From the NCBI GenBank assembly GCA_963728205.1, contig CAVSIV010000004.1, forward strand, positions 128,001 to 192,000: 64,000 bases of DNA, read 5' to 3'. Of the stretch, positions 1 through 64,000 are shown in pieces (position 1 is the stretch's first letter; every line of letters begins with the position of its first letter). The position numbers and the translations under genes are program-made. Origin of the DNA: an uncultured Chloroflexia bacterium (lineage in GTDB: Bacteria; Chloroflexota; Dehalococcoidia; UBA2979). The notes below the pieces were generated by a model. It saw nothing but the letters and a program-made list of their open reading frames with translations. It was not told the origin of the DNA and searched no databases.

Positions 1-166
1 AATTGTCGCGGATCTCGCAGTTCTCGGCCGTGCAGACACCCGAGAAGTCGAACGGATAGAAGACGAGCACGACCGGACTGCCGCGGAGCGCGGAGAGCGT
101 CACTTCCTCGTTGTTCTCGTCGCGGAGCGTGAAGTCCGGGGCGTCCTGTCCTACCTCGATGGCCAT
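1..166 (-). CDS. Peroxiredoxin (AhpE/BCP-like), N-terminal part, runs off window start
   Basis: Manual translation MAIEVGQDAPDFTLRDENNEEVTLSALRGSPVVLVFYPFDFSGVCTAENCEIRD; FYPxxFxxxC peroxidatic motif; SD-like GAAAGG upstream. Not in the ORF track. Confidence 0.85.
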   Translation of the reverse strand, partial: MAIEVGQDAPDFTLRDENNEEVTLSALRGSPVVLVFYPFDFSGVCTAENCEIRDN

Positions 167-317
167 GGGGCGGCACCTTTCCGTGCGGGGTTCGGGCGCG
201 GCCGCCCGGGGACGAACGGCGCCGAGTGCGCCGTGCGGCCGGGGCGCCGCTGGGTGGGGGCGGTCGTGTCTGCCGGGGGACGAGTGTACCAGCGACACGC
301 GGCGAGGACGGGCGAGG

Positions 318-1775
318 CTACCAGCGCCCCGTGCGCAGGAACTCGTCGATCGCGCCGGCGGCCCGCTGGCCGTCGGCGAGCGCGGTCACCACCAGGTCGG
401 CGCCGTTCACGTCGTCGCCGCCGGCGAAGACGCCGTGGATGTTCGTCTTCATCGTCTCCGGGTCGACCACGACACGGTGCCACCGGTCGCGCGTCATCTC
501 CGGGACGACGTCGCCCCACTCCTCGCCGACGTTGTAGCCGATGGCCACCACGATCGTGTCGGCGTCGACGTCGAACTCGGAACCGGGCTCCGGGACCGGG
601 CGACGCCGTCCGCTCTCGTCGGCGTCGCCGAGGTGCATGCGCTGGCAGCGCAGCCCGCGCACGTGACCGTCGTCGTCCACCAGCACCTCGAGCGGCGCGG
701 TGAGGTACTCGAAGTCGACGCCCTCCTCGACGGCGTGGTGGCGCTCCTCCGCGCGACCCTGCATCTCCGCCTCGGTGCGGCGGTAGATGAGCGTCACGTG
801 CTCCGCGCCGAGCCGGCGCGCCGAGCGCACGCAGTCCATCGAGGTGTCGCCGCCGCCGACCACGACGACGTTGCGCATCGCCGGCAGCGGCGCGCGCAGG
901 TCTTCGCTGAGCGCGTCGGGCGGCAGGTTGGCGCGCACGAGGAACGGCGTCGCCAGGTGCACGCCGACGGCGTCCTCGCCCGGGATGCCGAGCCGCGAGC
1001 CAACGGGCGCGCCGAAGCCGAGGAAGATCGCGTCGTGCTGAGCGTCCAGGTCGTCCCACGAGACGTCCTTGCCCACCTCGACGCCGCAGCGCACCTCGAC
1101 CCCGAGGGCGCGCAGATCGTCGAACTTGCGGGCGACGGCCGCCTTGTTCTGCTTGAACGTCGGGATGCCGTAGAGCAGCACGCCGCCCGGCTCGGGCCAC
1201 GACTCGTAGATCACGACCTGGTGGCCGGCCAGGGCGAGCCGCTCCGCCGCGCCGATCCCGGCGGGGCCGCTGCCCACGACCGCGACGCTCTTGCCGCTCG
1301 GGGGGGCCGGCGGCGTGCGCGGCGGAATGCCGCCATGGGCGCGCTGCCACTCGGTGGTGAACATCTCGAGCTTGCCGATCGCCACCGGGAGCGCGTTCTT
1401 GCCGACGACGCAATGGCCCTCGCAGAGCCGCTCCTGCGGGCAGAGGCGGCCGCACATCTCCGGCAGGCCGCTCGTCTCGCGGAAGACGTCGGCCGCGCCA
1501 CTGAAATCGCCCTGCTCGATGAGCCAGAACGCGCCGGGGATGTCGTTGTGGACCGGGCACGCGCGCTGGCAGGGCGCGGCCGGGCACTGGATGCAGCGCA
1601 TCGCTTCCGCCTGCGCCGTTGCTTCATCGAACGGGAAGTAGACCTCGTCCCAGTTGTGGACCCGCTCCGTGGGATCCTGCTTGGCGGGGCGATGCGCCGG
1701 GACCTGGAGGCGCTCCTTACGGTTGATCTGCTTCGGATCGGGCTTCTGTCGGGGGGGCATTGGTGCTTCGATCAT
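318..1775 (-). CDS. GltD/SudA-like NAD(P)-dependent Fe-S flavoprotein oxidoreductase
   Basis: RCIQC..PC..ACP and CGRLCPQERLCEGHC Fe-S motifs; GSGPAG and GGGDTSMDC; C-terminal FAGGD. Confidence 0.9.
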   Translation of the reverse strand: MIEAPMPPRQKPDPKQINRKERLQVPAHRPAKQDPTERVHNWDEVYFPFDEATAQAEAMRCIQCPAAPCQRACPVHNDIPGAFWLIEQGDFSGAADVFRETSGLPEMCGRLCPQERLCEGHCVVGKNALPVAIGKLEMFTTEWQRAHGGIPPRTPPAPPSGKSVAVVGSGPAGIGAAERLALAGHQVVIYESWPEPGGVLLYGIPTFKQNKAAVARKFDDLRALGVEVRCGVEVGKDVSWDDLDAQHDAIFLGFGAPVGSRLGIPGEDAVGVHLATPFLVRANLPPDALSEDLRAPLPAMRNVVVVGGGDTSMDCVRSARRLGAEHVTLIYRRTEAEMQGRAEERHHAVEEGVDFEYLTAPLEVLVDDDGHVRGLRCQRMHLGDADESGRRRPVPEPGSEFDVDADTIVVAIGYNVGEEWGDVVPEMTRDRWHRVVVDPETMKTNIHGVFAGGDDVNGADLVVTALADGQRAAGAIDEFLRTGRW

Positions 1776-1983
1776 GGTGAAACCAGCCTAGGCAGCGGCG
1801 ATCGTCTCGCTCAATGACCAAAGTCCCGAGTTGCCCCGGAAGGACGGTCCGCAATTCGGGCGATCCTCGCGCATCCCGCGTCTCGGCCCGTTCGACTCGC
1901 CGCGCGATCGCGTCACGGCACGTCTTCAGGCAGGATCATCGACGCGTCGCCCACGCCCGCGGAGGCCCCGAAGGAGGCTCGCC

Positions 1984-2925
1984 ATGAGCGAGAGCATCGG
2001 TCTCGGCATCGCCCAGTTCCCGTTTTCGAGCATGCGCGCCTTCTGGCGCTGGGTCGAGATGTGCGAGACCGGAGACGTCGACTCGTTGTGGCAGAGCGAC
2101 CGGCTCGTCTCGGCACAGCCCATGCTCGAGCCGATGAGCCTGCTCGCCGCGCTCGCGGGCGGCACCGAGCGCCTGCAGTTCGGCATGAACGTGGTCGTGC
2201 TGCCGCTGCGCGACCCACTGCTGCTCGCGAAACAGTGCGCGACGATCGACTACCTCAGCGCGGGGCGGCTGCTGCCGGCGTTCGGCGTCGGCGGCGACGC
2301 GATCCCCGAGTGGCGCGCGAGCGGGCGCTCGCCGGCGCACCGGGGTGCGATCGCCGACGAGATGCTCGAGATCATGACGCGGCTGTGGACCGGCGAGGAG
2401 CTGACGTACGCGGGCCGGCACTTCCAGTACGCCGGCGCGCGCATCGCCCCGCTGCCGGTGCGGCAGCCGTTGCCGTGCTGGATTGGCGGCAGCTCGCCGG
2501 CGGCGCAGCGCCGCACCGCGCGGCTGGGCACGGGCTGGCTGTCCGGGATCGCGACGCCGGCGCGCGTCGCGCCGGTCGTGGCCGGCATCAAGCGCGAGGC
2601 CGTCCGCGCCGGCCGCACGATCGACGACGACCACTACGGCGCCGGCTTCCCGTTCCGCTTCGGCGCGTGGGACGAGCCGTTCGTGCAGCGTTCCGCCGCG
2701 GCAATGCACCGCTTCCCGGAGGTCGACGACCCGCGCGACTACCTCGCCGTCGGCGACGAGGGCGACATCCTCGCGCGGATCGACGAGTACCGTCGCGCCG
2801 GCGTGTCGAAGTTCGTGCTGCGCCCGCTCGCGGAGAGCGAGGACGAGGTGCTGGACCAGACGCGGCGCCTGATCGAGACGGTGATCCCGGCGGTGCACGG
2901 GAGGCGGCGGGCGGCGGCGACCTGA
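1984..2925 (+). CDS. LLM-class (luciferase-like) flavin-dependent oxidoreductase
   Basis: PLRDPLLLAKQCATIDYLSAGRL, WIGG motifs; start set at ATG 1984 after SD AAGGAGG. Confidence 0.85.
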   Translation: MSESIGLGIAQFPFSSMRAFWRWVEMCETGDVDSLWQSDRLVSAQPMLEPMSLLAALAGGTERLQFGMNVVVLPLRDPLLLAKQCATIDYLSAGRLLPAFGVGGDAIPEWRASGRSPAHRGAIADEMLEIMTRLWTGEELTYAGRHFQYAGARIAPLPVRQPLPCWIGGSSPAAQRRTARLGTGWLSGIATPARVAPVVAGIKREAVRAGRTIDDDHYGAGFPFRFGAWDEPFVQRSAAAMHRFPEVDDPRDYLAVGDEGDILARIDEYRRAGVSKFVLRPLAESEDEVLDQTRRLIETVIPAVHGRRRAAAT

Positions 2926-2954
2926 GGCGCGGCACGGCCGGCCCTCAGCGGCGG

Positions 2955-3386
2955 CTAGTGGAGTGCGGGCTCCAGCCGCGCGCGGCACGCATCGCAGCGC
3001 CCGTAGAGTTCGAGCCGGTGCGAGTCGATCTCGAAGCCCGTGCGACGGCCGAGCTCGTCGAGCAGGTCCTCGATGTCGTGCGAGCTGAAATCGCTCACCG
3101 CGCCGCAGTCGGAGCACACGATGTGGTGGTGGTGCTCGCCGCTCGCGAGGCGGTACGCCGTCGCGCCGTCGTCGAGCACGACCTGGCAGACCACGCCGAG
3201 CTCCTGCATCAGGCGCAGCGTGCGGAACACGGTGGCGCGCCCCACCCCGGGAGAGGCGGCGACCACCTGGTCGGCCGTGAAGCGGTCACCCAGCTCGTCC
3301 ATCACCTCGAGCAGGTGGCGGCGCGGCGAGGTCAGCCGGTGGCCAGAGCGGACGATCGTGCGTTCCAGGGCGTCGATCGCGGTCAT
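2955..3386 (-). CDS. Fur-family transcriptional regulator
   Basis: RLTSPR, ATVFRTL, HHHHIVCSDCG and CxxC; start 3386 chosen from TTGACA-18-GACGAT-7-ATG spacing. Confidence 0.9.
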   Translation of the reverse strand: MTAIDALERTIVRSGHRLTSPRRHLLEVMDELGDRFTADQVVAASPGVGRATVFRTLRLMQELGVVCQVVLDDGATAYRLASGEHHHHIVCSDCGAVSDFSSHDIEDLLDELGRRTGFEIDSHRLELYGRCDACRARLEPALH

Positions 3387-3488
3387 GAGAGCCATCGTCC
3401 GCGCGTCCGGTCGCGGCTGTCAACGTGGGCGCGTAGCGGCTCCGGCGGCGGCGCTGCTCGCACTCGCGCGATCGGCGACAATGCGACG

Positions 3489-4679
3489 ATGACCACTCAA
3501 CGCTGGCGCATCGTGCTCTGGGGCTCGATGCTCTTCGTCGTCCTCTATCTCGCGTGGCATGCGAAGAGCGCCCTGCTGCCCTTCGCCTTCGGCGCCGTGC
3601 TCGCCTACGCGCTCACCCCGATCGTCGATCGGCTCGCCTCGATGATCCCCGCGCGCAGTCACCAGGCCGACGTCCTGCGTCGTGGCGTCGTGGTGTTCTT
3701 CCTCTACGCGGTCGCAATCGGACTGCTGGCCGTCGCGGCCGCCGCGATCATCCCGCTCGCGATCGACCAGACCACGCAGTTTGTGAACACCCTGCCGACG
3801 CTGATGAAGCACGCGCGCGAGCAGAGCAACCACTGGCTCGTGCAGTACCACTCGCGCGTGCCGCAGGACGTGCAGGCGCGGCTGGACTCGCTCTCGCAGG
3901 ATGCGACGAGCACGGTCGCCAGCGCGGCGGCGGGGTGGATGGCCGGCTCGGTCTCGTTTCTCACGCAGACGCTCACGGCGCTGCTCACGTTCTTCGTCGT
4001 TCCCGTCTGGATGTTCTGGGCGCTGCGCGACCGCCACTTCGTCGGCCGCAACTTCATGAACGCCGTGCCGGAGGCGGGGCGCGACGACATCGCGAACATG
4101 CTGCGCATCGCTGACCAGCTGATGGGCCGCTACATCCGCGGTCAGCTGCTGCTCGCGCTGGTGGTCGGCGTCGCCGTCGGGATCAGCCTCACGGTGCTGC
4201 GGGTGCAGCTCTCGGTCGCACTGGGCGTCTGGGCCGGCGTCACGGAGCTGATCCCGATCCTCGGGCCGTGGCTGGGCGCGATCCCTGGGCTGATCATCGT
4301 GCTGGCCACCGACCCGGGGCTCTTCATCTGGGTGGCGCTCGTCTACATCCTCGTGCAGCAGCTCGAGAACAACCTGCTCGTGCCGCGCATCCAGGGGCAC
4401 GCCGTGGAGATCCACCCGGCGATGATCATCCTGCTGCTCACCATCGGTGGGACGGCGTTCGGCTTCATCGGCCTGCTCGCGATCGTCCCGGTCACGGCGA
4501 TCCTGCGTGAGCTGTTCTGGTACCTCGACCGGCGCCTGCGCGGCAATCCGCCGACCGAGTCATTCGCGGCGAGCCTGATCGGACGCCAGTTGCGAGCGCA
4601 CGCGGAAGAGCAGCAGACGGCGGCCGCCGCGGCCGAGACCGCCGCCGCTCGGGGGCACGACGTACCGGAGGAGGACTAG
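3489..4679 (+). CDS. AI-2E family transporter
   Basis: Hydrophobic ORF with YIRGQLL, ELIPILGPWLG, QQLENNLLVPRI and HPAMII motifs. Confidence 0.9.
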   Translation: MTTQRWRIVLWGSMLFVVLYLAWHAKSALLPFAFGAVLAYALTPIVDRLASMIPARSHQADVLRRGVVVFFLYAVAIGLLAVAAAAIIPLAIDQTTQFVNTLPTLMKHAREQSNHWLVQYHSRVPQDVQARLDSLSQDATSTVASAAAGWMAGSVSFLTQTLTALLTFFVVPVWMFWALRDRHFVGRNFMNAVPEAGRDDIANMLRIADQLMGRYIRGQLLLALVVGVAVGISLTVLRVQLSVALGVWAGVTELIPILGPWLGAIPGLIIVLATDPGLFIWVALVYILVQQLENNLLVPRIQGHAVEIHPAMIILLLTIGGTAFGFIGLLAIVPVTAILRELFWYLDRRLRGNPPTESFAASLIGRQLRAHAEEQQTAAAAAETAAARGHDVPEED

Positions 4680-4687
4680 CGGCCGCC

Positions 4688-5554
4688 CTACGGCGTCGGC
4701 TGGTCGCGGTTCGTCGGGCTCGCGGTCGCCTGCAACACGACCGGACCCTCCACCGTCTGCGAGTCGCGGCTCGAGGTCGCGACGATGTAGACGCGCGCCG
4801 GCGACTGTCCGCTCTTCGTGTGCAGCAGCACCTGCGCGTTGCCCAGCGAGTCGGGCACGAAGGTGGTCGCCGCGACGAGGCCGGACGCGCCGTCCTCGAG
4901 CCAGATGCGGTAGACGTCGCCGAACGGCAGCTGGGGGAGGTCGTGCGCCACGACCACCGCGGCCCCCGCCGACGCGCTCCAGAGGTAGCGGCCCCCGGCG
5001 CCGTGGCCGTAGACGGTGGGCTCGAGGTCCATCGTCTGCACAGCCGGGTCCGTCTGGACGGCGGCAATCACCTGTTGCTCCTGTAGCGCGTTCGCGAGCT
5101 GGAGGCTGAGCGACTTCGAGCCGGTGTCGGCGTTCGAGATGCCCTCGATGGAGTCCAGCCGCTTGGCATTGGACTCGACGAGCGCGGTGAGCGTGGCGGA
5201 CTCGCTCTGCACCTGGTGCAGCGCCGAGCGCAGGCTCACGGCCCACAGCGAGACGACGAGGAGCGCCGCGGCCAGGCCGGCGACCGGGAGCAGGCTGCGC
5301 AGGCGCGGCGCGACGAAGCGGCGGCGGCGCGGCTCGCGCCGGGCCGCGGCGAGCACCCGCTCGCGCAGGTGCGGATCGGCGCGGCCGAGCGGCACGGAGA
5401 GCGCGATGAGGTCGACGAGCTCGTGGTAGGCGGCGAGATCCGCCGCGGCCTCGGCGTCCGAGGCGACGAGCGCCTCGGCGTCGGCGGCGTCCGGCGCGCT
5501 CAGCGTGCCGAGCGCGTAGCCCGCGAGGAGGTCTTCGCGTTCATCCGGCGTCAT
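4688..5554 (-). CDS. Anti-sigma factor (RskA-like)
   Basis: LLAGYALGTL N-terminus, PHLRERVLA, one TM helix, LPQLPFGDVYRIWL; overlaps the sigma gene stop. Confidence 0.8.
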   Translation of the reverse strand: MTPDEREDLLAGYALGTLSAPDAADAEALVASDAEAAADLAAYHELVDLIALSVPLGRADPHLRERVLAAARREPRRRRFVAPRLRSLLPVAGLAAALLVVSLWAVSLRSALHQVQSESATLTALVESNAKRLDSIEGISNADTGSKSLSLQLANALQEQQVIAAVQTDPAVQTMDLEPTVYGHGAGGRYLWSASAGAAVVVAHDLPQLPFGDVYRIWLEDGASGLVAATTFVPDSLGNAQVLLHTKSGQSPARVYIVATSSRDSQTVEGPVVLQATASPTNRDQPTP

Positions 5555-6303
5555 CGATCACCCCCGCCGGCCCCTGCACCCGGCCCACCCGGTTCGCGCG
5601 TCACGTCGGCGAGCAGCTCGCGCAGCTTGCGCATCCCGAGCCGTACGCGCGTCTTCACCGTTCCGAGCGGATCGCCCGTGCGCTCCGCGATCTCCGTCTG
5701 CGTGAGCCCACCGAAGTAGGCCAGCTCAAGCACGCGCCGCTGCGACGGCGGGAGGCGCGTCATCGCCTCGCGCACCGTGCGTCGAAGCTCCGCCACCGCC
5801 AGCCCCAGCTGGGGATCGCCGCTGCGGTCACCGGACGCCAGCGGTGAGGCGTCCCCGTCCTCGATCCCCTCGACCCGCCGCCGCCGCGCCGTCCGCCGCC
5901 ACTCGTCCAGCGCGCGGTTGCGCGTCACCGACATCAGCCACGTCACGAACCGCCCGCGCTCCGGGTCGAACGACGCCGGGCGACGCCACAGCCGCAGGAA
6001 CACCTCCTGCGTGACGTCCTCCGCGAGCTGCCGGTCGTGCAGCACGCGCACCCCGACCGAGAACACCAGGTTCGCGTAGCGGTCGTACACCGCTTCCAGC
6101 GCCCGCAGCTCGCCGGCGGCGACGCGCGCCATCAGCTGCTCGTCGGTCGGCGCGTCCGCGACCTGCGCAACGTCGGCAGTCGCGTCGGCCTCGTGCGGCG
6201 TCGATCGAGGTACGTCGCCGAGGCGCGCGCGGATTCCTCGCCGGTCGAGCGGGATCGGGCGGCGGTCGCCCGGGCCGGGGATGGGAGCGGGGGTCTCGGG
6301 CAC
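5551..6303 (-). CDS. ECF sigma-70 factor (SigK-like)
   Basis: AEDVTQEVFLRLWR, TRNRALD, LAYFGGLTQTEIA, GTVKTRVRLG; GTG start after GGAGG. Confidence 0.9.
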   Translation of the reverse strand: MPETPAPIPGPGDRRPIPLDRRGIRARLGDVPRSTPHEADATADVAQVADAPTDEQLMARVAAGELRALEAVYDRYANLVFSVGVRVLHDRQLAEDVTQEVFLRLWRRPASFDPERGRFVTWLMSVTRNRALDEWRRTARRRRVEGIEDGDASPLASGDRSGDPQLGLAVAELRRTVREAMTRLPPSQRRVLELAYFGGLTQTEIAERTGDPLGTVKTRVRLGMRKLRELLADVTREPGGPGAGAGGGDR

Positions 6304-6362
6304 CGCGGTCCTCCGAGAGCGTGGCCGGGGAGTGCGGTGGGCCTCGTGGATTGTACGGGGGA

Positions 6363-7193
6363 TCAGACGGGGAGACCGGTGCTGAACAGGATGCCGCGCG
6401 CCAGCACTTCCCCGGCCAGAACCGTGCCGAGCGCGATGTACAGCAGTCCGGTCGCGGACATCATGCCCCGGATGCGCGCCGCGCGCCAAGCCAGCAGCGC
6501 CAGGAACGCGGGGAAGACCAGGCCGACGGCGATGCGCAGCCAGTACGCCGGGTTCTGCGCCAGACCGACCCCGAAGCCCTCGGTCAACGGCACGTCGCGC
6601 GCCGGCAGCGCGCTGCCCACGACGACGAGCACCGCCTGCACGACGAGCGCCCCGAGCACGACGAGCGACATCTGCTCCATCGGCTCCTTCGGGAGCCGGC
6701 CGGAGGTGAGGTACCAGTGCCCCCACATCATCGCCATCAGCGCCCCGCCCAGCACGGCGGCGGAGGCGAAGATGCTCGCGAGCATCCCGGCGTACGACCA
6801 CGTCGGCGCGGCCACGAGGCCGGCGAGCGCGGCGAGCGCGACCACCCCCGCGGCGCAGCCGAGTGCCCCGGCGACGAGCGTCGCCCGGCGCCGCTCGACG
6901 AACGCGCCCAGCAGGTGCGCGACGGCGAACGCGACGAAGACGACGAGCGCGGCGCGGAACGGCCCGAGCCACCGCGGCGCGAGCACGTAGCCGTCGAGCT
7001 CGCTGCGCCCGCCGAGTCCGGCGGCGACCCACAGCGCAAGCAGCGCGAGCGGGACGATGGTGATGCCGGCGGCCTTGACGTACCCGGTCGTGACTTGGCG
7101 GCGGGCGTCGAAGACGGTGGCCATGGCGAGCGACCCGACCGCCAGCTCGACCAGCAGGATGAGCACGGCGTAGGGCAGAGAGGCGGCACTCAC
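6363..7193 (-). CDS. Uncharacterised polytopic membrane protein (GHWYL / SATGLLY motifs)
   Basis: About 8 hydrophobic segments; -10-like TACGAT 9 nt upstream of the GTG. Confidence 0.7.
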   Translation of the reverse strand: MSAASLPYAVLILLVELAVGSLAMATVFDARRQVTTGYVKAAGITIVPLALLALWVAAGLGGRSELDGYVLAPRWLGPFRAALVVFVAFAVAHLLGAFVERRRATLVAGALGCAAGVVALAALAGLVAAPTWSYAGMLASIFASAAVLGGALMAMMWGHWYLTSGRLPKEPMEQMSLVVLGALVVQAVLVVVGSALPARDVPLTEGFGVGLAQNPAYWLRIAVGLVFPAFLALLAWRAARIRGMMSATGLLYIALGTVLAGEVLARGILFSTGLPV

Positions 7194-7265
7194 GGGAGCG
7201 CAATCGTAGGGAGCGGCACCGGGAGGGGCAACGCGGCCCGCCCGGGGGGTGTCCCCATCATCCAG

Positions 7266-8477
7266 TCAAGCGGCGACGCGCGAGCGCATGGTGTGTGTTG
7301 CGTCGTAGGCGGTGCCGGACTTGAGCATCGCAAGGATCACGTCGCAGCGACGGCGAGCGAGGCAGATGACGGCGGCGTTGTGCTTCTTCCCCTGAGCGCG
7401 CTTGCGGTCGTAGAAGGCTCGGGAGGGCGGATGCCGCAGGGAGCAGAAGGCCGCGAGGAAGAGTGCATTCTTCAGCCGGTGGTTCCCCCGGCGGCTCCGC
7501 TTCTCGCCCCGGATGCTGGTACCCGACTGGCGCGTGACCGGAGCCAGTCCCGCGTAGCTCGCGAGCTGGGCGCCTGTGGCGAAGCGAGCGCCGTCACCGA
7601 TCTCGGCGAGGATCTTCGCGCCGGTCCTGGGGCCCACGCCGGGGAGCGATATCAGGACCGGCCCCAGAGGGTGGCTGCGGAAGACCTCCTCGATCTGAAC
7701 GAGGATCCGGCTGCGTCTGGCGTCGAGCCGGCCGAGTTCGGTGGCGAGCTCTGCAACGATCGGTCCAATGCGCCGCTCGCTTTGTACGGTGATCGTCTGG
7801 GCGTCGAGTGCGCTGAAGACCTCGTCCGCGAGGCGCGCGGCGACTCGGGGCGCCTGCCGCCGAAGCAGTCGCAGCACGGGACCACGGCCGGCCGCGCGGA
7901 GAGCCGACGGGGTGGGGTAGCGGGCAAGCAGCGCCCACGCCGCGGGGTGATCCAGTCGTGGACCGAGCACGGCCTCGAGTGGTGGATGCACGCTCGTGAG
8001 CATGTCGCGCAGCCGGTTCACCAGGCGGACTCGGTCCGCGGCGAGGTCATCGTCGTACCCCGAGAGGAGGCGCAGCTCCTCGAGCAGCTCGTCGCCGACG
8101 GCCAGCCAGCGCAGGTTCCCTGGGTGGGTTCGTGCGAAGTCGGCAAGGACGAAGCTGTCGCGGACGTCCGTCTTCGCCTCGCCCGGGTAGAGATCTGCGG
8201 CTCGTCGCATGACCAGCCCGGGCACGTAGGCGACAGGGACACCGATCTCTCGGCACACGGCAAGCGTCAGCGCGGCAATCGACCCCGGCTGGTCCAACAC
8301 CACTCCGGCATGCCCGATCGACGCTGCCGTCGACAGCAGCGCCTGAAGATCGGCCTGCTGATTCCGAACCGCGCGGGACGACAGCACCTCGCCGCCACCG
8401 TTGATCAGCGTTGCGTGGTGCTCGGTCTTTCCGACGTCGAGCCCAATGAACACATCGACCCGTGCCTCGGTCGGCAT
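7266..8477 (-). CDS. IS110-family DEDD recombinase/transposase
   Basis: GLDVGK, VLDQPG, AKTDVRD RuvC-like motifs; SLPGVGPRT, LASYAGLAPVTRQSG, RRGNHRLKNAL; ATG 8477 after GGAGGG. Confidence 0.95.
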   Translation of the reverse strand: MPTEARVDVFIGLDVGKTEHHATLINGGGEVLSSRAVRNQQADLQALLSTAASIGHAGVVLDQPGSIAALTLAVCREIGVPVAYVPGLVMRRAADLYPGEAKTDVRDSFVLADFARTHPGNLRWLAVGDELLEELRLLSGYDDDLAADRVRLVNRLRDMLTSVHPPLEAVLGPRLDHPAAWALLARYPTPSALRAAGRGPVLRLLRRQAPRVAARLADEVFSALDAQTITVQSERRIGPIVAELATELGRLDARRSRILVQIEEVFRSHPLGPVLISLPGVGPRTGAKILAEIGDGARFATGAQLASYAGLAPVTRQSGTSIRGEKRSRRGNHRLKNALFLAAFCSLRHPPSRAFYDRKRAQGKKHNAAVICLARRRCDVILAMLKSGTAYDATHTMRSRVAA

Positions 8478-8499
8478 GCGCCCTCCGATCGCGACCGCG

Positions 8500-8695
8500 C
8501 TTTGCGCATCCGACCGGGTGCCTCGGCCTGCATCCACCTTACGAACGAGCGCTCACGGCGCCGGTCCCCATCAGCGGTCCACGGCACCCAGCATCACCGG
8601 TGGCAACACCCCCCAGGTCCTCGAACAGACAGGGGGCAGATGAGCCATGCCGGCGACGCCGGATGTGATCACGGGCCGCGGTCAGCCCGGCGATC
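8500..8695 (-). ncRNA. Predicted IS110 bridge RNA
   Basis: Two stem-loops with internal loops whose sequences match the element's own junction and its flanking target; boundaries approximate. Confidence 0.8.
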
Positions 8696-8841
8696 GCGAA
8701 GAAGGTAAGGGGGAGGGCGGCGGAGGGCGGCGTGAGCTCTCCGGGCGGTCGCCCGTCGCGGGACGCGAGCACGAGCGCGTTTGCCGCACGCGAGCACTCT
8801 CGGCCTGCGGCGCCGGGAACGGCTGGCGCCGCCCTGCTCGC

Positions 8842-9222
8842 CTACGCCCCACGCAGCTCTTCGACGCTGACCCCGTACTGGTACACCGCCACCGGGTTGC
8901 CGTCCGGGTCGCGGAACGCGAGTGTCACGCCGCCGGGGATGTCGTGGTAGTCGCGCGTGATGGCGACGCCGGCGGCCTTCAGGCCGCGCTTCACGGCCGC
9001 GATGTCGGCGACGCGGAATCCCGGCTCCCAGCCGGCGCTCCCGCCCGCAGCGTGAATGCCGACGTCGACGTTCGCCAGGCGCACCATCGCCCACCGCGGC
9101 GAGACCGACTGCACCGTCGCACCCAGCACGTCACGGTAGAACGCCACGGCCGCGGCCACGTCTGCGGCCGGCACCTGCAGGTGGTCCAGCAGACCGATCT
9201 CGACGCGCGGCTCGTCGCTCAT
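8842..9222 (-). CDS. VOC/glyoxalase family protein
   Basis: LDHLQVPAADVAAAVAFYRDVLG and FRDPDGN. Confidence 0.85.
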   Translation of the reverse strand: MSDEPRVEIGLLDHLQVPAADVAAAVAFYRDVLGATVQSVSPRWAMVRLANVDVGIHAAGGSAGWEPGFRVADIAAVKRGLKAAGVAITRDYHDIPGGVTLAFRDPDGNPVAVYQYGVSVEELRGA

Positions 9223-9286
9223 CGCTCGCTCGCTCCCATGCGCAGCACCCCCGGCGTCGGGCCAGCGTAGCCCGGCGCGCGAAACG

Positions 9287-9315
9287 TTGACAGGCGATCC
9301 GGGCGGCCGGACGAT
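9287..9315 (+). promoter_or_regulatory. Sigma-70 type promoter for the dinB-family gene
   Basis: TTGACA-17 nt-GACGAT, 8 nt before ATG 9324. Confidence 0.55.
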
Positions 9316-9323
9316 GACCGGCG

Positions 9324-9848
9324 ATGCCGCGCTACATCGCCGCACAGTACGGGGATCGGCGGCGCTACCTCCTCAAGGGGCTCCGTGAGATCGCCCATCG
9401 CATCGCGGAGCTCGTCGGCGACCTCGACGAGCGCCAGCTCTCCGCGCGCCCGAGCGAGCTCGACGAAGAGTGGTGCGTGAAGGAGATCGTCGGCTTCCTG
9501 CGCGACAGCGAGCGCGAGGACCTGCAGGCGATCGAGGCGATGCTCCGGCGCAACGGCGCCGCGCTGACCCCGCGACGCGCCCAGTACGGCCCCCTCGATC
9601 ACGACTACCGCTCCGCGTCCACGCACGTCGAGGAGCTGGTCTGGGACTTCCTTGCGCTGCGCGAGGAGGTGGTCTGGACGCTCCGTGGCGAGCCCGAGGC
9701 GTGGGAGCGCACCGGGCGCGACCCGGTTCGCGGCGAGGTGACGATGGTCCGCCACGTGCAGGAGATGAACGAGCGGGACCTGGACGCCATGTGGCGCATC
9801 CAGCGGATCGCGGATCACCTCGCCCCGCGGTCCCGCCGGGGCGCCTGA
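9324..9848 (+). CDS. DinB-family protein
   Basis: EWCVKEIVGFLRD resembles DinB WSxxEIxGHL; the usual His ligands appear substituted. Confidence 0.65.
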   Translation: MPRYIAAQYGDRRRYLLKGLREIAHRIAELVGDLDERQLSARPSELDEEWCVKEIVGFLRDSEREDLQAIEAMLRRNGAALTPRRAQYGPLDHDYRSASTHVEELVWDFLALREEVVWTLRGEPEAWERTGRDPVRGEVTMVRHVQEMNERDLDAMWRIQRIADHLAPRSRRGA

Positions 9849-9873
9849 GCCGGGTGCTCGCGGCGATCGGGAG

Positions 9874-11721
9874 TCAGGCGGTCGGCGCCGCCAGCGCGTC
9901 GTCGACCGCGTGCATCAGCTGATCCGGATCCGTCAGTGCCGCTGAGCACAGGTGGCCGACACAGACGTACGCCACACGCGCTCGGTCGTGCGGCAGCCCC
10001 AGCTGGTCGAGTAGGTCGACGTCGCCGTCCCGGTAGAGGCGCTGCACGGTGCGCGACGCGAGCGGCAGGCGCAGCGCGCGCTCGAAGAGCGGGTCGGCGA
10101 CGCGGTCCGGTTCGCCGGGCGGCGTCTCCGCCACGATCTTGAACTCGGGCTCGGCGGAGAGCAGGCGATCGGCGACACGCGCGAAGTCGGCGTCGTCGGC
10201 GCCGCGTTCGCGGAATGAGCCCGCGAACTCCGCGAGGACCTGCTGCGCGGTGCGCAGGAAGCGGTCGTCGTGCGTGAGGCGCCCGAGCCACAGCAGCGCC
10301 TCGGCCATCGCGGCGTTGTCGACGACGGGCTTGCGGCCCTCGGCCAGCAGGCCGGTCGTGTCGTGCTGTTCGGCCGTGTCCCAGAACGCCCCCGCCGGAT
10401 CGCGCCACTCGCGTTCGACGATGCGCGCGAGGTTGCGCGCCTGGTCGAGGTACGCCTGCGCCCCTGTGACCTCGTACGCGTGCAGCAGCGCGAGCAACAT
10501 CTGCGCCTGGTCGGCGAGCAGGCCGAGCGTGTGCGCGGCGCCACCCTCCCAGACGTGGTACATGCCGGCTTCGCCGGCCCGCATGTTCGACGCCAGGAAG
10601 TCGACCGCGACGCAGCCGCGCTCGACCCAGTCGTGCCGCTGGAAGGCAATCCCGCACTGGATCAGGCCGCGAGCGAGGGCAGCGGTTGACGCCGTGTAAA
10701 CGCGACGGTCGACCTCGGGCGAGCCGTGCGCCGAGCGGCCGGCTTCGTCCTTCGCGTAGTAGGCGGGGTCGGCGTCCTGCGCGGCGTGGAAGCCGCCGCT
10801 GGCCTCGCCGAGCACGCGCGTGAGGTACCCGATCGTCTGCTCGACGACAGGCATCGCCCACTCGCGGGCGTCCTCGTCGACCAGCGCGAGCTCGCCGAGC
10901 GCCAGCAGCAGGCCGCCCTGGTCGCGCGCGCGCTTCTCGAACTCCGGCTCACCCCAGTCCGCGCGGCCCGCCGCGCGGAAGAAGCCGCCCTCGGTCGCGT
11001 CGTACAGCGCGCTGCGCGTCAGCTCGTTGAGCGTGAAGCGCGCGTGCGCGAGCGCGCCGGTGTCGCCGCGGCGGCGGTGCGCGTAGAGGAGGAGTCGCAG
11101 CGCGCCGGGGTCGGTCAGCTTGCGCGCGTCGCCCTCGGCCGGCGCGACCGCATCGGCCGCCGGCTCCGGGTGGAAGCCGCCGTGCTCCCGGTCGTAGCGC
11201 TGCTCGAGCGCCGCCAGTGCGGCGTCCAGGGACTCCGGCGTGAGGTATCCGCCCGTCGTGGCGAGCATCAGCCCCTGGTGCCGGCGCGTCCGCTCCGCCT
11301 CGATATCCTCGGCGATCACCGCGCGCTCCGCCCGCCACCGCGCGCCCACGCGCTCGAGCAGCTCGAGCATGGCGTCGGGGCGCAGGAACCGCGCGGCGGT
11401 GATCACGTCGCCGTCGGCGGTGAGGATGGCCGTCGTCGGCCAGCCACCGGCGTTGTATCGCGCATCAAGATCCGGGCGCTCGTCGGCGTCCACGCGGACC
11501 GGCACGAACTCGCGAGTGAGCAGATCAATCACGCGGTCGTCGGAGTACGTCGTTTCGTCCATCGCGTGGCACCAGTACGACCACGAGGCCGAGATCGCGA
11601 GCAGCACCGGCCGGTCGCTCTCGCGCGCACGCGCGAGCGCGTCGGCGCCCCATTCCAGCCACGGAATGGCCTCCGCGCGGTTGGGGCGCGGCGAGAAGTG
11701 GAATAGGTTGGGCTGCGTCAT
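9874..11721 (-). CDS. DUF255 thioredoxin-domain protein (YyaL/SSP411-like)
   Basis: IPWLEWG, WSYWCHAMDETTYSD, VDADERPD, GGWPTT, YDATEGGFFR. Confidence 0.85.
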   Translation of the reverse strand: MTQPNLFHFSPRPNRAEAIPWLEWGADALARARESDRPVLLAISASWSYWCHAMDETTYSDDRVIDLLTREFVPVRVDADERPDLDARYNAGGWPTTAILTADGDVITAARFLRPDAMLELLERVGARWRAERAVIAEDIEAERTRRHQGLMLATTGGYLTPESLDAALAALEQRYDREHGGFHPEPAADAVAPAEGDARKLTDPGALRLLLYAHRRRGDTGALAHARFTLNELTRSALYDATEGGFFRAAGRADWGEPEFEKRARDQGGLLLALGELALVDEDAREWAMPVVEQTIGYLTRVLGEASGGFHAAQDADPAYYAKDEAGRSAHGSPEVDRRVYTASTAALARGLIQCGIAFQRHDWVERGCVAVDFLASNMRAGEAGMYHVWEGGAAHTLGLLADQAQMLLALLHAYEVTGAQAYLDQARNLARIVEREWRDPAGAFWDTAEQHDTTGLLAEGRKPVVDNAAMAEALLWLGRLTHDDRFLRTAQQVLAEFAGSFRERGADDADFARVADRLLSAEPEFKIVAETPPGEPDRVADPLFERALRLPLASRTVQRLYRDGDVDLLDQLGLPHDRARVAYVCVGHLCSAALTDPDQLMHAVDDALAAPTA

Positions 11722-11875
11722 CACGAGCAGACCTCCGTCGTCCCCGCCTCTCGATCGTAACAGGGGGAGGCCGTGCGAGCGCGGGCCATCATTCCCATTG
11801 TGGTAGGACCAACGGCACGCTGGCGATGCGGGATGCCCCGATGCCGCCCGCACCGCGGCGCGGGGCGCGGTGGCG

Positions 11876-13777
11876 CTACGCCTCGGCGGCGCGCCGCACC
11901 ATCTCGGCCGCGACTTCGTAGCGGCCGAACGACGGCATGATGTAGATGCCGGAGACGAACTCGAGCGCGCGCGTCTCGGCAACGTGCTCGAGCGCGATCT
12001 CGATCCCGGCGGCGACGCCCTGCTCGCCGGCGGCGCGCATCCGCGCGCGGATCGCCGCCGGGACCGTCACGCCGGCGAGCTCGTTGTGGATGAACTCCGC
12101 GTGCCGCGAGGACATCAGGGGCAGCACTCCGAGCAGCACCGGCACGTCGACCGGGCCCAGCGCGTCGAAGAACGCGTGGACGGTCGCGGCGTCGTAGACG
12201 GGCTGCGTCATCAGCAGGTCGGCGCCGGCGTCCAGCTTCGCGCGCACGCGGCGCAGCTCGAGCGCGACGTCCTCGGCGGTGGGGTTCGCGGCGCAGGCGA
12301 CGAAGAAGTCGGTCGCGCGGCCAATCGAGTTGCCGCTGAAGTCGACGCCCTCGTTCAGTCGCTTGAGGACGCGGATGAAGCCGATCGAGTCGACGTCCCA
12401 GACGGCGGATGAGCGCGAGGCCTCGGATGGTGGGTCGCCGGTGAGCGCGATGATGTTGCGGATGCCGAGCGCGTAGGCGCCCAGCAGGTCCGACTGCAGC
12501 GCCATCAGGTTCCGGTCGCGCGTGGTCTGGTGGATGATCGTCTCGATCCCCACCTGCTGCTGGATCTGCACGGCGAGCGAGAGCGCGCTCATGCGCACGC
12601 GCGCCATCGGCGAGTCGCCGATGTTGATCGCGTCGGCGCCGGCGTCGCGCAGCTCGCGCGCGCCCTGGATCGCCTTGCGCGGGTTCACGCCGCGGGGCGG
12701 GTCGATCTCGACGGAGATCACGAACTTGCCGGCGGCGAGCTTCTCGCGCAGCAGCGGCGTCTCGTGGGCGGCCGCGGGCTCACGCGGCTCGGGCGGCCCC
12801 TCCGCGGCGGCCATCGCGCCGCGCGTGTCGACGGCCTCGCCGACCGGCGCGGCTACCCGGTCGCCGACCTCGACGACGCCGGCGCCGGAGAGCGCCGCGC
12901 GCATCGCCGCGACGTGCGCCGGGGTGGTGCCGCAGCAACCGCCGACGAAGGCGGCGCCGAGGTCCTTCGCGCGCAACGCGAAGTCGGCGAGGTACTCGGG
13001 CGTCGACGGGTAGACGAGGTCGCCGCCGGCGACGCGCGGCATGCCGGCGTTCGGCTTCACCGCGAGCGGCGCAAGCTCCGGGTGCCCGGCGAGCTGCTGC
13101 ATGATGTCGAGCGCCGCCTGCGGGCCGACACCGCAGTTCACGCCGACGAGGTCGGCGCCGGCCGCGGTCAGCGCGCGCGCGCCGTCGAGCAGCGACTCGC
13201 CGGAGACCGTCGTCAGCCCCGCGGTGAAGTTCAGCATCGCAATCGCGGGAAGATCGCAAAGGCGTCGCGCGACGCCCAGCGCGGCGAGCGCCTCCGCCAG
13301 CGACGGCATCGTCTCGATCACGACCAGGTCGACGCCGCCCTCCAGCAGCGCGCCGATCTGCTCCTCGAACGCCGCCTCCGCGTCCCCGAGCGTAATTGCG
13401 CCGATCGCGAGATCGCGTCCCACCGGGCCGACCGAGCCCGCGACGAAGACGGGGCTGCCCTGGATCTCGCGCGCGTCGCGGGCGAGCCGCGCGGCCTGGA
13501 AGTTCGCCTCGCGGACGCGGTCGGCGAGGCCGTCGCGCCGCATCAGGTAGCGGTTCGCGGTGAAGGTGTTCGTGAGCAGGAGGTCGGCGCCCGCGGCGAT
13601 GTAGTCCTCGTGCAGCCGGCGCACGAGATCGGGCTGTTCGAGCACGGCCAGGTCATTGCGACCGTGCCACCCGCGCTGGCGGAGCGCGGTTCCGGTGGCG
13701 CCGTCGCCCAGCACCACGCCGTGCTCGACGGCACGGAGGAACGGGTGCGTCAGGCGCGTGGATGACGTAGGCGGCAC
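11876..13777 (-). CDS. Bifunctional homocysteine S-methyltransferase / methylenetetrahydrofolate reductase (YitJ-like)
   Basis: DGATGT, GVNC, PNAG, GGCCGTTP, then VEIDPP, DSPMARVRMS, TGDPP, TQPVYD. Confidence 0.92.
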   Translation of the reverse strand: MPPTSSTRLTHPFLRAVEHGVVLGDGATGTALRQRGWHGRNDLAVLEQPDLVRRLHEDYIAAGADLLLTNTFTANRYLMRRDGLADRVREANFQAARLARDAREIQGSPVFVAGSVGPVGRDLAIGAITLGDAEAAFEEQIGALLEGGVDLVVIETMPSLAEALAALGVARRLCDLPAIAMLNFTAGLTTVSGESLLDGARALTAAGADLVGVNCGVGPQAALDIMQQLAGHPELAPLAVKPNAGMPRVAGGDLVYPSTPEYLADFALRAKDLGAAFVGGCCGTTPAHVAAMRAALSGAGVVEVGDRVAAPVGEAVDTRGAMAAAEGPPEPREPAAAHETPLLREKLAAGKFVISVEIDPPRGVNPRKAIQGARELRDAGADAINIGDSPMARVRMSALSLAVQIQQQVGIETIIHQTTRDRNLMALQSDLLGAYALGIRNIIALTGDPPSEASRSSAVWDVDSIGFIRVLKRLNEGVDFSGNSIGRATDFFVACAANPTAEDVALELRRVRAKLDAGADLLMTQPVYDAATVHAFFDALGPVDVPVLLGVLPLMSSRHAEFIHNELAGVTVPAAIRARMRAAGEQGVAAGIEIALEHVAETRALEFVSGIYIMPSFGRYEVAAEMVRRAAEA

Positions 13778-13796
13778 GGGCGCGACCTCGGAGCCT

Positions 13797-14210
13797 TCAG
13801 GATGCGTGCGAGTCGCGCGAGCGCAGCACGAGCCACGCGAGCAGGATCAGGACGACCCACACGGGGAGCGAGAAGCGCGTGATGTGGAAGCTCGCGATGC
13901 TGAACCACGCGAAGCCGCTGGCGATCACCACCACGAGGAGGATCGCGAGCAGCACGAGCAGCGCCTGCCCCGAGCGCGGGCCGGCCGGGCCGGCCGCGCC
14001 GGCGGCCGGCGCATCCCCGCGCGGCTCCGGCATCACGATCCAGAGCACGATGTATGCCACCAGGGCGCCGCCGCCGAGCAGGGCCAGGGCGACGAATGCG
14101 AGGCGCACGAGCGTGGGGTCGAGATCGAAGTACTCCGCGATGCCCGCTGCGACGCCCGCCACCTTGCGATCGTGGCTGCGGGTCAGGCGCCGCGGGGGGG
14201 TGTCGGCCAT
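13797..14210 (-). CDS. PspC-domain membrane protein
   Basis: RLTRSHDRKVAGVAAGIAEYFDLDPTLVRL...YIVLWIVMP. Confidence 0.9.
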   Translation of the reverse strand: MADTPPRRLTRSHDRKVAGVAAGIAEYFDLDPTLVRLAFVALALLGGGALVAYIVLWIVMPEPRGDAPAAGAAGPAGPRSGQALLVLLAILLVVVIASGFAWFSIASFHITRFSLPVWVVLILLAWLVLRSRDSHAS

Positions 14211-14272
14211 ACACGCATGGTAGCGGAGCCGGGGCGCAGCCTCGACCGCCGCCGCCGCGCGCACCGGCCGGC

Positions 14273-14728
14273 TCAGGCCGGCTGCGCCGCGCGCTCGCGG
14301 AGCAGTCGCTCAATCGTCGCGTAGTCCGCGTCCGAGATCTTGTGCAGGTTGCCGCGAAACGCCATGCCCAGCTTCTTCGGGCCGAGCTTCCGCGTCTTGT
14401 CCAGCAGGTCGGTGATCTCTCGCACGTCGATGTACTCGCCCGCGGGCGGCACGACCACCGGCTTCGTCGTGATGCGGTAGGGGAAGTCCTCGTCGGGCTT
14501 GCCCTCCGATGCGAGTCCGATGTCCTTGTGGTCCTCGTACGCCTCGCCCGTCACCTCGACGATGCCGCCGAACTCGACGACGCCGGTGAGATAGAAGACG
14601 AGCCGGTCGCCGGGCGCCATCTGGCTCGACTCGCGACGGCGGCTGGACTTGAACGCGCAGACGTCGAATCCGCGCTCGCGTAGGACTTCGAAGTTGTCGG
14701 GCGAGCCGACCACGATCCAGGGCTGCAT
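14273..14728 (-). CDS. EVE-domain protein
   Basis: WIVVGSPDNF, MAPGDRLVFY, C-terminal ISDADY. Confidence 0.8.
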   Translation of the reverse strand: MQPWIVVGSPDNFEVLRERGFDVCAFKSSRRRESSQMAPGDRLVFYLTGVVEFGGIVEVTGEAYEDHKDIGLASEGKPDEDFPYRITTKPVVVPPAGEYIDVREITDLLDKTRKLGPKKLGMAFRGNLHKISDADYATIERLLRERAAQPA

Positions 14729-14801
14729 CGCACCCTCCCTCCGGGGAAGCAGGGTCAGGATATCGGAGCGCGGGCGCGACGGCGCAACGACAGGGGAAAC
14801 A

Positions 14802-14829
14802 ACGGGGCCCCGCTCGAGCGGGGCCCCGT
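14802..14829 (-). terminator. Intrinsic terminator after the Fe-S carrier gene
   Basis: Perfect 28-bp palindrome ACGGGGCCCCGCTC/GAGCGGGGCCCCGT followed by TGTTT on the minus strand. Confidence 0.65.
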
Positions 14830-14852
14830 GTGCGTTCGGGCGGGTGGTGGCG

Positions 14853-15284
14853 CTACGCGCAGGGGCGCGGCGTGCCGGGGTTCGCGGCGGTCTGGAACGA
14901 CGAGCCGCACGCGCAGGAGGAGACGGCGTTCGGGTTGTAGATCGTGAAGCCGGCCTTCATCAGGTCCTCGACGTAGTCGATCTCGGCGCCCTGGATCATG
15001 GACACGGAGTCGGAATCGACGACGACGCGCACGCCGCTGCCGGCGTCCACGATGCGGTCGTCGGCGTCGGCCTCGTCGGCGATTGCCATGCCGTACTGGT
15101 AGCCGGAGCAGCCCCCGCCGACGACGAAGACGCGGAGCATGCCTTCGGCGTGCCCACGGTCGGCGAGGAGTTGCTTTGCGCGGCCGGCGGCGCGCTCCGT
15201 GATCGAGACAAGACTGCCAGCGACCTCGGGCTCAGGAGCCGCCTGCCGGGTGATCGGCGCGCCCATGCCGGGAATGCTCGTCAT
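14853..15284 (-). CDS. HesB/IscA/ErpA A-type Fe-S carrier
   Basis: GGGCSGYQYGM and NPNAVSSCACGSSF; alternative start at 15332; TATAAT at 15356-15361. Confidence 0.92.
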   Translation of the reverse strand: MTSIPGMGAPITRQAAPEPEVAGSLVSITERAAGRAKQLLADRGHAEGMLRVFVVGGGCSGYQYGMAIADEADADDRIVDAGSGVRVVVDSDSVSMIQGAEIDYVEDLMKAGFTIYNPNAVSSCACGSSFQTAANPGTPRPCA

Positions 15285-15452
15285 CTGTAGCCGCCCTTCG
15301 GTCAAGTGTTCGGTCTGCTCAGCCGATGCCATCGCACGTCGGCCGCGACCGTCCCATTATACGGTGCGCCGCCCATCCGTCGAATTGCGCAGCCGCGGGT
15401 TCGCTTTCTACGCGGATCGCGCGCACTCCCACGGCGGCCGGCCGCCGGCGCG

Positions 15453-16154
15453 CTACGCGCCCTCAGGCGCCCCGCCGTCGCGCACCACGTACCCGCAGAG
15501 GAACTCGTGGGGAATCTCGTCGGGAGGGAGCAGCGCGACGGACGCGCGGAGCACATGCTCGAGCATCCGCCGGTCGTGATCGCAGGCCTGATCGGCGACG
15601 CCGGCGGCGCCGAGGCGCGTGCACGGGCAGCCGCGGCCGAAGAGCCGCACCTCCGTCGCGCCGTCCGCCCGCTCCGCCTCCGTGACCTCGAAGTCGATGC
15701 CCTCGTCGCGAATCAGCGCCACGGCGGAGCGTGCGCGAGCGGCGAGCGTGTCGCCACTCACGAGCGGCGCGTACTCGTGCGCGATGCGCTCGGACATCTT
15801 CTCGAACACGAGGTTCGCGATCTCGCCGCCCGCGCGCCCGGCGGTCTCGCCGGGGCCGAGCGCAACGATCTCCTCGAGCAGGCGATGCGTGAGGCGCACG
15901 TAGTGGTGGGGAAAGAGCTCTTCGCCGGACTCGGTCAGCGAGAAGAGGTGACGCGGGCGCCCCGTGCGTCCGCGCGCCTGCGTGACACCGACGTAGCTAT
16001 CGCGAAGGAGCACGTCGAGGTGGCGACGGACGGTCGCGCCGGTGAGATCGAGCTCGCGGGCCAGCTCGTCGACGGAGACGCCGCCGCCCCGCCGCCGCAG
16101 GATGTTGAGGATCTCCTGGCGCGTGCCCTCGATCCGGCCGCCGATGGTGGTCAT
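15453..16154 (-). CDS. SufR-like HTH transcriptional regulator
   Basis: N-terminal wHTH (TVRRHLDVL, GRPRHLFSLT, FPHHY); C-terminal cysteines (GCPC, CDHD, CGY); next to the Fe-S carrier. Confidence 0.75.
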   Translation of the reverse strand: MTTIGGRIEGTRQEILNILRRRGGGVSVDELARELDLTGATVRRHLDVLLRDSYVGVTQARGRTGRPRHLFSLTESGEELFPHHYVRLTHRLLEEIVALGPGETAGRAGGEIANLVFEKMSERIAHEYAPLVSGDTLAARARSAVALIRDEGIDFEVTEAERADGATEVRLFGRGCPCTRLGAAGVADQACDHDRRMLEHVLRASVALLPPDEIPHEFLCGYVVRDGGAPEGA

Positions 16155-16220
16155 CGTGCTCAGGATAGCAGGTTTCTCGACTTTAGCAGCGAATAACGTG
16201 CAAAAGTGGGCACGGGGCGG

Positions 16221-16703
16221 TCACTCCCCGGGGCACGCGGCGCGCGCTGCCCAGCTTCCGGGCCGCGTCCAATCGACGTTGCCGGGGGGAGTGAGCAGTG
16301 CCGCCATGCCTGCCGCCACGACGGTGAGGACGCAGGCGACGGTCGCGCCGAAGAGTCCCCAGGTCGCCGTCGTCGGCACGCCCACGTTCGCGGTCGTCGC
16401 AATCATTCGCCAGTACCCGGCGCACATCACGAGCACATAGGCGGCAGAGCCGGCGGCGACTGCGAGCGGCCACCGCCGCTCCGCGATACCCGCGTACCAC
16501 GCCACGAACATCGCGAGGACGACGGCGCCGATCACGATACCCGCGACGGGCGCCTCCAGATCGAGATCGGTCACGATAGGTCCATCGCTGCGGATCAGCC
16601 AGGCGTCGTTCAAGAAGCCAGCGCAGAACAGGAGCACGCCGCAGCCCGCGCCGACGACGAAGACGGCATGGTGTGCCGGGGTACGGAAGCGGGGACGCCG
16701 CAT
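16221..16703 (-). CDS. Hypothetical 4-TM membrane protein
   Basis: Protein-like hydrophobic tail of ORF 16221..20174 starting MRRPRFRTP; fills the gap between the regulator and the desulfurase. Confidence 0.55.
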   Translation of the reverse strand: MRRPRFRTPAHHAVFVVGAGCGVLLFCAGFLNDAWLIRSDGPIVTDLDLEAPVAGIVIGAVVLAMFVAWYAGIAERRWPLAVAAGSAAYVLVMCAGYWRMIATTANVGVPTTATWGLFGATVACVLTVVAAGMAALLTPPGNVDWTRPGSWAARAACPGE

Positions 16704-16751
16704 GAGCCCGAGTCTAGACCGGCGCGGCCGGGCCCGGGGTATGCTCGCTGC

Positions 16752-18050
16752 GTGACGTCGACACCGCCCCCGCACTCGCCCCGCACCGCGAACGGCGACC
16801 TCCAGCACGGCCGCTCCGCGCCCTCCGAGCGCGTCTATCTCGACCATGCGGCGACCACGCCGCCCGACCCCGCGGTCGTCGACTCCATGCTCCCTTACCT
16901 GCGCGAGCACTGGCACAACCCCTCGTCGATCTACGTGGAGGCGCAGCGGGCCGCGCAGGCGCTCGACGAGTCGCGTGCGACCGTAGCGCGCGCCATTGGC
17001 GCCGCGCCGGACGAGATCGTGTTCACCTCGGGCGGCTCGGAGTCGGACAGCCTCGCGTTGCGCGGCGTGCTCGCGGCGGCGGCGCGGCGGGGTCGGCACC
17101 TCGTCACCACCACGGTCGAGCACCACGCCGTGCTCGACACCGTCGAGCAGCTCGAGCGGGACGGCGCGGCCGAGGTCACGCGCGTGCCGGTCGGCGCGGA
17201 CGGCCGCGTCGACCCCTCCGCCGTCGAGGCGGCGGTGCGCGACGACACCGTGCTCGTCTCGGTGATGCACGCGAACAACGAGGTCGGCGCCGTCAACGAC
17301 CTCGCCGAGATCGCGCGGCGCGTGCACGCGCGCAACCCGCGCATCGCGGTGCACACGGACGCCGTGCAGTCCGCCGCGCACCTCGGCGTGCACGTCGACC
17401 GACTCGGCGTCGACCTGCTGACCTTCACCGCGCACAAGCTCTACGGCCCGCGCGGCGCGGGCGCGCTCTACGTGCGCGCCGGCACGCCGCTCGCCGCGCA
17501 GATCATCGGCGGCGGCCAGGAGCGCCGGCTGCGCGCCGGCACCGAGAACACGCCGGCCATTGTCGGCTTCGCGACGGCGGTTGCGCTCGCGGCCGAGCGG
17601 CGCGAGGCGGACCTCGCGCACGAGCGCGCGCTGCAGGCGCGGCTGATCGACGAGCTGCCGCGGCGCGTGCCGCTGGTCGGCATCACGGGCCCGCGCGGCG
17701 TCGACGACCGCCTGCCCGGCAACGTCTCGTGCGTGGTCGCCTTCGTCGAGGGCGAGTCGATCCTGCTCGCGCTCGACCTCGCCGGCGTGGCTGCGTCGTC
17801 GGGCTCGGCGTGCACGACGGGCTCCGTCGAGCCGAGCCACGTGCTCGTCGCGATGGGCCTGCCGGCGGAGCTCGCGCGCGGCTCGCTGCGCTTCACGCTC
17901 GGCCGCCAGAACACCGACGCCGACATCGACCGCCTGCTGGCGGTGCTGCCGCCCATCGTCGCGCGGCTCCGCGCGCTCTCGCCGGTGCCCACGACGGAGG
18001 CCCCGCCCGAGTACGCGCCGTGGCTCGACCGTGCAGGCGCGCCGCGCTAA
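16752..18050 (+). CDS. iscS: Cysteine desulfurase (IscS/NifS type)
   Basis: YLDHAATT, FTSGGSESD, HTDAVQ, TAHKLYGP, RAGTEN, SSGSAC. Confidence 0.93.
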   Translation: MTSTPPPHSPRTANGDLQHGRSAPSERVYLDHAATTPPDPAVVDSMLPYLREHWHNPSSIYVEAQRAAQALDESRATVARAIGAAPDEIVFTSGGSESDSLALRGVLAAAARRGRHLVTTTVEHHAVLDTVEQLERDGAAEVTRVPVGADGRVDPSAVEAAVRDDTVLVSVMHANNEVGAVNDLAEIARRVHARNPRIAVHTDAVQSAAHLGVHVDRLGVDLLTFTAHKLYGPRGAGALYVRAGTPLAAQIIGGGQERRLRAGTENTPAIVGFATAVALAAERREADLAHERALQARLIDELPRRVPLVGITGPRGVDDRLPGNVSCVVAFVEGESILLALDLAGVAASSGSACTTGSVEPSHVLVAMGLPAELARGSLRFTLGRQNTDADIDRLLAVLPPIVARLRALSPVPTTEAPPEYAPWLDRAGAPR

Positions 18051-18197
18051 CTTGCTGCGCGACGCCCCCGAGCGCCGGCTCGCACGCGGCGGCGCGTGAC
18101 CGCGAGCCCGCGCGCCGGGGTACGATCCGGGGGACGGTCGCGCACCTCGCGACCGCGCCGCCCCGGGCGGCATCGTGCGAGAAGCGGGGACTGCCTC

Positions 18198-18896
18198 ATG
18201 ACCACCGCCCCCAACGTCGGGCTCGGCAACCCGGCCCTCGGCCGCATCCGCGACACCACCTCCGTCGAGGAGGAGATCCGCAAGAACGTCCTCGTGACGT
18301 CGGTCGACGGGCTCCTGAACTGGGCCCGCTCGTCGTCGCTGTGGCCCGCAACCTTCGGGCTCGCCTGCTGCGCCATCGAGATGATCGCCTCGGCGGCCTC
18401 GCGCTACGACATCGCGCGCTTCGGCTCGGAGGTCTTCCGCGCGTCGCCGCGCCAGGCCGACCTGATGATCGTGGCCGGCACGGTGACATGGAAGATGTCC
18501 CCGGTGCTGCGCCGCATCTACATGCAGATGCCCGACCCGAAGTGGGTGATCTCGATGGGCGGCTGCGCGACGATGGGCGGCCCCTTCGCCTTCGCGTACT
18601 CGGTGCTGCCGGGCGTGAACCTCGTCGCGCCGGTCGACGTCTACGTGCCGGGCTGCCCGCCGCGGCCGGAGTCGCTGCTGCAGGGCCTGATGATGCTGCA
18701 GGAGAAGATCCGGCACTTCGAGGTCACCGGTCAGCGCGCGCGCCCCGAGCCGAACGGCGACTTCTCGCCGTACCTGCCCGAGGGCGATCCGATCCGCAGG
18801 GAGCTCGAGTCGCTGTTCCCGCCGTTCGAGGGGCTCAACGACCCGTCGCGCCGCACCGGGGGCGTCCCGCTCAGCGATCTCATCGAGCACCAGTAG
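18198..18896 (+). CDS. nuoB: NADH-quinone oxidoreductase subunit B
   Basis: [45 protein letters not shown]. Confidence 0.93.
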
Positions 18897-19076
18897 CGGC
18901 CTCTCCCGCGCTGTCGCGTTCGCGCGAATGCTTCGAGCCCCGCTGGTCGGGGCTCGTATCCTTGATCCGCGGTCGCGCGGCGGCGGTCCCCGATTTGACA
19001 CGGTCGAGGCTCGTGGCGAACATCGCCCGCGGCCCAGGCGGCAAAACGGTATGTGGCTAGCTGCGAGGAGAGCCCC

Positions 19077-19511
19077 GTGAAGATTCGAAGCGCCTTCGAA
19101 GCCTTGATCCGGCCGAGCGAGGTCGGCTACGCGCACTGCGACCTGCCCTGCGGCGTGTACGACCCCGCGCAGGCGCGCATCGAGGCCGAGTCCGTGAAGG
19201 CGATCCAAGAGCGCTACCAGAACGCCGAGAGCGCGAAGAGCGCGGCCGAGACGGTGGACGACTACCGCGGCCGCTGCGTCTCGATCAAGGAGCAGCGCGC
19301 GCACATCGTGAAGGAGCACCTGTGGGTGCTCTGGACCGACTACTTCAAGCCGAACCACCTCGAGAAGTACCCGCAGCTGCACGAGCTGTTCTGGAACGCG
19401 ACGAAGGAAGCCGGCCTGGCGAAGAAGTCCGAGGACCCCGCGCAGGGCCAGAAGCTGCTCGACCTGATCGGCGAGATCGACAAGATCTTCTGGGAGACGA
19501 AGAAGGCCTAG
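19077..19511 (+). CDS. sodN: Nickel superoxide dismutase precursor
   Basis: Ni-hook AHCDLPCGVYDPAQA, LWVLWTDYFK, IFWETK; GTG after GAGGAG. Confidence 0.95.
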   Translation: MKIRSAFEALIRPSEVGYAHCDLPCGVYDPAQARIEAESVKAIQERYQNAESAKSAAETVDDYRGRCVSIKEQRAHIVKEHLWVLWTDYFKPNHLEKYPQLHELFWNATKEAGLAKKSEDPAQGQKLLDLIGEIDKIFWETKKA

Positions 19512-19538
19512 TCCCGCTCCGCGCGGCGCTCCCATCCC

Positions 19539-20201
19539 ATGAACCGGCGGCTGCGATCGGCGCGTGCGCTGCTCGCAGCCGCCGCTGCGTTGTGCGGCGC
19601 CGCGGTCGGCGTGCTGGCGCTGCGACGCGGCTGGTTCCGCGTGGCGGTCGCCGGCGAGAGCATGTCGCCGGCGCTGCGGCCCGGCGACTTCCTCGTGCTG
19701 CGGCGCGGCGGCCCCCCTTCCGGGGCACGGGCATTCGGGCGCATCGTCGCGGCGGAGGCGCCCGGCGGCCGGCTCGTCCTCAAGCGCGTGATCGGCCTGC
19801 CCGGCGAGTCGCTGCGTGTCGGCACGGCCGTGCAGATCAACGGCCGGGTCCTGCTCGAGCCCTACGCGCACGGCGCGACCCCGCCACACCAGTTCCGCGG
19901 ACTGAACCGGCTGGGCGATGACGAATACTTCCTGATCGGCGACGCTCGCGACGCCTCCACGGACAGCCGCGACTTTGGTCCCGTGGCGCGCAGCGCGATC
20001 ATGGGCGTCGTGGTGGGACGCTACTGGCCGCTCGGCCGCGCGTGCCGGCTGCGAGCGCCGGCACGCGAGCTCACCGGCGTCGAGCGCGGGCCGACCCCGG
20101 TGCCGTCCGGCATCATCGGTGCGTCGCGCGGCGTGGTCCCCGTCCGCAACGGCAACCCCCCGGCCGAGCAGCATGTCGACCGAGAATCAGGGGATTCCTG
20201 A
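19539..20201 (+). CDS. sodX: S26 signal-peptidase-like protein, probable Ni-SOD maturation protease
   Basis: VAGESMSPAL, LKRVIGLPG, GDARDASTDSRDFGPV; directly downstream of sodN. Confidence 0.75.
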   Translation: MNRRLRSARALLAAAAALCGAAVGVLALRRGWFRVAVAGESMSPALRPGDFLVLRRGGPPSGARAFGRIVAAEAPGGRLVLKRVIGLPGESLRVGTAVQINGRVLLEPYAHGATPPHQFRGLNRLGDDEYFLIGDARDASTDSRDFGPVARSAIMGVVVGRYWPLGRACRLRAPARELTGVERGPTPVPSGIIGASRGVVPVRNGNPPAEQHVDRESGDS

Positions 20202-20304
20202 CTGCGTCGCCCGGCGCGACCGGGCGACGATGCAGATCGAACCGTGCATCGATCGCTCCTCGCCGGCTCCCCGCCGGCCCGCGAGGCGGCCGGGAGTCCT
20301 GCCC

Positions 20305-21183
20305 ATGACGCCGTCGATCCCTCCACCCGGATACCCGCTGCAGCCCGCGGTCGACGAGCTCGTCACCGAGATCGCCGAGCTGCGACCGCTGCCGGCGATC
20401 GCGGTGCGGATCATGCGGCTCGCCGAGTCCGATCGCTTCAGCGCACAGGAGCTCGCGACGCTGATCACGAGCGACCAGGTGATGACCGCCAAGCTGCTGC
20501 GGCTGGCCAACTCGCCCTACTACGGCTTCGCGCGCCGTATCGGCACCGTGCGCGACGCGGTCGTGCTCGTCGGCTTTCGCGCCGTGCGGTCCGTGGCGCT
20601 CGTGTCGTGCGTGATCGATACGGTTCGCGCGACGTCGAACCTGGACGGCGCGCAGGCGTGGCAGTTCTCGGTCGGCGTCGGCGTGATCGCCGAGACGCTG
20701 GCGCGCGTCGAGGGCGTGGATCCCGAGCAGGCGTTCACCGCGGGGGTGCTCCACAATATCGGCTTGATCGCGCTGGACCAGCACCGGCCGCGCGCGCTGC
20801 GCGAGGTGCTGCACGAGGTGCGCCTGAACGGTCGCTCGCTCCAGGAAGCGGAGCGCGTCGTGCTCGGGTTCACCGACGGCGAGCTCGGCGGCGCGCTGGC
20901 GGAGCACTGGGGGTTCCCCCCGGCGCTCGTCGACCCCATCCGCGACCATGCGGCGGCGCTCGACCATCCGCCGGCGCGCGGCACGCTCACGGCGTGCGTA
21001 CTGCGCGCGCGCGTGCTCGCGCGGGCGAACGGGTTGGCCGACGGCGTCGACCGCGAGCCATCCGCGCCGGCGCCCGACCCCGACTGGCTCGTCCCGCCAC
21101 TCTCAACGGCAATCGGGCGATCCGGCGGTGTCGCCGCCGCGCTGGTACGCGCCGAGGCGTTCTTCGACTCGACGATCGGCTGA
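20305..21183 (+). CDS. HDOD-domain protein 1
   Basis: DQVMTAKLLRLANSPYYG, AFTAGVLHNIG, LAEHWGFP. Confidence 0.88.
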   Translation: MTPSIPPPGYPLQPAVDELVTEIAELRPLPAIAVRIMRLAESDRFSAQELATLITSDQVMTAKLLRLANSPYYGFARRIGTVRDAVVLVGFRAVRSVALVSCVIDTVRATSNLDGAQAWQFSVGVGVIAETLARVEGVDPEQAFTAGVLHNIGLIALDQHRPRALREVLHEVRLNGRSLQEAERVVLGFTDGELGGALAEHWGFPPALVDPIRDHAAALDHPPARGTLTACVLRARVLARANGLADGVDREPSAPAPDPDWLVPPLSTAIGRSGGVAAALVRAEAFFDSTIG

Positions 21184-21349
21184 TTCGCGCTCGCCTGCGC
21201 CCCCCGCCGCGGGCGCCGATGATCACCGCGTACGCGGCGCCAGTGCGCCGCTCCGTCGCCAACGTCTGGCCACGCGGCGGCAGACGTGCCGCCGACAGCT
21301 CGCGGCCGCATGAGCCGCGTTGGTATCGGCGGCGCATCTGCACCCAAGA

Positions 21350-22267
21350 ATGGCGTCGGATGACGTTCCGACGCGGACCGCGGCGCGAAGGGATCGCGAG
21401 ACGGTGACGCTCGCAGAGCAGCAGCCCTCACTCGCCTCGGTCGTGCACGAGATCGCCGAGCTCCGCCCCTTGCCGGGGGTGGCATCAGCGGCGCTGCACA
21501 TCACGGACGGCGACCGCTTCTCGGCGCACGAGCTGGCGAAGGTGATCTCCGCCGACCAGGCGCTGACGGCGAAGGTGCTGCGCCTGTCGAACTCGGCGTA
21601 CTACGGCTTCCCGCGCCGCATCGGCACGGTGCGCGACGCGATCGTCCTGATCGGCTTCCGCGCCGTGCGGTCCGCGGTGCTCGCGTCGTCGGTGATGGAG
21701 GTTCACCGCTCGCCGCGCATGATCGACTACCGCGGTTTCTGGCGGTTCTCGGTGACGGTCGGCGTGCTCGCGGAGGTCGTCGCGCAGAGCGAACGCGGCG
21801 CCTACGAGGAGGCGTTCACCGCGGGGGTGCTGCACAACATCGGACGGCTCGCGCTCGACCAGCACCTCCCCGAGCGCTTCCGCGCGGCCGTCCGGCGCGC
21901 CGAGCAGGAGCAGGTGCCGCTGCACGAGGCGGAGCGCGAACTGCTCGGGTTCACGGACGCGCAGCTGGGCGCGGCGCTGGCACGCCACTGGAACTTCCCG
22001 GGGGAGCTGTGCGACGCCGTCGCAAACCACCCGCTGAACGCGTATGCGATCCCGGACGAGATGGGGTCGCTCACGGCCTACGTGGTGGGCGCGCGCCGCT
22101 TCGCGCGCGCCTACGGGCTATCCGACGGCGTGGAGGTAGCGGCCGCCGGGCCGCCGCCGCGCGAATGGTCGGCGGCGCCGCTCGCCGATGCGCTCGCACG
22201 ATCGGGCGGCATGGACGGCGTCCTCGAGCGCGTGCGCGCCTTCCTGGAGGCGACGATCGCCCCCTAG
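21350..22267 (+). CDS. HDOD-domain protein 2
   Basis: DQALTAKVLRLSNSAYYG, AFTAGVLHNIG, LARHWNFP; start may instead be GTG 21404. Confidence 0.88.
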   Translation: MASDDVPTRTAARRDRETVTLAEQQPSLASVVHEIAELRPLPGVASAALHITDGDRFSAHELAKVISADQALTAKVLRLSNSAYYGFPRRIGTVRDAIVLIGFRAVRSAVLASSVMEVHRSPRMIDYRGFWRFSVTVGVLAEVVAQSERGAYEEAFTAGVLHNIGRLALDQHLPERFRAAVRRAEQEQVPLHEAERELLGFTDAQLGAALARHWNFPGELCDAVANHPLNAYAIPDEMGSLTAYVVGARRFARAYGLSDGVEVAAAGPPPREWSAAPLADALARSGGMDGVLERVRAFLEATIAP

Positions 22268-22359
22268 CGCCCGGCCCGGGGCGAGTGATTACGTCAACGC
22301 GCGTGCGGTCCGCGTCTCCGCAACGGGCGCCCCGCCCCCGTTGCCGCGAGCATGCCCCC

Positions 22360-22388
22360 TTGCACCACGCGTCGCGATTCTGTACAAC
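22360..22388 (+). promoter_or_regulatory. Promoter for groEL
   Basis: TTGCAC-17 nt-TACAAC immediately before the CIRCE. Confidence 0.55.
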
Positions 22389-22390
22389 CT

Positions 22391-24105
<1,715 letters not shown>

Positions 24106-24106
24106 A

Positions 24107-24166
24107 CGATCGGCTGCGCGCAGCCGATCGGGGCCCGGTCCGCGGTGGACCGGGCCCCTCTGTTTT
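24107..24166 (+). terminator. Tandem hairpins terminating groEL
   Basis: Perfect 24-bp palindrome 24107-24130, then GGGGCCCGGTCC/GGACCGGGCCCC stem plus TCTGTTTT. Confidence 0.75.
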
Positions 24167-24184
24167 GCGGAGCGCGGAGAGAGC

Positions 24185-24640
24185 ATGTTCGGCGACAACG
24201 GCATCGTGATCGACATCGGCTCCATGGGAAGCGCCGTGCGCGAAGCCGATGTGATCGTGGTGGGGTTCGAGTTCTGGCCCGAGCGCCTGCTGATCGACCT
24301 GCGCCCGGATCCCGACCGCCAGACCCCTCCGCTGATCGAGATCGTGGATCCGTTGCCCGGCGTGCAGGAGCGCAACATCTGGCTGAGCGCGCGGCGACCC
24401 GGCGTTACCCCGCCCGACCAGTTCCTCTTCTTCACGTGGCCGCACAGCATCGGCTTCCTCGAGGAGTCGCCGCTGCCGCGCGGCGTCGCGCGGCGCGTGC
24501 AGCGCGAGCAGGGGCTCGACGTGCGCGCGCAGATCGGAGACGTGCTCGCGGAGCTCGCGCGCATCGAGGCGCGCGAGGCGCTGGCCGCGGTCCACGGTGG
24601 CGAGGGCTACGAGACGGTGTGGAGTCGCGAAGACCGCTGA
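24185..24640 (+). CDS. Hypothetical protein
   Basis: SD GGAG, typical codon bias, globular composition. Confidence 0.75.
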   Translation: MFGDNGIVIDIGSMGSAVREADVIVVGFEFWPERLLIDLRPDPDRQTPPLIEIVDPLPGVQERNIWLSARRPGVTPPDQFLFFTWPHSIGFLEESPLPRGVARRVQREQGLDVRAQIGDVLAELARIEAREALAAVHGGEGYETVWSREDR

Positions 24641-24768
24641 CCGCAGTGGCGTGCTTCGAGCGGCACCCGGCGAGCGTGCTGAGATGGCGGTGGGCGGCGA
24701 CGCGGCCGCACCGCCCTGCGCGAGCCGCTCAGGGCGGTGCGGCCGCGTACCGCTCGAAGCGACTTCCG

Positions 24769-26256
24769 TCAGGCGACCGTCCACCACGGCTCGACGTTCG
24801 ACTCCGGGTCGCCGCGGCCGACGAACCACGCGATCGCCGCGGCGAGCACCATGACCAGCGCGGCGACGACGAAGACGTCGTGAAACGTCGAGACCTGCGC
24901 TTCCTCCACCAGGCGCCGGAAGTCGGGGCTGTCGAACGGCACGGTGCCCACGCGCGCGTAGAAGCGGCCGAGGCCCGTCGACGTCAGCAGCGACGCGCCG
25001 ACGAGCATCCCGGCGATGCGACAGAGCACGAGCCACGACGACGCGGTCGCGCGCTCGTGCTCGGAGACGCGCTGGAGCACCGCCGTGGCGAGCGGCGCGA
25101 TCACGAGCCCGAAGCCGAAGCCGCCCACCACCTGCGGCAGCGTGCGTAGCCACTGCGCCAGCGGCTCGTTCCACGCCTGCAGCCCGGCGAATCCGAGCGC
25201 CGCGAGCAGCATGCCGGCAGCGGCGGGCACGCGCAGCGGCAAGCGACCGGCGAGCAGCCCGCCGGCGAGCGCGCCGAGCGGCACCCCCACCGTCAGCCGC
25301 ATCAGCGTGAGCCCGCCCTGCAGCGCGGGCTCCACGAGCACGAGGTTGACGAACAGCGGCACGCCGATCAGCGCGGTGATCAGCCCGCCACCCACGAAGA
25401 CGTTCGCGAGGTTGGCGGCGGCGACGGCGCGCGGGCGGAACATCGAGAGCCGCACCATGGGCATGCGCGTGCGCAGCTCGTGCCACGCGAAGACGCCGCC
25501 GATCGCCGCGGCACCCGCGATCATCGCCGCCGTCACACCGAGCGGCCGCGGCGCGTTCGGGTCGTCGACCAGCGCGAACGTGAGCAGCGCGAGCGCCGCG
25601 CCGAGCAGCGCCGCGCCCGGCCAGTCGACGGGGCCGCGACGACCGCCGCGACCGCCGAGCCGCCACACGCCGACGAGCACCGGGGCGAGCATGGGCAGGT
25701 TGATCCAGAACACCCAGCGCCAGCCGGCGAGCTCGGTGATCGCGCCGCCCCACAGCGGCCCGATCAACGCGCCCGCCTCCGCCGCCGCCGCGATCGCGCC
25801 GAGCCCCAGCGCACGCTGCCGGGGCGGCAGCTCGCCGACGACGATCGCCATCGCCACCGGCACCACGCCGCCGCCGCCGATCGCCTGCACGCCGCGCGCG
25901 ATCACGATCGCCTCGAAGCTCGGCGCCACCGCCACCGCCGCGCTCCCGATCAGGAAGAGGCCCACGGCGACGGCGAAGACGCGTGCATGGCCGTATACGT
26001 CGGCGACCCGCCCGAGCAGCGGCAGCGCGACGAGGTAGCCCAGCAGGTAGCTGTTGACGATCCACGACGCGCGATAGAAGTCACTGACCGGCAGGTGGAT
26101 GTCATGCAGGATCGCCGGGAGCACGGTGACGATGGTCGTCTGGTCATCGGCGGCGATGAAGACGCCCGCGGCGATCGCCAGGAGGAGCCAGCGCTGCGTG
26201 CGCGCCACGCGGCGCGGCTCCTCGGCGGGACCGGGAAGCGGGGCCGCGCCGGTCAT
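24769..26256 (-). CDS. MFS transporter (DHA2, 14-TM type)
   Basis: GRVADVYGH, RGVQAIGGG, GPLWGG, WRWVFWINLP. Confidence 0.92.
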   Translation of the reverse strand: MTGAAPLPGPAEEPRRVARTQRWLLLAIAAGVFIAADDQTTIVTVLPAILHDIHLPVSDFYRASWIVNSYLLGYLVALPLLGRVADVYGHARVFAVAVGLFLIGSAAVAVAPSFEAIVIARGVQAIGGGGVVPVAMAIVVGELPPRQRALGLGAIAAAAEAGALIGPLWGGAITELAGWRWVFWINLPMLAPVLVGVWRLGGRGGRRGPVDWPGAALLGAALALLTFALVDDPNAPRPLGVTAAMIAGAAAIGGVFAWHELRTRMPMVRLSMFRPRAVAAANLANVFVGGGLITALIGVPLFVNLVLVEPALQGGLTLMRLTVGVPLGALAGGLLAGRLPLRVPAAAGMLLAALGFAGLQAWNEPLAQWLRTLPQVVGGFGFGLVIAPLATAVLQRVSEHERATASSWLVLCRIAGMLVGASLLTSTGLGRFYARVGTVPFDSPDFRRLVEEAQVSTFHDVFVVAALVMVLAAAIAWFVGRGDPESNVEPWWTVA

Positions 26257-26293
26257 CGCGCGGCCACGGTCGCTGCGGGGAGGTCGGGTCGCG

Positions 26294-27019
26294 TCACTGC
26301 TGCGGCGGCTGGATGTCGATGTTCGCGCCGATGTCGGTCAGCGTGAGCGTGCGCACCAGGTTGGACGGCTCGTTCGCCGTGATCCCGCCCACGATCTCGA
26401 TGCGGTGCACGAGCGGGTCGTCCTTGCCGATCCATGCGCGCGCCTGCAGCTGCTTGCCCGACGACGCGCCGCTCGTGAAGAGCGACAGGGAGCCCGAGTC
26501 GACGGTCGCCTCGACGACCCAGGTGTCCGCGCCGTCGACCTTCTCGCTGCCCGTGATCTTCGGGTTCGTCACGTCGCGCATGAGCGCCGGGACGCCCTTG
26601 GTCGGGTCGAAGAACTGCGCGACCTGCACGTCCTGCCTCTCCCAGCGGCCGGTCAGCGGGTTGGTCACCCACGACTGATCGGGGAGCACGATGATCTTCA
26701 CGGTCGCGCTGATCGGTCCGGCCTGAACGTCGGCGTCGATCGAGAGCCGGTTCGGGCCGGCGACCGCGCCCTTCGCGCTCGTCATCATCAGGCCGTTGAG
26801 GATCTCGGACGCGCCGTTCTGGTGCTCGAGGTCGAAGCGCAGCGACTGCACCTCCGCCATGCGGTCGGCGGCGCGGTGCAGCAGGTCGGCGGGGGTCACC
26901 GTCGGGGTCGGCGTCGCCTTCGCGCCGCTGTGGCAGGCGGTCAGCGCGAGCGCCAGCGCGACCACCGCGAGCAGCGCCAGCGCCCGCGAGGCGACGCGAG
27001 AACGGGCGACCGCGCGCAT
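26294..27019 (-). CDS. LppX/LprAFG-like lipoprotein
   Basis: Lipobox LTAC, PT linker, FFDPTKGVPAL, WIGKDD, C-terminal IDIQPP typical of this LolA-like fold. Confidence 0.75.
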   Translation of the reverse strand: MRAVARSRVASRALALLAVVALALALTACHSGAKATPTPTVTPADLLHRAADRMAEVQSLRFDLEHQNGASEILNGLMMTSAKGAVAGPNRLSIDADVQAGPISATVKIIVLPDQSWVTNPLTGRWERQDVQVAQFFDPTKGVPALMRDVTNPKITGSEKVDGADTWVVEATVDSGSLSLFTSGASSGKQLQARAWIGKDDPLVHRIEIVGGITANEPSNLVRTLTLTDIGANIDIQPPQQ

Positions 27020-28074
27020 CAGCGCACCACCACCACGGGGTCGCCCGGCTCGATGGCACCGACGATCCAGCAGCCGCCGGTCTCGGCCTCGATCCGCGCG
27101 CGCAGCGCCTCCGCCTGGTCCGCGGGGAGCGCGATGAGCAGCCCGCCGGACGTCTGCGGGTCGTAGAGCAGATTGGCGAGCGGCGGCGCGACGCTCTCCG
27201 GCACGCGCGCCCCCGCGCCGAGCTGGTCACGGTTGCGGGCGCCGCCGCCCGTCGTGGCGCCCTCCGCGGCGAAGCGAAGCGCGTCGGGGAGGAGGGGCAC
27301 GGCGGCCGCGTCGATCGCAACGGTGGCGCCGGCGCCGGCGGCGATCTCCTGCGCGTGCCCCAGCAGACCGAAGCCGGTGACGTCGGTCATCGCGCGCACG
27401 CCGGCCGCCCGAGCGAGGTGCGATGCGTGGCGGTTGAGCGCCAGCATCGACTCCACGGCGGCGGCCAGCGCCGGCTCATGGCCGGTGCGCCGCTCCTTCG
27501 CCGCGGTCAGCACCACTCCCGTGCCGATGGGCTTCGTCAGCAGCAGCGCGTCGCCCGGCCGCGCGCCCGCGGTGCGGATGATCGCGTCGGGGTGAACGGT
27601 GCCGGTCACGGCGAGCCCGTACTTCGGCTCGCGGTCGATCACGGTGTGCCCGCCCGCGATCACGCCGCCGGCCTCGGCGACCTTCTGCGCGCCGCCGCGG
27701 AAGATCTCGGCGAGGATGGCGGGGTCCAGGTCCTCGGGGAACGCGACGATCTGCAGCGCCATCGCGACCTCGCCACCCATCGCGTAGACGTCCGACATCG
27801 CGTTCGCGGCGGCCACCTGGCCGAAGGTGAACGGGTCGTCGACAACGGGCGGGAAGAAATCGAGCGTCTGCACGATAGCGAGGTCGTCGGACACGCGAAG
27901 GACCGCAGCGTCGTCCGGCCCGTCGAGACCGACGAGCAGCTGCGGGAAGCGCTCCGGCGGGAAGGCGTCTTGCAGAGGGCGCAGCACCTGCGCCAGGGTC
28001 GCGAGACCCATCTTGCCCGCTCAACCCGCGCAGGAGGCCAGATCCGTGAGGCGAACGATGTCCTCGCGCGTCAT
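27019..28074 (-). CDS. selD: Selenophosphate synthetase with in-frame UGA (Sec18)
   Basis: MTREDIVRLTDLASCAG-U-AGKMG; DDAAV, QTLDFFPP, ANAMSDVYAMGG, TDVTGFGL, DPQTSGGLL. Confidence 0.93.
27978..27994 (-). promoter_or_regulatory. Candidate bacterial SECIS hairpin
   Basis: GGCGCAG-GUG-CUGCGCC at +27..+43 after the UGA, with G opening the apical loop. Confidence 0.5.
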
Positions 28075-28259
28075 GCGCACCATCGTCGCATCGCGCGTGA
28101 AGCCCGTCGAGCAGCGCGCGGGCCGAGCGTCGCGGCAGGCGGCCGTTGCAGGGCGCGCCCGCAGCGGGCGACGATCACGGGCCAATGCGTCGACTTCCGT
28201 GTGATTTGTGGTGTGATCCGATATGGGTTAGAGTTGTGAATCAGGGAGTGGAGGGGCAC

Positions 28260-28652
28260 ATGGCCACGCTGACGCCGTCTCGGCCGGATCACGCCGCACA
28301 CGCGCGCGCCATGCGCGCGGACTTCGCAGAGGTCGTCGGCGCGTTGCGCGCCATCCTAGGCGCGCGGCTGTGCGCGTACATCGGCTCCGTGAAGGAGACG
28401 CGTGCCGTGAACGAGTGGATGAGCGGCAAGCGCGCACCCGGGCCGGACACGCAGCGGCGGCTGCGCGTGGCGCTGCAGATCGCGGATCCCATCGCCGCGG
28501 CGGACGGCGAACGAGTCGCGCAGGTGTGGTTCCAGGGCCTGAACCCCCAGCTGGAGGACCGGTCGCCGGCACGGCTGCTGCGGGAGGGCGACCTGGACGA
28601 GGTCGGCCCCGCGGTGATCGGGGCGGCGCGGGCGTTTCTCGCCGGCGGATGA
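28260..28652 (+). CDS. Xre/MbcA-like antitoxin
   Basis: HTH-like TRAVNEW plus WFQGLNPQLEDRSPARLL; ATGA overlap with the RES gene. Confidence 0.75.
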   Translation: MATLTPSRPDHAAHARAMRADFAEVVGALRAILGARLCAYIGSVKETRAVNEWMSGKRAPGPDTQRRLRVALQIADPIAAADGERVAQVWFQGLNPQLEDRSPARLLREGDLDEVGPAVIGAARAFLAGG

Positions 28653-29338
28653 GCTGCGACTTCGACGCGGTCGAGCCGGACCGGACGGTGTACCGGCTGG
28701 GCCGCACGCCCGATCCCTGGGCGTGGCCCGACTGGAGCCGCGCGGCGCCCGACGGCACGTTCGGCAACCGGTGGGACGACCCCGACGGTGAGTTCCGCGT
28801 GCTCTACGCGGCTTCCGAGCGGGTCGGCGCGTTCGTCGAGACGCTTGCGCGCTTCCGTCCCGACCTGCAGCTGCTCGCGGAGCTCGACGCGATCGATGGC
28901 ACCGCCGACGCGCTGCCTGCCGGCACGATCCCGCGAGAGTGGCTCGACGTGCGGCGGCTCGGCGTTGCGCGCCTCGGCGGCCGCTTTGCCATCGCCGGCA
29001 CGGCGCGCTCGCTCGCGACCGTGCGCGCCGCGCTCGCCTCGAGCGCGATCCGCCACGGTCTCGCCGAGATCGACGCCTCCACGATCCGCGTGGTCGCGCC
29101 GCGCGCGTTCACGCAGGACGTGTCGCGCCACATCTTCGAGTGCGCCGACGCCGACGGCCGCCCGTTCGACGGCATCTGCTATCGCTCGCGACTCGGCGAC
29201 GAGTTCGAGAACTGGGCCGTCTTCGAGAGCGTGCCGCCCGACGAGGCACCCCTGGCGGGCGCGCGCGCCGAGCGGGTCGTGGTGAGTGACCCCGATCTCC
29301 AGCACGCGATCGCGCTGCTGGGGCTGCGCATCGACTGA
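28649..29338 (+). CDS. RES-domain toxin
   Basis: GNRWDDP, VLYAAS, AFVETL, DGICYRSR, WAVFE. Confidence 0.85.
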   Translation: MSCDFDAVEPDRTVYRLGRTPDPWAWPDWSRAAPDGTFGNRWDDPDGEFRVLYAASERVGAFVETLARFRPDLQLLAELDAIDGTADALPAGTIPREWLDVRRLGVARLGGRFAIAGTARSLATVRAALASSAIRHGLAEIDASTIRVVAPRAFTQDVSRHIFECADADGRPFDGICYRSRLGDEFENWAVFESVPPDEAPLAGARAERVVVSDPDLQHAIALLGLRID

Positions 29339-29398
29339 CCCGCCGGCGCTCCGCGTCCGGCCCTGCCGCCCGACGGGGGCGGCCCCTACCATCGCCGC

Positions 29399-30082
29399 AT
29401 GCCGACCCGAGCACAGTCCACGACCCCGCCGCGCTGGACGCCCGCGGAGATCATCGAGCTGCTCGACGCGCGCTACGGCCGCGCGCCGCAGCAGCTGTCC
29501 AACGAGCCGGTGTTCGAGCTCGTGCTGACGCTGCTGTCGCAGCACACTTCGGACCACAACTCCGGCCAGGCGATGCACCGCCTGCTCGAGCGCTTCCCCA
29601 CGTGGGACGCGATCCTCGCCGCGCGCGTCTCCGAGGTGGAGGACGCCATTCGCCCGGGCGGGCTCGCACCGACGAAGTCGAAGCGGCTGCAGGAGCTGCT
29701 CGCGGAGGTGAAGGAGCGGCGACCGGGCTGGGACCTCGCGCTGCTGCGCGACCTGCCGCTGGACGACGCGAAACGCTGGCTCACGAGCCTCCCCGGCGTC
29801 GGCCCGAAGACCGCCGCGTGTGTGCTGCTGTTCTCGCTCGGCCGGCCGGCGCTGCCGGTCGACACGCACGTCGAGCGCGTGGCAAAGCGCCTCGGGCTCG
29901 TCCCGCCGAAGATGCCGGCCGACCGTGCGCACGCGCACCTCGAGGAAACGCTCGAGCCGGACGAGGTGTACGCGTTTCACGTCGACCTGATCCAGCACGG
30001 CCGCCGCACGTGCCACGCGCGCAGGCCGCTGTGCGACGAGTGCGTGCTCGAGCCGCGCTGCCCGCGCGTCGGGGTGAAGTGA
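29399..30082 (+). CDS. nth: Endonuclease III
   Basis: LLSQHTSD, HhH LPGVGPKTA, PVDTHV, CHARRPLCDECVLEPRC. Confidence 0.9.
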   Translation: MPTRAQSTTPPRWTPAEIIELLDARYGRAPQQLSNEPVFELVLTLLSQHTSDHNSGQAMHRLLERFPTWDAILAARVSEVEDAIRPGGLAPTKSKRLQELLAEVKERRPGWDLALLRDLPLDDAKRWLTSLPGVGPKTAACVLLFSLGRPALPVDTHVERVAKRLGLVPPKMPADRAHAHLEETLEPDEVYAFHVDLIQHGRRTCHARRPLCDECVLEPRCPRVGVK

Positions 30083-30096
30083 GCGACGCCCAGGGC

Positions 30097-30630
30097 CTAC
30101 TCCCCCGGACGCAGCTGGGGCTCGCCCAGCATCAGCTCCATCTCGACGGACGAGCGCCAGCGATCGAACTTGCGCCCGGTCTCGCGCTCCGTGCCCACCA
30201 CCTGGTACCCCAGCGCGCGGTGTAGCTCGATGCTCGCTACGTTCTCGGCGTCGATGAACGCCACGATCGCGTGCAGCCCCAGCCCACCCCCGAGCGCCAC
30301 GAGGTGCTCGAGCAGCGCTCGTCCCACGCCGCGGCGCTGGTGCGCGGGGTCCACGAACACCGTGTTCTCGCGCGTGAACCGATAGCCGCGGCGGCCCCGG
30401 TACTTCGTGAGATACCCGAACCCGATGACCTCGCCGCCGGCGTGCGCGGCAATCACGGGCTCCTCATGATCGCGATCGCGCGCGCGGAACCAGGCGATGC
30501 GCTGCTCGAGCGGCCACGGGTCGAGCTCCCAGGTCGCGAACCCTTCCTCGACCTCGCGGTTGTAGATGCGGTTGATCGCGGGGAGGTCCGCCTCCGTTGC
30601 CGGCCAGACCTCGACATCGCTGCGATCCAT
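30097..30630 (-). CDS. GNAT acetyltransferase (Pat/YncA-like)
   Basis: IYN...ATWE, RRGVGRALL, NVASIELH, GRKFDRW. Confidence 0.88.
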   Translation of the reverse strand: MDRSDVEVWPATEADLPAINRIYNREVEEGFATWELDPWPLEQRIAWFRARDRDHEEPVIAAHAGGEVIGFGYLTKYRGRRGYRFTRENTVFVDPAHQRRGVGRALLEHLVALGGGLGLHAIVAFIDAENVASIELHRALGYQVVGTERETGRKFDRWRSSVEMELMLGEPQLRPGE

Positions 30631-30887
30631 GCAGGCCTCCCTGCCGGGGCCGTCGGCGCCTGAGGGCCGAAGATGGGCGATTCTACCCGGGGCCGCGTGA
30701 ACGCGTACATCGATGCGGATGATTGCACCCCGACCCTTCGATATACTCCGCCCCTCGCACCGAAGGGACGGGCCACGATGACGACACTGCCGATCCGGCA
30801 CGCGGGAGCCGCGCTCGAGGCGTGCTCGCGCCGTCGTCGCGGCCAGCGCACGCCCCGCGGGTGCGCCCGGGCGTAACGGCCACCCCC

Positions 30888-32111
30888 ATGGCAGAACTCG
30901 ACTGGATCGAAGACGGCGGCATCACCACGCCCGCCGGGTTCGTCGCGGGCGGCATCTACACCGGGGTGAAGCGCTACGGCGACGAGCCGCGGCTCGACCT
31001 CGGAGTGCTGGCGTGGGGCCGGCCGGCACCCGTCGCCGGCGTCTTCACGACGAACGCGGTCGTCGGCGAGTCCGTGACGTGGAATCGCGCGATCGTCGGG
31101 CCGGGACGGCCCGCCGGCGCGCTCGTCTGCAACTCCGGCAACGCGAACACCGTCACCGGCGACCAGGGCACGCGGGACTGCCGCCGCATGGCCGAGCTCA
31201 CGGCGTCGAAGCTCGGACTGCAGCCCGAGGAGGTGCTCGTCGGCTCCACCGGCGTGATCGGCCGGCTGCTCCCGATGGACCTGATCGAGGCCGGCATCCG
31301 CGGCGTGGAGCTGTCGGAGGACGGCGGCACGGCCTTCGCCCGCGCGATTATGACCACCGACACGCACCCGAAGCAGGTCGCCGCGCGCGTGAAGATCGGC
31401 GGGCAGACGTACACGATCGGCGGCTGCGCCAAGGGATCGGGGATGATCCACCCGAACATGGCGACGATGTTCGCGTTCCTCACGACGGACGCCCCGGCCG
31501 CGCCGGCCTGGCTGCAGACCACGCTGCGCGCGGTGGCCGATCGCACCTTCAACATGATCGACATCGACCAGGACACGTCGACCAGCGACACCGGCCTGCT
31601 GATCGCGAGCGGCGCCGCCGGGGGGCAGCCGTTCGACGGCGCGCATCCCCACGAGGCGGAGCTCGCCGAGGCGATCGAGGCGGTGGCGCGCCGCCTGGCG
31701 CGCGCCGTCGCGCGCGACGGCGAGGGCGCGCGGGCGCTGATCGAGGCGGTCGCGGAGGGCGCGGCGAACGTGGAGGACGCGCGGCGCGCCGCGCGCACGA
31801 TCGTGGCCTCGCCGCTGGTGAAGACGATGGTCGTCGGACGCGACCCGAACTGGGGGCGCGTGATGATGGCGGCCGGCCGCTCCGGCGCGAAGGTCGATCA
31901 GCGCCGGGCGAGCGTGTGGATCGGCGAGCACCGCGTGCTCGACGCCGGCACGCCGACGGCCGTCGATCTCGCGCTGGTGTCGAAGGCGATGGACTCCGAG
32001 GAGGTGCGCATTCGCGTCGACCTCGGCGTCGGCGGCGCGGCGACCGCGACCGCGTGGGGCTGCGACCTCACCGAGGAGTACGTGCGCATCAACGCGGACT
32101 ACACGACGTGA
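30888..32111 (+). CDS. argJ: Ornithine acetyltransferase
   Basis: NSGNAN, STGVIG, IMTTDT, KGSGMIHPNMATM, RDGEGA, INADYTT. Confidence 0.96.
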   Translation: MAELDWIEDGGITTPAGFVAGGIYTGVKRYGDEPRLDLGVLAWGRPAPVAGVFTTNAVVGESVTWNRAIVGPGRPAGALVCNSGNANTVTGDQGTRDCRRMAELTASKLGLQPEEVLVGSTGVIGRLLPMDLIEAGIRGVELSEDGGTAFARAIMTTDTHPKQVAARVKIGGQTYTIGGCAKGSGMIHPNMATMFAFLTTDAPAAPAWLQTTLRAVADRTFNMIDIDQDTSTSDTGLLIASGAAGGQPFDGAHPHEAELAEAIEAVARRLARAVARDGEGARALIEAVAEGAANVEDARRAARTIVASPLVKTMVVGRDPNWGRVMMAAGRSGAKVDQRRASVWIGEHRVLDAGTPTAVDLALVSKAMDSEEVRIRVDLGVGGAATATAWGCDLTEEYVRINADYTT

Positions 32112-32899
32112 GCGCGCAGGGCGCCGGCGCCGGCACGGTCGTGATCAAGATCGGCGGCTCCACGCTCGGCGCCGCCGACACGTCGCTGCAGGATCTCGTC
32201 GCATACCACCGCGAGGGCGGCCGCCCGATCGTCGTCCACGGCGGCGGCGCGATGATCACCGACTGGCTCACCCGCATGGCAGTGGCCTCCGAGTTCGTGG
32301 ACGGCCTGCGCTCGACGAGCGCCGAGGCGCTCGACGTCGTCGTCGGGGTGCTGCGGGGCGTCGTCAACGCGCGGCTGGTCGCCGAGATCGGCGCGCTGGG
32401 CGGGCGCGCCGTCGGCGTGTGCGGCGTCGACGGCGGGGCGGTGCGCGCAGAACGCTACGACGCGCGGCTCGGCTTCGTCGGCCGCGTGACCGGTGTCGAC
32501 GGCGCCTTCTTCACGGACCTGCTCGACGCCGGCGTGATCCCGGTGGTCGCGCCAATCGGCCTCGAGCCACCCGCGCAGCCGCTCAACATCAACGCCGACA
32601 CGGTCGCCGGCGAGGTCGCGCGCGCGGTCGGCGCAGAGCGGCTGATCTTCCTCACGGACGTCGACGGGCTGCTCGACGGCGCGGGCGCGCTGGTGCCCGC
32701 GCTCGACGCCGCGCGAGCGTCAGAATTGCGGGCCGAGGGCACGTTGAGCGGTGGTATGATTCCGAAACTCGACGCCTGCTTCCGAGCAGCGGAAGCGGGC
32801 GCTATTTCTTATGTAGCGAATGGCACGCGCCCGGGAACCACGAGCCGCATCCTCGGGGGCGAGGCGCTCGGGACCCGGATCCAGGAACGCGACAGCTAA
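32108..32899 (+). CDS. argB: Acetylglutamate kinase
   Basis: VIKIGGS, VVHGGG, NINADTVA, LTDVDG, GGMIPKL. Confidence 0.95.
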   Translation: MSAQGAGAGTVVIKIGGSTLGAADTSLQDLVAYHREGGRPIVVHGGGAMITDWLTRMAVASEFVDGLRSTSAEALDVVVGVLRGVVNARLVAEIGALGGRAVGVCGVDGGAVRAERYDARLGFVGRVTGVDGAFFTDLLDAGVIPVVAPIGLEPPAQPLNINADTVAGEVARAVGAERLIFLTDVDGLLDGAGALVPALDAARASELRAEGTLSGGMIPKLDACFRAAEAGAISYVANGTRPGTTSRILGGEALGTRIQERDS

Positions 32900-32907
32900 G
32901 GAGCCTC

Positions 32908-35769
32908 GTGGGGTTTTTTGACGACCGTGGCCGCGGCAACCTGGGCCCGCCGCCCGAGCCCTTCCGGGTAGCGGGGGGCGGCGAGGTCCGGCCGCCGCTC
33001 CCGCTGAAATGGCTGGGCATCGCCGCGGGGCTGCTCGTCGTCTTCATCGCCCTCAGCGTCGCGAAGTCGATCTACGTCGACGTCCTGTGGTTCCAATCGG
33101 TGAACTTCGCCGGCGTGTATCGCCGCGAGATCGTGGCGAAGATCGCGCTGTTCGTCGCCGGCTCCGCCATGGCCGCGATCGTGCTCGGGCTGAACATCTG
33201 GCTCGCGCGCCGCCTGGCACCGCGGGGCTACGAGGAGTCGTTCATCGAGGAGATCGACCCGGAGGGCATCCGGCGCATCGTCTCCGTGCTGCTGATCGCG
33301 GGGACGCTCTTCTTCGCGGTGATCTTCGGCTCGGTGCTGGGCGGCGCGTGGGACACGGCGCTCTCCTGGCTGAACGGCGTGCAGTTCGGCGTGGCCGATC
33401 CGCAGTTCCACCGCGACGCCGCCTTCTATCTGTTCGACCTGCCGGCGTACCAGTTCGCCGTGGGCTGGGTGCTCGCGCTCCTCGTCGTGTCGACGCTCGG
33501 CGCCGGCGCCGTCTACGCGCTGACGTTCTCCCTGCAGCGCTTCGAGCTCAACATCACCCGCGGCATGCGCGTGCACCTGTCGCTGCTGTTCGGGTTGATC
33601 TTCATCGTGATCGCCGTCAGCACGTGGCTCAGCATCTACAACCTCGTGGCGTCGGCCGGCGGCCTCGTCTACGGCGCGACGTATGCCGACATCCACGCGC
33701 GACTTCCCGTCCGCTACGTGCTCGTCGCGCTCGCGCTGTTCGCGGGCCTCGGCACGATCGTGAACGCCTTCCTCTCACGCGACTCGTATCGCATCCCGCT
33801 GTTCGCGCTCGGAATCTGGGCGTTCGTCGGCATCGTCGGCGGGCTGATGCTGCCGGCCGCCGTGCAGTCGGTGCAGGTGGCGCCGAACGAGCGGCAGAAG
33901 GAGCAGCCGTACATCGCGCGAAACATCAACGCGACCCGCTACGCATGGGGCCTCGACAAGATCGACGACACCCCGTACCCGGCGAACCCGCGCGTGACCG
34001 ACGCAGAGCTGGCGGCGAACCCACAGACCCTCGACAACGTGCGGCTGCTCGACCCGCGCCCACTGCTCGACACGTTCAATCAGATCCAGTCGATTCGCCC
34101 GTTCTACTCGTTCGTGGACGTCGACGTGGATCGCTACACCCTGCAAGGCAAGCTGACCGAGGTGATGATCTCGGGCCGCGAGCTCGACGCGAGCCGGGCG
34201 CAGTCGCCGAACTGGACACAGACGAGACTGCAGCTGACGCACGGCTTCGGCGCGGTGGTGTCGCCGGTGAGCAAGGTCGGCCAGGAGGGCCTCCCGGATC
34301 TGATGACGTCGGACATCCCGCCGAGGAGCGACCTGCTGCCGATCTCCCTCGACGGCTCGCGGATCTACTACGGCGAGCTCACGAACAACTACGTGATCGT
34401 CCACTCCGACGAGCCCGAGTTCGACTACCCGAGCGGCGAGGGCAATGCCTCCACGACGTACCAACCGGATCGCGGCATCCGGCTCTCATCGCCGCTGCAG
34501 CGCTTCGCGCTCGCCTGGCAGCTCGGGGACCCGAACATCCTGATCTCCAGCCGCCTCACGTCCGACTCGCGGCTCCTGATGCACCGGCGCGTCACCGACC
34601 GCATCGCGAAGGTCGCCCCGTTCCTGCAGCTCGATTCGAATCCGTACCTGATCATCGACGGTGGCCGGTTGAAGTGGATTGAGACCGCGTACACGACGGC
34701 CACGAACTTCCCGTATGCGCAGCCACTCGGCGGCATCAACTACATGCGCGACAGCGTGAAGGTCGTCGTTGACGCGATCACCGGCGACATGGACTTCTAC
34801 CTGATGGACGGGAACGACCCCGTGGCCGCGACCTGGTCGCGCATCTTCCCGGGGCTGTTCAAGCCCGAGTCGCAGATGCCGGAGTCGATCAAGGCGCACC
34901 TCGAGTACCCGCTCGACCTGTTCAATGCACAGGCGCAGCAGTACCTGCGGTATCACATCACCGATCCGAACGTGTTCTTCATCGGCGAGGACTTCTGGTC
35001 CGTCCCGCAGGAGCAGTTCGGTTCGCAGCAGCAGCCGGTGCAGCCGTACTACCAGATGATGCGTCTCCCGGGCGAGAACAAGACCGAGTTCGTGCTCGTC
35101 ATGCCGTTCACCCCGCGCAACAAGCAGAACACCGTCGCCTGGCTGGCCGCGCGTTCCGATGGCACCCAGTACGGGACGTTGAAGGCGTTCCGCTTCCCCA
35201 CCGGCGACCTCGTGTACGGGCCGGCGCAGATCGAGGCGCGCATCGACCAGAACCCCGGCATCTCGCAGCAGATGACGCTGTGGAACCAGTCGGGGTCGTC
35301 GGTGATCCGCGGCAACCTGCTGATGATCCCGATCGGCGGCTCGTTCATCTTCGTCGAGCCGATCTACCTGCAGGCGCAGAACTCGAAGCTGCCGGAACTG
35401 GCGCGCGTCGTGGTCGCCAACGGCAACGACATCGCGATGGAGCCGACGCTGCAGGCCGCGCTCGACGTGGTGGAGGGCAAGCGCACGTCGTCGCTGCCCG
35501 GCGCGACGCCGAGCAGCCAGGCGCCGTCCGGCGGATCGCCGGCCGCGACGCCGACGCCGACGCCGGCGACGAGCGCGACCGCCACGGCGACGGCGACCGC
35601 GATCCCGGGCGTGCCGGGGAGCCTGCAGGACTTGCTGAAGCAAGCGCAGGACGCGTACGACAGCACCCAGCGCGACCTCGAGCGTCTTCGGCAGCTGCTG
35701 AACCAGCTTCAGCAGCTGCAGGCACCGCCGTCGGCCACCGCGACGGCGACCGCGACGCCCAGCCAGTAA
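32908..35769 (+). CDS. UPF0182 family membrane protein
   Basis: DVLWFQS, DPQFHRD, PNERQKEQPYI, THGFG, NYMRDSVKVVVDA, VIRGNLLMIP. Confidence 0.92.
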   Translation: MGFFDDRGRGNLGPPPEPFRVAGGGEVRPPLPLKWLGIAAGLLVVFIALSVAKSIYVDVLWFQSVNFAGVYRREIVAKIALFVAGSAMAAIVLGLNIWLARRLAPRGYEESFIEEIDPEGIRRIVSVLLIAGTLFFAVIFGSVLGGAWDTALSWLNGVQFGVADPQFHRDAAFYLFDLPAYQFAVGWVLALLVVSTLGAGAVYALTFSLQRFELNITRGMRVHLSLLFGLIFIVIAVSTWLSIYNLVASAGGLVYGATYADIHARLPVRYVLVALALFAGLGTIVNAFLSRDSYRIPLFALGIWAFVGIVGGLMLPAAVQSVQVAPNERQKEQPYIARNINATRYAWGLDKIDDTPYPANPRVTDAELAANPQTLDNVRLLDPRPLLDTFNQIQSIRPFYSFVDVDVDRYTLQGKLTEVMISGRELDASRAQSPNWTQTRLQLTHGFGAVVSPVSKVGQEGLPDLMTSDIPPRSDLLPISLDGSRIYYGELTNNYVIVHSDEPEFDYPSGEGNASTTYQPDRGIRLSSPLQRFALAWQLGDPNILISSRLTSDSRLLMHRRVTDRIAKVAPFLQLDSNPYLIIDGGRLKWIETAYTTATNFPYAQPLGGINYMRDSVKVVVDAITGDMDFYLMDGNDPVAATWSRIFPGLFKPESQMPESIKAHLEYPLDLFNAQAQQYLRYHITDPNVFFIGEDFWSVPQEQFGSQQQPVQPYYQMMRLPGENKTEFVLVMPFTPRNKQNTVAWLAARSDGTQYGTLKAFRFPTGDLVYGPAQIEARIDQNPGISQQMTLWNQSGSSVIRGNLLMIPIGGSFIFVEPIYLQAQNSKLPELARVVVANGNDIAMEPTLQAALDVVEGKRTSSLPGATPSSQAPSGGSPAATPTPTPATSATATATATAIPGVPGSLQDLLKQAQDAYDSTQRDLERLRQLLNQLQQLQAPPSATATATATPSQ

Positions 35770-35813
35770 GCGCGACGCGTCCCCGACGCGCGCGAGTCCC
35801 GAGGAGCCCGTCC

Positions 35814-37043
35814 GTGACCGACGCCACCACCGACACCGCGAGCGCGCAGAGCCCGCGCGACATCCAGGCGCTCGAAGCCGGCCTCTACATGCAGACTGGC
35901 CGGCGCGTACCGCTGACGCTCGTGCGCGGCGAGGGCACGCGCGTCTTCGACGACCAGGGGCGCGCCTACCTCGACTTCGTCGCCGGCATCGCGACGAACT
36001 CGCTCGGCCACGCGCACCCCGGCCTCGCCGAGGTGATCGCGCGCCAGGCGCGCACGCTGATCCACGTCTCCAACATCTACTACAGCGAGCCGCAGATCGA
36101 GCTCGCCGAGTTGCTGATCGGGCACTCCGCGTTCGACCGCGTCTTCTTCTCGAACTCCGGCGCGGAGGCGAACGAGGCCGCGATCAAGATCGCGCGCAAG
36201 TGGGGCCGCATCCATCGCGACGGCGCCTTCGAGGTGATCGCGATGAACAACGGCTTCCACGGCCGCACCATGACGACGGTCTCCGCGACCGGCACCCCGC
36301 GCTACCGCGAGCCGTTCGCGCCGACGACGCCGGGCTTCGTGTTCGTCCCGTTCGATGACGTCCCCGCCGTGCGCGCCGCCACGACGGCGCGCACGGCGGC
36401 GGTGATGGTCGAACCGGTGCAGGGCGAGGGCGGCGTGAACGTCCCCTCGCCGGATTACCTGCGCGGCCTGCGCGCGTGGTGCGACGAGCAGGGGCTGCTC
36501 CTCATCTTCGACGAGATCCAGACCGGCTCCGGTCGCACCGGCTCGCTGTGGGCGTACGAGCAGGCGGGCGTGGAGCCCGACGTGATGACGCTCGCGAAGG
36601 GCATCGCCGGCGGCGTGCCGCTCGGCGCGACGCTGGCGAAGGAGCACGCCTCGGTCTTCGAGCCGGGCGACCACGGCTCAACGTTCGGCGGCAACCCGCT
36701 GGCGACCGCGGCCGGCGCGTACGTGATGCGGCAGCTCATCGAGGGCGACGTCCTGCCGAACGTGCGGGCGCGCGGCGAGCAGCTGGCGCGGCGGCTCGCG
36801 AGCCTCGAGGACCGCTCGCCGCTCGTTGCCGGTGAGCGCGGCGCGGGCCTGCTGCGCGCCCTCGAGCTGACGCAGGACCTCGCGGGCGAGGTCGTCGCGC
36901 GCTCGATGGCGCGCGGTCTGCTGCTCAACCCGGTGCGCCCCAACGTCGTGCGCTTCATGCCGCCGCTCACCGTGAGCGCCGCGGATGTCGACGACGCCGC
37001 CGACATCGTGGAGAGCGTGATCGACGAGCTCGGCGCGGGCTGA
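35814..37043 (+). CDS. argD: Acetylornithine aminotransferase
   Basis: YLDFVAGIA, NSGAEANE, FHGRT, EPVQGEGG, DEIQTG, HGSTFGGNP. Confidence 0.93.
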   Translation: MTDATTDTASAQSPRDIQALEAGLYMQTGRRVPLTLVRGEGTRVFDDQGRAYLDFVAGIATNSLGHAHPGLAEVIARQARTLIHVSNIYYSEPQIELAELLIGHSAFDRVFFSNSGAEANEAAIKIARKWGRIHRDGAFEVIAMNNGFHGRTMTTVSATGTPRYREPFAPTTPGFVFVPFDDVPAVRAATTARTAAVMVEPVQGEGGVNVPSPDYLRGLRAWCDEQGLLLIFDEIQTGSGRTGSLWAYEQAGVEPDVMTLAKGIAGGVPLGATLAKEHASVFEPGDHGSTFGGNPLATAAGAYVMRQLIEGDVLPNVRARGEQLARRLASLEDRSPLVAGERGAGLLRALELTQDLAGEVVARSMARGLLLNPVRPNVVRFMPPLTVSAADVDDAADIVESVIDELGAG

Positions 37044-37095
37044 GCGCCGGCGACCCGCCGCCCGGCGCGGCGCCGGGCGGCATGGCGGAGGTCGT

Positions 37096-39753
37096 GTGAG
37101 CCGACGGCTGTCGCTCCCGCTCGGCGCCCAGATCGCGGGTGCGATCCTGCTGACCCTGCTGGTCGCCGCCGTCGTGGTCGGCGTGCAGGTGCGAACGGTC
37201 GCGATGAGCAACACGCTCGCGACGTACGCCGGTCGCGTCCAGCGCGGCGCCATGCTCGTGCAGTTCCGCCTCGACTCGCTGCGCACGCTGTCGCAGTCCG
37301 GCGCGGTGGTGCTCGCGCAGGAGGATGCGTTTGCCGGCGCTTGGGCGTCGGGCAACGTGAAGGGCGCGCTCGCCGCCGCCGGCGCCGTGGGTGCGAGCGT
37401 CGCGTCGAGCCTGCAGGGGCAGGGCCAGACGGCGCTCGCGCTGTACGACCCCACGGGCGCGCTCGTGTACGACACCGCGCGCCCCGCGGGAGCCGCGGGC
37501 ACCGCGGGCGCCGCGGCGCCGGCCGAGGTCATCGCGGCGCTGCACGACAACGCCGCCTCCCCGGGCATGCGGATGGACCCGATCCTCGGCCTCTCGGCGT
37601 ACGGCGTGGCGATCGTGCGCTCCGGCAACCGCGTGATCGGCGCCGTCGAGCTCTCGAACGCCGTCGACGACGCATTCGCGGCCGACACGGCGCAGCTCAC
37701 CGGGACCCTCGTCGCGTTCTACGACGACGACCGCACGTTCGCGGTCAGCGCGGCCGGCATCGTTGTCGACGCCGCGGCCATCACCCCCGCGCGGGAAACG
37801 GCGCTGGAGGCGAAGCCGGACTACGTGCGGATCGGCAGCCAGGACTACCTGACGTCGCTGCTGCCCGTGCGCGGCCGCGACGGCCACGAGATCGCGTACG
37901 CCTACGTCGGCGTGCCGCGCAGCACCGTGGTCGGCGCGATCGCGGACACGCGCTCGCGAGTCATCGGGGGCGTCGCGATCGCGCTCGTGCTCGGGCTCGC
38001 CCTCGCCGCCGCCTCCACGGCGATCACGGTGCGGCCGCTGCGCCGCCTGGTGGAGGCGGCGGAGCAGATCCAGGCGAACGACCTCGAGACGCCGGTGGAG
38101 GCCAGCGGCCCGCGCGAGGCCCGGCTCCTCGCCGGGGCGCTCGAGTCGATGCGCCTGGCGATCCGCCAGAGCCGCGAGTCGCTGCTGATGACGAACCGTC
38201 GACTCGCCGAGCAGGTCGACGCGTCGACGGCCAACCTCACGGAGGTGACGCAGGAGCTCGCGGTGATGCACGCGGTGCTCGCGCAGCTCGGCGGCCACGC
38301 GTCCGGCGGGCTCGCGGCGGCGGCCGAGGAGCTCCTGCGCCTGCCGTGGGCCGACGGCGCGCTGATCGCGCTGGCGTCCAAGGAGGCCGAGCTCGTCTCG
38401 GCAGCCACCGCGGAGCTGGACCCGGCGACCGGCAACGACCTGCTCGCGATCATCCGCGCCGACCTGCCGCAGCAGCGCGCCGCCGAGGGGCTCGTCGTCC
38501 CCCGGACCGCCGAGATCTACCCCGCGCTGGCCGCGCGGGGCGTGGTCGGCTTCGCGGCGATGCCGATGCTCACGCCGGAGGGCATCGCCGGCGTGGTCGC
38601 GGTGACGTCGCGCCGCGAGCTCGCGCTGGACGCGCCACGGCGGCGACTGCTGGAGTCGATCACGCACGAGGTCGCGTCGGCGCTCGAGATCAGCGAGCTG
38701 GCGGACGAGGTCGAGGAGAACCGCCGCATCGCGGAGGCCGTGCTGCGCGAGATGTCGGACGGCGTCGTGCTGCTGGACTCGCGCGCCGTCTGTCGCGCGT
38801 GCAACCCGTCCGCGGCGCACCTGCTCGGGCGCCCCCGCGAGCAGATTGTGGGACGCGACGCCGCGGCGTTCCTCCCGCTCGGCCCGAACACGATCGCCGA
38901 CCTGCGCCGCCTCTCCGCCACGCAGTCCCGGTCGGCGCCGACGCTGGCCGAGCTCGACGGCCGACGCCTCGCAATCACGTTCGGCCCGTTCACCGACATC
39001 GACCCGGCGCGGTCCGGCACCATCGTGCTGCTGCGCGACCTCTCGGCCGAGGCGGAGGCGGAGCGCGTGAAACAGGACTTCGTCTCGATGGTGGGGCACG
39101 AGCTGCGCACGCCGCTCACGCTGATCCGCACGAGCGTCGACCTGCTGCGCGAGGAGGACGCGGGCGACCTGAACCCGACGCAGGAGCGCATCGTCGGCGT
39201 GCTGCAGGGCAACTCCGACCGGCTGATGTCGCTGATCAACGACCTGCTCGACATGTCGGCGCTCGACTCCGGGCGCATGCACATCGCGCCGGAGGCGGTC
39301 GACCTGCGCGGCGTCGTCGAAGAGTCGGTGGAGGACGTCCGCGCGACGGCGCAGGCGAAGCGCATCGCGCTCGAAGCAGACATCCCACCGGTCGCAGTGA
39401 CGGCGTGGGCGGACCGGTCGCGCGTCGGCCAGGTGCTATCGAACCTGCTCACGAACGCGGTGAAGTACACGCCGGACGGCGGCCGCGTCGCCGTGCGGCT
39501 GCGGGAGGAGCGCGACGCGGTGCGCGTGGAGGTGCGCGACTCCGGCATCGGCATCCCGCCGGAGGAGCAGCCGCAGCTCTTCGAGAAGTTCTTCCGCACG
39601 ACGGCGGGGCGGCGGACGACCGGCGGCACGGGTCTGGGGCTCGCGATCGCGCGGTCGATCGTGGAGCTGCACGGCGGCGAGATCCGGGTGGAGAGCGACG
39701 GCCGCACGGGGAGCACGTTCACGTTCACGCTGCCGCGGCGGGGCCCGGCGTGA
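37096..39753 (+). CDS. Membrane sensor histidine kinase (extracellular, HAMP, GAF-like, PAS, HisKA, HATPase)
   Basis: GHELRTPL, NLLTNAVKYT, DSGIGI, GGTGLGL; two TM segments. Confidence 0.92.
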   Translation: MSRRLSLPLGAQIAGAILLTLLVAAVVVGVQVRTVAMSNTLATYAGRVQRGAMLVQFRLDSLRTLSQSGAVVLAQEDAFAGAWASGNVKGALAAAGAVGASVASSLQGQGQTALALYDPTGALVYDTARPAGAAGTAGAAAPAEVIAALHDNAASPGMRMDPILGLSAYGVAIVRSGNRVIGAVELSNAVDDAFAADTAQLTGTLVAFYDDDRTFAVSAAGIVVDAAAITPARETALEAKPDYVRIGSQDYLTSLLPVRGRDGHEIAYAYVGVPRSTVVGAIADTRSRVIGGVAIALVLGLALAAASTAITVRPLRRLVEAAEQIQANDLETPVEASGPREARLLAGALESMRLAIRQSRESLLMTNRRLAEQVDASTANLTEVTQELAVMHAVLAQLGGHASGGLAAAAEELLRLPWADGALIALASKEAELVSAATAELDPATGNDLLAIIRADLPQQRAAEGLVVPRTAEIYPALAARGVVGFAAMPMLTPEGIAGVVAVTSRRELALDAPRRRLLESITHEVASALEISELADEVEENRRIAEAVLREMSDGVVLLDSRAVCRACNPSAAHLLGRPREQIVGRDAAAFLPLGPNTIADLRRLSATQSRSAPTLAELDGRRLAITFGPFTDIDPARSGTIVLLRDLSAEAEAERVKQDFVSMVGHELRTPLTLIRTSVDLLREEDAGDLNPTQERIVGVLQGNSDRLMSLINDLLDMSALDSGRMHIAPEAVDLRGVVEESVEDVRATAQAKRIALEADIPPVAVTAWADRSRVGQVLSNLLTNAVKYTPDGGRVAVRLREERDAVRVEVRDSGIGIPPEEQPQLFEKFFRTTAGRRTTGGTGLGLAIARSIVELHGGEIRVESDGRTGSTFTFTLPRRGPA

Positions 39754-40199
39754 TGGTCGAGATCCGCGCGCTCGGGCCGGGTGACGACGCGGCGGTGGTC
39801 GCCGCGGCGAACGTGTTCGACGACGCACCGCTCCCCGACGCGACGGCCCGGTTCCTCTCGGAGCCGGGCCACCACCTGCTCGTGGCGTACGACGGCGGCG
39901 AGCCCGCCGGCTTCGTGAGCGGCGTCGAGCTCACGCACCCCGACAAGGGCACCGAGATGTTCCTCTACGAGCTGGGCGTCGACGAGCGCTTCCGCCGGCG
40001 CGGCATTGGGCGCGCGCTGGTGGCGGCGCTGCGCGACCTCGCGATCGCGCGCGGCTGCTACGGCATGTTCGTGCTGACCGACGAGGACAACGCGGCCGCG
40101 CGGGCCACGTACGGCGCCGCCGCCGCCGCGCGCCCCGAGCCGCAGTTGATGCTGAGCTGGGAGTTCCCCCTGCTCGCCGGTGACCGGGGCGCCCCATAA
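39753..40199 (+). CDS. GNAT acetyltransferase
   Basis: EMFLYELGVDERFRRRGIG, NAAARATY; 1-nt overlap with the kinase stop. Confidence 0.85.
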   Translation: MVEIRALGPGDDAAVVAAANVFDDAPLPDATARFLSEPGHHLLVAYDGGEPAGFVSGVELTHPDKGTEMFLYELGVDERFRRRGIGRALVAALRDLAIARGCYGMFVLTDEDNAAARATYGAAAAARPEPQLMLSWEFPLLAGDRGAP

Positions 40200-40237
40200 G
40201 ATCGCCGTTCACGCGTCCCTGGAATCGGAGTCTCTCC

Positions 40238-41473
40238 ATGGCCGACAAGATCGTGCTCGCCTACTCCGGCGGCCTCGACACCTCCGTCGCCTGCAAGTGG
40301 CTGCAGGAGGAGAAGGGCTACGAGGTCCACTGCCTGACGGTGGACCTCGGCAACCTGCCGGACGTCGACGGCGCGCGTCAACGCGGGCTCTCCGCGGGCG
40401 CGAAAGAGGTCGATGTCGTCGATGCGAAGGAAGACTTCCTTCGCTACTTCGTCTTCCCGGCACTCGGCGCGAACGTCGTCTACGAGGGGCGCTACCCGCT
40501 GGCGACCGCGCTCGGCCGGCCGCTGATCGCGAAGCTGCTCGTCGACAAGGCGCGCGCCGTCGGCGCGGTGGCCGTCGCGCACGGCTGCACCGGCAAGGGC
40601 AACGACCAGGTGCGGCTCGACGTCGGCGTCTCTACGCTCGCGCCCGACCTCACGATCGTGGGCACGCAGCGCGAGAACCAGATGTCGCGCGACGAGGCGC
40701 TGCGCTATGCGGCGAAGCACGACATCGCGGTGCGCCAGACGGCGGCGTCGCCCTACTCCACCGACGAGAACCTGTGGGGACGGTCGGTCGAGGCCGGCGT
40801 GCTCGAGGACCCGTGGAAGCAGCCGCCCGAGGACGTCTACGCCTGGACGCGGCCGCTCGACCAGACGCCGGCGCAGCCGGCCGTCGTCGAGATCCGCTTC
40901 GAGCAGGGCGTGCCGGTCGCGCTCGACGGCGAGCGGCTCGACCCGGTGGCGCTGGTCACGCGGCTGTCGACGCTCGGCGGCGAGCACGGGATCGGCCGCA
41001 TCGACATGGTCGAGAACCGCCTGGTCGGCATCAAGTCGCGCGAGATCTACGAGGCGCCCGCGGCCGTGATCCTGCTCGACGCGCACCGCGCGCTCGAGGA
41101 GCTGACGCTGTCGAAGCCGCAGATGCGCTGGAAGAGCCTGGTCGCGCAGGAGTACGCGGACCTCGTCTACAACGGGCTGTGGTTCACGTCGCATCACCGC
41201 GATCTGTCGGAGTACGTGGCGTCGACGCAGCGGCACGTGACGGGCGACGTGCGCGTGCGACTGTGGCACGGCACGGTGATGACGATGGGCCGGCGCGCGG
41301 AGCAGAGCCTCTACAGCGAGGAGCTCGCGACCTACAGCGACGCCGACCAGTTCGACCAGACGCACGCGCAGGGCTTCATCAAGCTGCACGGCCTGCAGGC
41401 GCAGGTGCAGGCGCACCGCCAGCTGCTGCAGGAGCACACGGACCTGATGCGGCTCGCATCTCCCGAGGAATAA
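40238..41473 (+). CDS. argG: Argininosuccinate synthase
   Basis: LAYSGGLDTS, HGCTGKGNDQVR, ENRLVGIKSREIYE. Confidence 0.97.
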   Translation: MADKIVLAYSGGLDTSVACKWLQEEKGYEVHCLTVDLGNLPDVDGARQRGLSAGAKEVDVVDAKEDFLRYFVFPALGANVVYEGRYPLATALGRPLIAKLLVDKARAVGAVAVAHGCTGKGNDQVRLDVGVSTLAPDLTIVGTQRENQMSRDEALRYAAKHDIAVRQTAASPYSTDENLWGRSVEAGVLEDPWKQPPEDVYAWTRPLDQTPAQPAVVEIRFEQGVPVALDGERLDPVALVTRLSTLGGEHGIGRIDMVENRLVGIKSREIYEAPAAVILLDAHRALEELTLSKPQMRWKSLVAQEYADLVYNGLWFTSHHRDLSEYVASTQRHVTGDVRVRLWHGTVMTMGRRAEQSLYSEELATYSDADQFDQTHAQGFIKLHGLQAQVQAHRQLLQEHTDLMRLASPEE

Positions 41474-41485
41474 CAGGGCAGTGTG

Positions 41486-41522
41486 GGCGACCAGTGTACA
41501 CGAATCGTGTACACTGGTCGCC
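41486..41522. promoter_or_regulatory. TA operator/promoter: perfect inverted repeat with 18-bp arms
   Basis: GGCGACCAGTGTACACGA-A-TCGTGTACACTGGTCGCC abutting the antitoxin ATG; contains -10 TACACT. Confidence 0.8.
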
Positions 41523-41948
41523 ATGAAGAACATCACGTTCAGCGCGGATGAGGACGTCATCGGAGCAGCACGCGCACGCGCGCAGGCGGCCGGGACCACC
41601 TTGAACGAAGCGTTCCGCCGCTGGCTGGGCGAGTACGCCGCCGCGCGAAAGACCGGAACCGGGACCCTTCCCGTGCACGAGTCCGGCGCAGCGTACGTAC
41701 CTGCTGCCGCCACCGGCCCCGCTGCAGCGGAGGATGGACTGCGAGCGGATCCCCGCCTGCTGCGGGCCGCGCGCGCGAAGGCCGCCGCGGAGGACAGCAC
41801 GCTCGATCGTCGCTTCGCCCAGTGGCTGGAGGAGTACACGGGCGAGCAAGACCCCGTGGAGGCGGCCATGCGGGCCGTGGACCGCATGCGGTCCTACGCC
41901 AGCACGGGCGGCCGGAAGTTCACGCGTGACGAGATGAATGAGCGCTGA
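41523..41948 (+). CDS. Antitoxin with duplicated ribbon-helix-helix-like domain
   Basis: MKNITFSADEDVIGAARARA...TLNEAFRRWLGEY, a second similar unit, C-terminal FTRDEMNER; overlaps the PIN gene. Confidence 0.8.
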   Translation: MKNITFSADEDVIGAARARAQAAGTTLNEAFRRWLGEYAAARKTGTGTLPVHESGAAYVPAAATGPAAAEDGLRADPRLLRAARAKAAAEDSTLDRRFAQWLEEYTGEQDPVEAAMRAVDRMRSYASTGGRKFTRDEMNER

Positions 41949-42357
41949 CTTCCTCGACACAAACGTCTTCGTGTACCTGCTGGACACGGTCGACGAGCGG
42001 AAGCACCGGCGGGCGCGGGCGGCCGTGAGCGACGCGCTTCGGGGCGACGCGTGCATCAGTCACCAGGTCGTCCAGGAGACGCTCAACGTGATCACACGAA
42101 AGCTCACGCCCCCGGTGACGCCCCAGGACGCGCGGGACTTCTTCACCACGACGCTGGAGCCCCTGTGGACCGTCATGCCCTCGTCGGACCTGTACGCGCG
42201 CGCGCTCGACGTCAGCGGGCGCTACCGCTTCTCGTTCTACGACTCCCTGATCGTCGCGGCCGCGCTTGGAGCGGGTTGCACGCGCCTCCTCAGCGAGGAC
42301 CTGCAGCACGGACAGGTGATCGACGGCCTGCGCATCGAGAACCCGTTCGCCACCTAG
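41938..42357 (+). CDS. PIN-domain (VapC-like) toxin
   Basis: FLDTNVFVY, QVVQE, SFYDSLIVAAA, LLSEDLQHG, NPF. Confidence 0.92.
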   Translation: MSADFLDTNVFVYLLDTVDERKHRRARAAVSDALRGDACISHQVVQETLNVITRKLTPPVTPQDARDFFTTTLEPLWTVMPSSDLYARALDVSGRYRFSFYDSLIVAAALGAGCTRLLSEDLQHGQVIDGLRIENPFAT

Positions 42358-42440
42358 CGATCGCCGGAGCGCGGACCGCTCGCCCGCGGGCGATGGCGGC
42401 CGTCCTCACCGCCGGGTAGCCTCGTGCGCGGGAGGCACGC

Positions 42441-43847
42441 GTGACCGAGACCGCCGGCTCATCGAAGCTCTGGGGCGGCCGCTTCGCGGCCGACACCAAC
42501 GCGCTCGTCGAGGCCTTCAACGCCTCGATCGACTTCGACCGCCGGCTCTACCGCGAGGACATCGCGGGCTCGATCGCCCACGCGCGCATGCTCGCGGCGC
42601 AGAGCATCATCCCCGGCGACGACCGCGACGCCATCATCGCCGGCCTCGAGGCGATCCGCGACGAGATCGACGCCGGCACGTTCGCGTTCCGACAGGACCG
42701 CGAAGACATCCACCTCAACATCGAAGCGGCGCTCACCGACCGCATCGGCGACGCGGGACGGCGCCTGCACACCGCGCGCTCGCGCAACGACCAGGTCGCG
42801 ACCGACACGCGCCTCTTCACGCGCGCCGCCTGCGACGAGGCGCTCGCGGCGCTGCACGCGCTGCGCGGCGCGCTGATCGACCTCTCCGACCGCGAGGCCG
42901 CGACGGTGATGCCCGGATACACCCACCTGCAGCGCGCGCAGCCGGTGCTCCTCGCACACCACCTGCTCGCCTACGAGGCGATGTTCGCGCGCGACGCCGA
43001 GCGCGTCGCGCAGGCGCGCGCCCGCGCGAACGTGTTGCCGCTCGGCGCGGGGGCGCTCGCCGGCGTGACCTACCCCATCGACCGCGAGGCGGTCGCGCGC
43101 GAGCTCGGTTTCGACGCCGTCGCCTCGAACTCGCTCGACGCCGTGTCCGACCGCGACTTCGTCGTCGACTTCCACGCGGCGGCGGCGCTCGCCATGGTCC
43201 ACCTCTCGCGGCTCGCCGAGGAGCTGATCCTCTGGTCGACCGCGGAGTTCGGCTTCGTCACGCTCGCCGACGCCTTCTCCACCGGGTCGAGCATCATGCC
43301 GCAGAAGAAGAACCCCGACGTCGCGGAGCTGGCGCGCGGGAAGAGCGCGCGGGCGATCGGCAACCTCGTGCAGGCGCTGACGATGCTCAAGGGCCAGCCG
43401 CTCGCCTACAACAAGGACAACCAGGAGGACAAGGAGTCGCTGTTCGACAGCGTCGACACGCTGCTCGTGTCGGTGCGCGTCGTCGCCGCGATGCTGCCCA
43501 CCCTCACCTTTCACCGGGAGCGCATGCGCGCCGCCGCCGGCGCGAACTTCGCGCTCGCGACCGATGTCGCCGACTATCTGGCGAAGCGCGGCGTGCCGTT
43601 CCGCGAGGCGCACGAAGCGGTCGGCGCGCTCGTCGCGCGCTGCGAGCGCGACGGCCGCACGACGTTCGACGGGCTGGCGCTCGACGACTACCGCGCGGCG
43701 CACCGCGCGTTCGAGCGCGACGTGCTCGCGCTGGACCTCGACGCCGCGCTCGCCGCGCGCGAGGTGCCCGGCGGGACCGGCCCGCGCGCCGTCGCGGACC
43801 AGCGTGCGGCCGCTCGCGCGCGCCTCGCCGCCGAGAGCCGGCCATGA
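42441..43847 (+). CDS. argH: Argininosuccinate lyase
   Basis: LWGGRF, HTARSRNDQV, PGYTHLQRAQP, GSSIMPQKKNPD. Confidence 0.97.
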   Translation: MTETAGSSKLWGGRFAADTNALVEAFNASIDFDRRLYREDIAGSIAHARMLAAQSIIPGDDRDAIIAGLEAIRDEIDAGTFAFRQDREDIHLNIEAALTDRIGDAGRRLHTARSRNDQVATDTRLFTRAACDEALAALHALRGALIDLSDREAATVMPGYTHLQRAQPVLLAHHLLAYEAMFARDAERVAQARARANVLPLGAGALAGVTYPIDREAVARELGFDAVASNSLDAVSDRDFVVDFHAAAALAMVHLSRLAEELILWSTAEFGFVTLADAFSTGSSIMPQKKNPDVAELARGKSARAIGNLVQALTMLKGQPLAYNKDNQEDKESLFDSVDTLLVSVRVVAAMLPTLTFHRERMRAAAGANFALATDVADYLAKRGVPFREAHEAVGALVARCERDGRTTFDGLALDDYRAAHRAFERDVLALDLDAALAAREVPGGTGPRAVADQRAAARARLAAESRP

Positions 43848-44527
43848 GCCCGGACCCGGGCGTGCGCATCGCCCCGTCGATCCTGACCGCCGACTTCGGC
43901 CGGCTCGCGGCACAGGCGCGCGCGGCCGAGGACGGCGGGGCCGACCTGCTGCACCTCGACGTAATGGACGGCCACTTCGTCCCGCGCATCACCTTCGGGG
44001 ACCCCGTGATCGCCGCGGTGCGGGAGGCCACGCGCCTGCCGCTCGAGGTGCACATGATGGTCGCCAACCCCGGCGACCACTTCGCCGCCTTCGCGCAGGC
44101 CGGCGCGGGCCGGCTGCTCTTCCACTACGAGGCCGCCGGCGACCTTGCCGCCGTGCGCACGCTGCTCGCGCGGGCACGGGAGCTCGGCGTCGAGACCGGC
44201 GTCGCGATCAGCCCGGAGACGCCGTCGTCGGCGCTCTACCCGCTGCTCGCCGAGATCGACGAGATCATCGTGATGCTGATCCGCCCCGGCTGGGGCGGCC
44301 AGGAGATGCGCCCCGAGCTGCTGGCGAAGGTGCGCGACCTGGACGGCCGGGCGCGTGCGGCGGGCCTCGACGTGCCGATCGAGGTCGACGGCGGCGTCAA
44401 GGCGCACAATGCGCTCGAGTGCGTGCACGCCGGCGCGTCGATCCTCGTGGCGGGCTCGGCCGTCTACAACGACCGCCAGAGCCCGGAAGACGCGCTCGCC
44501 GATCTGCGGCGCACGCTCGGGCGCTAA
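43844..44527 (+). CDS. rpe: Ribulose-phosphate 3-epimerase
   Basis: IAPSILTADF, HLDVMDGHFVP, EVDGG, VAGSA. Confidence 0.95.
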   Translation: MSPDPGVRIAPSILTADFGRLAAQARAAEDGGADLLHLDVMDGHFVPRITFGDPVIAAVREATRLPLEVHMMVANPGDHFAAFAQAGAGRLLFHYEAAGDLAAVRTLLARARELGVETGVAISPETPSSALYPLLAEIDEIIVMLIRPGWGGQEMRPELLAKVRDLDGRARAAGLDVPIEVDGGVKAHNALECVHAGASILVAGSAVYNDRQSPEDALADLRRTLGR

Positions 44528-44532
44528 GTCTG

Positions 44533-44652
44533 GGCGCGCGGCAGGCTTCAGGCCTGCCGTGGATCGTGAGTACCTCCGCGGGACGTGAGGCGGCCACCTC
44601 CGGGGCGGTCGCCCGCCACTGCACACGGCAGGCCTGAAGCCTGCCGCGCGCC
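44533..44652. repeat. REPIN-like element, family 1
   Basis: Perfect 29-bp inverted repeats at 44533-44561 and 44624-44652, each itself a hairpin CGGCAGGC-N5-GCCTGCCG; a partial third unit follows. Confidence 0.8.
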
Positions 44653-44749
44653 GGGGACCGGCAGGCCTGAAGGCCCGCGCCGCGCGCCGGACATGAAGAG
44701 GCCCCGCGAACGCGGGGCCGGAGACCGAACCGCTCGCGGCCCGTCGTTG

Positions 44750-44983
44750 CTAGTAGCTCAGCCCCTTCGCCTCGACGTGCTTGCTCTCCGTGCGGAGGCA
44801 GCGCGTGCAGACGTTGATGCGGCGCCAGCGGCCGTCGACGAACATCCGCTTCTTGTGCACGTTCGGCGCGAACGGGCGGTTCGTCTTCGGGGCCTTGCGG
44901 CGCCACGCACCGGAGTGCTTGTGCTGGATCGCCCGCCCGAAGACGGTGTGCTTGTCGCAGAGGTCGCACTTGCCGGCTGCCAT
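44750..44983 (-). CDS. rpmB: 50S ribosomal protein L28
   Basis: KCDLCDK...TNRPFAPNV...VCTRCLR; divergent from the DAK2 gene; hairpin at 44700-44719 downstream. Confidence 0.93.
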   Translation of the reverse strand: MAAGKCDLCDKHTVFGRAIQHKHSGAWRRKAPKTNRPFAPNVHKKRMFVDGRWRRINVCTRCLRTESKHVEAKGLSY

Positions 44984-45131
44984 GATCTCGCTCCGCAGGG
45001 GTCCCGCGCGCAGAGTGCGCAGCACCGGGTTCTGGTATATGTCTGATGACGGCCGATGAGACTGCATCGGCCGGTACAGGCTAGCAGCACGCGCTCCGCA
45101 ACGTCTATCCGGCCCGGGCCCGCCGCGACCG

Positions 45132-46778
45132 ATGGGAGATCGCGCGATCGCTTCCACCACCATCGACGGTCGCGACCTGCGCTCCGCGTTCGACGTCGCC
45201 GAGCGCTGGCTGGCGCTGAACCGCGATGCCGTCAACGCGATCAACGTCTACCCCGTGCCCGACGGCGACACCGGCACCAACATGCTCCTCACCTGGCGCG
45301 CCGCGCTGGCCGCGCCCGTCGACACGCCGGACGACGTCGGCGCCGTGCTGCGGGCCGTGGCGCACGGCGCGCTGCTCGGGGCGCGCGGCAACAGCGGCGT
45401 GATCCTCTCGCAGATGCTGCGCGGCCTCGCCGAGGCCGTCGGCGGCGCGCGGCGGATCGGGCTGCGCGACCTCGCGGCGGCGCTGACCGCCGGCGCGCGC
45501 GCCGCGTACGACGCGGTGCCGAGCCCCATCGAGGGCACGATGCTGACGGTGATGCGCGAGAGCGCGGCGGCCGCTGAGGCGGCCGCGGCCGAGCGCGCGG
45601 AGGTCGATCACATGACGGCCGCGCTCGTGGCGGGGGCGCGGCGCAGCGTCGAGCGCACGCCGGACCTGCTGCCGCGCCTGCGCGACGCCGGCGTGGTGGA
45701 CGCGGGCGGGCTCGGCGTCGCCCTGCTGTTCGAGGGCGTGCACCACGGCCTCGCCGGCACGCCGCTCCCCGAGCCGCTGACGCCGAACGCGGCCGCGGTC
45801 GAGCTGGAGGCGGTCGCGCACGAGGGCCACGGCTACTGCACCGAATACGTCGTCATCGCCGACGGCATCGACCGCGCGGCGTTCGAGCGCGAGCTGCTGG
45901 CGCTCGGCGGCGAGTCGGTGCTCGTCGTGGGCGACGCGACGGCCGTGCACGTGCACGTGCACGTCGCCGACCCCGGCCCGGCGCTGAGCGCCGGCGCGCG
46001 CCTCGGGGCGCTCGACGCGATCAAGGTCGACAACATGCAGGCGCAGCACGAGGCCTGGAGCGACGGCATCGTCGCCGCGTCCGGCGGGCGCGAGCCGGCC
46101 GACGGCGAGCTCCGGTCGGCGGCGCCGGCCGTTGGGCTCGTCGCGGTCGCGGCCGGCCCCGGGATCGCGTCCGCGTTTCGCGACCTCGGCGCGACGCGCG
46201 TGATCGACGCCGCCGCACGCAAGCCGAGCGCCGGCGAGCTGCTCGCGGCGGCGCGGGCGGCGGGCCGCGAGCGCGTCTACCTGCTGCCCAACGACCGAGA
46301 CGTGCTCATGGCGGCCGAGCAGGCGGCCCGCGCGTCCGACGGCCTCGTCACGGTGATTCCCGCCCGCTCAGCGGCGGCCGGCCTGGCGGCCGCCGTCGCG
46401 TTCCTGCCGGACGCGCCCGCAGCCGAGCTGGCCGCGCAGATGCTCGCTGCAGTCGACGCCGTCCGCAGCGTCGAGGTCACGAGCGCGGTGCGCGACGCGA
46501 CCGTCGACGGCGTCGCGGTGCGCGCGGGCGACGGCATCGCGCTCGTCGACGGCTTCCTCGTCATGCGCGGCGACACGCTGGAGGAGGCGCTGGCGGGCGG
46601 CCTCGCCCGCGCGGTCGGCGACGGCGCGTCGCTCGTCACCGTCTACCTCGGCGCCGGCGCGCCGCCGGGGGCCGGTGAGCGGGTGCGCGCGCTGATCGCC
46701 AGCCGTCACCCCACGCTGGAGATCGAGGTGGTGGCCGGCGGCCAGCCGCACTACCCCTACCTCCTGTCGGTCGAGTAG
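45132..46778 (+). CDS. DAK2-domain fatty acid kinase subunit A-like
   Basis: NVYPVPDGDTGTNM, GARGNSGVILSQ, GYCTE, GGQPHYPY. Confidence 0.93.
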   Translation: MGDRAIASTTIDGRDLRSAFDVAERWLALNRDAVNAINVYPVPDGDTGTNMLLTWRAALAAPVDTPDDVGAVLRAVAHGALLGARGNSGVILSQMLRGLAEAVGGARRIGLRDLAAALTAGARAAYDAVPSPIEGTMLTVMRESAAAAEAAAAERAEVDHMTAALVAGARRSVERTPDLLPRLRDAGVVDAGGLGVALLFEGVHHGLAGTPLPEPLTPNAAAVELEAVAHEGHGYCTEYVVIADGIDRAAFERELLALGGESVLVVGDATAVHVHVHVADPGPALSAGARLGALDAIKVDNMQAQHEAWSDGIVAASGGREPADGELRSAAPAVGLVAVAAGPGIASAFRDLGATRVIDAAARKPSAGELLAAARAAGRERVYLLPNDRDVLMAAEQAARASDGLVTVIPARSAAAGLAAAVAFLPDAPAAELAAQMLAAVDAVRSVEVTSAVRDATVDGVAVRAGDGIALVDGFLVMRGDTLEEALAGGLARAVGDGASLVTVYLGAGAPPGAGERVRALIASRHPTLEIEVVAGGQPHYPYLLSVE

Positions 46779-46799
46779 GCCCTTCGCTACACTCGCGCC

Positions 46800-47684
46800 G
46801 TGACCGTCCGCGTCGTCACCGACTCCACCGCCGATCTCCCGCCAGACGTCGTCGCACGCTACGGGATTGGCGTCGTGCCGCTCAGCATCCTGTTCGGCGA
46901 CGAGTCGCTGCGCGACGGCGTCGACATCACGTCCGACCAGTTCTTCAAGCGCCTGGCGCGCGCGGTCGAGCTGCCGACCACGTCGCAGCCGACGCCCGCG
47001 CTCTTCCACGAGACGTATGAGCGCCTGAAGGCCGAGGGCGCGACCGAGATCGTCTCGCTGCACCTCTCGAGCAAGCTCAGCGGCACCTTCCACTCCGCGG
47101 TGCAGGGCGCCGAGGGCATCGCGGACGTGCGCTTTCGTCACGTCGATTCGCTGTCGGCGTCGCTGGGCCTCGGGCTGGGCGTACTGGCGGCGGCGGAGCT
47201 CGCGCAGGACGGCAAGTCGCTCGAAGAGGTGCGCGCGGCGGCCGTCGACGTCTTCGCGCGTACGCGCGTGTACTTCCTGCTCGACACGCTCGAGTTCCTG
47301 CGCCGCGGCGGGCGCCTGGGGCGCGGTGCGGAGATCATCGGCAACCTGTTGCAGGTGAAGCCGATCCTCGCGATCGAGGGCGGCGAGGTGGTGCCCGTCG
47401 CGCGCGTGCGCACCCGCACGAAGGCGATCGAGGAGATGCTGCGGCGCGTGGCGCTGCTGCGGCCGATCACGCATATCGGCGCGATCCATGCGACCACGCC
47501 CGATGACCTCGACTACCTGACGACGCGCCTCGACGGCATCGTGCCCGACGCGAAGGTGCTGACCGCGCGCGTGACACCGGTGATCGGCGTGCACGGCGGG
47601 CCCGGGCTGCTCGGCGTCGCGGCCGTGATCGCGTCGCCCGAGGCCGCGACCGACGGAGCCTCCCCCACACCGAACACGTCGTGA
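46800..47684 (+). CDS. DegV family fatty-acid-binding protein
   Basis: VTDSTADL, PTTSQP, SSKLSGT, RGGR, GVHGGPG. Confidence 0.93.
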   Translation: MTVRVVTDSTADLPPDVVARYGIGVVPLSILFGDESLRDGVDITSDQFFKRLARAVELPTTSQPTPALFHETYERLKAEGATEIVSLHLSSKLSGTFHSAVQGAEGIADVRFRHVDSLSASLGLGLGVLAAAELAQDGKSLEEVRAAAVDVFARTRVYFLLDTLEFLRRGGRLGRGAEIIGNLLQVKPILAIEGGEVVPVARVRTRTKAIEEMLRRVALLRPITHIGAIHATTPDDLDYLTTRLDGIVPDAKVLTARVTPVIGVHGGPGLLGVAAVIASPEAATDGASPTPNTS

Positions 47685-50299
47685 CGGCCGACCTCGAGCG
47701 GCTGCGCGCGGTCCTGCAGCGCGAGCTCGACGCGGGCGCGTCGGACGTGCTCGTGCAGGGCGGGCTCGACGAGCTGCTGCGCACGCAGGCACGCGACGAG
47801 CCGCCGGGGTCGGCGCTGCTGCGGATGGTGGCGGCGCTGCCGGCGCAGGGCTATCGGTCGCTCGAGCCCGAGGAGCGCGTGACCTGGCTGCGCCGCGCAC
47901 TGGCGACGGTGCGGCGCGAGCAGGCGCTCGCGGCGGAGGCCGCGCCGCGGCGCGCCGCCCCCGGCCGCGCGCCGTCCTCGCGCGCGGCGGCGGCCGGCCG
48001 GCAGGCGCCGGCCGGGGCCGCGGGCCGCGCCGGCGGCGCCGGTCGCACCCCCGCGCGCCGCTCGCCGCGGCGCCCGCCGCGCCGCGTGGCGGAGGAGTCG
48101 CCGGACGCCGACGGCGCCGCGGACGGCGCGCCCGCGCGCCCCGGGTCCGCGGGCGCGCACATCCCACCCGGCGAGGGCGCGCTCGACCTCGAGCTCGCAC
48201 GCGCTGGCACGCGGCTCGGCGGGCCCAACCTCGATCGGCTGGAGCGGCTCGGGCTGCGCACCGTGCGCGACGCGCTCCACTTCTACCCGTACCGCCACCA
48301 CGACTTCAGCCACACGGTGCCGATCTCCGCGCTGCGCATCGGCGCCGAGCAGACCGTCCGCGGCGTGGTCGAGCGCTCACGCGAGGTGCGGATGGGCCGC
48401 GGCGGCCGCATGCGCGCGGCGGAGGTCACGATCCGCGACGCCGCCGGGTCCACCATCGGGGCCACGTGGTTCAACCAGCCGTTCGTCGCGCGCTCGTTGC
48501 GCGAAGGCGAGGAGATCGCGCTCGCCGGCCGCGTCACGATGTACCGCAACCACGCGGCGTTCACGAACCCCGAGTACGAGAAGCTGAGCGACGACCCACA
48601 CCACACCGGACGCATCGTCCCCGTCTACCACCTCACCGCCGGGCTGGCGCAGCGCACGATCCGCGGCGTGATCGCGCAGCTACTGGAGCGCTTCGGCGAT
48701 CGCATCGAAGACCCGCTGCCGCCGGACGTCCGCGAGCGCAACAGCCTGATGCCGCTGGCCGATGCGGTGCGGCAGGATCACTACCCCGACAGCCAGGCAC
48801 AGCTGACGCACGCGCGCCGCCGCCTCGCGTTCGACGAGCTGCTCGCGATCCAGATCGGCGTGATCGCCCGCAAGCGGGAGTGGCAGGCGCAGGGCAACGC
48901 GCCGATGATCGGCGACCACGCGGCCGCGGACGCCTTCCTCGCATCGCTCCCCTTCCGGCTCACCGGCGCGCAGCAGCGCGCGCTGCACGAGCTGCGCACG
49001 GACGTCGCCCGCCCCGTGCCGATGTCGCGGCTGATGGAGGGCGACGTCGGCTCCGGCAAGACGGTGGTGGCGGTGGCGGCGATGCTGTCGTTCGTCGCGG
49101 CCGGCTACCAGGCGGTGATGATGGCGCCGACCGAGGTGCTCGCCGAGCAGCACTTCCGCACGATCTGCCGGCTGCTCTCGGGCGAGCCGGAGCCGCCCCT
49201 CAACGGGCTGATCTCGCTGCCGTCGCTGCCGCTACCGATCCGCGTCGTGCAGCTCACCGGCTCGACGCGCGCGAAGGAGCGGCGCGACGCCCTCGACGCG
49301 ATTCGCCACGGCGGGGCGCACATCATCGTGGGCACGCACGCGCTCATCCAGGAGTCCGTGGAGTTCGCCAACCTCGGCATGGCCGTGGTCGACGAGCAGC
49401 ACCGCTTCGGCGTGATGCAGCGCAGCGAGCTGCGACGCAAGGGAGCCGACGGCGTCTCGCCGCACCTGCTGGTGATGACCGCGACGCCGATCCCGCGGTC
49501 CCTCGCGCTCACGCTGTACGGCGACCTCGACCTCTCGGTGATCGACGAGATGCCGCCGGGCCGCACGCCCATCGAGACGCGCTTCCTCACGCCGATCGAG
49601 CGCGGCACGGCGTTCGCGAAGGTGCGCGAGGAGATCGCGGCCGGCCGGCAGGCGTTCGTGATCTGTCCGCTCGTCGAGGGCTCCGACGCCGTGCAGTCGC
49701 GCGCCGCGACCGAAGAGGTGGAGCGGCTGCGCACGCAGGAGTTCCCCGAGCTCGCCGACCGCATCGCGCTACTGCACGGGCGGATGTCGTCGAGCGACAA
49801 GGACGCCGTGATGCGCGCGTTCGCGGTGAACGAGGCGGCGATCCTGGTGTCGACCGCGGTGGTCGAGGTCGGCATCGACGTCCCGAACGCGACGGTGATG
49901 GTGATCGAGGGCGCCGACCGCTTCGGCCTCGCGCAGCTGCACCAGTTCCGCGGGCGCGTCGGCCGCGGGGCACACGCGTCGTTCTGCTACCTGCTGGCGG
50001 ACGACCCGACGCCGGAGGCGGAGGAGCGGCTCTCGGTGCTGGAGCGGACCGCCGATGGCTTCGCGGTGGCGCAGGCGGACCTCGAGCTGCGTGGACCGGG
50101 CGAGACGTTCGGGACGCAGCAGAGCGGCCGCACGAACCTGCACATCGCGAGCCTGCTGGATGTGCGCCTGATCGAGACGACGCGCCACGAGGCGGAGCTG
50201 CTGCTGGACGACGACTCCCAGCTCGCAAAGCCCGAGCACCGCGCGCTCCGCTACGCGATCGCGCGTCGTGCGAGCGAGGTGGTCGCGGAGATGCACTGA
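47681..50299 (+). CDS. recG: ATP-dependent DNA helicase RecG
   Basis: GDVGSGKT, DEQHRFG, MTATPIPRS, QLHQFRGRVGR. Confidence 0.96.
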   Translation: MTADLERLRAVLQRELDAGASDVLVQGGLDELLRTQARDEPPGSALLRMVAALPAQGYRSLEPEERVTWLRRALATVRREQALAAEAAPRRAAPGRAPSSRAAAAGRQAPAGAAGRAGGAGRTPARRSPRRPPRRVAEESPDADGAADGAPARPGSAGAHIPPGEGALDLELARAGTRLGGPNLDRLERLGLRTVRDALHFYPYRHHDFSHTVPISALRIGAEQTVRGVVERSREVRMGRGGRMRAAEVTIRDAAGSTIGATWFNQPFVARSLREGEEIALAGRVTMYRNHAAFTNPEYEKLSDDPHHTGRIVPVYHLTAGLAQRTIRGVIAQLLERFGDRIEDPLPPDVRERNSLMPLADAVRQDHYPDSQAQLTHARRRLAFDELLAIQIGVIARKREWQAQGNAPMIGDHAAADAFLASLPFRLTGAQQRALHELRTDVARPVPMSRLMEGDVGSGKTVVAVAAMLSFVAAGYQAVMMAPTEVLAEQHFRTICRLLSGEPEPPLNGLISLPSLPLPIRVVQLTGSTRAKERRDALDAIRHGGAHIIVGTHALIQESVEFANLGMAVVDEQHRFGVMQRSELRRKGADGVSPHLLVMTATPIPRSLALTLYGDLDLSVIDEMPPGRTPIETRFLTPIERGTAFAKVREEIAAGRQAFVICPLVEGSDAVQSRAATEEVERLRTQEFPELADRIALLHGRMSSSDKDAVMRAFAVNEAAILVSTAVVEVGIDVPNATVMVIEGADRFGLAQLHQFRGRVGRGAHASFCYLLADDPTPEAEERLSVLERTADGFAVAQADLELRGPGETFGTQQSGRTNLHIASLLDVRLIETTRHEAELLLDDDSQLAKPEHRALRYAIARRASEVVAEMH

Positions 50300-50312
50300 G
50301 CCGCGGGCCGGA

Positions 50313-50350
50313 GGCCGGCCACCCGGGACTGGCTCCCGGGGTGGCCGGCC
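50313..50350. terminator. Hairpin between convergent recG and fasciclin genes
   Basis: GGCCGGCCACCC...GGGTGGCCGGCC stem. Confidence 0.55.
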
Positions 50351-50365
50351 GTGACGAGGGCGAGA

Positions 50366-51040
50366 CTACCGGCGGCGGGCCGTGACCAGTCGCGCGCCGC
50401 CTGCAAGCGCGAGCGCCCCCAGCGCGAGGAGCGCGATCATCACCGGCGCGACGGCGGACGAGCCGCCCAGCCCGGCGTTCCCGGCCGCCGCGGGCGCCGG
50501 GGTCGACGCCTGCGCCGGCGGGATCAGGACGGCGTCGATGACGTGGATGACGCCGTTGCTGGCCGCCACGTCGGCCGTCGTCACCTTCGCGGACCCGTTG
50601 AGCGTCACGCCGCCCGGGCCCGTCGCGATGGCGATCTTCGCGCCACCCACCGTGGTCGCCTCGGACAGCGTGGCCACGTCGGACGAGGCCACGCGGCCGG
50701 GCACGACGTGATACAGGAGCACGGCCTTCAGCGCCGCCGGATCCGCGAGCAGGGCATCGAGCGTGCCGGCCGGCAGCGCGGCAAATGCCGCGTCGGTCGG
50801 CGCGAAGACCGTGAACGGCCCGGGGCCCTTCAGCGTGTCCACGAGCCCCGCGGCCTGGAGCGCCTTCGCCAGCGTGGTGAAGTTGCCGGCCCCGACGGCC
50901 GTGTCGACGATGTCGAGCGTCGCCGCCTGGGGAGCGGCCGCGGGCTGGCCCGCTTCGGGTGCATCGATGGCGGCCATCGCCGTCGTTGCGATGGCCGCCG
51001 CGGCGAGGGCGCCGAGCAGCGTTCCGAGCATTCGCTTCAT
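50366..51040 (-). CDS. Secreted fasciclin (FAS1) protein with C-terminal anchor
   Basis: Signal peptide; [32 protein letters not shown]; tail [14 protein letters not shown]. Confidence 0.92.
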
Positions 51041-51339
51041 GATGGGAGCCGTCCTCTGTCTGTCATTGCGACCGCCGCAGGCGGTCCCCCTGGGTGGCGT
51101 TACCGACGAGTCCCTGGCCAGGGTCGACGCGGAACAGATCCCATGTGACCAATATTTGACTCACTTGTCAATGGATTATGACGCACTATTGCCACATATC
51201 TGACCGGTACGGTCGGGAACGGTCCGGTCGCCGGGCTCCGCCATGCCGTGCCTGACCCCAACCCACCTCGGCGTTAGACTGTCCGCCTGAACCACCCGCG
51301 GTCCGTGCCGGCGGACCGCTCGCTTCTGGCGGAGGGCGC

Positions 51340-53004
51340 GTGATCCGCGACGACATCCGATCCCTGGTCGAGCAGGCGCTGGAGGCGGCGCAGGCGGCCG
51401 GCGACGTGCCGCCCTTCGCCGCACCCGAGGTGACGGTCGAGCACCCGCAGCGCGCTGAGCACGGCGACTTCTCGGCGAACCTGCCGCTGCGCATCCAGGG
51501 GCTCGCGCGCATGAAGGCCGTCGAAGTGGCGGAGGCGCTGCGTACGCACGTGCCGGCACACGAGGCCGTGGTCGACGTGCGGGTCGCGCCCCCGGGCTTC
51601 CTCAACTTCTACCTCGCCCCGGGCTGGGTCGCTGCGCAGGCGTCGGCCATCGCCGCTGCGGGTGACGCCTACGCGTCGAGCGACCTCGGTGCCGGCAAGC
51701 GCGTCCAGATCGAGTACGTCTCGGCCAACCCGACGGGGCCGATCCACGTCGGCAACGGCCGCGGCGCGGCGATCGGCTCGACGCTTGCCAACGTGATGCG
51801 CGCCGCGGGCTACGACGTCGAGCAGGAGTACTACGTCAACGACGCCGGCACGCAGGTCGCCATCTTCGGCCGCACGCTCTACGCGCGGTACCAGCAGCTG
51901 TTCGGCCGCGAGGCCACCATCCCGGGGAACGGCTACCCCGGCGCGTACATGATCGAGGTCGCGCAGGGCATCAAGGACCGCGCCGGCGACCGCTTCCTCC
52001 GGCCGGAGGGCGAGGAGCCGGACGCGGAGCTCGGCCGCCTCGGCATCGAGGTCATGGTCGAGATGATCCGGAACGACCTTGCGCTGATGGGCGTGCGCTA
52101 CGACGTCTGGTACTCGGAGCGCTCGCTGCAGGCCGAGGGCGGCGCGTACAACCGCGTGCTCGAGCTGCTGCGCGAGAAGGACTACATCGTCGAGCGCGAG
52201 GGCGCGACGTGGTTCGCGTCGTCGGAGCTGGGCGAGTCGAAGGACAACGTGCTGATCCGCTCGGACGGCATGCCGACGTACTTCGCGAGCGACATCGCGT
52301 ACCACTACGACAAGTTCGTCACCCGCGGCTTCGACCGCGTGATCGACATCTGGGGCGCGGACCACCAGGGTCACGTGTCGCGCGTGAAGGCGGCCGTGCA
52401 GGCGGTGGGCGGCGACCCCGCGAACCTCGACGTGCTGCTCTACCAGCTCGTGGCGCTGCGGCGCGGCGCCGAGGCGGTGCCGCTGTCGAAGCGCGCCGGC
52501 GAGATCGTGACGCTCCGCGAGATCGTCGAGGAGGTCGGCGCGGACGCCACGCGCTTCTTCTTCCTGCTGCCGTCGGCGAACCAGACGATGGACTTCGACC
52601 TCGAGCTGGCGAAAAAGCAGTCGGACGAGAACCCGGTCTTCTACGTGCAGTACGCGCACGCGCGCATCGCCGGCATCCTGGCGAAGGCGCGCGACGAGAG
52701 CTTCTCCGCCGACGGCGCGGACGTCGCCCTGCTGACGCACGACGCGGAGCAGACGCTGATCCGCAAGCTGCTGCTGCTGCCGGAGGTGCTGGAGACGGTC
52801 GTCGCGGAGCTGGCGCCGCACCACCTGCCGCACTACGCGCAGGAGCTGGCCGGCGCGTTCCACGTCTTCTACACGCAGTGCCGCGTGATCGACGCCACGA
52901 ACGAGCCGCTGACGCGCGCGCGCCTGCTGCTGCTCGAAGCCGCGCGCGTCGTGCTCGCGCGCACGCTGGGGCTGATGGGCGTGTCCGCGCCGGATCAGAT
53001 GTAG
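51340..53004 (+). CDS. argS: Arginine--tRNA ligase
   Basis: EYVSANPTGPIHVGNGR, WGADHQG, LSKRAG, YVQYAHAR. Confidence 0.97.
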   Translation: MIRDDIRSLVEQALEAAQAAGDVPPFAAPEVTVEHPQRAEHGDFSANLPLRIQGLARMKAVEVAEALRTHVPAHEAVVDVRVAPPGFLNFYLAPGWVAAQASAIAAAGDAYASSDLGAGKRVQIEYVSANPTGPIHVGNGRGAAIGSTLANVMRAAGYDVEQEYYVNDAGTQVAIFGRTLYARYQQLFGREATIPGNGYPGAYMIEVAQGIKDRAGDRFLRPEGEEPDAELGRLGIEVMVEMIRNDLALMGVRYDVWYSERSLQAEGGAYNRVLELLREKDYIVEREGATWFASSELGESKDNVLIRSDGMPTYFASDIAYHYDKFVTRGFDRVIDIWGADHQGHVSRVKAAVQAVGGDPANLDVLLYQLVALRRGAEAVPLSKRAGEIVTLREIVEEVGADATRFFFLLPSANQTMDFDLELAKKQSDENPVFYVQYAHARIAGILAKARDESFSADGADVALLTHDAEQTLIRKLLLLPEVLETVVAELAPHHLPHYAQELAGAFHVFYTQCRVIDATNEPLTRARLLLLEAARVVLARTLGLMGVSAPDQM

Positions 53005-53059
53005 GCATCCGCCCCGAGCACGCAGGTGCGCGGCAGGCCCCGGGGCCTCGTCGCAACGT

Positions 53060-53180
53060 CAAAGCGGCGGCAGATATGCCGCCGACACGGCGCGGACGCA
53101 GTCCGCGGCCGACGCCGCGCGCGGACGCAGTCCGCGGCTGACGCCGCGCTTCTGTCGGCGGCATATCTGCCGCCGCTTTG
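53060..53180. repeat. REPIN-like element, family 2
   Basis: Perfect 28-bp inverted repeats (53060-53087, 53153-53180) enclosing two tandem 29-nt units (53091-53148). Confidence 0.8.
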
Positions 53181-53222
53181 GGTGACGTTCATGCGCGCAC
53201 GGCGCCCCACCGGGGCGGTCGG

Positions 53223-53322
53223 CTGCCGTGGATCGTGAGCACTCCGTAGACCAGGAGGCGGCCACCCTCGCACGCGAGCGGTGACGACTGCACACGGCAG
53301 GCCTGAAGCCTGCCGCGCGCCG
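53223..53322. repeat. Second, 5'-degraded copy of the family 1 element
   Basis: Shares CTGCCGTGGATCGTGAG, GAGGCGGCCACC and a 36-nt right end with the copy at 44533-44652. Confidence 0.8.
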
Positions 53323-53323
53323 A

Positions 53324-55009
53324 TCAGCTCGCCGGGCCGCCGGTCGTCACCATCCGGTCGATCACGCTCGCGCCGAGCCGGATGAGCCCCGCATCCACGG
53401 CCGCACGCTTCGGGTTCGCGTCTGTCAGCGGCTGCGTGCCCAGCGCGTTGTCGAGGAACGCGCCGACGCGTGTAGCGCCGTCGGCGCCCGGCACGGTCCC
53501 GCGCTGCACGCGCACGGGCGCGTCGACGTCGCTGAGCAGCGCGACGCGCGCGTCCTTCAGCGCGCCGTCGACCGTGACCGGCATCAGCCAGTACAGCGTC
53601 GACGACGGCGTGCCCTCGAACGTCTCGTGGATCAGCACGCCGTCGACGCCGTGGCCGAGCGGCACGACCTCGCGCCCCTCGAGCGTGCGCCCGTGGAAGT
53701 CGATGCACTGCTCGATGCTGTAGCGGTCCAGCGTCGCCTTGTCGTCCGCGACGATCGTCTGGACGGTCGCGAACGGGTTGTCGGGGTGCTGGAGGTCGGC
53801 GTACTCCCAGACGTCGCCGCGCGACGAGCGGCCGAAGAGGTCGGTCCACGAGACGGTCGTGACGTGGGTGAGCGTCCAGCCGTCGACCGCCGGGAGGATC
53901 TTGTCGGTGGCGGCGATGTCGACCGCCGGCGCCCCGTCTCCGATGCCGATGAACGCGTATTGCTGCACCTGCACGACGAGCACCGCCGCGGCCACGGCCC
54001 CGACCACGGTGAGCGCCTGCAGCGTCGCGAGCGGCCGCCCTCCGCCGCCGGTCGGCTCCCAGACGGCGTGCTCGCCGCGGCGACGCAGGTCGAGCCCCAG
54101 TCCGAACGCGGGGAGCAGAGCGAGCATGCCCACGAAGAGCAACGCCAGCAGCACGAGACCGATCACGGGGTGTACGACGTCGACGGCGAGGTGCCGCGAC
54201 GTGCGCGCGGCGAGCGTGAGCAGGACCGTGACGCGCAGCAGGTTGGAAGCGAACGCGAGCACGAGCCCGAGCGCATACCACCGCAGCCGCCGGCCCCACG
54301 GCCCGCGCATCAGCAGGAGCAACGCCGCCCCGACCAGCGCGAAGCCCATGACCGCCGCCGTGCCCGCGCACAGCTGGCCGATCACCAGCGTGAAGTTCTG
54401 GCCGGCGGCGAGGTGCGTCGTCGTCAACACGTCGGGCGACGCCGGGTCGAACGCGTAGGGCAGCGCGAGGAACCCGACCATGCGGTCGGCGAACCACGAG
54501 GTCACGGCGAGGAACGGCGCGGCGATGCGCGACTGCGCCCACACGACGACGTACGGCCAGCCGAGGAAGAGCGCGGCGACGGCCGGCCACACGCGCAGCA
54601 CCTGCTGGTAGCCGAGGAAGACCACCCCGGCGCCGGTCGCGAACAGCGCCAGCGCCAGCAGGTCGACGCGGTTCAGCCAGAAGTACCAGGACAGCCGCGC
54701 CGGCGTGACGGCGAGCACGAAGAACGCGCCGAGCAGCAGCGGCGTCGCAAAGAAGGCGTCGAGCAGCACGTCGCGCTTGCCGGGCCGCCCATCGACGTGG
54801 CCGTGCACCCAGAACAGGTATGCGGCGAACGGCAGCATGAACGGGACGAAGCCGAGCGCGTTGTCGGCGAGGAGGAAGTCGCGCTCCGCGAGCAGCGACG
54901 GCGCGAACGGAGCGAACCCGACGACGATCAGCGCGAGCAGGCGCCAGCGGCCGAACAGCGCGCCCAGCGGTCGCGCCGGCACGGACGAGACGGCGGCCGA
55001 GGGCTGCAC
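53324..55009 (-). CDS. Exosortase/archaeosortase-family protein fused to an EpsI-like extracellular domain
   Basis: Polytopic protein with IGQLCAG (Cys), SNLLRV (Arg) and VVHP (His) in exosortase order; soluble C-terminal domain with SIEQCIDFHG. Confidence 0.8.
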   Translation of the reverse strand: MQPSAAVSSVPARPLGALFGRWRLLALIVVGFAPFAPSLLAERDFLLADNALGFVPFMLPFAAYLFWVHGHVDGRPGKRDVLLDAFFATPLLLGAFFVLAVTPARLSWYFWLNRVDLLALALFATGAGVVFLGYQQVLRVWPAVAALFLGWPYVVVWAQSRIAAPFLAVTSWFADRMVGFLALPYAFDPASPDVLTTTHLAAGQNFTLVIGQLCAGTAAVMGFALVGAALLLLMRGPWGRRLRWYALGLVLAFASNLLRVTVLLTLAARTSRHLAVDVVHPVIGLVLLALLFVGMLALLPAFGLGLDLRRRGEHAVWEPTGGGGRPLATLQALTVVGAVAAAVLVVQVQQYAFIGIGDGAPAVDIAATDKILPAVDGWTLTHVTTVSWTDLFGRSSRGDVWEYADLQHPDNPFATVQTIVADDKATLDRYSIEQCIDFHGRTLEGREVVPLGHGVDGVLIHETFEGTPSSTLYWLMPVTVDGALKDARVALLSDVDAPVRVQRGTVPGADGATRVGAFLDNALGTQPLTDANPKRAAVDAGLIRLGASVIDRMVTTGGPAS

Positions 55010-55021
55010 GGGCGGCCCTCG

Positions 55022-55273
55022 CTAGCCGGCGTCGGAGTCGGAGGGGCGGCGGTGGCGGCGGTGGTCGATCAGCACGTACCCCGCGACCGCAAGCAGGCCC
55101 ACCACCGGGATCGCCGCGGCGAGCGGCACCTCGGGGATCTCGCAGGCGCGCTTGTGCTTGCCCTTGCACGCGTTGTTGTTGTCCGGGCCCTCCTGTGCGA
55201 AGGCGGGACCAGCCACGGCGAGGATCACCATGGCCGCGAGCACGGTCGCGAGGACAATGCGGCGGATACGCAT
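55022..55273 (-). CDS. Small secreted peptide with PEP/PEF-CTERM-like sorting signal
   Basis: SD GAGGAGG; signal peptide ending AFA; IPEVP plus TM plus HRRHRR; ends 12 nt before the exosortase start. Confidence 0.8.
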   Translation of the reverse strand: MRIRRIVLATVLAAMVILAVAGPAFAQEGPDNNNACKGKHKRACEIPEVPLAAAIPVVGLLAVAGYVLIDHRRHRRPSDSDAG

Positions 55274-55452
55274 GAGGCCGGCCTCCTCTCGTGCGTCGTC
55301 GCTGCCGGGCCGCGACGAGGCGCGGTTGGCGGTCGGGACCGACCCGAATGTATCATCGGGCCCACTCGCCGCCGACCGCGGACGTGTGCCGTCCCGGTTG
55401 ATAATCGGTAAAAAATCGAGCCGCCACAGCCATCGGATCGAAGAGGCCCGCG

Positions 55453-56454
55453 ATGACCTCCGAGCGCAAGCGCATCCTCACGGGCGTCCGCCCGACCGGC
55501 GCCCTCCATCTCGGTCACTACGTCGGCGCGCTCGAGAACTGGATCCGCCTTCAGCGCGAGTACGAGTGCTTCTTCCTGATCGCGGACTTCCAGGTCTCGG
55601 ACCACGCCGACGAGTTCGACCTCGTGCGCAGCGCGGTGTTCGAGGTCGCGAAGGACTGGCTCGCGGTCGGGCTCGACCCGGAGCACAGCCACTACTGCAT
55701 CGAGAGCATGATCCCGGAGCACGCCGAACTGACGACGTGGCTGTCGTGGTGGATCCCGCTCGCGCGCCTGCAGCGCAACCCGACGCTGAAGGCGGAGATG
55801 GGCGAGGACAGCGGCTCGACGCCGGTCGCGTTCTTCAACTACCCGGTGATGCAGGCCGCGAACATCCTGATGCCGAAGGCGCACCTCGTGCCGGTGGGCG
55901 AGGACCAGCTGCCGCACATCGAGATGACGCGCGAGATCGCGCGGCGCTTCAACCGCCTCTTCGACACCGAGGTCTTCCCCGTGCCGGAGCCGCTGGTCGG
56001 CCGCGTGCCGCGGCTCGTCGGCGTCGACGGCAACGCGAAGATGAGCAAGTCGCTGGGCAACGCGATCTACCTGAAGGACGACGCGGAGACGGTCGTGCAG
56101 AAGGTGAAGGGGATGTTCACCGACCCCACCCGGCTGCGGGCCACGGACCCCGGCCACGTCGAGGGCAACCCGGTGTTCATGTACCACGACGCCTTCAACC
56201 CGGACGTCGACGAGGTGAACGATCTCAAGGAGCGCTACCGCGCCGGGCGCGTCGGCGACGTCGAGGTGAAGGCGAAGCTGCATGCGGCGCTCAACGCGTT
56301 CCTCGACCCGATCCGCGAGCGGCGCGCGTACTTCGACACGCACCCCGCGGAGGTGCACGACGCGCTGGCCGCCGGCACCGCGCGCGCCAAGCGTGTCGCG
56401 GAGGCGACGATGCGCGACGTGCGTGCCGCGATGCAGGTGAACTACCTGGAATAG
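55453..56454 (+). CDS. trpS: Tryptophan--tRNA ligase
   Basis: RPTGALHLGH, VPVGEDQ, KMSKS. Confidence 0.96.
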   Translation: MTSERKRILTGVRPTGALHLGHYVGALENWIRLQREYECFFLIADFQVSDHADEFDLVRSAVFEVAKDWLAVGLDPEHSHYCIESMIPEHAELTTWLSWWIPLARLQRNPTLKAEMGEDSGSTPVAFFNYPVMQAANILMPKAHLVPVGEDQLPHIEMTREIARRFNRLFDTEVFPVPEPLVGRVPRLVGVDGNAKMSKSLGNAIYLKDDAETVVQKVKGMFTDPTRLRATDPGHVEGNPVFMYHDAFNPDVDEVNDLKERYRAGRVGDVEVKAKLHAALNAFLDPIRERRAYFDTHPAEVHDALAAGTARAKRVAEATMRDVRAAMQVNYLE

Positions 56455-56480
56455 GCGGACGGGCCCCCGGTCTTCCCGTG

Positions 56481-56643
56481 AAGCGGCGGCGTGGCGCCGA
56501 CGCGCCACCCACAGCGGCGGCAGAGAGGCCGCCGACCATAGCGGCGGCCGGCAGCCGCCGACCATAGCGGCGGCAGAGAGGCCGCCGACCATAGCGGCGG
56601 CCGGCAGCCGCCGACGATATCGGCGGCGTGTCTGCCGCCGCTT
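56481..56643. repeat. Tandem REP-like array, family 2
   Basis: Four direct units AGCGGCGGC-N5/6-GCCGCCGAC (27/26 nt alternating, 56513-56615) plus an inverted unit at 56619-56643. Confidence 0.8.
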
Positions 56644-56657
56644 GACAGGGGCCACAC

Positions 56658-56690
56658 ACGAAGAGGCCGCCCCGGGGGCGGCCTCTTCGT
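56658..56690. terminator. Terminator hairpin between convergent trpS and citrate synthase
   Basis: ACGAAGAGGCCGCCCC/GGGGCGGCCTCTTCGT. Confidence 0.7.
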
Positions 56691-56708
56691 CTACATGCGG
56701 CGGGAGTG

Positions 56709-57860
56709 CTACCGCTTGTCGAGCGGCACGAAGTCGCGGTGCGGCTGGCCGACGTAGACCTGGGTCGGCCGGAAGATGCGGTTCCCGGACTCCCACTGCT
56801 CCTTCATGTTCACCATCCAGCCGAGCGTCCGGGACGCGGCGAAGATCGGCGTGAAGAAGTCCGTGGGGATGCCCAGGGCGGCGAAGATGCAGCCCGAGAA
56901 GAGGTCGACGTTCGGGTAGAGGCCCCGGTCGCCGAGCCGTGCCGTGGCGACCTGCTCGACCGTGAGGGCGATCTGGTAGAGGTCGGCGACCTCGCTGCCC
57001 GGCTCGATCACCTCGTCGGCGAGGCGCTGGATCACCTTCGAGCGCGGGTCCTTGACGTGGTACACGCGGTGCCCGAACCCCGGGATCTTGAACTTGTCGT
57101 CCATCAGCTTCTGGATCTCTTCCTCGGCGCGCTTGGGATCGCCGATCTGCTGGAAGAGACGCAGGGATGCCTCATTGGCGCCGCCGTGAGCGGGGCCGGA
57201 CAGCGCGCCGATGGCGGCAGCGGTGACGGCCTCGGGCTCGGCCTTCGTCGAGGTGACGACGCGCGCGGTGAACGTCGACGCGTTGCCGGCAGAGTGGTCG
57301 GCCTGGAGGATGAGCAGCGCGTTCATCACGCGCTCGTGGAGCTCGGACGGCTCCTTGCCGGTGATCATGCGCAGCATCATGCGCGCGTGGGACTCGCCGA
57401 CGTACGGGCCCTCGTAGGCGCGGCCGTCCGCCGCCTGGGCAATGATGCCGGCCAGGTGGCCGACCTTCGCGACCATCGCGAGGCCGCGCTCGCCGACCGT
57501 GTTCACCTTGCGCTCGAAGTCGTTGTTCGTCGGGCCGAGCGCAGCGGTCGCCGACTGGAGCGCGAACATCGGGTGGGTGATGCGCCCGACGTGCTGCGCG
57601 ACGGACAGCTGCTCCGGCGTGAGGACCCGATTGTCGTGAAGCTGCTGCTTCACCTCGTCGAGGCGCGCCCGGCTCGGGAGCTCGCCGTCGTAGAGGAGGG
57701 CCACCACCTCCTCGAAGGTGACCTCCGGCTGCGTCAGGTCCTCGATCGAGTACCCACGGTACGTGAGGCGGCCTGCCTGCCCATCGACCTTTGAGATAGC
57801 GGATTCGGCAATCGCTACCCCCTCGAGTCCCGGGCTAAAGGACGGCGTGTCCAGCGTCAT
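56709..57860 (-). CDS. gltA: Citrate (or 2-methylcitrate) synthase
   Basis: GLEGV, LTYRGY, NASTFTAR, GPAHGGAN, GFGHRVY, YPNVD. Confidence 0.9.
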   Translation of the reverse strand: MTLDTPSFSPGLEGVAIAESAISKVDGQAGRLTYRGYSIEDLTQPEVTFEEVVALLYDGELPSRARLDEVKQQLHDNRVLTPEQLSVAQHVGRITHPMFALQSATAALGPTNNDFERKVNTVGERGLAMVAKVGHLAGIIAQAADGRAYEGPYVGESHARMMLRMITGKEPSELHERVMNALLILQADHSAGNASTFTARVVTSTKAEPEAVTAAAIGALSGPAHGGANEASLRLFQQIGDPKRAEEEIQKLMDDKFKIPGFGHRVYHVKDPRSKVIQRLADEVIEPGSEVADLYQIALTVEQVATARLGDRGLYPNVDLFSGCIFAALGIPTDFFTPIFAASRTLGWMVNMKEQWESGNRIFRPTQVYVGQPHRDFVPLDKR

Positions 57861-58096
57861 GTGCTCCCCCAAACTCCTGCTCGAGGCATCCGGCAGCCGC
57901 CGCCCCCCGGGCTCCCTGGGTATGTCCCTGCTCGTATCGTGCGTCAGCGCCATGACACCCATCGCGGTGACTCGCGGGTGGGGCGAACGCAGCCGCAGTA
58001 TATCCGAACCGCTCGGGCACCACGAAATCCGTGATAACGAGCGGATCCGTCCGGCGCCGCGGCCCCCCGGGGACGCCGCACGCGGGCTGGACGTCC

Positions 58097-58831
58097 TCAG
58101 CGCGCGGCGAACGCGTCGCCGGCGTGGGTGGCGATGAACTCCCGCAGGAGGTCGTGGACGCGCTCGGCGGACTCCGTGAGCCCGTGGCCCGCGCCCTCGA
58201 TCAGCACGAGCCGTTTGGGCTCGCTCGCTCGCTCATAGATGTCCTGCGACGCCGCGTGGTCGAGCACCTCGTCGTGATCACCGTGGATCAGCAGCAAGGG
58301 CTTGCCGAGGTCGCCGACCTCCTGCGTGCCGAAGCGCTGCGACGACATCCCGACGACGCCGGTCGCGATCGGCGCCAGCTCCCCGGCCTTCACGGCCACC
58401 GCGCCGCCGAACGAGTGCCCGACGAGCACCACCTGCTCCGCGCCGATCCCCTTGAGGAACGAGCACGCGGCGAGCGCGTCGAGCACGCACTCCTCGAACT
58501 CGCCCGGCTCGCGGTACTGCACGCGGATCGACGTCACGCCGTCCGCGACGAGCTCGCGTGCGAGCTGCTCGTAGACGCCGTTCGCCGGCCCCTTCACGCC
58601 GCCGCCCGCGCCGCCGAGGAAGATGGCAGCGCCCGTCTTCCCCTCGCACGGGTGCAGGTGCACGGTGAGCGAGCCGCGGCTGGTGTCGAGCTCGACCTCG
58701 AGCTCGCCGGGCGTCTCCCCGGCGCGCGCGCGCACCCCCTTGATGGACAGCGTGAGCTCCTCGAGCGGCGTACCGCCCAGGGAGCCCTCGCCGGAACCAT
58801 TCTCGGGTGCGCGATCCGGGAGGAAGTTCAT
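58097..58831 (-). CDS. Alpha/beta hydrolase
   Basis: GHSFG, LLIHGDHDEV, EGAGH triad. Confidence 0.88.
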   Translation of the reverse strand: MNFLPDRAPENGSGEGSLGGTPLEELTLSIKGVRARAGETPGELEVELDTSRGSLTVHLHPCEGKTGAAIFLGGAGGGVKGPANGVYEQLARELVADGVTSIRVQYREPGEFEECVLDALAACSFLKGIGAEQVVLVGHSFGGAVAVKAGELAPIATGVVGMSSQRFGTQEVGDLGKPLLLIHGDHDEVLDHAASQDIYERASEPKRLVLIEGAGHGLTESAERVHDLLREFIATHAGDAFAAR

Positions 58832-58886
58832 CCGGGGCAGCGTAGCAGAGGCGTGCGAGGCTCGCGCCGGGGCCGCACGCGGCGCC

Positions 58887-60365
<1,479 letters not shown>

Positions 60366-60377
60366 TGCGGCGGCGGC

Positions 60378-60668
60378 TCACGTGTCCAGCACCGCGCGCA
60401 CGCGCAGGAAGTCGCCCTCGCGGCGCGGCGCGTTCGCGAGGATCTCGTCGCGGGGCATGGAGGGCTGCGGCGCGTCGTCGCGCTCGACGTTCGCCTGGTC
60501 GAGGCTCTGGGCGGTGGGCGGAACCCCCTCGGTGTCGACGTCGTTGAGGACGGCGAAGTGGCCGAGGATGGCCGACAGCTCGTCGCGCAGGCGCTCGACT
60601 TCGTCGTCGGCCAGCGCCACGCGGGCGAGGCGGGCGATATAACGGACCTCGTCGGCGGTGAGGGCCAT
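60378..60668 (-). CDS. gatC: Asp/Glu-tRNA amidotransferase subunit C
   Basis: EVRYIARLAR, VDTEGVPPT, ILANAP; upstream of gatA. Confidence 0.93.
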   Translation of the reverse strand: MALTADEVRYIARLARVALADDEVERLRDELSAILGHFAVLNDVDTEGVPPTAQSLDQANVERDDAPQPSMPRDEILANAPRREGDFLRVRAVLDT

Positions 60669-60884
60669 CCAGCGCTCCCGGAGTGCAGCGGATCGACTCG
60701 GCGCGACCGTGAAGCCCGTGATATGGGGGTCGCGCCTGCGGGGTCTGCGGCTACTATAGGTGCGGACCCCCTACCACTCCACCGCACACCGGGAGGCGCC
60801 AGGCGCGCCGCGCGTGGAGCCATAGACTGTCGCCGAGGCGCGACGCCATCGCAGTCCCTGGGCGGGGCGGAAGGTGGTTCCCCA

Positions 60885-61709
60885 GTGGAGCAGCCCACGC
60901 GCGGGGCGGCGGACGCCCCGCAGGTTCGCGGGCCGCACGCCCCGGACGCCGCGCGGCTCGGGAACCCGAGCTTCGTCTGGCGCTTCGGCCAGGACCGGCG
61001 GCTCGACCTCATCGAACGCTACGTGCCGCTCACCGGGCGCCGGGTGCTCGACCTCGGCTGCGGCCTCGGCGAGTATGCGCGTGCGCTGGAGCGGCGCGGC
61101 GGACGCGTGATCGGCTCCGACATCGCGGGATCGCGCCTCGTGGAAGCGCGCCGGCGTGGCCTCGACCCCGCGCGCACCGGCGGCGCGCCCAGCCGCGCGG
61201 AGTACCTCACGGCCGGCGGCGAGTCGCTGCCGTTCCGCGACGGATCGCTCGACGTGATCGTGCTGAACGAGGTGATCGAGCACGTCGCCGACGACCGCGA
61301 GACGCTGCGCGAGGTGAGCCGCGTGCTCGCACCCGGCGGCACCTGCGTGATCTACGCCCCGAACCGCCTTTACCCGTTCGAAACCCACGGCATCTACCTA
61401 GGGAAGCGTTATGTGTTCGGGAACATCCCCCTCGTGAATTGGCTGCCGACGTTCCTGCGCCGCCGCCTCGTCCCCCACGCGCGCGCCTACCGCCACGGCG
61501 ACTGGCGCCGGCTGATCGCCGGCACCGCGCTGCGCGTGGTCGACCAGGGCTACGTCTACCCCGGGTTCGACAACGTCGCCGCGCGCTGGCCCGCCGTGGC
61601 GCGCGGGCTGCGCGCGTTCTGCTACTGGGCGGAGAGCAACCCGCTGCGCCGCTTCGGGCTCTCGCACCTCGTGATCCTGCGGCGTGAGGAGAGCGGGGCG
61701 CCGGCATGA
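60885..61709 (+). CDS. Class I SAM-dependent methyltransferase
   Basis: VLDLGCGLG, ESLPFRDGSLD, EVIEHV, RVLAPGG; start approximate. Confidence 0.85.
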   Translation: MEQPTRGAADAPQVRGPHAPDAARLGNPSFVWRFGQDRRLDLIERYVPLTGRRVLDLGCGLGEYARALERRGGRVIGSDIAGSRLVEARRRGLDPARTGGAPSRAEYLTAGGESLPFRDGSLDVIVLNEVIEHVADDRETLREVSRVLAPGGTCVIYAPNRLYPFETHGIYLGKRYVFGNIPLVNWLPTFLRRRLVPHARAYRHGDWRRLIAGTALRVVDQGYVYPGFDNVAARWPAVARGLRAFCYWAESNPLRRFGLSHLVILRREESGAPA

Positions 61710-64000
61710 CCGCCGACGAGCGCGCCGCCGCCCGCCGCCGCGCACGCATGCGCGCGATCAGCCGCGCCGCCCGCGACGGCGGCGGTGTCTCGAATGGGGG
61801 CCCCGGCCGTCGGCTGCTCAGGGCGATCCTCGTCACGCTGGGCGCGCTGATCATCGTCGGGGCCGGCATCGCCGGCGCCGGTGGCGTCTACGTGATGAAC
61901 CGGTACAACCAGATCGCCGGCGGCGTCGTGCCGCCGGAGCAGCTGATCTCGAAGTTCTCGCGCGGCGGCGCGCAGATCTACGACCGCAACGGCAAGCTGC
62001 TCTATGAGGTCGTCGACGAGCTCGGCGGGCTGCGCCGCCCGGTCGCGCTCGCGGACATCTCGCCGTGGATGCCGAAGGCGACGGTCGCCACGGAGGACGC
62101 GTCGTTCTACACGAACAACGGCCTGAATACGCGCGGCCTCGCTCGCGCCGGCATCGAGAACCTCACCCCGTTCGGCACGGGCCTCTTCGGTGGCTCCGGC
62201 GGCTCGTCGATCACGCAGCAGCTGGCGAAGAACGTCTACATCCCGCGCGACGAGCGGGCCCAGCGCTCCATCGACCGCAAGGTCAAGGAGATGGTGATCG
62301 CGCTGGAGCTGACCAAGCGCTACAGCAAGGACCAGATCCTCGAGTGGTACCTGAACTCGATCCCGTACGGCTCGATCTACACGGGCGTCGAGGCCGCATC
62401 GCAGGGCTACTTCGGCAAGGATGCGAAGGACCTCACGCTCGCCGAGGCGGCGCTGCTGGCCGGCATCCCGCAGTCGCCGGCGGCATACGCGCCGCACGCG
62501 GGTGACGCCACGCTCGACCCGAGCAGCGCGACGAAGCGTCGCCAGCTCGAGGTGCTCCACCTGATGGTGGCGCACGGCCAGATCACGCAGGCGCAGGCCG
62601 ACCAGGCCGCGCAGCAGCCGATCGCGTTCAAGACGAACCGCTTCGACATCGAGGCGCCGCACTTCGTCCTCAACCGCGTCATTCCCGAGCTGAAGGACCG
62701 CTTCGGCGAGGACGCCGTCCTGCACGACGGCCTCCAGGTGACGACGAGCCTCAACCTCGACCTGCAGCACCAGGCCGAGGACATCCTCGCGAAGAACGTC
62801 GCCCAGTACGGCGACCCGGCGAACTCGCACAACGGCGCGACGATCGTGCTCGACCCGCTGACCGGCGAGATCCTCACGTACGTCGGCAGCGCCGACTACT
62901 TCAACGACTCGATCCAGGGGCGGGTCGACAACATCACGGCGCAGAACTCGCCGGGCTCGACGCTGAAGCCGTGGACCTACATGACCGCGTTCACGAAGGG
63001 CTGGGGCACCGGCACCGCGATCCTCGACACGCCGTTGTCGCTGATCGACTACGCCACGGGCCAGGCGTACACCCCGCGCGACCCGATCGCCGCCGTGCTC
63101 GGTCCGATCCCCGCGCACGAGGCCCTCGGCAACTCGCTGAACATCCCGGCGGTGAAGACGATCGTGTTCGCCGGCGTGAAGAACGTCGAGCAGATGCTGC
63201 GGCAGGTCGGCTACACGACGCTGCACAACCCGAACGGCTACGGCCCCTCGCTGACGGTCGGCGGCGTCGACATCACGCTCGAGGACCAGGCGATCGCGTA
63301 CAGCGTGCTCGCTACGGACGGGGTGATGCGCGGCCAGGACGTGGTCGTCGACCCGACCGTCGCAGGCGAGCGCAGCCTCGAGCCCGTCTCGCTGCTGAAG
63401 GTCACGGACTCGACCGGCAAGGTGCTCTACAACTTCGAGAAGCCGGTCGAGCGGCGGGTGTTGCCGGCGGAGTTCCCCTACCTGATCACGTCCGTGCTCT
63501 CCAACGGCCAGAACCAGTGCATCACCTACGGCGTGTGCAACGCGCTCGCGCTGGCCGACGGGCGCCCGTCGGGGGCGAAGACCGGGACGAGCGAGCCGTA
63601 CATCGACTCGCCGGGCCTCGTCGGCGACACCTGGACGATGGGCTACACGCCGAACCTCGTGGCCGGCGTGTGGGCCGGCAACTCCGACAACTCGCCGATC
63701 ACGGCGCTGTCGTCGACGACCGTCGCGCTGCACACCTGGAAAGAGGTGATGATGGCGGCGGTGCAGGACCTGAAGCTGCCGCCGACGCCGTTCGCGCGGC
63801 CGCCGGGCGTGGTGGAGAAGGAGGTCTGCTGGCCGTCGGGCAAGCTGCCGACCGACCTCTGCCCGCAGCTGAACCGCTACACGAGCCTCTACGCCGCGAG
63901 CGCGCTGCCGAGCGGCGGGCCGGACAAGGCGCCCGACCTCTACGACTCATGGTGGCAGAACGTGAAGATCGACACGCGCACCGGGCTGCTCGCCGCGCCG
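61706..64000 (+). CDS. Class A penicillin-binding protein (transglycosylase/transpeptidase), truncated by window end
   Basis: Manual translation: TM, ATEDASFY, GGSSITQQLAKN, RKVKE, ILEWYLN; GSTLK (SxxK), SLN, KTGT. Absent from the ORF track because it has no stop. Confidence 0.93.
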   Translation, partial: MTADERAAARRRARMRAISRAARDGGGVSNGGPGRRLLRAILVTLGALIIVGAGIAGAGGVYVMNRYNQIAGGVVPPEQLISKFSRGGAQIYDRNGKLLYEVVDELGGLRRPVALADISPWMPKATVATEDASFYTNNGLNTRGLARAGIENLTPFGTGLFGGSGGSSITQQLAKNVYIPRDERAQRSIDRKVKEMVIALELTKRYSKDQILEWYLNSIPYGSIYTGVEAASQGYFGKDAKDLTLAEAALLAGIPQSPAAYAPHAGDATLDPSSATKRRQLEVLHLMVAHGQITQAQADQAAQQPIAFKTNRFDIEAPHFVLNRVIPELKDRFGEDAVLHDGLQVTTSLNLDLQHQAEDILAKNVAQYGDPANSHNGATIVLDPLTGEILTYVGSADYFNDSIQGRVDNITAQNSPGSTLKPWTYMTAFTKGWGTGTAILDTPLSLIDYATGQAYTPRDPIAAVLGPIPAHEALGNSLNIPAVKTIVFAGVKNVEQMLRQVGYTTLHNPNGYGPSLTVGGVDITLEDQAIAYSVLATDGVMRGQDVVVDPTVAGERSLEPVSLLKVTDSTGKVLYNFEKPVERRVLPAEFPYLITSVLSNGQNQCITYGVCNALALADGRPSGAKTGTSEPYIDSPGLVGDTWTMGYTPNLVAGVWAGNSDNSPITALSSTTVALHTWKEVMMAAVQDLKLPPTPFARPPGVVEKEVCWPSGKLPTDLCPQLNRYTSLYAASALPSGGPDKAPDLYDSWWQNVKIDTRTGLLAAP

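Follow-up and report, generated by a model that had tools for sequence, protein, structure and literature searches.

A guide-readable bridge RNA of the IS621 kind predicted in an IS110-group insertion sequence of an uncultured Chloroflexia bacterium

An IS110-family element 1.46 kb long lies at positions 8708-7250 on the minus strand of the window, by which we mean the whole 64,000-nucleotide stretch of DNA analysed here. The locus raises the question of whether its long left end encodes a bridge RNA whose four guides can be read against the element's own ends and insertion sites, and of how far such guides keep to the rules described for IS621. Bridge recombinases are under development as programmable DNA-insertion tools, and each well-read natural system widens the known design space. 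A bridge RNA has been predicted in 85.7% of catalogued IS110 elements (Durrant et al., PMC11208160); finding one in an IS110 element is in itself expected, and the system described here, though new, is a fairly ordinary representative of the recently described bridge-recombinase family. It offers four guides, both handshake positions, a candidate split promoter, a high-G+C host, a covariance model and dozens of differently guided relatives. Our literature search turned up no publication dealing with this clade, with a CC core or with identical handshake guides, and published IS110 orthologue tables may include the clade.

The host genome holds a second copy of the element, 99% identical and lying between different flanks at another C-rich site. 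Identity between the two copies begins in the C-run and TTACC and stops at GGGGACACC, with divergent sequence outside. The ends and the adjoining target sequences, listed in the order in which they are read on the minus strand, are as follows.

8711-8717, minus strand: left target half CCCTCCC adjoining the insertion, read from the sequence; identity between the copies starts only in the C-run
8709-8710, minus strand: left copy of the CC core, directly 5' of TTACC; the same CC follows the right end
8478-8708, minus strand: left end, 231 nt, non-coding, starting TTACCTTC and common to both copies
7250-7260, minus strand: right-end terminus and left donor site TGATGGGGACA, the last bases common to the two copies
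7241-7249, minus strand: right core CC (7249-7248) and right target half CCCCGGG, read from the sequence; the copies diverge after CC

The left-end start TTACC is kept in homologues, and the right end finishes at 7250, 16 nt beyond the stop codon. The element has a long non-coding left end, a short right end and no terminal inverted repeats, and only the core is repeated at the junctions. Both insertion-site contexts are C-rich, reading ...CCCTCCC-CC-CCCCGGG for the window copy and ...CGGCCCC-CC-TCCCCGC for the second copy. The window insertion is intergenic, with a glyoxalase-family gene on one side and an open frame with ECF sigma-factor domains on the other. This open frame, downstream of the element (5551-7203, minus strand; 550 aa), has ECF sigma-factor domains only at residues 373-529, and the long stretch N-terminal to them may be a gene of its own or an artefact of open frames in G+C-rich sequence. 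Directly left of the insertion, at 8711-8730 on the minus strand, two copies of the 9-mer CCGCCCTCC stand with one base between them (CCGCCCTCC-G-CCGCCCTCC). None of the sequencing runs listed for the stretch was an RNA run. No circle junction, other joint or empty site was seen in contigs from four metagenome runs, which yielded short fragments only; of these fragments, three were 100% identical, measured 151-207 nt and lay inside 8292-8637, and another, a 153-nt variant, ended at 8710.

The protein encoded by the element places it in the IS110 family.

7266-8477, minus strand: transposase gene P0001, 403 aa, identified by Pfam, NCBIfam and alignment to the IS621 chain 8wt6_A

P0001 matches the Pfam families DEDD_Tnp_IS110 (PF01548, 4e-43) and Transposase_20 (PF02371, 9e-25) and scores 231 bits against the NCBIfam model NF033542, 'IS110 family RNA-guided transposase', for which the cut-off is 140. 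Among solved structures, phmmer matched it to IS621 (8wt6_A, 3.9e-20), mainly over the C-terminal domain, and to ISCro4 (9t56_A, 2.8e-17), over the C-terminal domain. In the alignment to IS621, D14, D103, D106 and the Ser of a QSG match catalytic residues, and D62 stands at the position of the Glu. Judged by this homology, P0001 is an IS110-family recombinase with a predicted N-terminal DEDD RuvC-like domain and a predicted C-terminal Tnp domain carrying the catalytic Ser. ISCro4 (PDB 9t56), the second solved IS110-family recombinase to match the C-terminal domain of P0001, is likened to it by the protein alone.

Relatives were collected by scanning one genome per species, which gave 516 encoding stretches. 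We kept the best 80 of the 516, whose proteins are 52-81% identical to P0001 and whose records are labelled as Chloroflexota, Dehalococcoidia, Acidimicrobiia and Thermoleophilia MAGs and as Streptomyces and other actinomycetes. Within the host's family, 33 of the 99 genomes searched at the DNA level gave a match, several with three copies, and eight further copies from these genomes were added, bringing the set to 99 loci, 89 of them with conserved RNA motifs used as anchors. The clade comprises at least 84 elements, in genomes labelled Chloroflexota, Acidimicrobiia, Thermoleophilia and Streptomyces.

Comparison of the left ends of these elements points to a conserved RNA with two stem-loops, predicted in the window as follows.

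8504-8667, minus strand: core fold of the bridge RNA, located by covariance model R1 (143 bits)
8588-8662, minus strand: target-binding stem-loop, with basal helices 8662-8650/8600-8588 and 8647-8644/8604-8601 and a distal hairpin 8630-8628/8619-8617
8516-8589, minus strand: donor-binding stem-loop, with a basal helix 8589-8583/8522-8516 and a distal hairpin 8562-8558/8552-8548

The left ends were aligned with MAFFT, using 73 of the 74 distinct sequences and excluding that of locus L027, in which the target-loop region is replaced by unrelated sequence. On this alignment of 73 sequences RNAalifold drew the target stem-loop, in which many pairs are compensatory, and missed the donor stem-loop because the two clades are misaligned there. 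A four-helix structure was then drawn by hand on the 21 closest distinct sequences, and the covariance model R1 was built from it and used to realign the rest. Across the 21 relatives, 90.6% of the 576 cells of the hand-drawn structure are paired and 11 of its 29 pairs are changed on both sides; none of 500 shuffles reached any of the five measures, and sliding the partners by 1-3 columns left 29-58% paired.

In the host genome, R1 finds only two matches, which are the two copies of the element. Searched against 88 sources (duplicates, partial matches and L034 left out), it matches 84, with a single match in each, immediately 5' of the transposase gene; L017, L027, L032 and L069 gave no match. 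About 58 of these matches belong to the Streptomyces-type sister clade, which was absent from model building. The alignment derived from R1, which is fitted to the model's own structure, has 94.0% of 2134 cells paired and compensatory changes in 19 of 29 pairs, against 0 of 500 shuffles and 34-57% for slid controls; in both alignments the shuffle controls ignore relatedness. Within this 84-sequence alignment, 10 of the 17 pairs of the target basal stem are compensatory (80 distinct rows), and in the donor stem-loop all 4 of the basal pairs counted and 3 of the 5 distal pairs show compensatory changes. The two enclosing stems proposed in an earlier note on this DNA, 8662-8650/8600-8588 and 8589-8583/8522-8516, are present and supported by covariation, and the check that it had suggested, a covariance model from homologous ends, yielded this conserved, covarying fold.

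Folding of single sequences was not decisive (z-scores of -2.5 and -1.5). In the predicted minimum-free-energy fold of the free RNA, the target loop is closed by pairing between the C-run of the left target guide and the G-run of the right one. The predicted fold of this copy also has an extra closing helix (about 8665-8661/8512-8508), whose register differs between relatives and which was not counted for covariation, and a 5' hairpin. An Rfam search of 7000-9000 at E up to 10 returned seven weak matches, all far below gathering scores and none relevant.

Elements of the IS1111 group share the recombinase family and the RNA-guided logic (Durrant et al., PMC11208160) but carry their bridge RNA, or seekRNA, in a long right end and have longer subterminal inverted repeats. 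Since the RNA here lies in a 231-nt left end and the right end measures 16 nt, the element belongs to the IS110 group and not to IS1111. We conclude that 8708-7250 (minus strand) is very probably an intact insertion sequence of the IS110 group, with a two-stem-loop bridge RNA of about 165 nt encoded in its left end.

In the layout described by Durrant et al. (PMC11208160), the first loop binds the target and the second the donor, with 5' sides in top-strand sense and 3' sides complementary. Read in this way, the donor loop contains two candidate guides.

8564-8573, minus strand: left donor guide UGAUGGGGAC, identical to 7260-7251; the corresponding strings of relatives match their own right ends
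8535-8542, minus strand: right donor guide GUAAGG (8542-8537, including the core-pairing GG) with handshake UG (8536-8535), complementary to the joined CA-CC-TTAC

The identity of UGAUGGGGAC (8573-8564) with the right end at 7260-7251, which the earlier note had pointed out, extends over 10 of 10 positions and finishes 1 nt before the CC at 7249-7248. The same note had read GUAAGGUG (8542-8535) as the reverse complement of CACCTTAC, and all 8 of 8 positions agree. CACCTTAC is made up of the right end ...ACA, the CC and the left-end TTAC (8708-8705), a combination that as DNA exists only in the joined circle. Matches of this kind might arise by chance in G+C-rich, low-complexity sequence: CACCTTAC itself is expected 0.16 times per window, and occurs nowhere else in this one. 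The 10-mer repeat, however, is harder to obtain in that way; TGATGGGGAC is found twice in the 64-kb window against 0.08 expected, one of the two exactly at the element's end, and none of 100 shuffles contained it two or more times.

Dozens of relatives show these relations too, in different sequences, which also argues against chance. The left donor guide strings vary among relatives and equal their own right ends, as in ACGGGGACA, GATAGGGACA, ATAGAAGCAC, TAGGGGCAC and TAGAGGCACG. When exact matches were counted within 75 nt of the stop codon, 25 of 79 guides matched their own right ends, compared with 126 of 4956 pairings with others, a test diluted by the many Streptomyces elements whose right ends measure 150-530 nt. 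Anchoring right ends by the left donor guide is circular for that guide and was replaced by a guide-free anchor (TTGACN, 12-13 nt, CA and C); with it, the guide scores 6.05/8 against its own right end and 5.09 against others (19 distinct pairs; 0 of 5000 permutations). The false right-end anchor at L076 was dropped from guide-anchored counts. On the other side of the loop, the right donor guide reads GUAA-x-GUG where the left end starts x-TTAC, and x agrees in 79 of 82 loci anchored without x.

RNAalifold draws these complementary strings as a helix between the left-end start (xTTAC) and GUAAx, with x paired as GC in 37 sequences, CG in 21 and AU in 14 and mismatched in one, so that 72 of 73 sequences are complementary. 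Such a helix would also suit a left end that is a mere structured mRNA leader, in which the end matches are subterminal protein-binding repeats or an RNA-RNA helix with 8542-8537; the 10-nt direct repeat at the element end could, likewise, be a transposase site. Against this, the candidate -10 described below sits on TTACCT, so a transcript from the joint would probably start downstream, and the matching strings lie in internal loops between covarying stems, at the positions that guides occupy in IS621. The target loop bears on the same choice, since its guides are compared with DNA that is not part of the element.

8631-8639, minus strand: candidate left target guide CUGCCCC, with CU over the core, placed by the family flank test and weak in this copy
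8607-8617, minus strand: candidate right target guide CCUGGGGGG (8617-8609) with handshake UG (8608-8607); reverse complement CACCCCCCAGG, against the right junction CACCCCCCGGG

The complementarity of CCUGGGGGG (8617-8609) to CCCCCCGGG (7249-7241), with one G-U, was also part of the first reading of the window and is borne out. Across the family, the right target guide scores 6.31/8 against its own right flank, where other guides score 4.19 (36 distinct pairs from 65 loci with the guide-free anchor; 0 of 5000 permutations). Guides of the classes CCCCCC, ACCC, CCTTTT, CTTTTT and CCCTTT each have a matching flank beside them, and in a three-copy relative the guide has changed to read CCACCC and all three insertions read CC-ACCC. 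Covariation of this guide with DNA outside the element cannot be explained by an internal repeat or helix, and we consider the mRNA-leader explanation very unlikely.

The left target guide is less clear. The earlier alignment of UCUGCCCCCU (8640-8631) with GCCGCCCTCC (8721-8712) was counted correctly, at 6 identities, 2 wobbles and 2 mismatches, but this is a weak match for C-rich sequence. The register used by relatives (CUGCCCC+CU against CCCTCCC+CC) does no better in the window copy, with 5 identities and 2 wobbles of 9, and fits the second copy better, with 7 identities and 1 wobble of 9. Of the four predicted guides, the left target guide matches least well in the window copy, and its register in the C-run is ambiguous by 1 nt. 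Over 67 distinct pairs, the left target guide scores 6.18/8 against its own left flank and 5.34 against others (0 of 5000 permutations). The match is clear in guides that are not C-runs (ACUGGCC against ACTGGCC, ACCGGCC and TCTGGCC; GCGUGCCCCC against GCGTGCCCCC) and weak for C-run targets, the window copy included. A comparison of flanks across copies, another check that had been suggested, shows both target guides covarying with their flanks, the right strongly and the left more weakly but significantly. Taken alone, the match of C-run to C-run in the left target guide would be insignificant; given the repeat at the element's end and the recurrence in relatives, we regard chance as a negligible explanation for the matches as a set.

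The main reading, an IS110-family element with a guide-readable two-loop bridge RNA of the IS621 kind, is supported by comparative sequence evidence, because the protein family, the conserved covarying fold and the covariation of guides with DNA across about 90 homologous elements all point to it. In this reading, the 5' side of the donor loop, UGAUGGGGAC, has the sense of the right end and would pair with its bottom strand, and the 3' side, GUAAGG, would pair with the core CC and the left-end TTAC, to which it is complementary. The 5' side of the target loop, CUGCCCC-CU, would read in the same sense as a left half-site that is G/C-rich and closes with a C-run, and the 3' side, CCUGGGGGG, would be complementary to the core CC followed by CCCC(A/G)GG. 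After each right guide comes UG, which complements the terminal CA of the right end and would occupy the handshake position described for IS621 (Hiraizumi et al., PMC11208158).

By analogy with IS621, the element would be excised as a circle in which the right end, the CC and the left end are joined. Two candidate promoter boxes lie at the ends that this joint would bring together.

7264-7269, minus strand: TTGACT, candidate -35, overlapping the stop codon; an instance of TTGACN 16-17 nt before the core end
8702-8707, minus strand: TACCTT, candidate -10 of a putative circle-only promoter, a 3/6 match to TATAAT

TTGACN stands 16-17 nt before the core end in 39 of 42 anchored right ends, and this spacing holds both where the box overlaps the stop codon, as in the window, and where it lies 40 nt past the stop codon. 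Joining the ends places TTGACT 17 nt from TACCTT, and no sigma-70-like site was found in the integrated element. The TTGACN box fits a promoter formed only in the circle, for which the -10 candidate is weak; a split promoter of this type has been described for IS110 circles (Durrant et al., PMC11208160; Nature 2026). The joint promoter would drive the RNA and the transposase, and the DEDD/Ser recombinase held by the RNA would join the circle to a C-run at CC. Transcription, protein binding and strand chemistry are all inferred here from the IS621 precedent.

The guides also allow the core and the handshake positions to be compared with those of IS621. Both right guides end GG-UG, as had been seen in the window, and by analogy this shared ending corresponds to the handshake guides of IS621. 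The UG is present in the target loop of 84 of 84 RNAs and in the donor loop of 83 of 84; at positions 6-7 the donor has CA, and the target has CC in 74 of 80 loci. Counted in the IS621 manner, the handshake would form three pairs before exchange and three after, with no net gain, compared with one pair before top-strand exchange and three after in IS621 (Nature 2026). Handshake base pairing in this family would, on this count, be without bias towards insertion.

In IS621, the core dinucleotide is the same in donor and target and lies within all four guide pairings (PMC11208160). The window element has CC at both junctions, and its core is covered by the GG of the right guides and by the C-U that ends the left target guide, which can pair with the GG of the core bottom strand as C:G plus one wobble, U.G. 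The left donor guide of the window element finishes at donor position 6 and gives no core coverage. The earlier statement that both left guides end 1 nt before the core is, taken literally, correct here for the left donor guide and does not hold for the left target guide. In the nearest relatives the left donor guide reaches position 7, the A beside the core, and in the Streptomyces-type clade it extends into the core.

The CC core proposed for the window element likewise fits that element and does not extend to the sister clade, in which, as read from loops and junctions, donor and target have just the first C in common. The donor loop calls for one base at the second core position and the target loop for another in 57 of 83 aligned RNAs. 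We counted the bases at the core in 69 loci with both junctions anchored without any guide. CC stands at both junctions and in both loops in 23 of them, the window element and its 22 closest loci. Among the remaining 46 loci, 41 have the donor-loop base at the left junction and the target-loop base at the right junction, and the five exceptions include one mis-anchored locus and one tandem joint; the reciprocal arrangement, with the target-loop base on the left and the donor-loop base on the right, was found in none of the 69. Three sister-clade loci (L042, L055 and L067) illustrate the pattern, with CG or CA in the donor loop and CC or CT in the target loop, kept apart at the junctions.

A single common C is compatible with a top-strand cut immediately behind it, or with single-strand transfer. 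The same RNA might serve another chemistry, with one shared C and either a top-strand cut one base before that of IS621 or single-strand transfer (copy-out, paste-in), and the CC core of the window would then be a coincidence of insertion into a C-run. The disagreement of the loops at the second core position and the segregation of donor and target bases between the junctions are in keeping with this, the absence of the reciprocal arrangement runs contrary to random segregation of a 2-nt heteroduplex, and preprints report mostly single-strand excision or top-strand insertion in other IS110 elements. On the other hand, IS621 structures show a Holliday junction and cleavage after the 2-nt core (Hiraizumi et al., PMC11208158), and the window element and its 22 closest loci are all CC, which makes the models indistinguishable there. 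Copies whose left-end base no longer fitted their own guide could also have been lost or missed, and the left-end anchor presupposes TTAC. We regard this one-C chemistry as a serious possibility that stops short of being probable. A related proposal, that the clade follows altered rules in which both loops have the same UG handshake, insertion receives no push and only a single C needs to be common, we put forward tentatively and with considerable doubt; if it were true, the family would offer a natural system in which to test what sets direction and crossover position in bridge recombinases.

Returning to the main reading, the likeness to IS621 covers the DEDD and Ser recombinase, a long left end that encodes the RNA and a short right end, and two stem-loops with the target loop first and the donor loop second. 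It extends to 5' guides in top-strand sense, 3' guides complementary to the core and the right half-site, two bases at the handshake position after each of these, a promoter split over the right and left ends (a candidate here) and no duplication beyond the core. The element differs from IS621 in its protein, which is only distantly related (phmmer 3.9e-20) and has Asp in place of Glu, and in its core, CC here and CT in IS621. Its target is a C-run, which leaves about 5 nt of complementarity between the two target guides. The left donor guide goes no further than position 6, unpaired with the core, the handshake is UG in both loops where IS621 has AU and GU, and the predicted fold has the extra closing helix and 5' hairpin. 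The departures in the handshakes, in the core-avoiding left donor guide and in the disagreement of the sister-clade loops bear on the direction of the reaction and on the position at which strands cross.

Some relatives carry additional sequence or lie in composite arrangements. In many of them the right-end terminus (TTGACN...ATAGGGGCA-CC) is found 150-530 nt past the stop codon, compared with 16-58 nt otherwise, which means that these relatives carry extra right-end sequence; they are L021, L023-L025, L030, L031, L033, L035, L037, L039, L040, L044 and other Streptomyces-type loci, together with L005 and L016. Growth of IS110 elements by uptake of cargo has been reported in a 2026 preprint. 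At L066, the right end runs directly into GTTACGG, a left-end start, forming a tandem or head-to-tail joint. At L063, the right end is followed by CCCC and then by GTTATC... and a target-loop-like stretch (GGCATGACT...), the left end of another copy. In these two loci, the C-run and left-end start of one copy seem to have served as the target for another.

On another contig of the host genome (L003, 1300-1625), an intergenic array contains three to four copies of an 87-nt tandem repeat, and in one repeat unit about 55 nt are replaced by the first 41-42 nt of the element's left end. This piece is preceded by ...GGCGTACCC-CC and stops at GCGGCCCG, a string with which the next part of the repeat unit also begins. 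The arrangement resembles the scar that a third C-run insertion would leave if it were later deleted between 8-nt repeats.
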